Assembly (NCBI RefSeq): GCF_001194135.2 | Contig: NC_068982.1 | Location: 44,756,111 to 44,820,110 of the forward strand | Direction: 5' to 3' | DNA from: Octopus bimaculoides | Lineage: Eukaryota | Length of the DNA: 64,000 nucleotides | Shown here: in pieces, positions 1-64,000 of the stretch | Layout: each line of letters begins with the position of its first letter | Position numbering within the stretch: position 1 is the stretch's first letter | Made by a program: the position numbers and the translations under genes | The notes under the pieces: generated by a model | The model's input: only the letters and a program-made list of their open reading frames with translations | What the model was told of the DNA's origin: nothing | Database searches by the model: none

Positions 1-72
1 CTGGGGTCGTTGTAATCGACTTACCCCCTCCCCCGAAATTGCTGGCCTTGTACCAAAAGTTGAAACCATTAT
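1..72 (+). mobile_element. SINE family B, 3' end only
   Basis: CTGGGGTCGTTGTAATCGACTT...GGCCTTGTACCAAAAGTTGAAACCATTATT matches the 3' part of the full copies at 19781 and 23742. Confidence 0.8.
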
Positions 73-78
73 TTATAG

Positions 79-304
79 GCGACGAGTTGACAGAACCGTT
101 AGCAAGCTGACAAACTGCTTAGCGGCATTTCATCTGTCTTCACGTTCTGAGTTCAAGTTCCGGCGGGGTCGACTTTGCCTCTCATCCTTTAGGGGGTCGA
201 TAAAATAAATACCATTCAAGTACTAGGGATCGATGAAATCGACTAGCTCCTGCCCATCCCACTCAAAATAATCAGGCTTAGTGCCTGTAATAGAAAGGAC
301 TATT
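79..304 (+). mobile_element. SINE family B (~220 bp, tRNA-like head)
   Basis: GAGTTGACAGAACCGTTAGC head, GTTCTGAGTTCAAGTTCC B-box-like motif, GCCTCTCATCCTTTAGGGGGTCGATAAAATAAATACC core shared with >15 other copies in the window. Confidence 0.85.
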
Positions 305-674
305 TAGAGCTACGTTTGCTTCGAGATTCCTTGTTCCAAAAATAATTATCTCATGTCCTCTGATATATAAATTTGACGTCAACATCATCCTATCCTCATA
401 TTGTTATCAACCAAGTCTGTTAAAAAGTATTTAAAATAGTGCTTTTTTTTGTTTTTGTTAATGTTCTGAGGTGTTTTTATTTCCTGCTCGTTTCTAGAAA
501 GTTCTAAATATGTTTATGATGACGATTCTGTTACTCACCTTGGTTTACTTTTTGTGATTCCTTTCATGGACAAACAAATCGATATCCTTCCGTCTTTCCT
601 CTTGTCAATTTGTCTGCTTAACCCTGTAATCTGCACCATTACTCCATATTCTTGTTCCTTTCTCCTACCTTTTG

Positions 675-709
675 CTCATGTATGTGTATGTGTGTGTGTG
701 TAAGTGTAT

Positions 710-781
<72 letters not shown>

Positions 782-910
782 ATGTTTCTACATGTGTGTT
801 TTGCGCGCGCATATATATATATATATATATGCGCGAACACGCGTGGCTTTATATGTGCGTGTGTACTCGCGCGTGTATATGTGTGTGTACATATATGCAT
901 GTGTGTGCGC
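675..910. repeat. (TG)n microsatellite with (TA)n/(CG) mosaic
   Basis: Direct reading; explains ORFs 652-1073. Confidence 0.95.
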
Positions 911-1190
911 GAGGAATAGTGGTTACCGCTGGTGCAATCACGATTGTGAGATTGATGGTTCGATTCCTAGACCGGGCGATGCAATGTATTCTTGCGCAAA
1001 ACACTTCGTTTCACGTTGCTCAGCGACCACGTCGACATTTCGTGTGAGGAACACCGTGCACCTGTACAGGTAATGCCGATTTGATGAAGGAAATGAGTTA
1101 ATGTGCTGTAAAAACATTTGATCACTATAAATAAATCATCAGTGCAGATTGTTCAGCAAGAAATTTCAGAACCATCTTTCTCGAACTCGA
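911..1190 (+). mobile_element. Degenerate tRNA-derived SINE (separate family)
   Basis: A-box-like AATAGTGGTT, B-box GGTTCGATTCC at ~957, followed by TTCTTGCGCAAAACACTTCGTTTCACGTTGCTC resembling the family D core. Confidence 0.6.
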
Positions 1191-1233
1191 TAGACTACCA
1201 TTCACCATTCATTCACATATATGTATATGTATA

Positions 1234-1567
1234 GGTAAAGACCCCCTTCGGTCATGAATGACCATGGGATTGTACCTAGAAAGTTACCCTCCAAGGCACA
1301 AGTCCGGGCAAGGTTGTTTAAGGAAGACCAGCAGTCGCCCATGCATACCAGTCTCCCCTCTCCATGCCACTGATGTTGTCCAAAGGAAAAGCGAAGGCCA
1401 ATTCAGCTTGGCACCAGTGACGTCGCAACTCATTTCTACAGCTGAGTGAACTGGAGCAACGTGAAATAAAATATCTTGCTCAAGAACACAACACATAGCC
1501 CAGTCTGGGTATCGAACTCTCTACATCATGAATGTAAGCACGATGTTCTAACCGCTGAGCCATGCGT
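1234..1567 (-). mobile_element. SINE family D, full length
   Basis: Reverse complement: CGCATGGCTCAGCGGTTAG...GTTCGATACCC...CTTGAGCAAGATATTTTATTTCACGTTGCTCCAGTTCACTCAGCTG...CATGACCGAAGGGGGTCTTTACC; homologous to 45911, 50377, 53309. Confidence 0.9.
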
Positions 1568-1605
1568 ATATAAGTAGGTATACTTATAATTTATCTCAGT
1601 CATGA

Positions 1606-2054
1606 GCAGGAGTGGTTGTGTGGTAAGTAGCTTCTTTACCAACCACATGGTTCCGGGTTCATTCCCACTGCGTGACATCTTGGGCAAGTGTCTTCTACTG
1701 TAGCCTCGGGCCGACCAAAGCCTTGTGAGTGGATTTGGNNNNNNNNNNCGGGCCGACCAAAGCCTTGTGAGTGGATTTGGTAGACGGAAACTGAAAGAAG
1801 CCCGTCGTATATATATGTATATATATATATATTTGTGTATGTTTGTGCGTCTGTGTTTGTCCTCCCTAGCATTGCTTTACAACCGATGCTGGTGTGTTTA
1901 TGTCCCCGTAAATTAGCGGTTCGGCAAAAGAGACCGATAGAATAAGTACTAGGCTTACAAAGAATAAGTCCTGGGGTCGATTTTCTCGACTACAGGTGAT
2001 GCTCCAGCATGGCCACAGTCAAATAACTGAAACAAGTAAAAGTAAAAGAGTAAA
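1606..2054 (+). mobile_element. SINE family A, full length, with internal (TA)n and GAGTAAAA tail
   Basis: GCAGGAGTGGTTGTGTGGTAAG head, GGTTCATTCCC B box, CTTGGGCAAGTGTCTT core; homologous to 12325, 13281, 51491, 59509, 63147. Confidence 0.92.
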
Positions 2055-3707
2055 GTGCAGTCTGTGAGTCTTTCTAAATAGCACGCCTAACGAAAAATGA
2101 CTTTGGCTTTTATTTTTGGTAGTGCAGCCCGCCGGATAGTGAGCCCATGTCTCAAGCAGCACCCTGCTCGTAAGGTGTTTTCCATGCCTGATTTATCCCA
2201 TTTTATAAATTTAATTAATTTATTTATTACTTTACTATGGTCATTGTTTTTCTAACATGTTTCAGCACTTTAAGTCTGTTGTACTTTTTTTTTTTTTTTC
2301 TTAATACGAAACTTTTTATAAAGAGGATAAACTAATCGTGTGAGATTGTTTCAATATGTTACTATAGTTGTATAGTAGCATATAGTTTTAATATTTTAAG
2401 AGACGGGAGGGCACTATCGAAATCAGCGAAACGTATGAAATATTTCGTTTGCGTTACTCTCTTAGAAAAGTCGTCGAACTTTGCTTCTCTGAGGTCGGAT
2501 AGACATGGGATGAGAAAAAGGAAGCAGAATGAACAAGAGAATGGAGGGGAATGTGAATAAGGAAGGAGAATGAATAGGAGAATGAAATGGAATGCGAATA
2601 AAGAAGGAGAATGAGTAGAATGACATGGAACGAGAATAGGGAAAGGAAATAAATAAAGACAAGATCAATGTGCATGATCGATATGGATGATCGTCTCGAG
2701 ACACAAGAACCAAAGTTGATATTATGAAACAGAATTTGCTTTGCTCGATGTTAATTAAAACAGAGTTCTGATAGAAATAATTAAGGATTAGTGATCACGA
2801 AAGCAGAGTGAAGGGTGTAAAATCATATCATCGTGATGGCGACTATAGTAGCTTAGCTAGGTGTCGAGATGGTTCTGGAAGTGGTTGTAATGATGTTAAT
2901 GATAATGTATCGGCCAAATAGACGATAAAATGAATTACCTTTTGAAGATAAGATTTATGGATGGATAACTTCTTTCTTTTTTTTTTTTTTTTTNNNNNNN
3001 NNNTTTTTTTTTTTCTTTTTGCATTGATAAATCAGTTAATTCTGAAAGCTAGCTGAACTGATGAACATGTGATTAACCAAACTGATGTTTCCTTTGACTA
3101 ACGATCAAGTTAAATGAGTGACACTGTAATACGGTGACTGACCAATTTAAGATGGCTCTGGCTTAATGTAAAATCTTTTGATAACTAATTTTATCTTTGA
3201 CGGTATGCCTACCAACCACATAAGGTCAACATGACTTATTGATTTCCAACCCGAAGACAACGTCACAAATTATATTTAGGGCGAGGGGAAATAACATAAA
3301 GTAACATTTATATTGCCCTTTTTTCTTTTTTTCTTTTTTTTTTTTTGTCTCCTTTCTCCAAAGGTATCAGCAACTCAGGTTCACCGTAGCTCACATATTC
3401 TATGACACTTTTGGCGTGTCTAGCGTCATAGTGAAAGCAGACATTAGATTATCAATTGTGCTAAAATGAAGGCCAACATAGAAATTTATTATTCAAATTA
3501 ATGATTATTTAATGATTATTTAAATTAATTCGTTAATTGTAATAATTAGCTTCCTCTTTTTTATATTTATTTATTTATTTATTTATTACTTTTTCGTTAA
3601 TTTAAGCAAATAGCAAATAGAGGCATCTATCCTGTAATGCATTGAAGCATCCCATGTATTTCAAAGGTTGTAAATCCCTTTATTATCACTTGTGCTATTA
3701 CTTGTGG

Positions 3708-3977
3708 TTATTGTTGTTTAACCCACGGTCGGCTCTGTTTGAGTTGACCATTGACCGAATCCGTTCCATCAGCGACTGCTCCGTCTTTTCGTACATCAAC
3801 GTCTACAGTGTATAATGTGTGTACATATACTTGAAGGTTTGCAAGGGTGCGATTTGAAGGAGATGTGGCTGCTATTTCCGGCAGCTCGAATGACTGCACA
3901 TTGATTCCTCTCCTAGCTTGTGCTTGTATTTGCTTGAAATATTTGGAGATTGTTAACAAAATAGTTTGACAAACGAT
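3708..3977 (-). CDS. Candidate host coding exon (89 aa + stop), unidentified protein
   Basis: Non-repetitive open frame IVCQTILLTISKYFKQ...RPWVKQQ* starting at a T-rich acceptor (T15-GAAG|ATC); AATAAA 24 nt after the stop; no homology recognised. Confidence 0.35.
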   Translation of the reverse strand: MVCQTILLTISKYFKQIQAQARRGINVQSFELPEIAATSPSNRTLANLQVYVHTLYTVDVDVRKDGAVADGTDSVNGQLKQSRPWVKQQ

Positions 3978-3994
3978 CTTCAAAAAAAAAAAAA

Positions 3995-4057
<63 letters not shown>

Positions 4058-4074
4058 AATAAATAAATAAATAA
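3995..4074. repeat. (AAT)n then (AAAT)n microsatellite
   Basis: Direct reading. Confidence 0.95.
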
Positions 4075-4125
4075 AACTTGAAGATTTCAGTGTTCTTTCA
4101 CAACCACTTTATGCAGTGGAAGAAA

Positions 4126-4425
4126 GTGCGTGGCTTAGTAGTTAGGTTATTCGGTTCACAATCGTAAGTCATGAGTTCGATTCCCGATGGCACGTTGTAT
4201 CCTTGAGCAAGGCACTTTATTTCCCGTTGCTCCAGTCCACTCAACTGACAAAAATAAGTTGCACTTGTATATCCTTGTCACATTCTTCGTCAACGTTGAA
4301 TCTCCCTGAGAACTATGTTACGGATACGCGTGTCTGGGGAGTGATCACCCACTTGCACATTAATTTCACAAGCAGGCTGTCTTGTGATCGGATCAATTGG
4401 AACCTTCGTTGGCGTAACCGACAGT
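4126..4425 (+). mobile_element. Hybrid SINE: family-D-like head/core with family-C 3' tail
   Basis: CCTTGAGCAAGGCACTTTATTTCCCGTTGCTCCAGTCCACTCAACTG (D-like) followed by CCCTGAGAACTATGTTA...CACTTGCACATTAATTTCACAAGCAGGCTG...GATCGGATCAATTGGAACC (C tail). Confidence 0.75.
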
Positions 4426-5088
4426 GACGGTTCTTTGCCTTGGAAACTTGGCTGGTAATTTTATAGCATCCTTCACTTATGAACCATCTTCAACTGTGAT
4501 TTAGATTGCACAGCAAACCAGGCAAAATCCACTCGTGAACCTTTATTACCGGTCTACGCTGCTCTATATCAACTACTCTTACTCCTACATGATGCTTACT
4601 TACTGATTTATAAATAAGTGTGTTTGCAAAGAACAAAGTACTAGGCCATAGACGAAATTCGAACTGCTGAATCCTTATTTAGAAATTCAAATGATCAAGC
4701 AAAGAAAATTTAGATACAAATAGCAAAATAGCCATTGAAATCTTTTGTTGTTGTTTGTCCCCAAATCAACTCTGACGTTATTTCAGACGGTGGAGTGAAA
4801 TTCGAGAGAGATTTGTCTGCTGTTTAAACCAAATCTAACAACTACGTAGAGGTTCCCTCGCTGGTTGCATTGAAATCTATCCGCAGTAATTAAGCATTTG
4901 CAGCGGAATATTGTCTCGGAGACAAAAAGAATTCTATTGCGTAATAACACATAGACGGGCCACCAAGCGATGTCAGTAGACTAACAGACACGATGTTTCG
5001 GTGTCATTTCATCTCTTCAGTATGCTTACTCTACATTAATTCCACCTTTGAAATCCACAGCACACATCAACAACTGTGTTATTTGCAG

Positions 5089-5232
5089 TTTCCTATATAT
5101 AGAAATAGAAGTTCCGACTTAGCTTCAAAATACGAAGCAGAATCTTTCACTGAGGAGGCGAAAATCCCACCGAAACACTATGCCTGGTTGCCATTTGATG
5201 TTACTTGGAGCCCGATTCGATGTCTAAAATGA
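5089..5232 (+). pseudogene. Possible cytochrome P450 C-terminal remnant (PERF/heme-region-like)
   Basis: FPIY...YEAESFTEEAKIPPKHYAWLPFDVTWSPIRCLK* resembles IPIY...F(D)PERFTEEAK...HPYAWLPFGxGPRNCxG, but the motif glycines are lost; starts after a TTATTTGCAG acceptor. Confidence 0.3.
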
Positions 5233-6420
5233 GGAAAAATTTTCACGTTTTCGCGTACAAGAACTAATCAAAAATAAGTGTATGTACACGTTCACAGACC
5301 CATACATGCATTTATGTGTGTGTATATATGTGTATTATATGTGTGTGTGGGGGGGGGGGTAAATCAATCTGTTATTCTTTTCTGAGTTCTCCATCCACCG
5401 GAACTCCATCATAATTTATGAATTATTCTGCTCTGTTTTTTTATCACATTTTTCTCCACCTCTTTATCTTTTCTTTCTTTTGTTTCCCCTTCCACTTTCT
5501 TTCTGCCCGACTCCTATTTCCATTTACTCCTTCTCGTTCATTTCTTTGTTCTCCCCACATTCTAATAGCCTGTTTACTTATTCCAATCTATATTCCCCCA
5601 CCTACCATGTCTTTTAGCTCTTGTCATATATTTCTGTTTTGTCCTTCATGCTTGTATTTTGTCCTCACATAACTCTTACTGGTTTTTGTGGGTCTTCTTT
5701 TTTGTTGTTTCACTGTTGTTCTTCATGTTATTGATATCCTCATACTTATTGGTGTTATTATTGATCTATTGTTGACGTACTAATTCTTGGTATTGTTCTT
5801 GTTGTCGTCGTCATCGTCCTTGTTGTTGTTGTTGGTGGTGGTGTTTCTCCCAAGTAATGTCTTCACATCTGAACACTTATTATTCTCACTCCCCACATCA
5901 AGCGCTCCTTCTACGGTCGCTTCTTTCATTGAAATGTAAATAAAAGAAAGATCCTCGATACTAACTATAGATTATCGATATTTGATTAAAAAACAATTTG
6001 ATTGGGTATGGGGTGAGATGTGGCCTGAGATCGAACAGTGAGTGATTCGATGTATGAAAGAGAAATAGTCGTAGAGAGCGGTGGGTAAGCTACGTAAGAG
6101 GGTAGGGAAGGAAGTCAGATATGGTGAGATCTGTGTCAGTGAAAGAAGCCAAGATTTTAGTGTATGGGATGGATGGCAGGCAGGCAGGGGTGACTGGCAA
6201 CGATTCCTTTGACTGACTGATGGTATTTTCTTCAAAGAACCAAAACACTGGCATCGATCTTCTGTACAATGGTGTGCAAGGGTGCCGTATTTAGAAGATA
6301 GGTCGAACATTCCAGAAAAACTAATGTTCCATATGCGTGCTCATGTGTATGTAAGAGCATATTGGTGTGCGCATGTATATATGTATATGTATGTGTGTAT
6401 GTATATATATATATATATAT

Positions 6421-7166
6421 NNNNNNNNNNNNNNNNNNNNNNNNNNNNNNNNNNNNNNNNNNNNNNNNNNNNNNNNNNNNNNNNNNNNNNNNNNNNNNNN
6501 NNNNNNNNNNNNNNNNNNNNNNNNNNNNNNNNNNNNNNNNNNNNNNNNNNNNNNNNNNNNNNNNNNNNNNNNNNNNNNNNNNNNNNNNNNNNNNNNNNNN
6601 NNNNNNNNNNNNNNNNNNNNNNNNNNNNNNNNNNNNNNNNNNNNNNNNNNNNNNNNNNNNNNNNNNNNNNNNNNNNNNNNNNNNNNNNNNNNNNNNNNNN
6701 NNNNNNNNNNNNNNNNNNNNNNNNNNNNNNNNNNNNNNNNNNNNNNNNNNNNNNNNNNNNNNNNNNNNNNNNNNNNNNNNNNNNNNNNNNNNNNNNNNNN
6801 NNNNNNNNNNNNNNNNNNNNNNNNNNNNNNNNNNNNNNNNNNNNNNNNNNNNNNNNNNNNNNNNNNNNNNNNNNNNNNNNNNNNNNNNNNNNNNNNNNNN
6901 NNNNNNNNNNNNNNNNNNNNNNNNNNNNNNNNNNNNNNNNNNNNNNNNNNNNNNNNNNNNNNNNNNNNNNNNNNNNNNNNNNNNNNNNNNNNNNNNNNNN
7001 NNNNNNNNNNNNNNNNNNNNNNNNNNNNNNNNNNNNNNNNNNNNNNNNNNNNNNNNNNNNNNNNNNNNNNNNNNNNNNNNNNNNNNNNNNNNNNNNNNNN
7101 NNNNNNNNNNNNNNNNNNNNNNNNNNNNNNNNNNNNNNNNNNNNNNNNNNNNNNNNNNNNNNNNNN
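6421..7166. other. Assembly gap (others: 1739-1748, 2994-3003, 8063-8308, 13636-14245, 14495-14513, 14785-15154, 17016-17322, 18171-18180, 22063-22483, 32185-32728, 44934-45501, 55701-56060)
   Basis: Runs of N, mostly flanked by microsatellites or SINEs. Confidence 0.99.
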
Positions 7167-7197
<31 letters not shown>

Positions 7198-7465
7198 GTG
7201 TGTCTGTGTGTGTGCGCTTGTGTGTGTGCGTGCGTATGTGCTTGTGCGTGTGTGTGTGTTTGTGTGTGTGATTTTAACTTCATGTCTAAAAGGCATGTTG
7301 CTATAATATAATAGTATTTACACGAGCCAACAAGGAAACTTTAGGCGCAATCTTTCGACCTGCTAGAAATAGAATCCGATTTTCCTTCATATCAGACATT
7401 ACAAAAAAAAAAAAAGTAAGAAAGAAAAGTGAGAAGAACGGCTGTCTGTTTCTAGATCTTTTTGC

Positions 7466-7615
7466 ATCTAAATTCCGCCGGGGCCGACTTTGCCTTTCAT
7501 CCTTTCGAGATCGATAAATTAAGTACCAGTGGAGCACTGGGGTCGATGTAATCAACTTCGTCTTTCCCCAAAAATTTCAGGTCTTGTGCCTATTGTGGAA
7601 ATGATTATTATTATT
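7466..7615 (+). mobile_element. SINE family B, 5'-truncated, (ATT)n tail
   Basis: AAATTCCGCCGGGGCCGACTTTGCCTTTCATCCTTTCGAGATCGATAAATTAAGTACCAG. Confidence 0.85.
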
Positions 7616-8440
7616 ACATTTCTCTATTATATGCATATATGTTACGATTTTATCATATATCTATATAAACACCTACACAATCAGAACAGACCAGAGTTTC
7701 CGTTACACATCGTATTCACAAACGCAAATGCGCGCGCGCACATCGGCAGCAGCAGCAGCAGCAGCTTCGTCGTCATCATTGTTTAGTGCACCGACCTTAG
7801 TTTACAATAATTTTCATATACTTAACTTGTGTATAGAAAATACATTTTGCTTATATGTTCTTCATGATATATTTTTATATCTCTAGATTATAATAATTAC
7901 ACTCTTGCCGTATATCAAAAAGACCCTTAACACTTTTTCATCACTAACGGATGGCAATGTGTACTGATAGGTGTTGTGATTATACACACATACACACACA
8001 CATACATATGCAAATATATATAACATATACAAACACGTATGTATATATACTGTACATATATANNNNNNNNNNNNNNNNNNNNNNNNNNNNNNNNNNNNNN
8101 NNNNNNNNNNNNNNNNNNNNNNNNNNNNNNNNNNNNNNNNNNNNNNNNNNNNNNNNNNNNNNNNNNNNNNNNNNNNNNNNNNNNNNNNNNNNNNNNNNNN
8201 NNNNNNNNNNNNNNNNNNNNNNNNNNNNNNNNNNNNNNNNNNNNNNNNNNNNNNNNNNNNNNNNNNNNNNNNNNNNNNNNNNNNNNNNNNNNNNNNNNNN
8301 NNNNNNNNATATATATATACGTGTGTGTGTGTATACATACACACACATATATATGTGTGTGTCATGTGTTATATCTTTAGGTATCGAAGTAACTGAATTT
8401 CTCCCCTCTGTGTGTGGGGGTATGTATGTATATGTACATA

Positions 8441-8476
<36 letters not shown>

Positions 8477-8702
8477 TGCAGAGAGAGAGAGTGTGTGGGG
8501 GGAGGGGGAAGATTAAGTTACTTCGAAACCTAAAAATAAACTGAAACGAAGATTAATTAATGAACAACAGCCTTACGTATGTTTTCCATATTTACACTAA
8601 ATATTGGCATAGTGAATGAACACTCATACACACACTTTTCCTAGGAACACGCTCTTTATCTCTCTTTTTCTCTCTCTCTCTCTCTATCTCTATATCTCTC
8701 AA

Positions 8703-8735
<33 letters not shown>

Positions 8736-9334
8736 CACACATACACTCACTCACTCACTCACGCACTGACCCATTCACACACATTTTTGTATGTGCAAAT
8801 GGGGAAATGCATATGGATATATTAATGCTAAACAAACAGGACTCATATATGCATCATCATAGATAACAATGCTTGCTAACAAAACGACGCATACAGACTT
8901 CGTTTTAATATACTGATACATGCATAGATGCATTTTTTTAAAAATAAGTTTACAACAGAAAAGAGTCGCCGCCCATGATTCAGTAATCTCTCTCAAACTT
9001 ATGTGATTGATGTGAAATCTTAATATGCGTGCTTAATGTCTGCAAGACTGGAAAGAAACGTGGAGGAATCATCGCAATGCCTGCAGGCATGACTGTGTTG
9101 TTAAGATGCTCATTTTGAGTTCAGTCCCACTGCGCTGCATTTGGAGCAAGTGTGTTCTGGTATAGTTCACTTGTACACACACACATCCATCCACAACTAC
9201 ACTGCTGGTGTTAAAATTCCAATGAAGGAACCTTGGATCTAAGTTAGAAACCGCACTTTCTGCATTGGCAGGAAATCTAGAAATAGATCTAAATAATTAT
9301 ATACCAGCATACATACATACATACATACATACAT

Positions 9335-10449
9335 GTGTCTTGAAGACAGTAGAATTAACACGAAGCGCAGCCTTTCTTGGACACAAGACCACTACATCAC
9401 ATTACACTTTGAAGGCTATGCGTTTGCAATCCAGGAACAGGAGATTGCCACAAAGTACCTGGTGAACTAGAGAGATAGTGACGCTCTTGTAATCCCAAGG
9501 TGCAACCGCATGTGTAGGCTATGTCATGTTTCTAGGGAAGACATCACGCATGTCATCACGGTACTACCTCCCTATGCGGCATGATGCTGAAATAAACTTA
9601 GGAAATCCCTCTGTTATGGAATACATTCATAAACACCAACTCAAGGAATACTGGTGGAATATTCCCATCAAAATTTCTGTCAAATGTAAACATAACAGGC
9701 CGGATATTGTTGTTTGGGACTGAGGGGCAAAGATATGCATCATCATAGAGGTCAGCTGCCCTGCAGATATAAATATCAATTTGAAATTCAAAGAAAAAGA
9801 GGATATCTATGGACAACTGCTTCGAAACCTCCAGCTTCTATATCCAGACTATGAATTCATATTCATGCCAATAATAATTGGAGAACTAGGTTTTATTAGT
9901 AAATGCTTAAAGGAGAATCTGGATAAACTGGGATTTTCAGAAAGAGAAATCGACCGGCTAATTCGTACATTACAAGCGCAATCTGTGAGTGAAACAGTAA
10001 AAATATGCAAGACATTTTTCAAGTTCCAAATGTGAATTTGTCTGTGTTAACTACATCCCAAAGATGGAGCCTTGTATCTTTGTTGGAAACCGGCCCACTC
10101 CTCGGTGGAAGAATTATAATAATTAAAAAATAGAAGAGACATACATATATTTTGCACAAAAACCTAGAAATATTTAGTTTCACAGAGAAAGAGCAAAAGA
10201 AACTGACGTGGATTCTCCAAATCCAATCTATTAGTGGCACAGTGAAGATATGGAGGATATTCTCAAAATTCTCCATCTGAGATTCTTATGTCAACAGATG
10301 CATGCACGTGGGTGTGTGCGTCGACAGTTTAACCAACACACCGACTCGACCACATATTTAAAAACACCGGGAACTCTCTTAACTCAAAATGTCTTGTCGC
10401 TTTGTTAGCGACCGACTTGAACTCTCTCAAGAAGAACTCAAATAAAACT
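9335..10449 (+). mobile_element. 5'-truncated R4/Dong-clade non-LTR retrotransposon (RLE-type) inserted in (CATA)n
   Basis: Coding remnant plus ~410-bp 3' UTR ending AATAAAACTC; flanked by (CATA)n at 9308-9334 and 10450-10480. Confidence 0.85.
9408..10035 (+). pseudogene. C-terminus of R4-clade ORF: zinc knuckle and restriction-like endonuclease
   Basis: FEGYAFAIQEQEIATKYL; CRLCHVSREDITHVI (CCHC knuckle, last Cys deleted); YYLPMRHD; CKHNRPDIVVWD*GAKICIIIEVSCPADINI..KEKEDIYGQL..LYPDY..MPIIIG.LG. Stops at 9468 and 9721, one frameshift near 9560. Confidence 0.9.
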
Positions 10450-10451
10450 CA

Positions 10452-10485
<34 letters not shown>

Positions 10486-10763
10486 CATACACACACATTA
10501 TTGTTGGTATCTCTCGATGTGGATAATTTGTATTAAATTTATCAATATATTCTGAAACGTCTCAATATAAGAACGCTTTGACACAAAAGTGCGTTGATAG
10601 CAAAGATGAAACTTGAAACTCAACTGGATCTGAGAGCCCCGGTTCTCGTCCTGTCTCTTCTGTTTGATATCTCTTTCTGTTAGCCTCTTCTTTAGGGTTA
10701 ATTTCAACCAAGTCGCATTCAACGAGGAATATCATTTACCTCTTTAAGGCATATTAGCTACTT

Positions 10764-10919
10764 CAGTAGCATAACTAGTGAGATGTGGTTCGCTCTGGGC
10801 AACGCTTTTATGGGGGCGGCACTCTTGGATTTGATGTTTAAACATTGTATAGCAGACACGTGGGGGCAGAAACTCAAACGTTGCCACCGGGTGGCACATA
10901 CACTCTAGTTACGCCTCTG
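10764..10919. mobile_element. hAT-type MITE (156 bp)
   Basis: TIRs CAGTAGCATAACTAG / CTAGTTACGCCTCTG; decayed 8-bp TSD AGCTACTT / AGCTGCAT. Confidence 0.65.
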
Positions 10920-10981
10920 AGCTGCATGACGAATCCACGAGGAAACTTCGGTATTAAACTTTCTGAATGCTTTCAGAATAT

Positions 10982-11302
10982 CAGTGGTTCCAAACTGGGG
11001 TCCACACGACCCTGGTAGGGATGGATCCATGTAAGATTTTGATATTAAAATGTATGTTCAATAAATTGGTTTTACTACAGTACACAAAATATTTTAACAA
11101 CTTTTTAATACAATTCCTAATATTTAAATATACTCTTTTATTCTTTTATTTGTTTCAGTCATTTGACTGCGGCCATGCTGGAGCACCGCATTTAAAAATA
11201 TAATAGAATTTTTTAAACATTGAATGGCTGTGAAGGTCCTTCCAAGAAAAATATGAATCAAAGGGCTCCATAGATAAAATAAAAAATAGTTGAGCAACAC
11301 TG
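10982..11302. mobile_element. hAT-Charlie-like MITE, short copy of the 41338 family, with a SINE-A tail fragment at 11128-11190
   Basis: CAGTGGTTCCAAACT / AGTTGAGCAACACTG ends; 3' part aligns with 41995-42077; no clear TSD. Confidence 0.6.
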
Positions 11303-11474
11303 CTTTGGTTCTTTGTATCACCATCACGGGGCTCCTACTGGACTTGTTCCTTCTTGTAATTCTCTGTGCATAAGTATATCTGAGTGTTAAACGCGCGCGT
11401 GCACACACGCACACACATAATTCATTGCATATATACACACATGCACACTCAGATATAAGTGTAAAGAAATAATT

Positions 11475-11783
11475 TTGTTGTTGTTGGCATTCCGTCGCTT
11501 ACGACGTCGAGGGTTCCAGTTGATCCGATCAACGGAACAGCCTGCTCGTGAAATTAACGTGCAAGTGGCTGAGCACTCCACAGACACGTGTACCCTTAAC
11601 GTAGTTCTCGGAGATATTCAGCGTGACACAGTGTGACAAGGCTGACCACCATCCCCTGCCGGAGCCTCGTGGAGCTTTAGGTGTTTTTGCTCAATAAACA
11701 CTCACAACGCCCGGTCTGGGAATCGAAACCGCGATTCTATGACCGCGAGTCCGCTGCCCTAACCACTGGGCCATTGCGCCTTC
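11475..11783 (-). mobile_element. SINE family C with internal ~80-bp deletion
   Basis: Matches 41413-41799 except for a missing internal block; 12-bp TSD AAAGAAATAATT at 11463-11474 and 11784-11795. Confidence 0.92.
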
Positions 11784-12089
11784 AAAGAAATAATTAGTGT
11801 TGACCAAAAGCAATAACTAATCAACCTTTTAACCGCTTGCGCTTCTCTGAGAATTTTACGCAGTTCCCATACGATCTAACAATAGTTAAGATGAATACTA
11901 GCATAACCTCATCATGACGTAGTTAACTATGACATTTAAAACACCTCCCCGTCTCTCTCCTTTTATAATTTATTGTCCGCTCCGGGAAACCGATTTATTA
12001 ACTCCTCAAATTTAGCAGCATTTCCGTGTTTGAGTGTTTGTTTTTTGCTTTTTATTTTTATTTATTTATTTTGTGATAGCAGTTATTTA

Positions 12090-12235
12090 CAAAGCACATT
12101 CCAGTGGCCAAGGAAGGAGTCTCCACGTGGTCAATCAATTCGTTAAAAATAGTAGACAAACCTTCCTCAAATCACGACCTGCCATTTCGAAAAGGTTGGG
12201 AAACACTTGACAATATGTTTGTGGATATACAAAAC
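12090..12235 (+). repeat. Degenerate dispersed repeat (family F)
   Basis: Motif TAGAAATAGCAGCCAAAT..CTCAAATCAC recurs at ~4740-4860 (-), 14240-14410, 20760-20950 (-), 23030-23220, 38300, 39670-39850 (-) and 62005-62170. Confidence 0.5.
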
Positions 12236-12324
12236 GACAAACTGGTGATGATACAGATAAACAATGACTGGTGTTATAGCCATCTATATTATGTGATGAC
12301 GTCTATTAATGGTGGATAAACTAG

Positions 12325-12488
12325 GCGCAGGAGTGGCTATGTGGTAAGTAGCTTGCTAACCAACTACATGGTTCCAAGTTCAGTCCCACTGCGTAGCACC
12401 TTGAGCATGTGTCTTCTACTATAGCCTCAAGCCGACCAAAGCCTTGTGAGTGGATTTGATAGACGGAAACTGAAAGAAGCCCGTCGTA

Positions 12489-12531
<43 letters not shown>

Positions 12532-12748
12532 TTGTGTGTCTGTGTTTGTCCCCCCACCCACCCAACATCACTTGACAACCGATGCTGGTGTGTTTACGTC
12601 CCTGTAACTTAGCGGTTCGGCAAAATAGACCGATATAATAAGTACTAGGCTTACAAAGAATAAGTCCTGGGGTCGATTTGCTCGACTAAAGGTGATGCTC
12701 CAGCATGGCCGCAGTCAAATAACTGAAAGAAGTATAAGAGCAAAAGAG
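12325..12748 (+). mobile_element. SINE family A, full length
   Basis: Full head to tail; 8-bp TSD TAAACTAG at 12317-12324 and 12749-12756. Confidence 0.93.
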
Positions 12749-12933
12749 TAAACTAGCACGGATTTTGAGAGTTCCGTGATACGAAATTGTATGATCACGA
12801 GTTTGCTTCCATGCTCGCTCGACAAAAACCATCTTTATACCAAACTTCCTACATCAAAGCTACCTTCCCTATATAAAGGAGTGGGAGTTTTAAGTTTCGT
12901 ATTATCTAAACACCACCTAGCAACTATCTATTT

Positions 12934-13117
12934 CAGTGCTCAGCAACTAGTATACCGCGGCACACTGGTGTGCCACGAGACGATGCTAGGTGTGCCGCAA
13001 TGTAAACTAAATATAATTTTCCCCGATACTTTTAGCGGTATTTTTAGTTCAGGTGTGCCGCCGAATTTTGAAAAGAATATAAGTGTACCACTAGTGAAAA
13101 AAGGTTGCGGAACACTG
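12934..13117. mobile_element. hAT-Charlie-like MITE (184 bp)
   Basis: TIRs CAGTGCTCAGCAACT / GGTTGCGGAACACTG; flanks ATCTATTT / ACCTATAC partly match. Confidence 0.65.
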
Positions 13118-13157
13118 ACCTATACTACCCTTGCTTTACCATGCCTGAACACATGTT

Positions 13158-13280
13158 CACTGGCTCGGGAACGAAATCAGCTTAGGGGGTGCAAACCCAG
13201 GTTCAAATTTTTTTACAAAGTTTTATCGTTTTTTTTTATTAATATATTTGTTCTTTGTTCTCTGAGAAGAAACCTAACTT
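13158..13280 (+). mobile_element. Left half of the hAT MITE family seen at 57976, cut by SINE-A
   Basis: CACTGGCTCGGGAAC...GGGGGTGCAAACCCAGGTTCAAATTTTTT aligns with 57976-58110. Confidence 0.7.
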
Positions 13281-13635
13281 CCTCTTTTACTTGTTTCAGT
13301 CATTTCACTGCGGCCATGCTGGAGCACCGCATTTAGTCGAGAAAATCGACCCCAGGACTTATTTTTTGTAAGCCTAGTACTTATTTTATCGGTCTCTTTT
13401 TGCCGAACGGCTAAGTTACGGGGACGTAAACACACCAGCATCGGTTCTCAAGCGATGTTGGGGGGCACACACAGACACACAAACACACACACACATACAT
13501 ATATATACATATATACGACGGGCTTCTTTCAGTTTCCGTCTACCAAATCTACTCACAAGGCTTTAGTCGGCCCTAGGCTATAGTAGAAGACACTTGCCCA
13601 AGGTGCCACACAGTGGGACTGAACCCGGAGCCATG
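13281..13635 (-). mobile_element. SINE family A (head runs into N gap)
   Basis: Reverse-complement match to 12325-12748. Confidence 0.92.
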
Positions 13636-15403
13636 NNNNNNNNNNNNNNNNNNNNNNNNNNNNNNNNNNNNNNNNNNNNNNNNNNNNNNNNNNNNNNNNN
13701 NNNNNNNNNNNNNNNNNNNNNNNNNNNNNNNNNNNNNNNNNNNNNNNNNNNNNNNNNNNNNNNNNNNNNNNNNNNNNNNNNNNNNNNNNNNNNNNNNNNN
13801 NNNNNNNNNNNNNNNNNNNNNNNNNNNNNNNNNNNNNNNNNNNNNNNNNNNNNNNNNNNNNNNNNNNNNNNNNNNNNNNNNNNNNNNNNNNNNNNNNNNN
13901 NNNNNNNNNNNNNNNNNNNNNNNNNNNNNNNNNNNNNNNNNNNNNNNNNNNNNNNNNNNNNNNNNNNNNNNNNNNNNNNNNNNNNNNNNNNNNNNNNNNN
14001 NNNNNNNNNNNNNNNNNNNNNNNNNNNNNNNNNNNNNNNNNNNNNNNNNNNNNNNNNNNNNNNNNNNNNNNNNNNNNNNNNNNNNNNNNNNNNNNNNNNN
14101 NNNNNNNNNNNNNNNNNNNNNNNNNNNNNNNNNNNNNNNNNNNNNNNNNNNNNNNNNNNNNNNNNNNNNNNNNNNNNNNNNNNNNNNNNNNNNNNNNNNN
14201 NNNNNNNNNNNNNNNNNNNNNNNNNNNNNNNNNNNNNNNNNNNNNGGTAGTAAAGAAATAGCACACATTATATATAAAAAGAAAAAGGTTGTATCAACCA
14301 AAGACATCCTGAACGATGTTTAAAAAGACAGTATGATGAAGGCTTTAACTTATTTGATATTAGGTCTGTTCGATCAAGGTCGCACCAGGGCTAAACAACA
14401 ACAACAAGAACAACAACACATATTCGTGTTTCTTATTAATGATACAAGGTTGCTTTTTCCAATGGAATCGGTTGTGTGAGCTTCTATCGAGCGGNNNNNN
14501 NNNNNNNNNNNNNGGGGGGGGGGGGTTCTTGTTCGTTTGTTTTTTGCACTCGGCATGCATCTACTCTGCACCTCCCATCCTTAATGCACTCATAGAAACA
14601 TGCACCCACGTGCACACACACACACACACACACTTTCATACATGCACATTCACAGCATAATGATATCCCGAGACTGATTCGTGTTTCTCTTATTGTTTCG
14701 ATCGATTCGATCCCTTGTGGATGTTGACATTAGCAGCCAGCTGCCTGTGGTAGTAGTAATGGTGGTGGTGGTGGTGGTGGTGGTNNNNNNNNNNNNNNNN
14801 NNNNNNNNNNNNNNNNNNNNNNNNNNNNNNNNNNNNNNNNNNNNNNNNNNNNNNNNNNNNNNNNNNNNNNNNNNNNNNNNNNNNNNNNNNNNNNNNNNNN
14901 NNNNNNNNNNNNNNNNNNNNNNNNNNNNNNNNNNNNNNNNNNNNNNNNNNNNNNNNNNNNNNNNNNNNNNNNNNNNNNNNNNNNNNNNNNNNNNNNNNNN
15001 NNNNNNNNNNNNNNNNNNNNNNNNNNNNNNNNNNNNNNNNNNNNNNNNNNNNNNNNNNNNNNNNNNNNNNNNNNNNNNNNNNNNNNNNNNNNNNNNNNNN
15101 NNNNNNNNNNNNNNNNNNNNNNNNNNNNNNNNNNNNNNNNNNNNNNNNNNNNNAATGGTAAGCTTGCTGTAATGTGAATTTCGATGACTTTACTAAGGGA
15201 TAATGTTGATGGTGATTATCATGATAATGATGATCAGGAGGAAGAAGAGAAGAAGATGAAGAAAAAAGGAGGAGGAGGAGGAGGAGATGTAAGAAGAAAA
15301 TGAATATGACACAGTTACTCCCCGTCCTTGGTGTTGCTGTAGCTTTTTTCACTTTCTAGTGTTATTGCTACACGATGAGCATCGTGTGTATGCGCGCGTG
15401 TGG

Positions 15404-15441
<38 letters not shown>

Positions 15442-16072
15442 CAGCATGTTTGATGGGTTTACTGCGCATGTGTGTGAGCTTCCTATATGCAATACAATGT
15501 ATGGGGTGCACACATCACCTATTAAGCCAGTTGCTGTTCTCACAGTTCCCAGTCGGCAAATGGCAAACATCACAATGAAGGTATCAACTGTGCTTTAAAA
15601 TGACACAACAAAGTGAAAGATGGCAGAAAAGAGCATCAGCACCAAACTCTGGAGACATCTTTCTACGACCAGGACTATTTGGAGAATACGCTGCTTATCC
15701 TCACGAATGGTATAAAGCGACAGATGTAATCACCTCTCCTTTCCACCCTTCCCCTCTCTCTCTCTCTCTCTTTCTCTTTATCTCTCTCTTGTGTGTGTAT
15801 GTGTGTGCGTGTGTGTGTGATTATATATATATATTATAAATTTAATCTTAAGCATGTGAATATTTTATGTTAATGCGACCGAATTCTTTTTACAACTAAC
15901 TATGTAAATGAGAAAAGACCTGACCTGATGGGAATGCAGTTTTCATAAAATAACATGCTCAATACATTCCCTCAAAAGCTAAGAGGAAGTAAACGAATCC
16001 TGATGATGGCTTTAACAAAAGACAAAACTAGTTGACTCAGACTTTTCTCTTGGATGCTGAGCGTCCAGCACA

Positions 16073-16103
<31 letters not shown>

Positions 16104-16397
16104 CATATAAATATATATATAAAACCAGTTACGAATTAAAAGTAGCGCTAGTGTTGTAGACATTATCGAACGCACATACTCAATATACGTTTGCTTGTTA
16201 ACGTTTGAGGGTCGACGACCCCATAGCACGGGGTATTATAAATACCTGAAAGTCATAGACAGGTGAGACAATCCGCTCCTAGTCCCATTCAGGAATGATA
16301 GATATCGATATTTCGCCGTGTGTGTGTGTGTGTGTGTGTGTGTTCACATACACACACACGCACACATGTGATATGTGGCTGGGTGTGCGAGTGTGTT

Positions 16398-16722
16398 GTC
16401 GTAGATATGGCCGAATGGTTGAGACGTTCTTTTCTCAGTTATGACGTCACGGGTTCTATCTCTTAGAGTAGTATCATAGGCAAGTATCTTTTAGCGTAGC
16501 TTCAAATCGACCCCGAATCTTGAGAGTGGGTAGACGGAAACGATCAGAAACTCGCCGGATGGACTGTACCTGTAATTGAAGGTCTCGTCTTTGTTCTCCT
16601 CGATAAATGCATTAAGGGTATACTTGTCTGTGGAATATTCAGCCACTTGCATGCTAATTCAATGAATATTCTGCTCTTCTGATCGAACAATTGGAACACT
16701 CGTTGTCGAATCCGACGGAGAT
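16398..16722 (+). mobile_element. Hybrid SINE: family-A-like head/core with family-C 3' tail (degenerate)
   Basis: GGCAAGTATCTT...GTGGGTAGACGGAAAC (A-like) followed by TTAAGGGTATACTTGTCTGTGGAATATTCAGCCACTTGCA...GATCGAACAATTGGAAC (C tail). Confidence 0.65.
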
Positions 16723-17769
16723 CCATTTTCATATAAATGCGCGCACACACACACATGTATGCATGTATGTATGAATGAATGCCTGTATGTGTATATGTAT
16801 GAATGCGTGCACGCATGTACGTATGTACAAACGTATGTATACGTATGCATGTATGTATGCATGTGTATCTGTATGAATGTATGAACGTATACATGCATGT
16901 GTATCTGTTTGTATGAATGAATGCATGCATCCATGTCTATATACATGTGTGTATGCATGCATGCATGTATGAATGTATGCATACGTGTTTCTATGTATGT
17001 CTCTATGCATGTGTGNNNNNNNNNNNNNNNNNNNNNNNNNNNNNNNNNNNNNNNNNNNNNNNNNNNNNNNNNNNNNNNNNNNNNNNNNNNNNNNNNNNNN
17101 NNNNNNNNNNNNNNNNNNNNNNNNNNNNNNNNNNNNNNNNNNNNNNNNNNNNNNNNNNNNNNNNNNNNNNNNNNNNNNNNNNNNNNNNNNNNNNNNNNNN
17201 NNNNNNNNNNNNNNNNNNNNNNNNNNNNNNNNNNNNNNNNNNNNNNNNNNNNNNNNNNNNNNNNNNNNNNNNNNNNNNNNNNNNNNNNNNNNNNNNNNNN
17301 NNNNNNNNNNNNNNNNNNNNNNGTCCCTCCTCATCACATCCTACCCTAACGTCCCATTACGAGCAGTAATGATAGACTCGTCCTTCTTTTACTTTCCTTT
17401 TGCTCCAAACCGCAGGCACAACATTAAAAAAAGAAATCAATATTGTTTCTATTATTCTTATATATCCCAAGATACATGACTCGGTTTTTTGTTGAAAGGA
17501 AGGGGGGACAGACTTTGTTGAGATGTATCCTGTATATTACTGGTACGGGAGGGGGAGGGAAGAGAGAGAGAGAGAGAGAAAGGAGACGCGAGGATATTAA
17601 TTAAACCTTAGTTATCTGTCACATCATAGTGGATAAGAAAATGAGTGAAGATAAGAGAGAAAGAAAGGGAAGGAAGTAAAAGAGGATGATGCAAGAGAAA
17701 GCTATAGAGTAAGGGAAAGAAGGGGAAGGAAAATAAGAGAGAATGTGTATAAGAGAGAATGTATGTGCT

Positions 17770-17825
<56 letters not shown>

Positions 17826-18130
17826 CGTGAATGCATGAGAGTGTGCGCGTAGGTGTGTGTGTGTATGTGTGTGAGAGAGAGAGACAGAGAGAGTCAGATA
17901 GATAGACAGACAGACAGAGTGTATGGAAGAGAAAAGGTATATGAGGGAGAGTGACTGTATGTACGAAAGAGAGAGAATGTGTGTGTGAGAGAGAGAGAGA
18001 AAGAGAGGGGGGAGAGAGAAACAGCCTTTGGTTCTGTTTCTTGAAAACCATAATTTGTTATTGATAAGCTTTCTTCTAAGATGTATTTTGTATTGGACCT
18101 TCCTTACTTTAGTGTGCAGGTAGGAATGTG

Positions 18131-18170
<40 letters not shown>

Positions 18171-18180
18171 NNNNNNNNNN

Positions 18181-18226
<46 letters not shown>

Positions 18227-18483
18227 CTTATGTGTGTGCGTATGTGTGTGTGCGTGCGTGCGCGTACGTCAGTGTTTTTTGTACCTTTGTGTGTGTGCGC
18301 ATGCATTAGCTTTGCGTCTTTCATCTACGTGTATCTGTATTCTTGTTGTTTACTCTTAGATTGGCCAAAGTCAGGAAGATCTATATTATATCGAAGACAT
18401 TTCAGACATGGCTGCATCTTTTTATGCTTCGTGCATTAAGTATATCTACAACTGCATCATCTAACATGTCTTCCTCGTTGTTA

Positions 18484-18528
<45 letters not shown>

Positions 18529-18531
18529 GTG

Positions 18532-18724
18532 AAGGCGACGAGCTGGCAGAATCATTAGCACGCTGGACGAAATGCTTAGCGGTATTTCGCCTGTCGTTGC
18601 GTTCTGAGTTCAAATTCCGCCTTTCGGGGTCGATTAAATAAGTATCAGTTACACACTGGGGTCGATGTAATCGACTTAATCCCTTCCCCAAAATTTGAGG
18701 CCTTGTGCTTCCAGTAGAAAAAAT
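18532..18724 (+). mobile_element. SINE family B preceded by long (ATT)n
   Basis: AAGGCGACGAGCTGGCAGAATC head; (ATT)n at 18481-18528. Confidence 0.9.
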
Positions 18725-19736
18725 TATTACCTTCTCTTTAGCGAAGGTATTGTTTTCAGTCGCATTTGTTTGTTTGTTTGTCTGTGGACAAGATACCTCA
18801 AGAATCGCAGGATGGATTCGGATGAAATTTTCAGGAATGTTTGACATCGTGACTGGCACAAACTAATTAAATTTTGGGATCGATCTGGTACCGGACAAAG
18901 ATTCTGGATTATTTGTTATATTTACGTTACTTTACAGGAAGTATTACGATCTTACGTTGACTTTCAAGACTTTCTCTGATTATCTCCCTTGAAATCACGC
19001 TCATGGTTTCCACGTAAGTTATGGTGGTGTTGCTGTTTCCAAAGTTTTATTTTCGTTTCTATATTATTAATTTTACTCGCGTCTGTATCTTAGTAGAAAC
19101 TGATGGATAAAGAAATCAAAATACATAAACAAACGGCAGCAAAACCGCTCAGAAATTGACATTAACGTATTCGGTAACAATAATAAATTTGATTTATCCT
19201 CATCAATTTTCAGTTTTACCAATTTTGAATATATCGCTCCTGTTTAAAACCTCTTACTTACTTGACAATTGCATTTCTGGCTCTGCCTTGATGAAAGATT
19301 TACTTCTTGGACTCACGTTTTTGTGCAAGCCCTTTCCGTTTTCTTTCACGCACGGATAAATTTTTCACTGTAGACCTTAATGATCGTAAAGACACTATAT
19401 CAGTGGATAGACTAAAAAATGCCTTCATAGAGAAAACTGTCCCTGTTCTCACTGCAGACGACACACACGCAGCATTACAAACACGGCTCGCACACCCACC
19501 TTCACATTCCATGACTACCATTGAGATCGATCTGGTACCAGACAAGGATTCTGGATTGATTTTCCGGGGTTTTTAACTTGATTTTTGAGAGCGGTCGGGT
19601 TCATTTTTAGTATTCTCGTTTGTGAGAGCAGTCGAGTTTATTTCAGATATTCTCAAATTAAAAATCATCTCCGGCTAATAGTGGAGAGGACGTTGGTGTT
19701 GCCTTGGCGAAGGTTTGCGCTCTCTGGGTCTTCTTG
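18725..19736 (+). mobile_element. Helentron-type non-autonomous element (HINE/DINE-1-like)
   Basis: 5' TATTACCTTC...GAAGGT hairpin, then (TTTG)n and GGATTCGGATGAAATTTT; 3' CCTTGGCGAAGGTTTGCGCTCTCTG...TT end typical of Helentron-associated elements; 33-bp internal direct repeat. Confidence 0.7.
19291..19440 (+). pseudogene. Gypsy-type integrase C-terminal (GPY/F) fragment
   Basis: KDL/SWTHVFV (frameshifted), then SPFRFLSRTDKFFTVDLNDRKDTISVDRLKNAF, matching GPFxVLxRxDKxFTxDxNGRxDTVSxDRLKPA. Confidence 0.75.
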
Positions 19737-19780
19737 TTGTTGTTGTTGTTGTTATTATTATTATTATTATTACTATTACT

Positions 19781-19995
19781 AAGGCAGCGAGCTGGCAGAA
19801 TCGTTAGCAAGCCGGGCGAAATGCTTAGCGGTATTTTGTCTGTCGCTACGTTCTGAGTTCAAATTCCGCCGAGGTCGACTTTGCCTCTCAGCCTTTCGGG
19901 GTCGATAAATTAAGGACTAGTTGCGTACTGGGGTTGATCTAATCGATTGGACTCCCTCCCCCAAAATTTCGGGTCTTGTGCCTAGAATAGAAAAG
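19781..19995 (+). mobile_element. SINE family B, near-consensus, CpG intact
   Basis: Full length; (ATT)n-type tracts on both sides. Confidence 0.93.
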
Positions 19996-20037
<42 letters not shown>

Positions 20038-20046
20038 GTTGTTGTT

Positions 20047-20256
20047 GCAGTGAGCTGGCAGATTCGTTAGTACGCCGGGCGAAATGCTTAGCGGTATTTC
20101 GTCCGCCGCTACGTTCTGAGTTCAAATTCCGCCGAGGTTGACTTTGCCTTTCAGCCTTTCGGAGTCGATAAAATAAGTACCAGTTGAACATTGGGGCCAA
20201 TGTAATCGACTCATCCCCACTCCCCCAAGCTGCCCTTGTGGCAAAAATTTGAAATA
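20047..20256 (+). mobile_element. SINE family B, directly after the tail of the previous copy
   Basis: Head-to-tail with 19781-19995 across (ATT)n(GTT)n. Confidence 0.92.
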
Positions 20257-20569
20257 ATTATTATACAAAACTGTAGGATTAATATATGAAGAATTTTTAC
20301 AACTATTTCTAACGAGCCGAGGGACGTCTTTGAAGCTTGTAGCAAAATGCTTGACTGTGCATATCTATACTCATGTATATAGTGTGTGTGTATGTTTATG
20401 TTTGTGTCAATGCATGCCTGTATACGTGGGTGTGTTATACTACTTGTTACAAGTGCTCAATGAAGTATTATAAGTAAAAAGATAAACAAGAGGTTTAACC
20501 TATTTGTTTTATACTTCCGCTTAATATCTCTGCCGTTGTTTTTACTATACTAACAGGCTATTTTATTGA

Positions 20570-21540
20570 TAATGATGATGATGGGAGTGGCGGTGGCGGT
20601 AAGGGGTGGCAACACTGGTGGCGGCGGTAGTGGTGGTTGGGTGGGGTGCTGCTGCTACTGCTGCTGCTGCTGATAGAATTGTCATTGTTGTTGTTGGTGG
20701 TGGTGGCCACAGGATTGTAAGTTGACGTGGTGCTGCGTTTCGTGTTGCCGTTTACTATTTATAAATCCAGTCCCACTGTGTTACAAAACATTCCAGCCGC
20801 GACCGTCCCCAATTTTTAAAAGATATAAGTCCATCTGAGATCACATTATCTAACGTGCCCTCTATTTTTAAGGCGGTTTGCTTTGTGATGTGAAGAGATA
20901 TTATTTGGCTGCTATTTCTAGCAGGTTGAACCACCACGTACAGATGCCCTCAGCTGCTGCTGGTAGAGATGGCGATGATGGTGATGGTGAAATGGTTACA
21001 AATTGATTATGGTGGTGGTGTGGTGGTGGTGGTGATCGTGAATATATTTATTGATATTGACAGTCACTGTCGTAGTGGCGGTTTTGTTATGAACGTAGTA
21101 ATTAAAGGAAGCATTTGTTAGTAGTATTAGGTGTTGTTATTGCTACTGTTGTTGTTGCTGCAGCTGATGGTGATGGTGACGGTGAGAGACTAGTTGTTTT
21201 AATAGTTAATGGTAAATGATCTGGTGATGATAGGTAGTTAAATCATGGCTGGTTTTTGTTGTGATGAAGCTGTTGTCGTGGCGACGACGACGGCGGCGAC
21301 AATGTTGATGATGACGACGACGACGATCATGATGTTAAGGATCATCATCATCATCATCATCATCATCAACGTGACGACGGCGGTGGTGGTGATAGGAGCA
21401 CCAGCAGATGTTGTAGTCGTATTATTACATCTGTTCTCCATGTTAGTGTTGGCGTTTGTGTTGATGTTGATGTTGTTGTTGGTGGTGGTGATGATGATGA
21501 TGCTGGTCGGTAGTTATAAATATGACTGTTGTAGGCGTTA
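20570..21540. repeat. Cryptic trinucleotide low-complexity tract (GGT/GAT/GTT/GCT/CAT)
   Basis: Direct reading; interrupted by a family F repeat at 20760-20950. Confidence 0.8.
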
Positions 21541-23741
21541 GGTGTGTGAGTGGCGGGAAGACGTTTGCAATATTGATTCCTTTACGAAATAGCAAAAACA
21601 AATTTCATGCTTGCATTTGTTATTGTTAAGAGTATTTTAGCTGATGCCGTAGTCGTAGTCGTTGTTGTTTCACTTTCGTTTTTGATGAATCGCATAGATT
21701 GAACGGGTGACCGGAGAGCAAGGGGCGAATGCTTTTTTACAACTTTTAGTCGTGGGTGTTGTATGTAAGCGTGTGGTTCTCTTTTCGAGTTATCTCTAGA
21801 CAACTTCATTGCTTAGTTATGACGTCAGTTGGTGCGTGTCATTTTTCGGAAATATTTGCATTTTTCAAATTAATTCAGCTGCTTTTTTTTTTTGTTTTTG
21901 TTTTATTTTAACTTGATTCCTTGCTACTATGGTTGTAGTTCAACTGATATTTCGCATGTGATTGAACTCTTCGTGGTAACTTTTTTTTTTAATATTTGTC
22001 AGACAGATAGATCATAGGCTGGCTCTTGAAAATTGCAAATATTAATGAATAACGAATGTAATNNNNNNNNNNNNNNNNNNNNNNNNNNNNNNNNNNNNNN
22101 NNNNNNNNNNNNNNNNNNNNNNNNNNNNNNNNNNNNNNNNNNNNNNNNNNNNNNNNNNNNNNNNNNNNNNNNNNNNNNNNNNNNNNNNNNNNNNNNNNNN
22201 NNNNNNNNNNNNNNNNNNNNNNNNNNNNNNNNNNNNNNNNNNNNNNNNNNNNNNNNNNNNNNNNNNNNNNNNNNNNNNNNNNNNNNNNNNNNNNNNNNNN
22301 NNNNNNNNNNNNNNNNNNNNNNNNNNNNNNNNNNNNNNNNNNNNNNNNNNNNNNNNNNNNNNNNNNNNNNNNNNNNNNNNNNNNNNNNNNNNNNNNNNNN
22401 NNNNNNNNNNNNNNNNNNNNNNNNNNNNNNNNNNNNNNNNNNNNNNNNNNNNNNNNNNNNNNNNNNNNNNNNNNNNNNNNNNNTCTATTACTGGTTTTGC
22501 TGCCTCATAAATAATTTGTATACTTTTCATATCAATTATATCTTTCATACTCAGCAGAAAAGCGTCAATGTCACGCAGTTTCCTTTTTAAAAAAATTGAC
22601 AATCTTATGCCTCTAAGGAAATCAGTTATCGCTGTTTAGTTACAAGTTGGTTCAAATCGAACAGGCTCATAGTGACAAGCACTCACGTCATCACTACCAC
22701 CTCTTATTTTCATGAACGGGAAATACCGTGTTAGGTGTACTACTCAGAAAGTCCCGTGAGTCGCAGTTTATCCATGACTAGTCTTAGCGAATATCGTAAA
22801 ATTGGTTTTAATTCTAGGTGGCGTGATTCTACGACCAAGTTCCATTTTCAAATATTCCATTCATGTTAAATTACTGGTACATTTGAGAAAAGGATGATTG
22901 CCACATCATCCTAGTCCACTCAATTGGGAATCTTTTGATTACTCAATGAAAATGAGAATGCAGCATTAATTTAACAGAATTCGCTGCTCGTTTTTAATTC
23001 CAAATTTCACTTATGTTAATAATACAACGATGGACCCTCCATAAGTCCACTCGGTGGCAAAAAATAGCTGTCAGATCTCTCTTACATAATAGTCTATCGT
23101 CCTTAGAAAGTACCAAAATTTGTAACCATTATAAAATATAGTTCTAGATGTTTCTAAAAATATATTGGATGACCATTGTCGGAAAGCCTTTGGTCATAGG
23201 TCTGTTTGACTTATGGGTAAGTAACAGAAGCAAGAAATACATTATCACCACAGCATCCCATTTCTATTGATGTAAATAAATTCTCAGCTTTCTGTGTTTA
23301 TACAAAAAACACTACAATAGCTGTAGAGCAAATAATTAAGTTGCAAGCAATACGATAATGGCTGAAGTTGTTTCACTTCTACTACACGTCCTTGAAAAAG
23401 ACATGATAGTTATAATTTCCCATTTTCTCACTCCCGAAACATAGGGTCCTTGAGCTATAGTCAAAATAAATCAATTACAATCTTGAAATATCCAAAAAGG
23501 AAGAAGAAATTCAAATGATATCGTCATATCGTTATTTTTTTATATTTTTCTGTAAGAGAAATCGTTTAATGTATCTCATTACGTTTAAGAACTTTGTTGG
23601 TCTATCTATATAAATATAAATGTAAGAAATAAATCATTCGTAACAGAACGACACAAGCATCGAATGCATTGCTAAGACCGATTATTTCAAAATAACGTAG
23701 AATAAATTACAGTTAATTTAGTAATAATATATGGGTATACC

Positions 23742-23958
23742 AAGGCAACGAGCTGGCAGAATAGTTAGCAAGCCGGACAAAATGCTTAGCGGTATTTCGA
23801 TCGTCTTTACGTTTTTAGTTCAAATGCAACTGAGGTCGACTTTGCCTTTCATCCTTTCAGGATCGATAAAATAAGTACCAGTCGAGTCCTGGGGGGTCGA
23901 TGTAATCGACTTCCCTCTTCCTCCGAAGTTACTGGCCTTCTGCTAAAATTTGAAACCA
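23742..23958 (+). mobile_element. SINE family B
   Basis: AAGGCAACGAGCTGGCAGAATAG...TTTGAAACC. Confidence 0.9.
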
Positions 23959-26208
23959 AGATACGTTACACCTGTATTCGAATTAAATCTCGAAGTCATG
24001 AGATTTAACTCGAGAAACTGTGTAAAAGAACTTAGCATTTAAAAAATGTTAGCTTATATTTGTTTTAATAAATAATTTCTACATATTTGCACGTGTATTT
24101 TATTTTATTTTCCACTTTAGTATTTGTGTGTGTGTGTGTTTAATTTTAATGATTTTTAAATGTTAGTTGAGATCGACACAAAGTCAGATAAATCGACTGA
24201 AGTTGAAGTTTATTTTTACCGTTGATTTTTTAAAATATACGACATAAAGGTGAAAAATACGTAACTCGAAACCATGTACATGGAGGTATGCCTGGATTTA
24301 ATTCATGGAGCATTAAATGCCTAATTAATTATACCAAAAATCATACCTAGAAATAACTAAGTAAGGAGAAAAACCAACGTTATTAGTCAATGAGCTTACT
24401 CACTCCGAACTGTTTATATTCTATTTTTAATAAATTTTAATTGATTCAAATCTTGATGGATTTTCTCTTTCGTTTTACTTGACCGGAAATTACCATTTTT
24501 CTAATGACTGTTTCCGCTCGCAGCAGTTTAGTTTCAATTAATTAAAATGTCTAAATTCGCTGTATTAAGTATGCTTAACATCGACCTTTCACTGTACTTG
24601 TCAAAGAAAGAAACGATGCAAGAATCATTAAGGTAAATATACGAGGTCGTGTTTGTGCACATTGGTTAGAATTGTTTAGAGAATAAATAATTCATTGGTG
24701 CTATTTACATGAAAGAAACTAATTAGTGTTTTAGAAAATTAGCTTTTACATATTAAATACTAACTGTAAATAAGTATGTAAGTAGCAATGTGCAATTACA
24801 ACTTGATAAGTTTTATGTTGCTATGTCATTACTCATAATGTAGAACATCAATAATTATATTTGATACATGTCAGTTATGACAGGGACTATAACTTAATGG
24901 ATTACTTCGATGGTGTTCATGAGATTTTCTCATCGAGTTTCTTCATATTTCTTTCTTAGATTTCACACTAAATATGAAAACAAGCAAATAAGGCATCAAC
25001 AGCTCGTTAAAATTCAGTTGGCAAGTTCATGACATTGTAGTTACAACACGGGAGTTAGATGACTGCTGCCTGACAAGAAAACAAAGCGAATAATTAGTTT
25101 AATCCCCCAGCTTATAGCTAAGCTCTTCTACGTTGTGTCGATTATTTTAAATATCTAATTTAAATATCTAATTTAGATATCTAATTTAAATATATTTCAT
25201 AAATTTAAATATCTTTTTTCTGAAAATTTAAATATTTATACAAATGTATCTTCTCGAGTGTTTAAAACACTGACAATTTTGTCTTTATATTTACCAATAC
25301 AAATTCTTACTCACCACGCACACATATATATGTATATCTATATACATATGACTTAAGCCGGGTAAAGGTAACTGCAGCTGAAGAACGGTGAACTATTTAA
25401 TTTCATCCTTCAGTTCCGAGTTTAAAATTTTACTTTGCTTTTCATTCTTCTTGGACCGGTAAAACTAACAACAATTTTACTGTATTACTTTTTTAGAAAA
25501 ATCCACTAAAGTAAGTGTTAAAAAATAAGAGCTAATATACAAAGTATAAATAAATAAATATAATTCTAATGCTTAGGAGTAGAATATTATACTTTCAATG
25601 AAGTAGTAGATTGTGGTTGATTTTTTGTGGGGGTGAAGGGCGCCTTTTTTTTTTTAATGAACCTAGCTGAAAATGAACACAGCTACGGGTTAGCCCTGCA
25701 ATGAATTGGCATCCCGTTCAGTGAGCAGAGAGGTAGTTTCACACTTTCATTCGCTAAAACCGGAATAAGCGCCAGCCTATACGCCTACAGGCTCGAACAG
25801 ACTAATTCTTCTTAAGCCCTACTATATTACTGCTATTTATTTTATTGGTCCAATATCGCTTTGCTTTTTATACTTCTGAGCTTTCGCTCGACTGTAGTTG
25901 CTTGCATTACCAACCAGCATTACAGCTTTATTATATCACCAATTAAATTACATATGTTCATGCGTATAGTGACTTCTAGAGCTACTCATCAAATTGCTCA
26001 ACAACCAAGATGAGGATGCATGTAAATGCAATTAAAAGCAAAAATAAAAAAAAGAAGTATGAATAATTTATATTTGTCTGTAGCTACTTTTCAAATGTTT
26101 ATCATTATTTCCATCAGTCTTAATATTTTTTTTAAAGTTTGGAAAGTCCTAAAAATCTCCATCGTTCTCGATCAATAAATTGACCTAAATTTGATGAAAC
26201 ATTAAACT

Positions 26209-26319
26209 ATGAAATGCTTGCTTCTGCTATTTACAATTTCTACTTTGATTCAATCAATAACGCAGTCGGCTGCTGCTGATCTCAATATACAGATAGCAAC
26301 TGCAAAACGACTTTTATAA
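26209..26319 (+). other. Short ORF (36 aa) with signal-peptide-like N terminus
   Basis: MKCLLLLFTISTLIQSITQSAAADLNIQIATAKRLL*; basic-hydrophobic-small residue pattern; no homology recognised. Confidence 0.2.
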
Positions 26320-27645
26320 GAATCTCTGGAGTGTGTTGTAAATACCAGTTAGTCATAGTAACTCTAAACAAATTTACAAATATCTTAAATATATACAACA
26401 ATAAGTAGTTTTCAAACTACATCATTATCTATGAGTTTTACTGAGAGTGATCGTGTAATATATTCTATAGTAATTATACACTGATATTTTCGGACAAGTA
26501 TCCTCGTCTTGGTTGTTGAGTATTTTGATGAACGAAGAAGCTCCGGTTGTGACTATAACAAACAAGATGAGAACACTAGTCTAAATATATCAATGTATAA
26601 ATAATGATAATTATACAATGAATAAATAATGATAATTATACATCTTAGAAATTCAGACAAAAAGTATTTCAGTACTTTAAGAGCTTCGAAAATTTATTTG
26701 AATTTTTTTTTTTTTTTTTTTTTTTTTTGTTCAGTCATTATCTTTATTGAAATAGCTGTATCCATAGCGGGCATTAACTCATAGCACACATGCAAAAATA
26801 TTACAAATGCCGGTGGAAAACTAGACATTTACTGTAAACATTGTTGCGTTCAGCAGAGTATGCCCAGAATTTATTTTTTAAATTCACCATGGGTGTTACA
26901 TTCCCCAGAGTGGAGACGTAGTTTAGCCGTTTAGTTCCAAAAAGCGGCGGCGACTTAACTACTACATGCAATGTAGGATAACGGAGCCAACAGATGAGTA
27001 GTTTGATATAAAAAATAGTTCTAACTATGGTTGGAGCAAAAGGACAGAATTGCTACAATATATTAAACAGCGAATACATTGCTAATGCCATTTATTTCGA
27101 AAATATTTCAGCTAGAATGATTTTTGTTATTTCCTCTTAGGTTAAGTGTTCAACTAAACGGAACATAGATAAAAAAAAAATATCGCCCTGCTTTTTTGCA
27201 TTTTTTTTTTTTTGGTTTTGTTTTTGTCTTAACTAGCTTGTTGTCTTTCCTCTGTAAGATTTCGAGAGTTGATTGTGGGCCTATATTTATCAAATAAATG
27301 TCGATTATTTGAGAGATAGAAAAGAAGAAAAAAATTTTATAATAGCCAATGAGAGACTTACATATTTTCACGAAGTAAGAATATGTCTGAGCAACAAAAC
27401 ATTCATAGCAACACCAAGAACAAATTATGATCCAAGATGAATGTCATTTTAAACAAGAGGATCGTGCTGCTGACTTTACATATTGACATCAGTATTGGCT
27501 TTGTTTTATCATGTTCTCGGACAGTCTTCAATCTTCTCTGAATTATCTGGCTAAAACAGAGAGAACTTGAGTTCACTCAATAACAATCCCTGTGTTACAC
27601 ACCATTCCATTCATGGTCTTTAGATTGGATCAATAATGATAACTC

Positions 27646-27680
<35 letters not shown>

Positions 27681-28281
27681 CCTTATTTTTCTACAAAATA
27701 TGATATAAAATGGCTAACGGTAATTAATTTAGTTAACACATCCTTTTAGTTTTCTTTCTTGGTTATTAACTTTAGTAAAAAGAAAATGGACGAATAATAA
27801 CCCGTTCCAGATTTTTTTTTTCTTTTTATCTTTCAATTCCACCAATGAACGTAGCAAAGGAAAGTCATTAGTTCGAGAATTTAGGTGCCTGCATGGCTTG
27901 TCACCAAGGTTCATTGCAAATATTGTAGTAAATATTGTGAAAAACATTTGGATTGAATTGGTACAGAAATAGAATTGTTGTTTAACGAACGATGAATTAA
28001 TTGAGATTGTCTTTGATTTAATTTGTCCTTCCGTGCGAGTCTTGTGTGGCTTTTGTTTGATTCAAAATGTAGCGAGGAAATATCAAGGGAAGATAGTTCT
28101 AAAGGCCATTTAACAATTTTCGTTCCAACCTCAATCTGTGACCTAATTTCACTTCAAGAACTCCTCTCTTCCATCTTCTCCTTTCTGTCTTCTCCCTCCC
28201 ATATTTGGACAGAAAGCCAAAAGGACAAAAGCTGACTACAGAAATATTATTCTGGCCAAATGATTATCTTTCCATTTTCCT

Positions 28282-28797
28282 TTATTTTTTCCTTTTTACA
28301 TTTCTTTTTATATTGTATGGAGAGGGTATGATGGGAAAGCAAACAAAAGGGAATGTTGTCTTTATGTTAATCATGCCGACATGTGTGTGTTTTTTATGGC
28401 TGTGTCGGGGTGGTAGTGGAGTAAGTGTAAAAGCGATGGTGATTAAGAGGTCATCGTGTATGTGAACGATAGCAGACCCGCATGTGGCATTGTAAGAGAT
28501 AATTCGTGTTCTTATATATGAAGATGAATGAATTTTCATGGAGAATTGTGTTTTCACAAATGTTCTGTCAGTTGTATTTATACTTGCGCATATGAAAACT
28601 GTATTGACGAATAGTTTTGCTGTTATTTCGATATGTAAATATATAGGCCTGGCTTGTCTTAGGGAGAAAGTAACGAAGAGAATATTTGGTTTTAGTAATA
28701 TTCGTGAATATTCCCAGAATGTGTAAGATGATGGTGTTGGGAGCAGTAATGGAGGGGGCGGGCTTTGTGCAAATGATCCTATGTCTAAAGGAAGCAT
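28282..28797 (-). CDS. Unidentified 171-aa ORF / candidate exon in non-repetitive DNA
   Basis: About 180 stop-free codons in AT-rich unique sequence; pyrimidine-rich acceptor TTTACTCCATGCTTCCTTTAG near its start; no recognised domain. Confidence 0.25.
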   Translation of the reverse strand: MLPLDIGSFAQSPPPPLLLPTPSSYTFWEYSRILLKPNILFVTFSLRQARPIYLHIEITAKLFVNTVFICASINTTDRTFVKTQFSMKIHSSSYIRTRIISYNATCGSAIVHIHDDLLITIAFTLTPLPPRHSHKKHTHVGMINIKTTFPFVCFPIIPSPYNIKRNVKRKK

Positions 28798-28937
28798 GGA
28801 GTAAACACAACAGGGTGAGCTAGGTCAGTGTTGAAGACATAAAGTCTGTTATTGTTGTTCAAACACCATATGCATCTTAACGTTGACGTCACATTAAAAA
28901 GAAATGTTAATCAAATGCTAATATCTAAATTCAGATA

Positions 28938-29782
28938 AAGCGGCCAGCTTGCAGAATTGTCAGCATGCCGAGCAAAACACTTAGCGGCATTTTGTCCGTC
29001 CTTACGTTCTGAGTTCAAATTCCGCCGAAGCCGACAAAAATAAGTATCAGTTGAACACTGAAGTTGACTTACTCCATCCCCTGCACAATTTGAAACCAGT
29101 ATCTAAACTCAGATCAAGGCGATGAGCTGGCAGAATCGCTAACACACCGGGCAAAATGCTTAGCTGAATTTCGTCCGTCTTTGCGTTCTGAGTTCAGATT
29201 CCGCCGAGAACAACTTTGCCTTTCATCTTTTTTAGGGTCGATAAAATAAGTACCAGTTGATCGAAATAATCGGCTTAGCCCCTTCCCAGAAATTGCTTGC
29301 CTCGTACCAAAATTTGAAACCATCTTCCCTTCTGCTTCTTATGTCTCTTTCGCGTTGCTTGTGATAGAATCAGTAGAGACGAAGAGAAAAGAAAAAGCGG
29401 ACAAAATTTTTTGCAGTGTTTAATTACCATTCACCTCTATGGTCCGAGTTCAAATCCCTCTGTGGTAGACTTTGTCTTTCATCCTTCTGATAGGAATGCT
29501 ATTTTAAATTACTAGGGTGTTTCACGAGTCAAGAAGCCCAATAAGTATCAGTGACACACTAGGATAGATATAATCTCCAAGCATAAGAGAAAAAAAAGGC
29601 GTTTTTATGTTTATATAAGAAATCATTATTATCAAGACGATGAGTTGGCAGAATCGTAGAGCATCGAACAAAACCATTCTTTAGTTTCTTTTGACTCCAC
29701 GTGGTGAGTGCCTTGCAGTATTTCCTCCAGTTCCTTATGTTCTGAGTTCAAATCACGCCGAGGTAAACTTAGCCTTTCATCC
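28938..29782 (+). mobile_element. Cluster of four SINE family B copies (28938-29100, 29116-29322, ~29395-29570, 29634-29782)
   Basis: Repeated GAGCTGGCAGAATCG / GTTCTGAGTTCAAAT / GCCTTTCATCC motifs; the last copy is cut at the Ginger-like end. Confidence 0.85.
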
Positions 29783-29798
29783 CCCCCCCCCATCCCGG

Positions 29799-30144
29799 TG
29801 TAAACATTTCAAGTTACCTCCTCCCTATTTCAAGCTACCTCCCGGTAATCTGAAATCGATTTCAGATTACCGGGGGAGTAACCTGAAACAGATTCTAAAT
29901 TATCCCTGCGCTGTTCACATTACCCCCTCAATGATTTTGCTGAAATAATATATTCTAAGACTTACAACTGATATTTTATAACATTAAACACGGATTACAT
30001 TCAAGATTGTAAACTAATCTTAAAATATGAAAATAAGTCAAAAATATTAGATTTTTTAAAAACACTTTTATGATGCGCTGCGAAAAAACATATCAGAGAT
30101 TATGTGCTTGCAATTGCTTTTAAATAAAAACGCTTTTATTTATT

Positions 30145-30177
<33 letters not shown>

Positions 30178-31900
30178 TTAAGGAGGAAGTGATTTGGATT
30201 AGAGTACTTTTTTCTATAGATATGTAGCAGATGGATGTTGACAGAATGTAACGATAAGAGATTGATTTGAAGAACGATATGTGTTTTATACACAAACCGA
30301 AATTTATACACCTTAAATTGGTAACGAAATGTATTTATATACATTAAAAAATCACTGCAATTTGTTTGCTTTTAGTTTGGAGCTTGGGTATCGTAATTTG
30401 TTTTTCGTTTTTTTTTACTTGCTGGTTGTTGCTCAATATATCGAGTGAAGTTGCATTATTTTCTCTTCTAGGGCTTTATTGTTATTTGAAAGTTGATCGG
30501 CATTTTTGCCACAAACTTCTGCAACAGTGTAAAGACCTTTCTGTCCTCTCGAATTACGTTTTTGAGTAGAACTTTATTTCTTATACTGAACTGCTGGTGC
30601 TTGTGTTTTCTATTGTATTGTTTTTTTGAACGGACTGAGCTATTCTAATATTGGAGGCAACTCAAGAAATCAAACTGTCCCGAATAGCTGTCATAACATC
30701 AATTTTTCTGGATATAGATTGATCATTTCCAAAACTGTCTCGATCTTTGGCAGTTGGGTGGTGCTGTAGTTCAGCTGGAAGTGTAGCTTGCCTATTGTAT
30801 AAAATTTGAAAAGGGGTAAAATGTGTTGAAGAATGTTTGACTGTTTGATACGCAAACAGAACTGCTGGTAAACATTCAACCCAGTTTGATAAAAGTATCT
30901 TTTATAGTGTGATTCTGTAGCTCCACGAGGCAATTTGCTTGAAGGTGATAAGCACTTATGTGCTGCTGTGTTCCTGTCAGTTTAGATAGTTCTGCAGACA
31001 CTCTGTTTACGAATTCTCTTCCTTGGTCATTTATCTGAAGTTTTATACAGCCATGCCGACATAGAACCTCCTCAAAGAGTAACTTTCCCACACTTTCCTC
31101 TATGTGATCTTTCAAAGGACGAGCCACAGGCCATTTGGAAAAGTAATCCAATGCAACAACAATGCAACAATAACCATCATCTGTTTTCGGCAAATTGGTG
31201 ATATCGACACCAATTCGAGCCATCATTTCATTTGGCACGGGAACAGGATGAAACTTTCCAACATAATTTTATGAACAGGGTTCACTTTTTGACACTGATC
31301 ACAAGACAAAACGAACTCCTTCGTGTCTTTGTCCACATTTTTCCAATGAAATCTCTTTCTAAAGTTTTAGCTCTTGTTCTGTCGACACCAAGATGACTTC
31401 TCTAGCAGCGGGAAGTCATCTTGGTGCCCATGTGAACACTTGAAATAATACTCTTTTGTTCATTCGGATTGCGAATGACCAAGACTTTCCGGTATTCATT
31501 TTCAAAATTTCTTACTCTCTCGGCTCTGTGACAATAGTAGAGTTGACCACACCGTGCAACATAATGCTTAGAGAGGTTTGCCTTTTCGTTTTTGGACATA
31601 TAAGGTCCATATTTGTTGTTAACAACATAATCAAATTTCAAATCAGTGTTGTCAGCTTTGTCTTGTGTACTAAAAGTAGCCATTCTGGATATGCTTCTTT
31701 CAAATTTCTTCAGCTGTAACTAAGTGAAAACTCCAACTAAATGAAAGCTCTGACTTTCTCTTTGATTTACATTACTTTCTCTTTCATTTACAAATGTACA
31801 TTATGCATACACACATAAACGTCAACACATACATTTAATGGGTTCACCCATTATCTCCCTTGATACAAACTTACATTATTAACTATACTTTTTAGTAATT
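29799..31900 (-). mobile_element. Ginger1/GIN-like integrase DNA transposon (one end seen; other end unresolved near low-quality sequence/N gap)
   Basis: CCGG|TGTAAAC terminus with subterminal repeats; integrase ORF with a short N-terminal domain and no RT/RNase H upstream. Confidence 0.75.
30400..31683 (-). pseudogene. Gypsy-like (Ginger/GIN) DDE integrase, disrupted
   Basis: N-terminal YMSKNEKANL..GQLYY; HHCC (SVH...SHLGVDRT..RFHW..CDQCQK); RIGVD, LDYFSKWP, NDQGREFVN, AYHLQANCLVELQN; WVECLPAVLFAY..HSSTHFTPFQILYNRQATLP; QKKQYNRKH..KVLLKN; several stops and frameshifts. Confidence 0.9.
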
Positions 31901-32728
31901 ATATTAGTAGGTTACAGAAGAAAAATGGGCAAAACTTCCGCCCTTCCTCACCCCTCAAAAAACACCCTTTTCTAAAAAAATTTTTTCGACACAACCCCGT
32001 CCCCTTTTCGGCTACGGCGAATACGAATCTGCCAAAAAATTGGCAAAAATCGGCATTTTTAAATTACCACCACCACCCCTATTCATTTTTTAATTTTTTT
32101 CCAAATTTTTTTTTTTTCAAAATACGCGGTAAAATACGGAGATTATGATTCTGAAAAAAATTTCCAAAAATTTTTGTAAAACTTNNNNNNNNNNNNNNNN
32201 NNNNNNNNNNNNNNNNNNNNNNNNNNNNNNNNNNNNNNNNNNNNNNNNNNNNNNNNNNNNNNNNNNNNNNNNNNNNNNNNNNNNNNNNNNNNNNNNNNNN
32301 NNNNNNNNNNNNNNNNNNNNNNNNNNNNNNNNNNNNNNNNNNNNNNNNNNNNNNNNNNNNNNNNNNNNNNNNNNNNNNNNNNNNNNNNNNNNNNNNNNNN
32401 NNNNNNNNNNNNNNNNNNNNNNNNNNNNNNNNNNNNNNNNNNNNNNNNNNNNNNNNNNNNNNNNNNNNNNNNNNNNNNNNNNNNNNNNNNNNNNNNNNNN
32501 NNNNNNNNNNNNNNNNNNNNNNNNNNNNNNNNNNNNNNNNNNNNNNNNNNNNNNNNNNNNNNNNNNNNNNNNNNNNNNNNNNNNNNNNNNNNNNNNNNNN
32601 NNNNNNNNNNNNNNNNNNNNNNNNNNNNNNNNNNNNNNNNNNNNNNNNNNNNNNNNNNNNNNNNNNNNNNNNNNNNNNNNNNNNNNNNNNNNNNNNNNNN
32701 NNNNNNNNNNNNNNNNNNNNNNNNNNNN

Positions 32729-33065
32729 GCTACGAGCTGGCAGAATCGTTAACTCGCCAGACAAAATACTTAGCGGAATTTCGTCCGTCTTTTGGTTGCG
32801 AGTTCAAATTCTGCCGAAGTCGTCTTTGCCTTTCATCCTTTCGGAGTCGATAAAATAAGTACCAGTTGAACCCTGGATCGATGTTGTAGAGGGCGGTGGG
32901 TCGACAGAATCGTTGGCGTGTCGAAGACATTGCTGATCCACATTTCTTCCCTCTCTTTACTTTCTGAGTTGAAATTCCGCGGAGGTCAACTTTCCCATTC
33001 AGCCTATCGTGGTAACAGTCGAACACTAGGTTGAACGCCCCAAAATTATCTAAAGTAGAAAGAAT
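32729..33065 (+). mobile_element. Two tandem SINE family B copies
   Basis: Heads at ~32731 and ~32890. Confidence 0.8.
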
Positions 33066-34196
33066 TATATTTGTTGTTATTGTTTTGTTGATGTTGTTGA
33101 TGTTTCCTCAACTAATAATGCTTTTGATATAGAAGTTTTGCGGGATTCTTGTTTTTATTATTTTTGATAGTGTTTCGAAGTAGTGTGTGTGTGTGTGTGT
33201 GTGTGTGATTTACAAGACAAAATACAACATAACAAGGAGAGAAAGAGAGAGAGAGTCGTAATGGGGTGGAGAATGAAGTGATGGAATTAGATCCTTTCAT
33301 AAAGGGGAATATATCAGCAATCCTTCAGAAAAAATTCTAAAAAATGAACTTAGACTAAATGAACTTCCTAAATCATGTTCAACAAATTTTTTAAAAAAAG
33401 TATTCAAATTACTCAAATTGACAAACTGCTCTATTTTAACTTTATTTTCAACCCCCCCTCCCCACTCTCTCTCTCTCTAAAATACAAAAATAATTAAATT
33501 CAAAAATGTTCCTTCTGAAACCAAATAAAGAAATAAGAGAGAGGGAGACATAAAAGAAGCTGAAATTGAGTAATATCAATTTAGAATATTAGTCAGAAAA
33601 AATAAAAATTAAGGGAAATGAGTGAAAATTAAAGACAATTACAGTATAAAAGAATAACTGTGTTATTAACATTAAGGAATCCGGGGTCAGGGTGGGGGGA
33701 GCACGACTTACTATTTTATTCGTTGATTTTTATTATGTAGCAGCCATTTTTTCTTCATTTTATCTTTTTATTTAATATGAAAAATGCTGCTGTCTTGCAT
33801 AAGCGACAAAAAGGATATTATATAACGCACATTTTATTCTTTAAACAAAGGTCGTTTATATAACAAACTGTAACCTGTAGTGGAAACTTATCCCTGAAAA
33901 GCCGACGAAGGTGCTTCTATAGTTGTACAAATTGCGACAAATGTCAACCAAATTGTCCTTACATTAGGCCTTCGCTGTCTTAAACAAGAGAAGGGCATAT
34001 CGGGAAAAAAAGAAGAAAAAAAAGATTGGTTGAGACTGGAAAGCTTTTGAACATAGAGTCACATGTCATCAACTGCTTCCCAATATTGAATCATTCGAAC
34101 TCCATCAGCGTAAATATTTTAAATGCATTAAGAGAATAAATCTGGGAATGTGTCTGTACTCGATAATGACTAATTACACTGGGTAAATTAAGATAT

Positions 34197-34573
34197 GTGG
34201 AGGTGCAATGGCCCAGTGGTTAGGGCAGCGGACTCGCGGTCATAGAATCGCGGTTTCGATTCCCAGACCGGGCGTTGTGAGTGTTTATTGAGCGAAAACA
34301 CTTAAAGCTCCACGAGGCTCCGGCAGGGGAAGGTGGCGAGCGCTGCTGTACTCTTTCACCAAAACTTTCTCTCACTCTTACTTCCTGTTTCTGTTGTGCC
34401 TGTAATTCAAAGGGTCAGCCTTGTCACGCTGAATATCCCCGAGAACTACGTTAAGGGTACACGTGTCAGTGGAGTGCTCAGCCACTTGCACGTTAATTTC
34501 ACGAGCAGGCTGTTCCGTTGATCGGATCAACTGGAACCCTCCACGTCGTAAGCGATGGCGTGCCAACAACAAG
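34197..34573 (+). mobile_element. SINE family C, full length, (CAA)n tail
   Basis: GTGGAGGTGCAATGGCCCAGTGGTTAGGGC head, GTTTCGATTCCC B box; 9-bp TSD TTAAGATAT at 34188-34196 and 34574-34582. Confidence 0.93.
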
Positions 34574-35207
34574 TTAAGATATAAACCTTTTACCAAAGAA
34601 CTTTTCTTCCAAAATATATTAAGTAGCTAATTAGTTTTAATAAGTTGGCTATTACGGCAATAACAAACGTATGTCGTCTTAGAAGGAAATGAAACAGGTT
34701 TTACGACGGTTTGGGGATAATGGATAATGTTGGTCTCTCTAAGATTTAGTGCTTATTCTGGACTGGCTGTAAATGTATATTCATTGTGAGAATTTCCTAA
34801 TATTTAAGATTAATATACGCTCGTTATTCCCTCAGTGGTCACAGCTATTACAAGGGAAATAATATTTTCTTAATATGAGGTGGGATTAAAAATTTGAATT
34901 TGAAATTGAGGAATTATAAGGAATAAGAGACATTCAATTCATATATTTACTGGGGTTTTTTTTCTTTTTTACTGATAACGAAGTTTTCAATGTATTTTTG
35001 AGCTGTCAGTAGGATTTTTTTCGTCATATTTTTTTCAAAGAAATACTTCGATTTCATCAGCGTCTGATCTTATCAATACATTATTGATTTTATAACTTAG
35101 TTGAAAACAGTTGCATTTGTTTATTTATCTATTTTTTGAGCTGGTGGAATAGTCTGTTAAACCAGCTCTAGGTTACTTGACTGGTATGTTATTATTCTAT
35201 CGACCTG

Positions 35208-35460
35208 GAGACGGCAAGCTGGCAGAATCGTTAGCAGGGGTCGGGCAAAAATGCTTAGCAACTATTTCTTTCGGTTCATTACGTTCTGAGCTCAGACTCC
35301 ACAGAAGTCGATTTGACCTTTTGTGCCTGCGGAGATCGATAAAATAAGCACCCGTTGAACACTGGCGTTGATGTAATCGACGTACAACACTCAACTCCTC
35401 CCTCATCAGCCCCTTCCTTATCTCTTAAAGATTGCTGGCCTTGTGTCAAAATTTGAAACC
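35208..35460 (+). mobile_element. SINE family B, diverged
   Basis: GCAAGCTGGCAGAATCGTTAGC...TTTGAAACCATTATT. Confidence 0.8.
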
Positions 35461-35929
35461 ATTATTTTATCAACCTTGAAATTACCAAAGGCACATTTAA
35501 AACTGCAGCGGAATTCGAAATCAGAACGTAGGTAACATGCCTACAAGATTCTACCAGTCAACCGATATTTTCTCACCTGTGCAGCTTTATTAATAAATAA
35601 TGTTAGAAAATCGGAATTAAAATATTTATAAACAAATTTCATTCTCCTGTGAACAGAATATTTTATAAGATCTGTGGAAATACTAAGCAATTTAATATGA
35701 TTTTATTTTCTAAAAAAAAAATTGGAGTCAAAGTAAAAAAGTGTTGATGCAAAACGAGCCAGGAAATTGTAACTGGAAATTTTCATAACGAATGCTTTTA
35801 GAATACACGGAACACGGAGAGGGAGAGAAGTGTATGTATAGTATATATGTTGTGTGTACACATAACCTACACATATACGAATGTGTGGAAAAACGTGTGT
35901 TTGTATATACGAAACTAATTAAGCGTATA

Positions 35930-36453
<524 letters not shown>

Positions 36454-36714
36454 AGACAGAGAGAGATTCATACGCATAGATAGACAACCACACGCGCATT
36501 CATTGATATTTCAAAGTCGGTGGCGTCACCTTAGTTTGGATAAATAAATTACCTTCAAGATGCTATATCGGAAACTTAAAGAAGGAAGTTCTTGATTTCT
36601 GCACGGATATGTATGTGACATTTCAGTAAGAAATCAATTATTTTCAAAGAAAATCCCCCTCAAGCTGGACTGTTCGTATTAATTACTACTATGTCAATAT
36701 AGCGTCGATTATCT

Positions 36715-37455
36715 TTTAACTTCTGCCGGCTACAGTCATTGGACTGCAGCCATGCTGAGACTCTGCACTGAAGGAGTTGATCGAAGAAATCTGTCCTCCT
36801 CCCCCACCCTTATCCAATACTTATTATTCAAGTCTGGTACTTATTCTATTGGTCTCTGTTGCCGAAAGAAACCGCTAAGTTGAAGGGACATAAACAAACC
36901 GTCACCATTTTGCAAGCGATAGTGGGAGACAAGTACAATGACAGCCATGCAGCGACCGTCTTGTTGATACATGTTTATTTTTTTCTTTTCAATTTTTCTT
37001 TTTCCTCATCTATGCTTTCCGTAGAAGAGCGTATGCCCGAGACGTTAAAGACTTCTTCCAAATTTCCTGAGCGTCTACCTAATGCATCGTTTGTTTGTTT
37101 TTACCTCGTCATGTTTTTTAACATTTTTTTTTTTTTTTGTACTATAATATAACACATATTTCCGAGTTTACTCCCATTGCGTGGCGCTTTGTGCAAGTAT
37201 CTTCTATTATGGCTTCGGGTTGACCAAAGCCTCTGAGTGGATTGGGTAGACGAAATTGAAAGAAATTCGTTGTATGTGTGTGTATGTGCATTCGTCCGTC
37301 CACCGCCGCCACCGCTTGATAATCGATGTTGGTGTGTTTACATCCCCGTAACATAGCGGTTCGGCAAAAATTTGTTAATAGAATATGTACCAAATAGAAT
37401 GTGTCCCAGAACATAAGTAGTGGAGTTAATTGGTTCCACTAAAATTCTTCAAAGC
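36715..37455. mobile_element. Two degenerate SINE family A copies (36715-36950 minus; 37165-37455 plus)
   Basis: CAGTCATTGGACTGCAGCCATGCTG and GTGTTTACATCCCCGTAACATAGCGGTTCGGCAAA motifs. Confidence 0.65.
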
Positions 37456-38184
37456 TGTGAAAGATAGGCATACATATATATTGGATCTAGTTAAATTTAT
37501 TCACAGAATCTGCATTTTTTTAAAAGAACTAAAAAATCTGAAAATCGGTTATATTGAAGCAGTTTTCCACTCTTATTCCTGTGAAGCCACGATCTTGCAG
37601 AGAAAAAAAACTGACGAAAAAGTTACAGACGTTTAAAAATCGCAAAAAAACTGTATTTTTAGCCAATAATGAGACAGAAATTTTCTGCGTTGTAGTGGTA
37701 TCAACGTTAAGGTTGTACCCTATGAAATTTATAGTGTAGCGTCTGTGAAATGACCTGTTACCTAATAATGTTGACATGTATCATCTTACTTTTCTTTAAG
37801 ATTTTTATTGATTTCTATAGTGTTTTGTATGTTATTATTATTTTTTTTGAATTTGTTATATCAATATATTTGTCTGCGTGTGTTTGCCTTATGCATATTT
37901 CAGTATTATGTATACCTGTCATGTATTTGTGTACATCATTAACATATATGTGCAAGTGATGTGTCCTGTGGTATATACTCAGCCAGTTATATGTTAATAT
38001 AATGTGTAACCATAAGACTACAAGCCGACAGAATCATTAACCAACTGGACAAAATGCTTTACATGCTGAGTTCAAATTCCACCTAGGTTGACTTTGCCTT
38101 TCATCTTTTGAGGGTTGATAAAGTAAGTATCAGTTGAATGTGTAACCAGTTCAGTTGATCATACACCTGGAATGATCATCCTAG

Positions 38185-38646
38185 AAAAATACATAGGATC
38201 TAGTTAAATTCATTCACAAAATCAGCCCATTTCCTTTAGTTTTTGTTTATTTATACACATTAGCAAATGAGCCAATGAAGTAATCTCTGTGTGTTGTTCA
38301 ATTTTCTAGAAATAACAGCCAAATATCCCTCACACTATACTCTAAAATTTATAAAAAATGAAGAACACATTAAATAATACTATCCAACATCGTCAATAAA
38401 AATACAGAATGGCTCATTCTGGCCAGACTTGGGTTCAACTGACAGGCATTCGTTGCAACCATTGCGAGTGTACCGCCAAAACAAATTCCCACGAACCACT
38501 TTCTTACTCCTGTCGTACCTAGATTTACAGCACCTCATTTTTTTAGGGATAACACCCTTAGTTGCAAATGAATTACTGCATCCACCTCTGTTTTCAAAAT
38601 TTCCTTCAGAGTGATTCAATTAAATGGCTTGAATGTGGATAAAAAC

Positions 38647-38681
<35 letters not shown>

Positions 38682-39030
38682 GAAAAACTACACGAAATAT
38701 ATGTAAAATAAATATATGAAAAATATGTAAAACATTAAGACAATTGACGAAAAATATCTACAATGAAATTCTAATTGATAAATATAAATTTTTACTAAAA
38801 CAAAACATGCGGGTGAAGTGAATCTCGTGGTGTGAAGAATCAACACAACGTGCGGTTGTCATGGCAACAAGCTGTTAATGCCTCGCTGTCTGTTGATTGG
38901 CTAAAATTACCCAAATTTTCCAACTTTAATTCCAAATAACACCAAGTTCTTCAATTTACGGGTAAATGACGTAGTGGTTAAGAGCGCGGGCTACTAACCG
39001 CAAGATTCCGAGATCGATTCCAGGCAGTGA

Positions 39031-39065
<35 letters not shown>

Positions 39066-39307
39066 TCGAAAAATACCTTAGGAATGAGAACCCAGGTTCG
39101 AAATTTTCCCAAGACACCTGATGAAAGCTGGAGGGTATATCAACCGAAACGTTGTGTTAACAACAAATATTCGTCAAATGTAAATAATGTATAAAGTTGA
39201 GCGAAATCAAAATTCACAACTGCATCGATACACCAAAATTGAAAACAATATGAGCAAAATTAAAGGCTGATTTTGTGAATGAATTTAACTAGATCCTATG
39301 TATTTTT
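38185..39307. mobile_element. Putative non-autonomous DNA transposon bounded by perfect 43-bp inverted repeats
   Basis: AAAAATACATAGGATCTAGTTAAATTCATTCACAAAATCAGCC at 38185-38227 and its exact reverse complement at 39265-39307; a diverged third copy at 37483-37513. Confidence 0.7.
38960..39192 (+). mobile_element. tRNA-headed repeat with (AAT)n spacer and hammerhead-ribozyme-like core (Penelope/retrozyme-like)
   Basis: A box TGACGTAGTGG, CT-ACT-AA loop, B box GATCGATTCC; CTGATGA (39118-39124) ... GAAAC (39146-39150) ... GTC (39173-39175). Confidence 0.6.
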
Positions 39308-39599
39308 TTTTTCGTACTATACATATATAGTATAAAAAGAAAGGAGTACCTTTCACATACTTCACCCCCCCGATCAAAAGCACATCTCAGGCCCAGGCCT
39401 ACGTTTGATCTGTTTAATTAATCAGATCAGATCTAATGCTGATCTGGGGCTAAAAAAACGACTGAATACGTGTAGTGTCAGATAGAAACTTAAACTACGT
39501 TCTAATTCATTCGTTTCTATCAAGTTGAGCCGTTGTTTGAGCGCTTCTTTCAAGGTATTGCCTTTTTCACCAGCCAACGAAACATTCGTCAATTGCATA

Positions 39600-39630
<31 letters not shown>

Positions 39631-40673
39631 TCGTCGTTGTTGTGGTGGTGGTGGTGGTATAGTTAGTATTGCTGTTGTTTAGCCCTAAGCCATCCCATTA
39701 TCAAGTAAACCATATGATCAAAGCTATTCATTCATTGAAATCATGCTCAACCGTCATTTTTCCTTTTTTTTTTTTTTTTTGATATTTTTGTTCATGCATT
39801 ATGTATCCCGGAGTACATTATCCAAAATGTCCTTTTTTTTTTCCTTAGAAAGTGGGGCAGAATATCAGTAGGACTTTTGATTTCTTTAATTTTCATATTT
39901 TATTATTTATTTATTTATTTTATATGACAAAGATGATGACCGGTCACATCCATGGCCGACTTTTCACGGACACCGAGATTGGTGGGAGGAATTTTGTCAC
40001 CCCCTCTTTCTTTCTCTATATTTCTCTCTCTCCCCTTCTCTTTCTCTCTTCCTCCCTCCTCCCCACTCTCTGTCTCTTTTCCCTCTCTCTCTCTCTCTTT
40101 CAGAAAAATGATCTGTTGTATGCCATAAATAAGAGTTCTCTCTCTCTTTTTCTTTTTTCTTCTTGCATGTCGCCCATTGCCCTTTTGAAACTCTCGGCAA
40201 CAACATTGTTCAGATATGTTGCAGCATTTGAACAAGACTCAAACAACACCTAGATGAATGTATAATACATGAGAGAGACAGAGACAAAAAGAGAGACAGA
40301 GAGAGAGAGACAGAGCTTTATTCCATTCTTCCTTTGCTGCCTGACCAGATTCAATGTTAGGCAAGATCAATTCATGAATTCATCTGTTCTTAGTATCTAA
40401 AATCTTAATTCTTCCATTATCGGTCACGCAATGGAGCTACATGACATTTCATCTCTCCAAAATTGATGGTTATGTGTTCTTTTAATGTTGTCTTTTTTTT
40501 TTTTTCTATTTTTTTTTTTTTAATATTTATTCATTCTATGGAGTTAAGCAGAGCAGAATTCGGTATCTGTATTGCGATTTCCCCCACATGAATTATGCAA
40601 TTGTGTATTATGTAACATGAAATAGAAGCTTGGGTTTGAGTTTTGCCTATCTCCCACTAAGTATATATGCAAA

Positions 40674-40786
40674 CATACATACATACATACATACATACAT
40701 ACATACATACATACATACATACATACATACATACAGATATGTGTGTATACATACATTCATATATACATATATATTTATATATCTAG

Positions 40787-40850
<64 letters not shown>
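40674..40850. repeat. (CATA)n and (TA)n microsatellites
   Basis: Direct reading. Confidence 0.95.
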
Positions 40851-40851
<1 letters not shown>

Positions 40852-41337
40852 AAATGTGCAGTATTGATGTTTGTAGTGTCGAAAAATCTATCCTGGATAA
40901 AATACGGTTGAGCACCATTTAGTTGTCTGCTATAGATTATCGGTAATAAAAACCGAGCACATTATATTATGTATATAAATGTGTGTGTGGTGTGTGTGTG
41001 TGAGTGTGCGCTCGCGCATATACATACATAGACATGCTTGGAGCACATCTTTCAAGAATATACCCATTACGTACCCCATTACATCGAATCCAGGATTTAT
41101 TTATTCAATTTACTGACTGATAGTTATTTTGTAGACCTCTGAAGGATGAAAGGCAAAAATTGACTCAGGAGTGATTTGAATTCAAAGCCTAAAGGGATGC
41201 AACAATAAATCAAAAGAAATTTTGTTCGATGCACCTATCAACTATGTCATCTGCCACCCGCTTATATACTATATGCCTGTAGTCAGATACACAATTCTTC
41301 CCTTTTCTTGCTATTTTTGTCTTCCTTGATCTAGAAT

Positions 41338-42077
41338 TAGTGATTCTCAACCAGGATCCGTATGACTTCTGGGGGTCCGTATAAGAGTTTTGGTGTCCTA
41401 CACAAGCAAAATGTTGTTGTTGTTGGCACTCTGTCGGTTACGACGACGAGGGTTCCTGTTGATCCGATCAACGGAACAGCCTGCTCGTGAAATTAACGTG
41501 CAAGTGGCTGAGCACTCCACAGACACGTGTACCCTTAACGTAGTTCTCGGGGATCAGCGTGACACAGTGTGACAAGGCTGACCCTTTGAATTACAGGCAC
41601 AACAGAAACAGGAAGTAAGAGTGAGAGAAAGTTGTGGTGAAAGAGTACAGCAGGGTTCGCCACCATCCCCTGCCGGAGCCTCGTGGAGCTTTAGGTGTTT
41701 TCGCTCAATAAACACTCACAACGCCCGGTCTGGGAATCGAAACCGCGATTCTATGACCGTGAGTCCGCTGCCCTAACCACTGGGCCATTACACCTCCACA
41801 CACAAGCAAAATAGTAAATTGAGAATCCACAGTAGTATTTTAAAGGTCCATTAAAGAACTTTGTTTTAGGTGTATTTAACGTAAGAAAGAGTTAGGTTTC
41901 TTTCTCTAACCGTTTTACATTGTTCAATCAACACGTATGAAAAACGAAATAGGAATTTTGAAAGAAGTACCTATAACACTAGTTTTTGAACATTGAATGG
42001 CTATGGGGATCTACCAGCATAAAATCGTAATCAAAGGGGTCTGTAAATAAAATTCAAAAAATAGATGAGAATCACTG
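41338..42077. mobile_element. hAT-Charlie-like MITE containing a SINE-C insertion
   Basis: TAGTGATTCTCAACC / GATGAGAATCACTG ends; flanks ATCTAGAA / ATCCAGAT resemble the NTCTAGAN target. Confidence 0.7.
41413..41799 (-). mobile_element. SINE family C, full length, young
   Basis: Perfect 13-bp TSD ACACAAGCAAAAT at 41400-41412 and 41800-41812; CpG intact. Confidence 0.95.
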
Positions 42078-43264
42078 ATCCAGATCAAGGATGACGAACC
42101 TATGACTTGCGTGTCAGCAGTGACACGCGGCGGGTTTGGTCTTTCATAAAACATTTCTTTCTGCATTAGCATATTACAAAAAGCTTAGCTATAAACAATC
42201 TAAAGCTGAAATACATTTATCTTCGTTTATCACCGATCTGCGATAACACGGTACGTTCAATTGTGAACCATGTTACGCCTATCGCTTTTGTGTCTATCGA
42301 CGCAGTTGTTTTTATCTGCTACTTTTTTTTTATCGATTTCTATTTGGCGATCCACTAGTTTGTGCGTGTTTGGGGGTGGGGATGGAGGGTAATATCGAGT
42401 TATAATGAAAATCATTTTACATTAAACTGAATTATCATTTAATACTTTTTATAGAGTATATATTTATACACTTACAAGAGCAGTGGGTACAACATGCGCA
42501 TACACACGCGCACGAACACATACATACATACATACATACATACATACATACATACATCCGGTCATTCCACAATGTAACCTCGTGTATATCGTTGGCGATT
42601 TTTTATATATGGAAAATGAATCCAAAACGACTAACGTATAATATTGAACTTTGATCTAACTTCTTGTAAAATACGTTTAAAATTAAAAGGAACCACAAGA
42701 GTGATACGAGAGAGAAACGTATGTATGTATGTATGTATGTATGTATGCCAAATGCTCACTTTCGTGTCTCAGAGAAAACGGTACGTCATCGCCAAGCATA
42801 TTTTTTATTACGAGGATTTTGTATACGTTTTGAATACTTGTGCGCACCAGTTATTTAAAGAGCTGTACAGGTGTGTGCATGTTATGTGTGTGTATGCGTA
42901 TAGCTTAATCTACATGAAATCGCTCGCTTTGACACAGTAGCTGCTAATTGACAAAAAAATTGGTGTCGGCGATATAATTAATTGTGCGTGTGTCTAATAA
43001 TGCTCGCTATCTAATTAATTATGCAGCTAATTCCAATACTGTTAATAGTTTTACGAATAAAACAGAGGAAGTTAATGGAATGGTGTGGAAATTGTGGGCC
43101 TATTTTTAGCGAGAATGTAGTAGAGTTTGCAGGGAATTTGTCGAGTGATAAATGTTTTCATAATTTATTATGGAAGTGGGGTTTTTTTGGGGGTTTTTTT
43201 ATTGAACTCCGGTAAGTGGGTCAGTGACATACTAACTCGTTATCATTTACTGAAAGTAATACGG

Positions 43265-43825
43265 CTAGATGGCAGAATTGTTAGGTTTTGAGTTCAAATC
43301 CCGCTGAGGTTGACTTTGCTTTTCATCTTTTCTGGGTTGTTGAAATAAAGAACCATTCAAGATGTAATAGTCTTGCTCCTTGCCCTCAAAATTGCTAGCC
43401 TTGTGGTGCCAAAATTTGTAGCAATAAGGCGATAAGCTAACAGAATCGTTGACACGCCGGATGAAATGCGTAGCAGCTTTTACTTTTCTTCCGGATCTTT
43501 ACGTTCCGAGTTCGAATGACACAGTGGTCGACCTTGCTTTCGTCCTTTCAGGGTCTATAAAATAAGTACTTGTAGAGTGCTAGTGACGATGTGACCCACT
43601 TGCCATTTCACCCTCAAAACTATTCACCTTGTACCAGTGACCTGGCAGAATCTTGACGCGCCGGACAAATTGCTTGGCGACTTTTCTTCGGACTCTCTAC
43701 GTTCTGAGTCCAAATCCCACCGCGGTCGACTTTGCCTTCTATCCTTTCAGGATTGATTAAATAAATACCAGTTGGGCACTGGGGTCAATGTGATCGACTT
43801 ACCTTCCCCTTAAAAACTGCTGGCT
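43265..43825 (+). mobile_element. Three tandem diverged SINE family B copies
   Basis: Heads near 43265, 43427 and 43635. Confidence 0.8.
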
Positions 43826-44788
43826 TCGTACTTATTTACTCTAAGTTTTATCTGCTTTTACCGACTATTAAGAGACACATTAACCAAATGAGACGATTCG
43901 GGGAATTTACCTATTATGCCTATGTATTGGAACTTTCGTGCGTTCAAACTACACATAAATGATGCATGTGCTTCCTTAGTAACCTAAATATCTTGAATTT
44001 ATTTGTTTCCGAGACTGAACTGTTTTATTCTCGTAACAATTCTATTTTTCCCACACCAATCAATGTAGAATGTTGTCCAATTTCTTATTCTTTCATCATT
44101 ATTCCAGCAAATTCGGAAAAGGTTTATGGTTCACTGCTGAAATCAGAATATCGGAAAATGAAAATATTAGCTATTAGCTAATATTGTTTGATTGCTTTTC
44201 CTCATCGCATAATTATTGTTTGTTAAACTTCTTAGATCTTCCTGCATTAAATATGTTAACACAAATTTAACTATTATTTGTTTTTGTCTTTCTAGCTAGT
44301 AAATAGTTTAGTCAATTAAACAGGAGAAAAACTAACTTATAAAGAAAGATCTTTTATACGTGATCTAAGTAAGGAGGTTGAATTGTTTAACGTTGTTGAG
44401 GCTAGAAGTGTGTAAAAAGCTATACTGTCCATCGTTGGTATTGTGTAACAGAGCTGATCGAAGTGGCCCTAAGACTCTGTAGTACGTAGGCCAATCAACA
44501 AAGTACGATTCATAGATCCATAGTTCCTGATATGCCATGATACCTCGATTAGTTGAGGACCTAATTGCACATTATGATTGATATTCAATGTCCTGTGACT
44601 GCTTTGAACGGGTATTGGATTGAAAGAGACTAATTGCATACCCCCTCATTTTATTGCATGCGTTCTCCATGTTTCAGAGATGGCAGCCTGTGGTGTAAGT
44701 TAATCGCGCTGTTATCTAATACCCATGCAATACCAATTGGTAAAATCAACTGAAATGGATTTATTACACTGGGATGCTTTGATTAATA

Positions 44789-45512
44789 CAGTAATCCCTC
44801 GCCATATCGCGGTTCACCTATCGCGGTTTATTATTTAAGCTTACGTCGATTCCTCCGTGGTTTTGTTTTGCGTTTATAATAAAATAAATATATACAAATT
44901 ATTAAAATATTTTTTTTTAAATATATAGTACTGNNNNNNNNNNNNNNNNNNNNNNNNNNNNNNNNNNNNNNNNNNNNNNNNNNNNNNNNNNNNNNNNNNN
45001 NNNNNNNNNNNNNNNNNNNNNNNNNNNNNNNNNNNNNNNNNNNNNNNNNNNNNNNNNNNNNNNNNNNNNNNNNNNNNNNNNNNNNNNNNNNNNNNNNNNN
45101 NNNNNNNNNNNNNNNNNNNNNNNNNNNNNNNNNNNNNNNNNNNNNNNNNNNNNNNNNNNNNNNNNNNNNNNNNNNNNNNNNNNNNNNNNNNNNNNNNNNN
45201 NNNNNNNNNNNNNNNNNNNNNNNNNNNNNNNNNNNNNNNNNNNNNNNNNNNNNNNNNNNNNNNNNNNNNNNNNNNNNNNNNNNNNNNNNNNNNNNNNNNN
45301 NNNNNNNNNNNNNNNNNNNNNNNNNNNNNNNNNNNNNNNNNNNNNNNNNNNNNNNNNNNNNNNNNNNNNNNNNNNNNNNNNNNNNNNNNNNNNNNNNNNN
45401 NNNNNNNNNNNNNNNNNNNNNNNNNNNNNNNNNNNNNNNNNNNNNNNNNNNNNNNNNNNNNNNNNNNNNNNNNNNNNNNNNNNNNNNNNNNNNNNNNNNN
45501 NATATGTATATA

Positions 45513-45556
<44 letters not shown>

Positions 45557-45893
45557 TCATCATCAATATATATATATATATGTATGTATGTATTATGTGT
45601 GTGCATATGTTTGTGTGTCTGTGTTTGTCCCCCAACATCGCTTGACAACCGATGCTGGTGTGTTTACGTCCCCGTACTTTGCGGTTCGGCAAAAGAGACC
45701 GATAGAATAAGTACTAGGCTTCCAAAGAATAAGTCCTGGGGTCGATTCGCTCGACTAATGGCGGTGCTCCAGCATGGCCGCAGTCAGATGACTGAAACGA
45801 GTAAAAAAAAGTACTGTTTCTACTTCGCGGATTTTCACCTATCGCGGGGGGTGGGGGTGGAACTTAATACCCGCGATAGTCGAGGGATTACTG
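44789..45893. mobile_element. Tc1/mariner (Tigger-like) MITE spanning a gap, with nested SINE-A
   Basis: TA|CAGTAATCCCTCG and CGAGGGATTACTG TIRs; internal CACCTATCGCGG repeats at both ends. Confidence 0.75.
45605..45808 (+). mobile_element. SINE family A, 3' half (head in gap)
   Basis: Matches 12540-12740. Confidence 0.9.
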
Positions 45894-45910
45894 CGTACCC
45901 ACTCTATTGA

Positions 45911-46107
45911 CAGTTCACTCAGCTGCAGAAATGAGTTGCGACGCCACAGGTGCCAAGCTGTATCAGCCTTTGCCATTCCCTTTGATAACATTGGTGGCGT
46001 GGAGAGGGGAGGCCGGTATGCATGGGGCGACTACTGGTCTTCCATAAACAACCTTGCCCGGACTTGTGCCTGAGAGGGTAGCTTTCTAGGTGCAATCCCA
46101 TGGTCAG
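45911..46107 (+). mobile_element. SINE family D, 5'-truncated
   Basis: CAGTTCACTCAGCTGCAGAAATGAGTTGCGACG...GGTGCAATCCCATGGTCA. Confidence 0.88.
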
Positions 46108-46703
46108 TCAGCAGAATGTTACCATCGGTTTCGTGCCAACAATTGCACTTGGTTTTAATGAACGCTCTCTCTTTCTTTCTTTCTCTCTCTCTCCTCCTAC
46201 CACCCTCTCTATCTCTCTCACACACATATATATTTGTTAATATTCAACAGAAGCAAGAGAGTGAGTCAAGAACCAAGAGTTTCGTGCGTTAGCATTTATC
46301 AAACGCACAAAACTCTCAGCCATTGAGTCACTCTGTTGCTTCGGCTAAATATTAATAAAAAAAAACATTTATACGTACTCATATTTTGAGTTCTATTTTT
46401 CCTCATTGCATCACCATACCTATTATATATATCATGCATATTATGTGGGAGGGTGGTGAACGTATGAAAGTATATATAATGATTGGTTTTTGTAAAGACT
46501 CACATTTTTTTTTACTTGAAATGCTCACCATTAGTTTCATCTAATTATTGAAGTTCATTTCTATGTTCTTATTGTAATATAGTAATATTCAAATGACTTC
46601 AAACAGAAAAAAATTTACCGTCAAAAATTCATTGTCCACCAATTTTTTTAGAAAATTCTTCATAGTCACTTTTTTTCATGCCAATCGCATTTTCGTAGCC
46701 TTC

Positions 46704-46747
<44 letters not shown>

Positions 46748-47099
46748 GTACATATTCCTTGGTGTGCAATACAATATGGAATGTAAGAAGAACAAAAGTA
46801 AAATTCTTCAATGGCTGTCAGAAAGACTTAATATAATAATGAGTGCAGAAAAATGAGTTTCAGTAATTATGTACCACTACCATACGGCATTTCAAGTGAA
46901 AGGAGACAATTTTTAAATAAAACAATCACTTTACACACAATGCACGCACACGCACAAACACACACACACACACATACACATGAATCCTGACAGCACATGC
47001 AATGAAGAACATAGCGTAGTTGTTCATTGTATATATGGTGCAGAATTGCAATGTAGCCAACTTGTACGCACATGCACACACACACTTTTTCTCTCTCTC

Positions 47100-47131
<32 letters not shown>

Positions 47132-47139
47132 CGTGCGCG

Positions 47140-47179
<40 letters not shown>

Positions 47180-47298
47180 TATATATATATATATATATAT
47201 AATTCACTTAGGCATTGCGAGACCAATAACATGATGTAGAACTCAAACTAATGAAGTTCATAAGATAATCATTTATTCTTTTATCCTCTTCTTTCTTT

Positions 47299-47339
<41 letters not shown>

Positions 47340-47343
<4 letters not shown>

Positions 47344-47720
47344 ACGTAGCTGTGTGGTAAGGAGCCTGCTTCCCAACTACATGGTTCCAGATTCAGTCCT
47401 ACAGTATGGCACCTTGCACAAGTGTTTTTTTTTTTCACTATAGCCTCAAGTCGACCAAAGCCTTGTGTGTGTAGATGGAAACTGAAAGAAGCCCATCGTA
47501 TACATCAGTGTTTATGTCTGTTTATCCCCCACCACTCACTGCATGACAACCGGTGTTGGTGTGCTTATGGTCTTGTAACATAGCAATTCAGCAAAAGAGA
47601 CTAATAAAGTAAGTGCTAGGCTTAAAAAAAAAACAAATACTGGGGTCAGGTCATTCTTCAGAGTTCTTCAAGGAAGTGTCCCAGCATGGCTGCCATTGAA
47701 TGACTGAAACAAGATAAAAG
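47340..47720 (+). mobile_element. SINE family A, diverged
   Basis: GCTGTGTGGTAAG head to GACTGAAACAAG tail. Confidence 0.85.
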
Positions 47721-47810
47721 ATATATATGTATATTTATATGTGTACATGTATCCATCTATATGTGTGTGGTGGGGTGTATTGTTTACAATATATTGTTGG
47801 CAGAAGCAGA

Positions 47811-47985
47811 TCTTAACTATCACTCTCATGCGCAGGTGCGCGTGGCTGACGTGAGACAGTTAGCTCGAAACTAATCCCGCAATCCTGTAGAGGTTCGCTC
47901 CCCCTGCTAGTGATATATTGTATATAAGGGGGCAGAACTTGCTCTGAAAACCAGCTGGCGGAGAATCCGCCTGGGGTTAAACTAG
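47811..47985 (+). mobile_element. Minimal non-autonomous Helitron-like element (175 bp)
   Basis: A|TC 5' end, GGCGGA-GAA-TCCGCC hairpin (47957-47971) 10 nt before CTAG|T 3' end. Confidence 0.6.
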
Positions 47986-48083
47986 TAGTAACATTCGTCT
48001 GCCATTTTGATGTGGCTACTTGCTTTGCTGCTTAGTATACATTACTACTTTATCTCATCTCGAGATTTCATGACTATATATAT

Positions 48084-48470
48084 ATCGTTGCCAGTGCCCC
48101 TGGACTGCCTCTTGTGCGGGTGGCACATGAGATGCACCATTTTGAGCGTGGCCGTTGCCAGTACCGCCTGACTGGCTCCCGTAGGATTTTCGAGTGAGAT
48201 CGTTGCCATTGCCCCTGGACTGGCTTGTGCGGGTGGCACATAAAAGACACCATTTTGAGCGTGGCCGTTTTCATGCGGGTGACACGTAAAAGCACCCACT
48301 ACACTCTCTGAGTGGTTGGCATTAGGAAGGGCATCCAGCTGTAGAAACTCTGCCAAATTAGATTGGAGCCTGGTGTTGCCATCCGGTTTCACCAGTCTTC
48401 AGTCAAATCGTCCAACCCATGCTAGCATGGAAAGCGGACGTTAAACGATGATGATGATGATGATGATGAT
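48084..48470 (+). mobile_element. RTE-type retroelement 3' end with internal ~70-bp subrepeats and (GAT)n tail
   Basis: ...GGAAGGGCATCCAGCTGTAGAAAC...CCAACCCATGCTAGCATGGAAAGCGGACGTTAAACGATGATG; homologous to 56098-56417. Confidence 0.75.
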
Positions 48471-48756
48471 ACATATATATATATATATATATTAATCCAT
48501 TCAGACAATTTGTCTAATTCTATCTCCAGTCTCTTTTGTTTTGGCTTTTTTCTTGTTGCTTCCCTTATGCCTGCGTCATAGAAATAATTTATATATTTCT
48601 GATTGCCTGTGTATGTACAACTCTGGATTAGTTGAATTATTGTTGACATCAGAAATAAACAGACAGACAGTACTTGATTGATTGATTCATAGATAGAAAG
48701 ATAGATAGATAAACAGACAGGCAAACAGGCAGGCAGTCAGGCAGGCAGGCAGGCAT

Positions 48757-48822
<66 letters not shown>

Positions 48823-48825
48823 GGT

Positions 48826-48879
<54 letters not shown>
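48757..48879. repeat. (ATAG)n microsatellite
   Basis: Direct reading. Confidence 0.97.
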
Positions 48880-49589
48880 CACAGACAGACAGTCAGATAA
48901 AAGAGTTAAGATTGCAAGAGACAAAGAGATAGACAGAACTAAAGTTGTGACAGAGTGAAGCAGTGAAGCATAAAAAAACAACAGTAGGGAAAGTGAAAGA
49001 GCAGAGATCAATCAATTTTTTCTCTCTTCATTGAACTATAGGTTCTCCATAAACATTTATTATATAGTAGGGGGGTGGGGCTTGAATATTTGTGAGAGGA
49101 CTTTATGCTGACATGTGTACGTCAACTGCTGGTCCTACTTTTTTACATTGTGCAAGCATTCAAAATGATATTTTCATATAGAACAGATACATTAAAACAA
49201 TGTGTAGATATATATATATTTCTTTCTCGATAACCACAAAACTCATACAAAGATCATCATTGTTATAAATGCCATCTATATTCTGCCATTTATGTATGTG
49301 TGTGTTATGTATGTCTATATTCTGCAATCTGTGCATGTGTATGCTATGTGTGTTGGTGCATGCATATCAGTACCGCATTACAACTGCAATGCAGCAAGCT
49401 CTTGCTCCAAGAGACACCGTGTTCTATAGTATTTTATTTCTACATTGCCAAGATGATACGTCTGCTGGAATTCTATATTATTATCAAGTTCACCATATTA
49501 CACTTGGAACAAACAAAATTGTCAACGACAAAAAACGGTGTTCCTTTTGAAAGCTACAGGAATATTGGATTCCATTCCACTTTGGGAAG

Positions 49590-50110
49590 CATCAATACTA
49601 TTCATCCTAATCAACAAGAATGTTCCAGCTCATCCCTTTCCAAACTTCATACATCCTTCACATTCAATGCCCAAGCTTCACTACCATGCATCATTGCACT
49701 CTGTACACAAGCATCATACAATCTGCCCCTCACCCAGAGAAAGAATTCAGTTGCTGCTCACGGAGGTAATAGGTCGCTGAATCTTACCACCTCAACCTTA
49801 CTCGCACTTCTATGCATTCACCCTCTTCCACTGCTATTAGGTCACATAAGTTCTTGAAACTATCAATGATTTCTAGTGAGCTTTCCAAATATTAAAAAGT
49901 TCATATCTCAAGTATCCTTTCTGCTAAAAACTTCCATAAATCAGCTACATTCTTCTCTGCTAACCTGCTTACGATCTCACTATACAAGACTGTGGTATTA
50001 AATTCCTACCTACACCTTTACTACATATCAGGCATATCTACTTCCTAGATTTGGTTTTGTCTTCTTTCTTTTACTAAAACGTGAATCTATGCTAGGTTTA
50101 CCTAAAGACT
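49590..50110 (-). pseudogene. RTE-clade LINE ORF2 remnant
   Basis: Across frames: VNLA..VLV, CLICSKGVGRN, LEIIDSF..L.DLI, RFSDLLP, WVRGRLYDACVQSAMMHGSEAWALNVKDV*SLER. Confidence 0.8.
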
Positions 50111-50376
50111 TCTGCTGCCTTGGACTTTTTGTTAAGTTTGTAATTTGAAATTTCTTTCCTAATTCTTCAACAAATTCAACTATGAAATTAGATTTTCAGC
50201 ATAAATACAGGAGTTCAAACAGACAGCCGGTCTTAAATACTTGTTATAGCCCAGATAACTTTAATAAATAGAACTCTGATGACAGAACTCTAATGGACAC
50301 CAACCTGAAAGCTAATTTTCTCACTCAACATGTTGCTAACTCTCACCATCATATATGTATATGTATGTATATGTAA

Positions 50377-50719
50377 GTGAAGGTGCATAGTTCAGTGGTT
50401 AAAGTGTTGGGCTCCCAATCATGAGGTAGAGAATTCAATTCTTGGACTGGGATGTGTGTTGTGTTCTTGAGCAAGACACTTTATTTCATGTTGCCCCAGT
50501 TCACTCAGCTGTAGAAATGAGTTGCAACATCACTGATACCAAGCTATATCGGCCTTTGCCTTTTATCTGGGAAACATCAGTGGCATGCAGAGGGGAGGCT
50601 GATATGCATGGGTGACTGCTGGTCTTCCATACAAAAAGACCACCTTGTCCAGACTTGTGCCTTGGAGTGGAACTTTCTAGGTGTAATCCTATGGTCATTC
50701 ATGACCAAAGGGAGTCTTT
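50377..50719 (+). mobile_element. SINE family D, full length, CpG-decayed
   Basis: Aligns to 1234-1567 with CG>TG/CA changes. Confidence 0.9.
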
Positions 50720-51490
50720 CTTTTAATATGTGTGTGTGTGTGTATATGTGTTTGCAATTAAGTTAAAGGGTTCAATAGATCATAAATTCTTTTTAAAAAG
50801 ATGCTCATATACATATGCAAATCAGGGGCATATAGTGTGTAGCTTCTCAGAGTAGACAGTAGATAACAATAATAAAGTGAGTAAAAGGCGTAATCACTGT
50901 CCAACAGATATATCATTAAACCATTAGACATATAATTAATATCTTAATACCTGGCTCTTACACTAGGAGAGAGAAACAGAGAGAGAGAGAGAGAGATTCA
51001 TTAAACACACACATAACAAGCAGGGTAATGCAACCATTCTCTCCTTGCTGCTATACAATGCAATATCAACTCAACTTATATTTGTACCTCTAAACTGCTG
51101 GAGCTCTTTCTGTTCAGATATCAGTTTATCATTTTTAATCACGTTTGACTTTTCTTGATAATTCAGCCAAGAAAAATTCTGAAGGGAAAAACTTGGAAAA
51201 GGTTAAATTTTGAAATATATCATCTTTAAAATTAACGGTGTGACAATAAACAATTGATAAGTCTGAAGTGTTTATGAAACAAAAATATTCAATAATAAAA
51301 GTAGTTTTGATGGTTAGTTTTGTTGTTGTTTTCTATGTGTCTATTGTTTTTGTTCACCTGTGCATATGCACACTCTTCACTTAATAGCAAAAGACAGCAG
51401 TTATTCTGTCATGAGGTCACCATATTTAATACCCTCTCAAGTTTCACTGACAGTAAATCACTTAATAACAAAAGGTGTTGACATATATAT

Positions 51491-51895
51491 TTTTTTACTC
51501 TTTTACTTGTTTCAGTCATTTGACTGTGGCCATGCTGGAGCACCGCCTTTAGTCGAGCAAATCGACCCCAGGACTTATTCTTTGTAAGCCTAGTACTAAT
51601 TCTATCGGTCTCTTTTGCCGGACCGCTAAGTTACGGGGACGTAAACACACCAGCCTCGGTTGTCAAGCGATGTTGAGGGAACAGACACAGACACACAAAC
51701 ATATACACACATATATATATATATTTGTACATATATACGACGGGCTTCTTTCAGTTTCCGTCTACCAAATCCACTCACAAGGCTTTGGTCGGCCCGAGGC
51801 TATAGTAGAAGACACTTGCCCAAGGTGCCACGCAGTGGGACTGAACCCAGAACCATGTGGTTCATAAGCAAGCTACTTACCACACAGCCACTCCT
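51491..51895 (-). mobile_element. SINE family A, full length, young
   Basis: Reverse-complement match to 12325-12748. Confidence 0.93.
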
Positions 51896-51906
51896 ACATA
51901 TATATA

Positions 51907-51937
<31 letters not shown>

Positions 51938-51956
51938 GGAAAGAGAGAGCACCTAC

Positions 51957-52190
51957 ATCATCATCATCATCATCATTGTTTTAACTTTCTGTTTTCCATG
52001 CTGTTATGGGTCAGACAGAATCTGTTGAAGCAGCTTTTTATAAGGCTGGATGACCTTATTGTCACCAACCCACACTTGTTTCCAAGTTTGATAAGTATCA
52101 TGGAAGACTGGAAGCCAAGAGCACTGCTTGCATGACAGTGACATTCATTTACAACTATCATGTGATGGCAAGGCAAAAGATACAGTAGCA
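51957..52190 (-). mobile_element. Degenerate RTE-like 3' end ((GAT)n tail on minus strand)
   Basis: (CAT)n then TTTAAC...TTTCCATGCTG...CTGGATGACCTT resembles the reverse complement of 48310-48470. Confidence 0.5.
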
Positions 52191-52299
52191 CATATGAACT
52201 GGCACACACTCCCACCCACCCTCACACACATATACACATACATACGTATACACCCACACATACATACTCATACTCACACACACATATATACATATAGAC

Positions 52300-53051
52300 A
52301 TTCAGTTTCCAAAACCACTCACAAAGCTTTGACTGGCTCGGGGTTGTAGTAGATGACACTTGGCCAGAATACCTAGCAGTAGGACTGAACCTGAAACCAT
52401 GTGGTCAAGAAGCAAACTTCTTACCACACAGCCACACTTGTGCCTATAGCAATGTATGCACCTACTATATAGGTGTGTGTGTGTATAGTGAACAGCTTGG
52501 CCTAGAGTGAAGCTCAGACTACTGTCAATTTTTGATATGCTAAACATATCTACTCTTCCCAATACACTGAGTTTGTTTTCAGATAATATTTCCCCAATGT
52601 AAAATACATTTTAATATAATTACAGCTCAAGCTGGCGGAATTGCTACCATGCCAGACAAAATGCTTAGTGGTATTTCATCTGTCTTTACGTTCTAGCTTC
52701 AAATTCTGACGAGGTCAACTTTGCCTTTCATCCTTGCAGAGTTGATAAAATAAGTGCCAGTTGAACACTGGGATCAGTATAATTGATTTGACCCCCTCCT
52801 CAGAAGTTGCTGGCCTTGTGCCAAAATATGAAACTAATATAGTTACAGTTCCTTACATCCCAACATATATTACTCTTTTACTCTTTTATTTGTTTCAGTC
52901 ATTTGACTGCGACCATTCCGGAGCACTGCCTTTAGTCAAACAAATCGATTTATTCTATTGGTCTCTTTTGCAAAACTGATAAGTTATGGGGATGTAGACA
53001 CACCAGCATTGGTTGTCAACCAACAGTGGGTGGACAAACACAGACACACAA

Positions 53052-53100
<49 letters not shown>

Positions 53101-53285
53101 CATAAGATGAGCTTCTTTCAGTTTCTGTCTACCAAATCCACTCACAAGGCATTGGTTGGGCCAAAGCTATAGCAGAAGACACTTTCCCAAGGTACCATGC
53201 AATGGGACTGAACCCAGAACCATGTGGTTGGTAAACAAACTACTTATCACACAGGCACTCCTGTGCCTATAGCCACTCCTGCACC
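52300..53285. mobile_element. SINE cluster: A 5' part (52300-52442, -), B (52628-52838, +), A (52871-53285, -)
   Basis: Family motifs recognisable with heavy CpG decay. Confidence 0.85.
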
Positions 53286-53308
53286 TGTATATATCTATAC
53301 TTATAAAG

Positions 53309-53632
53309 ATAAAGACCCTCTTCAGTCATGAATGACCATGAGACTGCACCTAGAAAGTTCCCCTCCGAGGCACAAGTCCAGGCAAGGTTGTTTATGAAAG
53401 ACCAGCAGTCACCCATACATACCAGCCTCCCCACTGATGTTATCTGAGGGAAAGACAAAGGCCAAAACAGCTTGGCACTAGTGACATCACAACTCATTTC
53501 TACAGCTGAGTGAACTGGAGCAACGTGAAATAAAGTGTCTTGCTCAAGAACACAACACAGCCGAGTCTAGGAATCGAACTCACTACCTCATGATTGTGAG
53601 CCCAATGCTCTAACAACTGAGCTATGCACCTC
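53309..53632 (-). mobile_element. SINE family D, full length, CpG-decayed
   Basis: Aligns to 1234-1567. Confidence 0.9.
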
Positions 53633-55296
53633 TGTGGTTGGAAAACACAGAAAATTGAATCTAGCTAACATTAAAATATCAACCCTTGGCTTGAATTTTA
53701 CATTGAATTTGATGGACTAAACAAGCATTTTTAAAACAAATTGGAAATTATTTAGATTTTATATTTAATTGTTAAAATTTGTAGTTTTTCTCCATGCAAA
53801 TACATCTATGCATATGTACATTTGTCACCATTCTCTTACTCATATTTACATTAGTAAAAACCTAAAATTAAATTCAAGTATTTTCTATTTAAAAAGTAAT
53901 GTGCATTTATGTATTATTCTTTAATTGCATAAACTTTGCTTCTGTTAATTATGTGAACAAAAAACAGGCTATACAATTTCTGAATGAATGTGTATGAATG
54001 CATGTGTACATACACACAGACACACACAGTCATATTCAGTGACAATTATAGTTTTCTTTTTTGGTAAAATATTGCACACTGCTGTCTATGTGTGTGTGTG
54101 TATGTATGGGTGTATCTGTCCATATATAGATATAGGTTTAGAAACACCATACGTACCATGCACTTGTAATAACACATCTAATATTTATACATAAATTTTT
54201 ATTTATGTACCAATATAATTACATGCTTATCTACTCATAGAAACATGTGCATATAGTGCCTTGTAGATCAAAATGTGTATCTGTATATATTTACAAATTC
54301 ATATGTGGCTACCTAACCTTCACATAGCTGTACCATACCTATCCATGTACCTATGCATCTCTCTCTGTATGTGTGAGTAAATATTTATGAACATATATAC
54401 ACACACACACACACATATGAATATATATTGTATGTGTGTGCTGTGTGTGTCTGTGTATGCAGACATGAATTCAATGTATTTCATACAGATATATTTGCAT
54501 ATAAATACATGTAAAGAAGTCTTACCTCTTATATATATATATAACTGCTTACAACCATTCAATATAATTGAATTTCTTTATGATGAAAATAATTATACGT
54601 CTTGTAAATCAATTATTTCAATCATCAATGAAATATTTCCAAAGATGTCTGAATCTGTCTGAATTCTGAATCTATATTAACCAGTTTCTGAGACTCAAGA
54701 AATTGTTGATTGACACATTCATACACTATTCTATTATAGTATGTATGCAAATTTCTGGTCAGTCACATGTATATATAATCATATATGCTTGTGATCATAT
54801 AGATATGTATAAACACCATTATACACAATAGACGACTATGTGTATTGTAAGGTATGTGTACACATATAATACATTTATATATCTGATATCTTTGATAGCA
54901 CATCTGTTTGATAACTAGTATCCATGACTATTCAGAAGAATGTAATATGCCCAATTGATAAGCTTTCAATCATCAGCCTGACACTTCTGTAATAAGCTCT
55001 TCAGAACTTGCTAGCTGCACTTCACCTTTATTGAAATTCACATGTTTCACCTGCTTCTTACAACTGATTTCTAGTTTTCTTTCCAAACTGCCACACTAAT
55101 TATTATTTCCTAGAACCAATGTCTCGGAAAATTTCTATACCATGTGATTCCCACCACTAGTTTTCACTAGCTTCCAATGTAGTGATGATAAAATGCAGAA
55201 ACTTTATTCGCCTTTTGCATCTTTCTAGTCCTGGACTACAAGCAGTGACCTATCTTAGCATTACATGTTAATGAAATAAATAACAATGCAGGCATC

Positions 55297-55332
<36 letters not shown>

Positions 55333-55384
55333 CATGCATAATGCATATGCATGTATATGTATGCGTGTATATATATATGCACAT

Positions 55385-55700
55385 GTGGAGGCGCAATGGC
55401 CCAGTGGTTAGGGCAGCGGACTTGCGGTCATAGGATTGCAGTTTCGATTCCCAGACTGGGCGTTGTGAGTGTTGAGCGAAAACACCTAAAGCTCCACGAG
55501 GCTCCGGCAGGGGGTGGTGGTGAACCCTGCTGTACTCCTCCACCACAACTTTCTCTCACTCTTTCTTCCTGTTTCTGTTGTACTTGTATTTCAAAGGGCC
55601 AGCCTTGTCACACTCTGTGTCATGCTGAATCTCCCCAGAGAACTATGTTAAGGGTACACGTGTCTGTGGAGTGCTCAGCCACTTGCACGTTAATTTCACA
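55385..55700 (+). mobile_element. SINE family C (3' end lost in gap)
   Basis: GTGGAGGCGCAATGGCCCAGTGGTTAGGGC head; aligns to 34197. Confidence 0.92.
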
Positions 55701-56097
55701 NNNNNNNNNNNNNNNNNNNNNNNNNNNNNNNNNNNNNNNNNNNNNNNNNNNNNNNNNNNNNNNNNNNNNNNNNNNNNNNNNNNNNNNNNNNNNNNNNNNN
55801 NNNNNNNNNNNNNNNNNNNNNNNNNNNNNNNNNNNNNNNNNNNNNNNNNNNNNNNNNNNNNNNNNNNNNNNNNNNNNNNNNNNNNNNNNNNNNNNNNNNN
55901 NNNNNNNNNNNNNNNNNNNNNNNNNNNNNNNNNNNNNNNNNNNNNNNNNNNNNNNNNNNNNNNNNNNNNNNNNNNNNNNNNNNNNNNNNNNNNNNNNNNN
56001 NNNNNNNNNNNNNNNNNNNNNNNNNNNNNNNNNNNNNNNNNNNNNNNNNNNNNNNNNNNNATGTGTGTATATTTATATATATATATATATATATATA

Positions 56098-56417
56098 ACC
56101 ACCATTCAAGCGTGATTGTTGCCAGTGTCACCCGACTGGCTCCTGTGCCGGTGGCACCTAAAAAAAAACACCATTCAAGCATGGTCATTGCCAGTGCTGC
56201 CAGACTGGCTCCTGTACAGATGGCATGTAAAAAGCACTGTTTGAATGTAGCCGATGCCAGTACTGCCTGACTGGCCCTTGTGCTGGTGGCACGTAAAAGC
56301 ACCCACTACATTCTTGAAGTGGTTGGCGTTAGGAAGAACATCCAGCTGTAGAAACTTTGCCAGACCAGATTGGATCCTGGTGCAGCCTTCTGGCTTGCCA
56401 GCCCTCAGTCAAACCGT
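56098..56417 (+). mobile_element. RTE-type 3' region, truncated before its tail
   Basis: Subrepeats and AAAAGCACCCACTACA...CAGTCAAACCGT as at 48084-48420. Confidence 0.75.
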
Positions 56418-56877
56418 TACAATGGGATTTTGTTCCACCAGGGTGTGCAGGATGTCCTTGTCAAACTCTACAGATCTTCCAGGATGATGCTCATTTTCTA
56501 GGCTATAATTTTCAATTCGGAATTTCTGGAACCATCATTGATACTGGCTTAGGCTTGTTGTCTTATCCCCATATACTGCATTAATATTCACCTTATCCCC
56601 ATATATTGGATTAATATTCCTTGCACTTTCTGTTGCACTGTTGCTTTCACTGAACTCATAAAGCAAAATATGCAGAATATGCTCCTTTGTCACTTCCATT
56701 ATAGCTTTGAAAAAATAACTGCAAAATCGAACTGCACTTTTCAGAACTTGCACTAAGAATAAGGACAAAGTAAAATTTGCTACCTGCTTTTATAGCAAGT
56801 TGGCGCAGGTAGTTTATCCCATCCTTCTCTCACTTTTAGTTCATGCAATTGAAAAAATTATTTATGGGATGACCCAA
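56412..56877 (-). mobile_element. Mariner element 5' fragment with transposase N terminus (ATG at 56699)
   Basis: TA|TTGGGTCATCCCATAAATAAT TIR; MEVTKEHILHILLYEF..SATESARNIN.[10-codon duplication].YGDKT..SQYQ*WFQKFRIENYSLENEHHPGRSVEFDKDIL..LVEQNP. Confidence 0.9.
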
Positions 56878-57192
56878 TATATATGCATGTATGGATACTC
56901 ACACACATACAAGTGCAAATATGATCAAATGCTATGTTGCTCATATTACAATTCAGTTCTTTCTGCCCAAATTCCCAATGTCAGTGCTGCTTAAAACGCC
57001 TGTTTATCTGCTATTGTTGGCAAGATAATACACCGCTTTCAGTCAGTTGGCTAAATAAAAATATAGAAAAACAAAGTGACATATGTTCCTGTACAATTCA
57101 CATGTCTCTGGTCATGGCTGAAACTCTTTGTGTTGCATTGCTAGTATTGTTGATTAGTCACACATGAGACTTACATCCAATCTTTATTTCAG

Positions 57193-57347
57193 TGATACAG
57201 TCAGAAATTCATTCCAATCAAAAATGACATTATCTGCAAATACAGAGCATTTACATGCAGATGCTTCAGTTTCTTTCCTTTCAACATTCTATCAGATCAT
57301 CATGCAAGAAATTCCCAATTGTGCAACAGCATTCCACAGTCGTGTAG
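57193..57347 (+). CDS. Candidate internal host exon (155 nt), unidentified
   Basis: TCTTTATTTCAG acceptor, AG|GTATTC donor; only one frame open (DTVRNSFQSK...CATAFHSRV); lies in the CpG-poor domain. Confidence 0.3.
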
Positions 57348-57975
57348 GTATTCATATAACCTATCCATAAATCACTTTCTCTAATTGTGGTTATGTCTCT
57401 TTGACATTCTAATCTTGTCTGTTATCTGTCCTGATTAACTGAGCATGTAAATGTTGGCAGAGTTCAAGATCAGACAGGTGATATTTTGATCATTTTAATA
57501 TGTTCCAAGTTTCTAACATGATCTGTCATTTTGAGGTTAACACAGCTCTGTAATTTGAACGTTTAATGTTTCTTATGTAGCCTCGTTGAAATGTCTCACG
57601 GTTTTGAATTTATTTTCTATGTGTTGATAAATGCACGGACACATAAACACACACACACATGTTTTTGTGTGTGTACATATACACACATATATATATGTAA
57701 TATATATACATATATTTATATTCATATATGTATATGCTCATTCATATAGATATATATATATATCCTTATTTATATATATATATATATATTTACATACATT
57801 TATAGATTCACATCTGAGTATGTATTATACACACACACACACACACACACACACTCAAATACACATATATGTATGCATATATACACACATATATATGAAT
57901 GAAATGTGTATGCATGTGTCAGTATATATGCTCAATTATGTGTGTCTGTGTATGTGTTTGTGTACATGTACAGAC

Positions 57976-58253
57976 CACTGGCTCAGGAACAAAATTTGCT
58001 GAGGGGGTGCAAACCCAGGTCCAAAATTTTTTACAAACAAGGTCTTGTTTTTTTTTTTGTTCTGTTATTTATTTTTGTGATTTGTTCTTTGGGAAGGAAC
58101 TTAACTTCAAGCTATTTTTTACACGTCACTTTTTTATTCACTGTTTTGTAATCCTGAAAAAAATAAGTAGGGTTGCAAATTTTGGTTCTGCACTCCGTAA
58201 AAATTCTAGGGGGTGCGCTTGCACCACCTGCACCCCCTGTTCCTGGGCCCATG
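57976..58253. mobile_element. hAT MITE (278 bp) with perfect 8-bp TSD
   Basis: TSD GTACAGAC at 57968-57975 and 58254-58261; TIRs CACTGGCTCAGGAAC / GTTCCTGGGCCCATG. Confidence 0.88.
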
Positions 58254-59508
58254 GTACAGACATCCAAATGATGCAGCTCGGAAACTAAAGAGTTAGATAG
58301 TCTTGATGCATGGAGTAAAGTTTGTTCATATATTTATTTTGACTGATTATTTTGCCGTTTCTCTAATCTATTTTAGCGGATGAAACTTAAATTACAAACA
58401 GATTTTCAGTTTAAATAAATATACATGTATGTATGTTTTGTCAAGTGACTCACAGTATTATTTGTAACAATATGTGACCCAGTAAAACTTACTGCATGAA
58501 CAGGTCATTCACAACTGCTTAGTAAGGAGAGTAGTTCTTGTTGGACACTCTCATCATCATCATCCAGTGTTTTAAATACAGGTTTTGTCTCTGTTAACGG
58601 GGGTGGCTGGATATACCTCAATGCCATAGCAACCGAGGTAGGCAGGTGCAACCCACCCCAACCTTTGGATGGCTGCTGTCCATTCTCCTTTACTATCGTG
58701 AGGCGTTTCTGGAGCTGGATTCTCTATGGGGAGCATGCCCTTGCATACCCCCCACCCTCAGTTTCTAGACATGAGTGGTTCCAAGACCAAGGCCTCCACC
58801 ACGATTTTTAAGAAATATGGTGGAAAACTAGCTCAGGAGGGCAGGGACACTACACCCTGAGACACCTTTCAGAGCCCCCCCCCACACACACACACACACA
58901 CACACACTCTGCAGAATGAAAAACAAAACTTATCAAAGGGCAGATGAGCTCAGTAAAATCAATGGCCATCCAAAAGCTGAAGTATGAAACACCTAATCTT
59001 CATCTCTCTCTTGGAGGAGAAAATTCTGAAATAACACCCACCTCATTGCAAAATCAGAAATCTTTGCACTTTCTTGATTCTGGACTTTTCGGCTTTTTAG
59101 GTGAGTCTTAGTAGTGTTGTGCAAGATATTGTTGACTTGAAATTTCAGTACAGGCACTGCTGACAGCCATTGCGTTTAACATCTAGAATAAGATAATTTG
59201 TTGGTGATGGTCACACTCCTCTTTGAGTTGACAACCATCCTATGTGTATATATTATGTGTGTATAAGTTTCACCATGAAAATATAAAAGTGCTCAATACA
59301 CTCTTGTATTAGAAATGTGTCTAGTGGTGTCTGAGTGTGTGTATGAGAGAGAGAGAGATTGTGTGTATGTGTACGTGTGTGTGTGTGTGTGCACATGTGT
59401 GTGTGTGCACATGTGTGTGTGTGCACATGTGTGTGTGTGTGATATTAGATGTGATAGTCTGAAATATTGTCAAATGGCAGTAAATGGAAACTACATATTT
59501 CCGATATC

Positions 59509-59893
59509 TACTCTTTCCCTCTTTTATTTGTTTCAGTTATTGGAGCACCGCCTTTTAGTTGAACAAATCAACCCCAGGACTTATTCTTTGTAATCCTAGT
59601 ACTTATTCTATCAGTGTCTTTTGCCGAACCGCTAAGTTACGGGGACGTAAACACACCAGCATCGGTTGCCAAGCGATGTTGGGGGGACAAACACAGACAC
59701 ACAAACACACACATATATATACATATATACAACGAGCTTCTTTCAGTTTCCGTCTACCAAATCCACTCACAAGGCTTTGGTTGGCCCGAGGCTATAGTAG
59801 AAGACACTTGCCCAAGGTGCCATGCAGTGGGACTGAACCCGGAACCATGTGGTTGGTAAGCAAGCTACTTACCACACAGCCACTCTTGCGCCT
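59509..59893 (-). mobile_element. SINE family A, near full length
   Basis: Reverse-complement match to 12325-12748. Confidence 0.92.
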
Positions 59894-62440
59894 GAGTACA
59901 TATTTGAGAATGCTTTGTGCTTTACTCAGTTTTTCCTGGCAGCAACACCCTTCAAAGCAGCCACTGCATAGCAGTCTTCCTATCATCACCTCGTTAATCA
60001 GAGAAACAAAAACTCATTATGCAGCAGACAGTGGTAGGAAGTGCAGGGCCCAACTAGAGAACTGTTATTTGGGCCTTCTACTCTACAAAAGTTGAAGATT
60101 GATGCTTTTATGTTTTGTGTAGTGCATCAGTCCCAACCAAAAAGCATTGCAAGTTTGAGGCTCTACCATTAGCCACAATGAAAAACTGAAAATTCGCCAT
60201 AGCATCTTCTGTGGGGCCCAATTTGAACAAATCTGTCTAATTGACTTAAAACTAGCCCTGCTACTGGAGAAGCAAGGATGAAGTATCCAGAGATTTCATT
60301 CTCTGGCAACCCACTCTCGTCCATACAGGTATTAGCAACCTACTAAAAATGGCCACGAAATTTCCCTCAGATTACTCCTAAACCATCTTGAATTGAATGT
60401 CCTTTTTAAAATGAATGTCACTGTCTCAAAAACAACAACAAGATGATCATAGTTGGAACATCTTTCATCACATCCCTTATCTGCTCAATGAGAGATGATA
60501 ACTGTTGGATACATGTAACAAAAACATCAATACCATCAATAATAGCAAACCTTATACCCACCTCAACTGTTTCTATATTTCTTTTCCAACTTGCACAGTC
60601 ATCACCGAAAATGTTTCATATTTCACTGAGACAAATAGGGATTTCCAGTCTTTTGGAATTAAATTATCTCCAATTCATAAGGAATTATCTCCTATTACTC
60701 AAGGATATTCTAAACATCTCTTGAAGTATTTAAAAATGACTCACATCTTGTTTTTGTTGTTTTTTTTTTTTGTTTTTTTTAGTTGGATTTATTATGTGTC
60801 TTAGTCTTTTTATCCATTCTTAAAGTTCCAGGTTCCTGAGATCTTATTTCATAGCAGTAGTTATACATCTTCCTCGATCCTCTTTTATAGATACTGTCAG
60901 CACATAGCACTATTTCACCCAGTTTTCATTCATTTGAATTAAAACATCCATTCTTATGCAGTCCTCTCTCTCCTTACAGTTGGCCAATGGCTTCAACACA
61001 AAAACCATCCATTCAAGTAAATTGTATTACACTTTTATGCAGATTATCATTATGTATTCATTGAATTATGCAGCCCTTCTTTTCTCTTTCTAATCTCTTC
61101 TTTCTAGTCTCAACAGATCATTTACATTCAATACCCATGTCTAAATATACTGCATCTTTACAGTTTGTCTTTCAAACAAAAGACAAACTGAAGATGAAGT
61201 GTAATTAGGCATAGGTATTGAATATTACCAACAGAGTCACCATTTCCTTTAATTTCTTTCATCATGCTTCCTTTACAGTAGTGATTTTTGCTTGTGTAAT
61301 AGCCAGCTCTAGTTACCTTGGTGACTACAAAATGTTAAAGGATGTCTAGTGAGCAATCTAAGTAATTCATGAATTCATTTTATGTTTGTCTCAGTTTCTA
61401 AATACTACATCAGAATGCCTAATTCTTTGTCAGTCTATCAGTGATTTCACTGCATCTTTTGTGTACATATTGCTTGACTGGGACTGATTACATAGTGAGC
61501 AAGGCTAATGTGCAGATAGCATTTTTGTTTGGTCATTAACATATTGACCTTTCAGAGCCAGAAGTTTGATCATGAAGACCTTCAGATTTTTTTTTTTTTT
61601 TAGCTTTAAAACACTTTCTGCTGCTCTTCAACAAATTCTACAGTGAAAGCCTGATCATCAATATATATAAGTTTCCAAGAGCTTCCAGCCTTAAATTCAC
61701 TAATTAACTACCATAGATGATTGCTGTTCAACGAGCAGCAATCACCTGAAATTCACTCTCTGCCCCTCATTTTTTTTGTCAAAGTTGACATGCAGATATT
61801 CAAGTTGAATATATACTGTATTGATTTCATCAGTCTTGGAAATCCTATGTAGTCGTAAAAGAAGTTAATTCGGTATAAAAAGAAAACATGGAAATCTCGC
61901 AGTGCACAGTGAAAAGAAATAATGTTAGATCCAGGTCCTTTATCATAAACAACACAATCAACACATGCCAAGCCAATAAGGGTGCATCTAATTAACCATT
62001 CAGTCAACTAGAAATAGCAGTCAAATCTCTCTCAAATCACACCCCATACTTTAAGAAAAAAGGTGGGAAATTACACATTGGATCTTGTAGTCTTAGATGC
62101 TTCAAAGGAAAAGGTGAGATGGTCACCTTTGGAGCAGCTTTGATCATAAGATTACTCCATCAAGATTAACTTTTGTCAAACTATGACAATACTATGCATA
62201 CAGTAGACATGAATTAAAAAGTTGGCTTATCCACTAATTAAATGTAGATAGGCAATTTCTGTTTCATACATGTATGTATATGAAATCTGTCAAAATTAAT
62301 TAAAATGGCTTCATCTGAGAATCGAAACAAGCAGTGATATATGATGGTTGTCACAGAGTGTGCTACTGTATTGAACCAGGCATACTCATTACTCAAAAAT
62401 AAACATACAACCATTAAGCTTTTCTTATCTTTCATCTGAT

Positions 62441-62762
62441 ATCTTTTACTTGTTTCAGTCATTAGACTGCAGCCATTATGGGGCACTTTCTTGAAGAGTT
62501 TTTAGTGAAGCAAATTGACCCCAGTACTCTTTTTTTAAAGCCTGGCAATCAGCTTCTTTTGTCAAATTGTTAAGTTACAGGGACAAAAACAAAACAACAC
62601 CAGTTGCCAAACAGAGGTGGAGGAGAAACACAAACACTAAGAAACACGCACTTATATATATACAATGGGCTTTTTTTCAGTTTCCGTCTACTAAATCCAC
62701 TCACAAGGCTTTGGTAAGCCCAAGGCTATAGTATATGACACTTTCCCAAGGTGCCTCACAAT
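62441..62762 (-). mobile_element. SINE family A, diverged, head missing
   Basis: TTTTACTTGTTTCAGTC...CAGTTTCCGTCTACTAAATCCACTCACAAGGCTTTGG. Confidence 0.85.
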
Positions 62763-63146
62763 GAGAAATGCAGCTTAAACCAGACTTAATTATTGTTTTG
62801 GGTGTGTATTATTTGGTTTAGAATAAAATTATAACCACTTTAAATCATGACACTTCAAGAGCAGAATTATTATTAAAAGAAGCATAATTGGTAGGAGTTC
62901 AGTGCTTCCTTCACACACCAACAAAGTTGCAAGGCTCAATATCTCTCAGCCTAGTTAAGTATCTCACTTATTCAGCACCTCCTTGGCTGAGCATTTCTCA
63001 GTTATATGTATATTAAATTACCATGGATTTGTGCTAAGAATCTTGCTTCCCAGCCATATAGTTCTGGGGTTGATTTTTTTAACTTCAAGGTAGTGCCCCA
63101 GCATGGCCACAGTTCAATGACTGAAACAAGTTACAAAATTTTAAAA

Positions 63147-63525
63147 GCACAGGAGTGGCTGTGTGGTAAGTAGCTTGCTTACCAGCCACATGGTTCCAGG
63201 TTCAATCCCACTGCATGGCACCCTGGGTAAGTGACTTCAACTATAGCCTTGTGAGTAAATTTGGTAGACAGAAACTGAAAGAAGCCCGTCGTATATGTAT
63301 GTGTGTATGTGCTTGTGCTTGTGCGTCTGTCCGCCCACCATCGTTTGACAACCAATGTTGGTGTGTTTATGTCCCTGTAACTTAGTGGTTCAGCAAAAGA
63401 GACCGAGAGAATAAGTACTGGGCTTACAAAGAATAAGTACTAAGGTTGATTTGTTCGACTAAAGGCGGTGCTCCAGCATGGCCGCAGTCCAGTAACTGAA
63501 AACAATTAAGGGAGTAAAAGAATAA
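63147..63525 (+). mobile_element. SINE family A, full length
   Basis: GCACAGGAGTGGCTGTGTGGTAAG head to GGAGTAAAAG tail. Confidence 0.92.
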
Positions 63526-64000
63526 ACGATACACAATTTCTATTTTCTCTCTCATCTCCTAAATCACTATTTCTTATTGCTTTCTGTGTATGCTATGAGG
63601 TATCCTTCATCTTATGCCCTTGTGACCAACAAAGATATTACCATTATTGCTGCTGCTGCTGTTGTTGTTGTTATTGTTGTTGCAAATATGAGCATGTGGG
63701 ATGGTGATGGGAACAGTAATCAGAAGAGGATTGATGATATCATCAATGCCATTAGCAACATCTTTAACATGTTATTAACAACACTTGAGATGCCGAACAT
63801 TTCCAAATGTTAAATAATATGATAACATGACACATTTATTTGAGACATCAATGAATGAAATATTTCCCTAGCATCATGTTACATATTTTCACTCAGCAAA
63901 ATATTTTAACCATGTCACCAATATGTGAAATATCTCCCAATTAATGAGATCTGTATATATACATATTATACATACACACAAACACACATATATGTATATA

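Follow-up and report, generated by a model that had tools for sequence, protein, structure and literature searches.

Two stacked copies of R4/Dong-clade LINEs in a (CATA)n microsatellite of Octopus bimaculoides and the likely tetranucleotide target of their lineage

Described elements with specific targets

R2 is the best-studied RLE-type LINE; it carries N-terminal zinc fingers and a Myb motif and targets the 28S rDNA. Site-specific RLE retrotransposons, R2 foremost, are under development as gene-insertion tools, and the way in which RLE elements read their DNA target, together with its change in evolution, is only partly understood. Outside these clades, a LINE with an ACAT-type repeat as its target has also been reported: Waldo, of the R1 clade of insects, was reportedly found by Kojima and Fujiwara (2003/2004) to be specific for (ACAY)n. 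The endonuclease of Waldo is of the APE type and its clade is unrelated, and its likeness to the elements described here would be a case of convergence.

The RLE clades are mostly target-specific, and among them Togen, a NeSL-related element of fish with a (TG)n target, and some HERO families of leech are specific for microsatellites, which serve them as a safe target (PMC4640811). The insertion sites of R4/Dong elements are in rDNA or microsatellites, (TAA)n in the case of Dong, and these elements have a divergent N-terminal Myb/SANT-like domain and no zinc fingers (PMC7998251). In three papers (PMC13282606, PMC9115989, PMC8967140), Dong-R4 LINEs are described as abundant and possibly active in cephalopod genomes and as part of the O. 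bimaculoides repeat library, with five recently active families and 1129 insertions in O. vulgaris; text searches of these sources found no discussion of Dong-R4 target-site specificity.

In the present study, we analysed a 64-kb stretch of the O. bimaculoides genome (hereafter the window), for which an earlier note had proposed an R4/Dong-clade LINE targeted to (CATA)n. Two dead Dong/R4 copies are stacked here in one (CATA)n tract, and we consider it likely that their lineage has (CATA)n as its specific insertion target, or (CTTA)n in the case of sister families. Our literature search, outside which the Repbase Reports lay, found no paper on a (CATA)n/(ACAT)n-specific target for such LINEs. 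The general picture is unchanged, since microsatellite-specific LINEs, Dong included, are already well known.

Two elements within one repeat tract

All features of the locus lie on the + strand. TRF placed a perfect (CATA)6.8 tract (100% matches) at 9308-9334, which would be what is left of the target microsatellite on the upstream side, and a (CATA)11.5 tract (92% matches) at 10450-10495, which would be its downstream part or a tail. The flanking of the insertion by (CATA)n directly on both sides, as claimed earlier, was therefore borne out. The single 5'-truncated RLE LINE that had been proposed for 9335-10449 is indeed decayed, 5'-truncated C-terminal coding sequence of an RLE LINE on the + strand, but it consists of two elements, A (9335-10140, 806 bp) and the shorter B (10152-10449). 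They stand head-to-tail, both 5'-truncated and both dead, with (CATA)n at both flanks and, as an 11-bp remnant (CATACATATAT, 10141-10151), between them. Judged from their sequences, A and B come from two different subfamilies and B was inserted independently. No further copy of either was found within the window by tblastn and blastn.

Element A was traced in two frames by tblastn, for which L006, P0005 and P0022 served as queries; of an ORF of about 1190 codons it retains roughly the final 235. It contains a linker, a CCHC knuckle reduced to CCH, an RHD motif, the RLE domain and a 3' UTR. The linker (SLSWTQDHYITLHFEGYAFAIQEQEIATKYLVN) is interrupted by an in-frame TAG stop at 9468-9470, seen in the translations. 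Of the CCHC knuckle named in the earlier note, the C-x2-C-x8-H part is present at 9501-9560 (CNRMCRLCHVSREDITHVIT; tblastn), but the last Cys was lost when about 20 nt were deleted near 9560, which also shifted the frame; the related copy L010 retains those 20 nt. The YYLPMRHD motif lies at 9562-9585, between knuckle and nuclease (alignment of relatives and tblastn), and after the RHD there is an internal deletion relative to the relatives. The RLE catalytic core (9697-9774, from the alignment with relatives) comprises RPD at 9697-9705 and then IIIEVSCPADIN, with the E at 9748-9750, and contains an in-frame TGA at 9721-9723 (translations). The RHD and the restriction-like endonuclease recognised earlier were thus both confirmed in A. 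Columns C, P, D, N, K and E of the RLE alignment are invariant or nearly so across 16-19 relatives. The columns conserved in the relatives are C..C..H..C, RHD, (K/R)PD, E and K, and A keeps CCH, RHD, RPD and E in broken form. A Pfam search of the window fragment gave nothing except a sub-threshold HSDR_N_2 match. The original stop codon is at 10033-10035 (ORF 9781..10035) and is followed by the 3' UTR (10036-10140, alignment with L010 and L011). The element ends at 10140 (...AAAAAATAGAAGAGA); in the DNA alignment, L010 and L011 of the same family stop at the homologous base, and in L010 (CATA)n comes next.

Element B, identified by tblastn, begins with the last 42 codons and the stop (10152-10280). 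Its protein is 71% identical (29/41) to the tail of P0002 and 43% identical (17/40) to A. The 3' UTR (10281-10449) ends AATAAAACT, a sequence that had been assigned to the whole insertion; it is present, but it belongs to B.

A small hairpin was found in the 3' UTRs of A, B and their relatives, 37-51 nt from the junction, with covarying stem pairs and an invariant UUGUU loop. It is intact in B (GTCGCT-UUGUU-AGCGAC, 10396-10412, 37 nt before the 3' junction) and decayed in A (GTATCT/ttgtt/GGAAAC with one mismatch, 10074-10090). In the alignment, 92.9% of cells are paired against 59% in shuffles, with 0/500 shuffles reaching the observed value, and slid controls gave 31-45%; all 6 pairs vary on both sides. 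As background, 5 hairpins occur among the 323 TTGTT sites of the window, and that of B is the only one with a microsatellite after it. Global folding of the 3' UTR was no better than in shuffles (z -0.9 to +1.2), and the small hairpin alone is supported. Rfam returned no ribozyme or other family in the window, its sub-threshold mir-297 matches being (CATA)n artefacts.

Clade and junctions of the relatives

Because the window copies lack the RT, the clade was tested on full-length relatives, to which their C-terminal domain is 45-72% identical; for this domain, 18 close homologues and more than 4500 distant ones were found. As references we used published R2, R4, Dong, HERO, NeSL, Utopia and CRE sequences (PMC5678591 supplement). 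Against Dong/DongAa the full-length relatives gave BLASTP values of 1e-75 to 1e-121 (1e-98 to 1e-109 for L006, L007, P0037, P0039 and P0132), with 30-38% identity from RT to knuckle, and against R4 values of 1e-44 to 1e-84. In the NJ tree they fall within the R4+Dong clade with bootstraps of 100/100, and P0039, P0037, L006 and L007 form a subclade of their own beside Dong/DongAa with 100% bootstrap. Both analyses agree with the clade first suggested for this locus and ruled out membership in NeSL and R2. The HERO clade, with its known microsatellite-specific families (PMC4640811), was likewise rejected, as HERO-1_BF, HERO-2_DR and HERO-1_SP form a separate 100% clade and HERO is absent among the best 8 BLASTP matches of the relatives; Togen and HERO therefore belong to other clades.

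The full-length relatives encode a conserved N-terminal motif, an RT, a CCHC knuckle and an RLE, and no APE domain. The ORFs of L007 and L006 are intact (1153 and 1189 aa); Pfam finds RVT_1 and zf-RVT and no Exo_endo_phos in them, and P0037 and P0132 are similar. A dual-endonuclease LINE of the Dualen/RandI kind was considered and rejected, because the APE (Exo_endo_phos) and RVT_1 genes found upstream in L001 are those of another LINE, which stops short of the microsatellite; about 300 bp of this repeat lies between that LINE and the RLE fragment. The N-terminal motif (W..EL...C...GYM.R...W...HPE....NLRDQ) is seen in L005, L006, L007, L002 and P0132 and is not visible in L009. It has no match in Pfam or in PDB profiles, and its single-sequence AlphaFold model has a pLDDT of 35, too low for use.

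These features closely resemble those of Dong of Bombyx mori and the Dong-like elements of insects, molluscs, cnidarians and ostracods, which fall in the same clade (100% bootstrap) and have a single ORF, a central RT, a C-terminal CCHC knuckle and RLE, no APE, insertion into microsatellites and the common linker motif (F/H)xEG(F/Y)xxAIQ(D/E)Q. They differ in the target, which is (TAA)n for Dong (PMC7998251) and here (CATA)n or, in sister families, (ACTT)n. R4 of Ascaris and Parascaris shares the clade, the architecture and site specificity, but it is more distant and uses one 28S rDNA site. The closest solved structures are R2 proteins; R2 differs in having zinc fingers plus a Myb motif and in its 28S target, and Rfam found no HDV-like ribozyme or other family at the 5' ends of the present elements.

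The junction sample is small: junctions could be read in 12 related copies, taken from public metagenome and SRA assemblies, with A and B as the only copies from the genome of the window, and no empty site was encountered. The relatives were absent from scans of GTDB genome contigs and IMG/VR, and the JGI metagenome scan gave 2 loci only. The cognate microsatellite is present at 8/10 visible 5' junctions and 8/9 visible 3' junctions. Targeting of (CATA)n, as the earlier note had inferred, is further supported by the copies with both junctions visible, two full-length ones included: all six have the same motif on the same strand at both ends. The repeat is (CATA)n in five copies and (ACTT)n in about five, with one exception. 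The earlier note had regarded random 5' flanks, with (CATA)n confined to the 3' end, as evidence to the contrary; what we found was (CATA)n at both junctions in the window and on both sides in L003. L010 has (CATA)n at its 3' junction and a tract just upstream, with about 23 nt of unassigned sequence separating this (ACAT)n tract from the point where the alignment to A begins, so that its exact 5' end is not placed. The starts of A and L010 are no more than about 35 nt apart, and the two could be orthologous rather than independent. L009 has (CATA)n at its 3' junction, the only one visible. Among the (ACTT)n users, L007 is full-length and reads (CTTA)24, 4.7 kb of element and (CTTA)12; L005, also full-length, has (ACTT)n at both sides; L006 has it at the 5' side and L015 at the 3' side, each being the only one visible. 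No upstream element remnant was seen in L006, L007 or L005.

The remaining copies are less regular. L001 has a microsatellite on the 5' side only, (ACTT)9(ACTG)~60, which is mostly (ACTG)n, and where the homology between L001 and L002 ends there is no 3' microsatellite. The 3' end of this family cannot be defined from two copies, and it was therefore left out of the 3' junction counts. In L011, of A's own family, the 5' flank is unique and the 3' flank reads CCCCT(CA)n. (TAA)n abuts no copy with a defined junction, so that the target of Dong sensu stricto was not encountered; the (TTA)18 of L002 lies about 600 bp upstream of its truncated copy and not at the junction. The tract begins exactly at the C in B, L010 and L003 (preceding base T, G and G), and the other tracts are all consistent with such a start. 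Within subfamilies, and from one sample to another, motif, strand and junction phase do not vary. In L003, five mini 3'-end fragments of 12-15 nt are each followed by CATA repeats, and the main copy is preceded by such a fragment.

Reading of the repeat and its meaning

From these sequences we infer a nick position, a role for the hairpin and a way of reading the repeat. The TPRT model, recognition of the 3' UTR RNA and an N-terminal DNA-binding module are borrowed from R2. The single protein of the element would bind its own RNA through the UUGUU-loop hairpin, which lies about 40-50 nt from the end of the RNA. All 3' tracts allow a reading that begins with the C of CATA or CTTA, which suggests a fixed bottom-strand nick; the RLE would cut the repeat in the phase 5'-TATG^TATG-3' and, in the sister families, at TAAG^TAAG. 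The target unit would then be CWTA, with two specificities one base apart. The freed 3'-OH would prime reverse transcription (TPRT), which, when incomplete, would leave 5' truncations. Cleavage of the second strand presumably also falls inside the repeat, and no recognisable target-site duplication would then be expected. Each insertion would regenerate the target at its 3' junction, so that copies could pile up head-to-tail, as seen in A and B and in the 12-15-nt fragments of L003. The repeat may be read by the protein, through the N-terminal motif (possibly Myb-like), the RLE or both, or in part through repeat units at the 3' end of the RNA that anneal to it. Taken together, we tentatively propose, at somewhat short of even confidence, an undescribed R4/Dong subclade that has moved from (TAA)n to tetranucleotides and toggles between (CATA)n and (CTTA)n, with a fixed nick at TAWG^ and a covarying UUGUU-loop hairpin for RNA recognition.

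The (CATA)n could instead be a 3' tail encoded by the element, with essentially random insertion and an upstream tract that is the tail of an older copy or a coincidence. The repeat directly follows the 3' ends in a fixed phase, as expected of a templated tail, and the unique 5' flank of L011 and the mini fragment, rather than CATA, directly before the main copy of L003 point the same way. Yet the cognate repeat stands at most of the visible 5' junctions, including those of L007, L005 and L006 without an upstream remnant, and the sequence on the 5' side of the 9308-9334 tract is unique and non-element; moreover, landing in the tail of an older copy is still insertion into (CATA)n. We regard the tail as very improbable. 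Chance landing of ordinary LINE fragments in a common repeat is hardly credible. Although (ACAT)n is common, tracts of at least 3 units outside the locus cover 0.37% of the non-N bases of the window, which gives about 0.4% per event, about 1e-5 for two independent insertions in one tract and about 1e-10 when the independent (CATA)n-flanked L003 and L010 are added; the related loci effectively refute it. The suggestion that the element helps to seed (CATA)n found no support either, as the other (CATA)n tracts of the window are uninterrupted and no element remnant adjoins them.

A general preference for microsatellites or unusual DNA structure, in which the motif merely reflects the common repeat of the host, would fit the occurrence of CATA, ACTT, ACTG (L001) and a CA-like tract (L011) among the relatives and the rank of (ACAT)n as the commonest tetranucleotide repeat of the window. 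It is improbable given that motif, strand and phase hold within subfamilies and across samples, that (TG)n, (TA)n and (AAT)n, by TRF far more abundant in the window, are not used, and that the main motifs differ at one position, which suggests an evolving specificity. Guidance by RNA, in which repeat units gained by read-through at the 3' end of the RNA would pair with the nicked repeat and so select the site, the nuclease itself being only weakly specific, is rather unlikely as the main source of specificity. Copies transcribed from within a repeat would yield read-through RNA ending in cognate units, and lineage and motif do not simply track each other (P0037 uses CATA and its sister P0039 ACTT), a switch that would be easier by a change of tail; the fixed junction phase and the conserved N-terminal motif nevertheless fit recognition by protein, as in R2. 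RNA-guided and protein recognition are not mutually exclusive.

Specific insertion into (CATA)n or (CTTA)n is thus the preferred reading. The Dong-R4 LINEs of cephalopods are probably the same families as A and B or sister families. For annotation, the finding accounts for Dong-R4 fragments that adjoin (CATA)n in such genomes, and it is a caution that what looks like one element between two tracts of a repeat may be several stacked ones. Dong-type sister families whose targets are one base apart would be a compact comparative system for target reading, for which intact ORFs of 1150-1190 aa in public contigs and a small, clearly covarying 3' UTR candidate recognition hairpin are at hand. If the proposal is true, these close, intact, site-specific RLE elements would be a natural series for mapping the determinants of the DNA target, and the high copy number in cephalopods would link the spread of a LINE with how abundant a single microsatellite is.

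Two truncated copies between (CATA)n tracts

Using Tandem Repeats Finder, an upstream tract was located at 9308-9334, (CATA)6.8 with 100% matches, and a downstream tract at 10450-10495, (CATA)11.5, in agreement with the earlier note, which had described (CATA)n on both sides of the interval. In the 1.1 kb between them, a LINE of the restriction-like endonuclease (RLE) type has left its C-terminal coding region, decayed and on the + strand. With intact relatives as tblastn queries, we divided this interval into three coding pieces. The first (9345-9560, frame 3) covers the linker ...SLSWTQDHYITLHFEGYAFAIQEQEIATKYLVN*RD...CNRMCRLCHVSREDITHVI, and the second (9547-10032, frame 1) reads MSSRYYLPMRHD...KHNRPDIVVWD*GAKICIIIEVSCPADIN...TVKICKTFFKFQM and then a stop codon. 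The third is separate (10152-10277, frame 3) and comprises 42 codons, LHKNLEIFSFTEKEQKKLTWILQIQSISGTVKIWRIFSKFSI, followed by a stop codon. It duplicates the final 42 codons of the preceding ORF at only 43% identity, and shares 71% identity with the tail of the family member P0002. Owing to this duplicated, divergent tail, the interval is better described as two elements. Element A (9335-10140, +) has the 3' end AAAAAATAGAAGAGA, and two loci of the same family, L010 and L011, stop at the homologous base. An 11-bp remnant, CATACATATAT (10141-10151), separates it from element B (10152-10449, +), which ends in AATAAAACT. B is a further copy, likewise 5'-truncated, inserted independently and from another subfamily than A, head-to-tail behind it. 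Hence, of the single element proposed previously at 9335-10449, the RLE LINE coding sequence stands but the unity does not, and the 3' terminus quoted for it is present but belongs to B, not to A.

Element A carries stop codons at 9468-9470 and 9721-9723. The CCHC knuckle named in the earlier note has lost its last ligand, the fourth, to a deletion of ~20 nt, which also shifted the frame; a further internal deletion follows the RHD motif. With these lesions, A is dead. No further copies of A or B were found elsewhere in the window, which has 35% G+C, many microsatellites and many N gaps, and further copies could be hidden inside the gaps. The N total is ~4220, and several gaps, at 16755-17012 and other N-run edges, adjoin ATGT/CATA-like or dinucleotide repeats. 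No evidence was found for the earlier suggestion that the element helps seed (CATA)n. At 40673-40735, 42518-42557 and 42719-42746 the tracts are unbroken and bordered by unrelated sequence. The last two form an inverted (CATA)n pair (+ and -, respectively) around 161 bp of unique sequence, with no recognisable element remnant beside either. The window also contains at least 12 copies of a ~235-bp SINE-like repeat with 71-91% identity (13401-13635, 51616-51857, 59622-59849, 12367-12622 on the - strand and at least eight more); a fragment of it at 9119-9165 lies just upstream of the A/B locus. Together, the base composition, microsatellites, gaps and SINE-like repeat fit an octopus genome without being proof of one.

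Placement in the R4/Dong clade

Close homologues of the C-terminal domain number 18 (43-72% identity), and a profile search with it yielded 4573 proteins at E <= 1e-3, a few of them long. The homologous proteins P0037 (1085 aa) and P0132 (1139 aa) each combine a central RVT_1 domain with the knuckle and the RLE, and lack an APE domain. The same layout was seen in the intact ORFs of two metagenome contigs, L007 and L006 (1153 and 1189 aa, respectively). The nearest solved structures to the family are R2 proteins. As clade references we used RT-to-knuckle sequences published for R2, R8, R9, R4, Dong, DongAa, CRE, HERO, NeSL and Utopia, which are contained in the supplementary alignment of Mahbub et al. 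2017 (PMC5678591). All full-length relatives match Dong/DongAa at 1e-75 to 1e-121, R4 at 1e-44 to 1e-84 and the other references at 1e-49 or weaker, and HERO was absent from their top eight matches. In a neighbour-joining tree with 100 bootstraps, R4, Dong and the full-length relatives formed a 100% clade, within which P0039, P0037, L006 and L007 made up a 100% subclade beside Dong/DongAa. These findings indicate that the R4/Dong assignment of the earlier note holds. The window copies, which contain no RT, would be placed in this clade by homology of the C-terminal domain, in whose tree they group with P0001, P0002 and L010. Five relatives share a conserved N-terminal motif, at a position where a divergent Myb/SANT-like domain has been described for R4/Dong (Schön et al., PMC7998251); a Myb/SANT fold was looked for in this motif and none was confirmed.

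Flanking repeats and the probable target unit

Every related locus that could be retrieved was surveyed, and only copies with readable junctions were tabulated. The (CATA)n group includes A and B, together with L010, a copy of A's family in an SRA-run assembly, with (ACAT)n upstream and (CATA)n immediately after its 3' end; ~23 nt between the upstream (ACAT)n and the first aligned base are unassigned, so its 5' end is only approximate. L003, from another sample and with a protein 53% identical, has (CATA)n upstream (~250 bp) and downstream (~225 bp), and L009, the copy with the intact ORF P0037, passes at its 3' end into (ACAT)n, where the contig stops. Other copies lie in (ACTT)n, equivalent to (CTTA)n or (TTAC)n in another phase. 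The full-length L007 reads (CTTA)24, 4.7 kb, (CTTA)12, and L005, full length and decayed, has imperfect (ACTT)n at 5' and (TTAC)23 at 3'. L006 has (ACTT)18 at 5' in a contig that stops short of the 3' junction, and L015 has (ACTT)n at 3'. In L001, a truncated copy directly follows a compound microsatellite (5656-5954, (ACTT)9(ACTG)~60) on its 5' side, and its apparent 3' end adjoins no microsatellite; it is either an insertion at a tract edge or a member of a family with looser behaviour. The 5' end of L002 adjoins other sequence, and for the L001/L002 family, whose 3' end is not definable from two copies, no entry was made in the 3' tally. The one clear exception is L011, of A's family, with a unique 5' flank and CCCCT(CA)n, not (CATA)n, at its 3' side (985-1016).

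Two of these loci contain other features. In L005, two tRNA matches are present upstream of the element, at 900-972 and 1185-1257 (-), scoring 62.7 and 49.5 bits; they could represent either tRNA genes or the heads of tRNA-derived SINEs. In L002, unrelated transposable elements are nested together: a PHD-finger-like coding remnant (C..C...C..C..W.H..C) at 3130-3260 directly precedes the truncated Dong-type copy, and a minus-strand DDE_1 transposase gene lies downstream.

If (CATA)n were only a 3' tail and insertion otherwise random, 5' flanks should be random; the cognate repeat was found at 8 of the 10 visible 5' junctions, and therefore this model is not supported. It was also present at 8/9 visible 3' junctions, and in all six copies with both junctions visible, motif and strand were identical on the two sides. 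Targeting to (CATA)n has thus withstood the refutation test that the earlier note itself set. Chance landing is a poor explanation, since (ACAT)n tracts outside the locus make up 0.37% of the window's bases, which gives ~1e-5 for A and B both lying in a tract, and far less with the other loci. The start points of A and L010 are no more than ~35 nt apart, and the two could be orthologous instead of independent insertions.

The base preceding the tract is T in window B and G in both L010 and L003, so that the tract begins exactly at the C of CATA. The same start fits the junctions of A and L009, and for L007, L005 and L015 a 3' tract beginning at the C of CTTA is a possible reading in each case. 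If reverse transcription is primed at the nicked target (TPRT), the fixed start would place the bottom-strand nick at 5'-TATG^ in the CATA group and TAAG^ in the CTTA group. From these few sequences, the two target units seem to differ at a single position (CWTA); the (ACTT)n(ACTG)n of L001 differs by one further base. In the C-terminal tree, CATA users were not cleanly apart from ACTT users, and the sisters P0037 (CATA) and P0039 (ACTT) have unlike targets, a hint from few sequences that the target switched more than once or that specificity is easily changed.

The 3' hairpin and a proposed mechanism

Both target groups share, 37-51 nt upstream of the 3' junction, a 6-7-bp hairpin with the invariant pentaloop UUGUU. 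It was found in window B (10396-10412, GTCGCT/AGCGAC), L003 (3404-3420, ACCTCC/GGAGGT), L009 (3682-3700, TATGTAA/TTGCATA), L015 (2703-2719, GTTGTT/AACAAC) and L007 (4754-4770, GATTTC/GAAATC). It is decayed in window A (10074-10090) and L011, deleted in L010 and absent from L005. The stem sequence is variable, with compensatory changes on both sides at 6/6 pairs. In the alignment, 92.9% of cells pair versus 59% in shuffles (0/500 reach the observed value), and when partner columns were slid, pairing fell to 31-45%. Only 5 of the 323 TTGTT sites in the whole window have a stem of at least 5 bp, and among these hairpins only that of B precedes a microsatellite. Folding of the whole 3'UTR gave no significance, and no Rfam family, HDV-like ribozymes included, matches the elements. 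Sub-threshold Rfam matches in L003 to mir-297/mir-1277/mir-2489 (1980-2179 and 3503-3651, -) were rejected as artefacts of the (CATA)n tracts. The hairpin is most likely an RNA element recognised by the reverse transcriptase, for which R2 3'UTRs and the 3' stem-loops of stringent-type LINEs are models.

We propose that the protein would bind its own RNA at the hairpin, recognise the repeat and nick the bottom strand at TAWG^, and that reverse transcription would start from the 3'-OH at the nick. The repeat may be read by the protein alone, or annealing of repeat units carried at the 3' end of the RNA may help. Abortive synthesis would leave truncated copies such as A and B, and also the five 12-15-nt fragments, (ATA)ATGAATGTAAAG and variants, scattered through the upstream (CATA)n of L003 (2047-2290). 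These resemble the element's 3' terminus, CATA repeats follow each, and the main copy begins directly after the last of them. They have the look either of abortive insertions with extreme truncation or of a higher-order repeat of 24 nt. Every insertion would leave a fresh target at its own 3' junction, so that copies could stack head-to-tail, and no recognisable target-site duplication would be expected because both cleavages fall in 4-bp periodic sequence.

Microsatellite-specific LINEs are already well known; Waldo, reported to use (ACAY)n, is an APE-type element unrelated to the present ones. RLE clades are mostly target-specific (PMC4640811), and R4/Dong elements lie in rDNA or in microsatellites, (TAA)n being the target of Dong (PMC7998251). 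In octopus, Dong-R4 elements are described as abundant and possibly active (PMC13282606, PMC9115989, PMC8967140), and searching these papers by term gave no discussion of their target. Outside Repbase Reports, the usual venue for such notes, where an earlier description is possible, our literature search found no R4/Dong lineage specific for (CATA)n or (ACTT)n. Overall, the present elements are classed here as a Dong-type lineage with altered target specificity, and the most useful by-products of this study are the 3' hairpin and the apparent one-base difference between sister targets.
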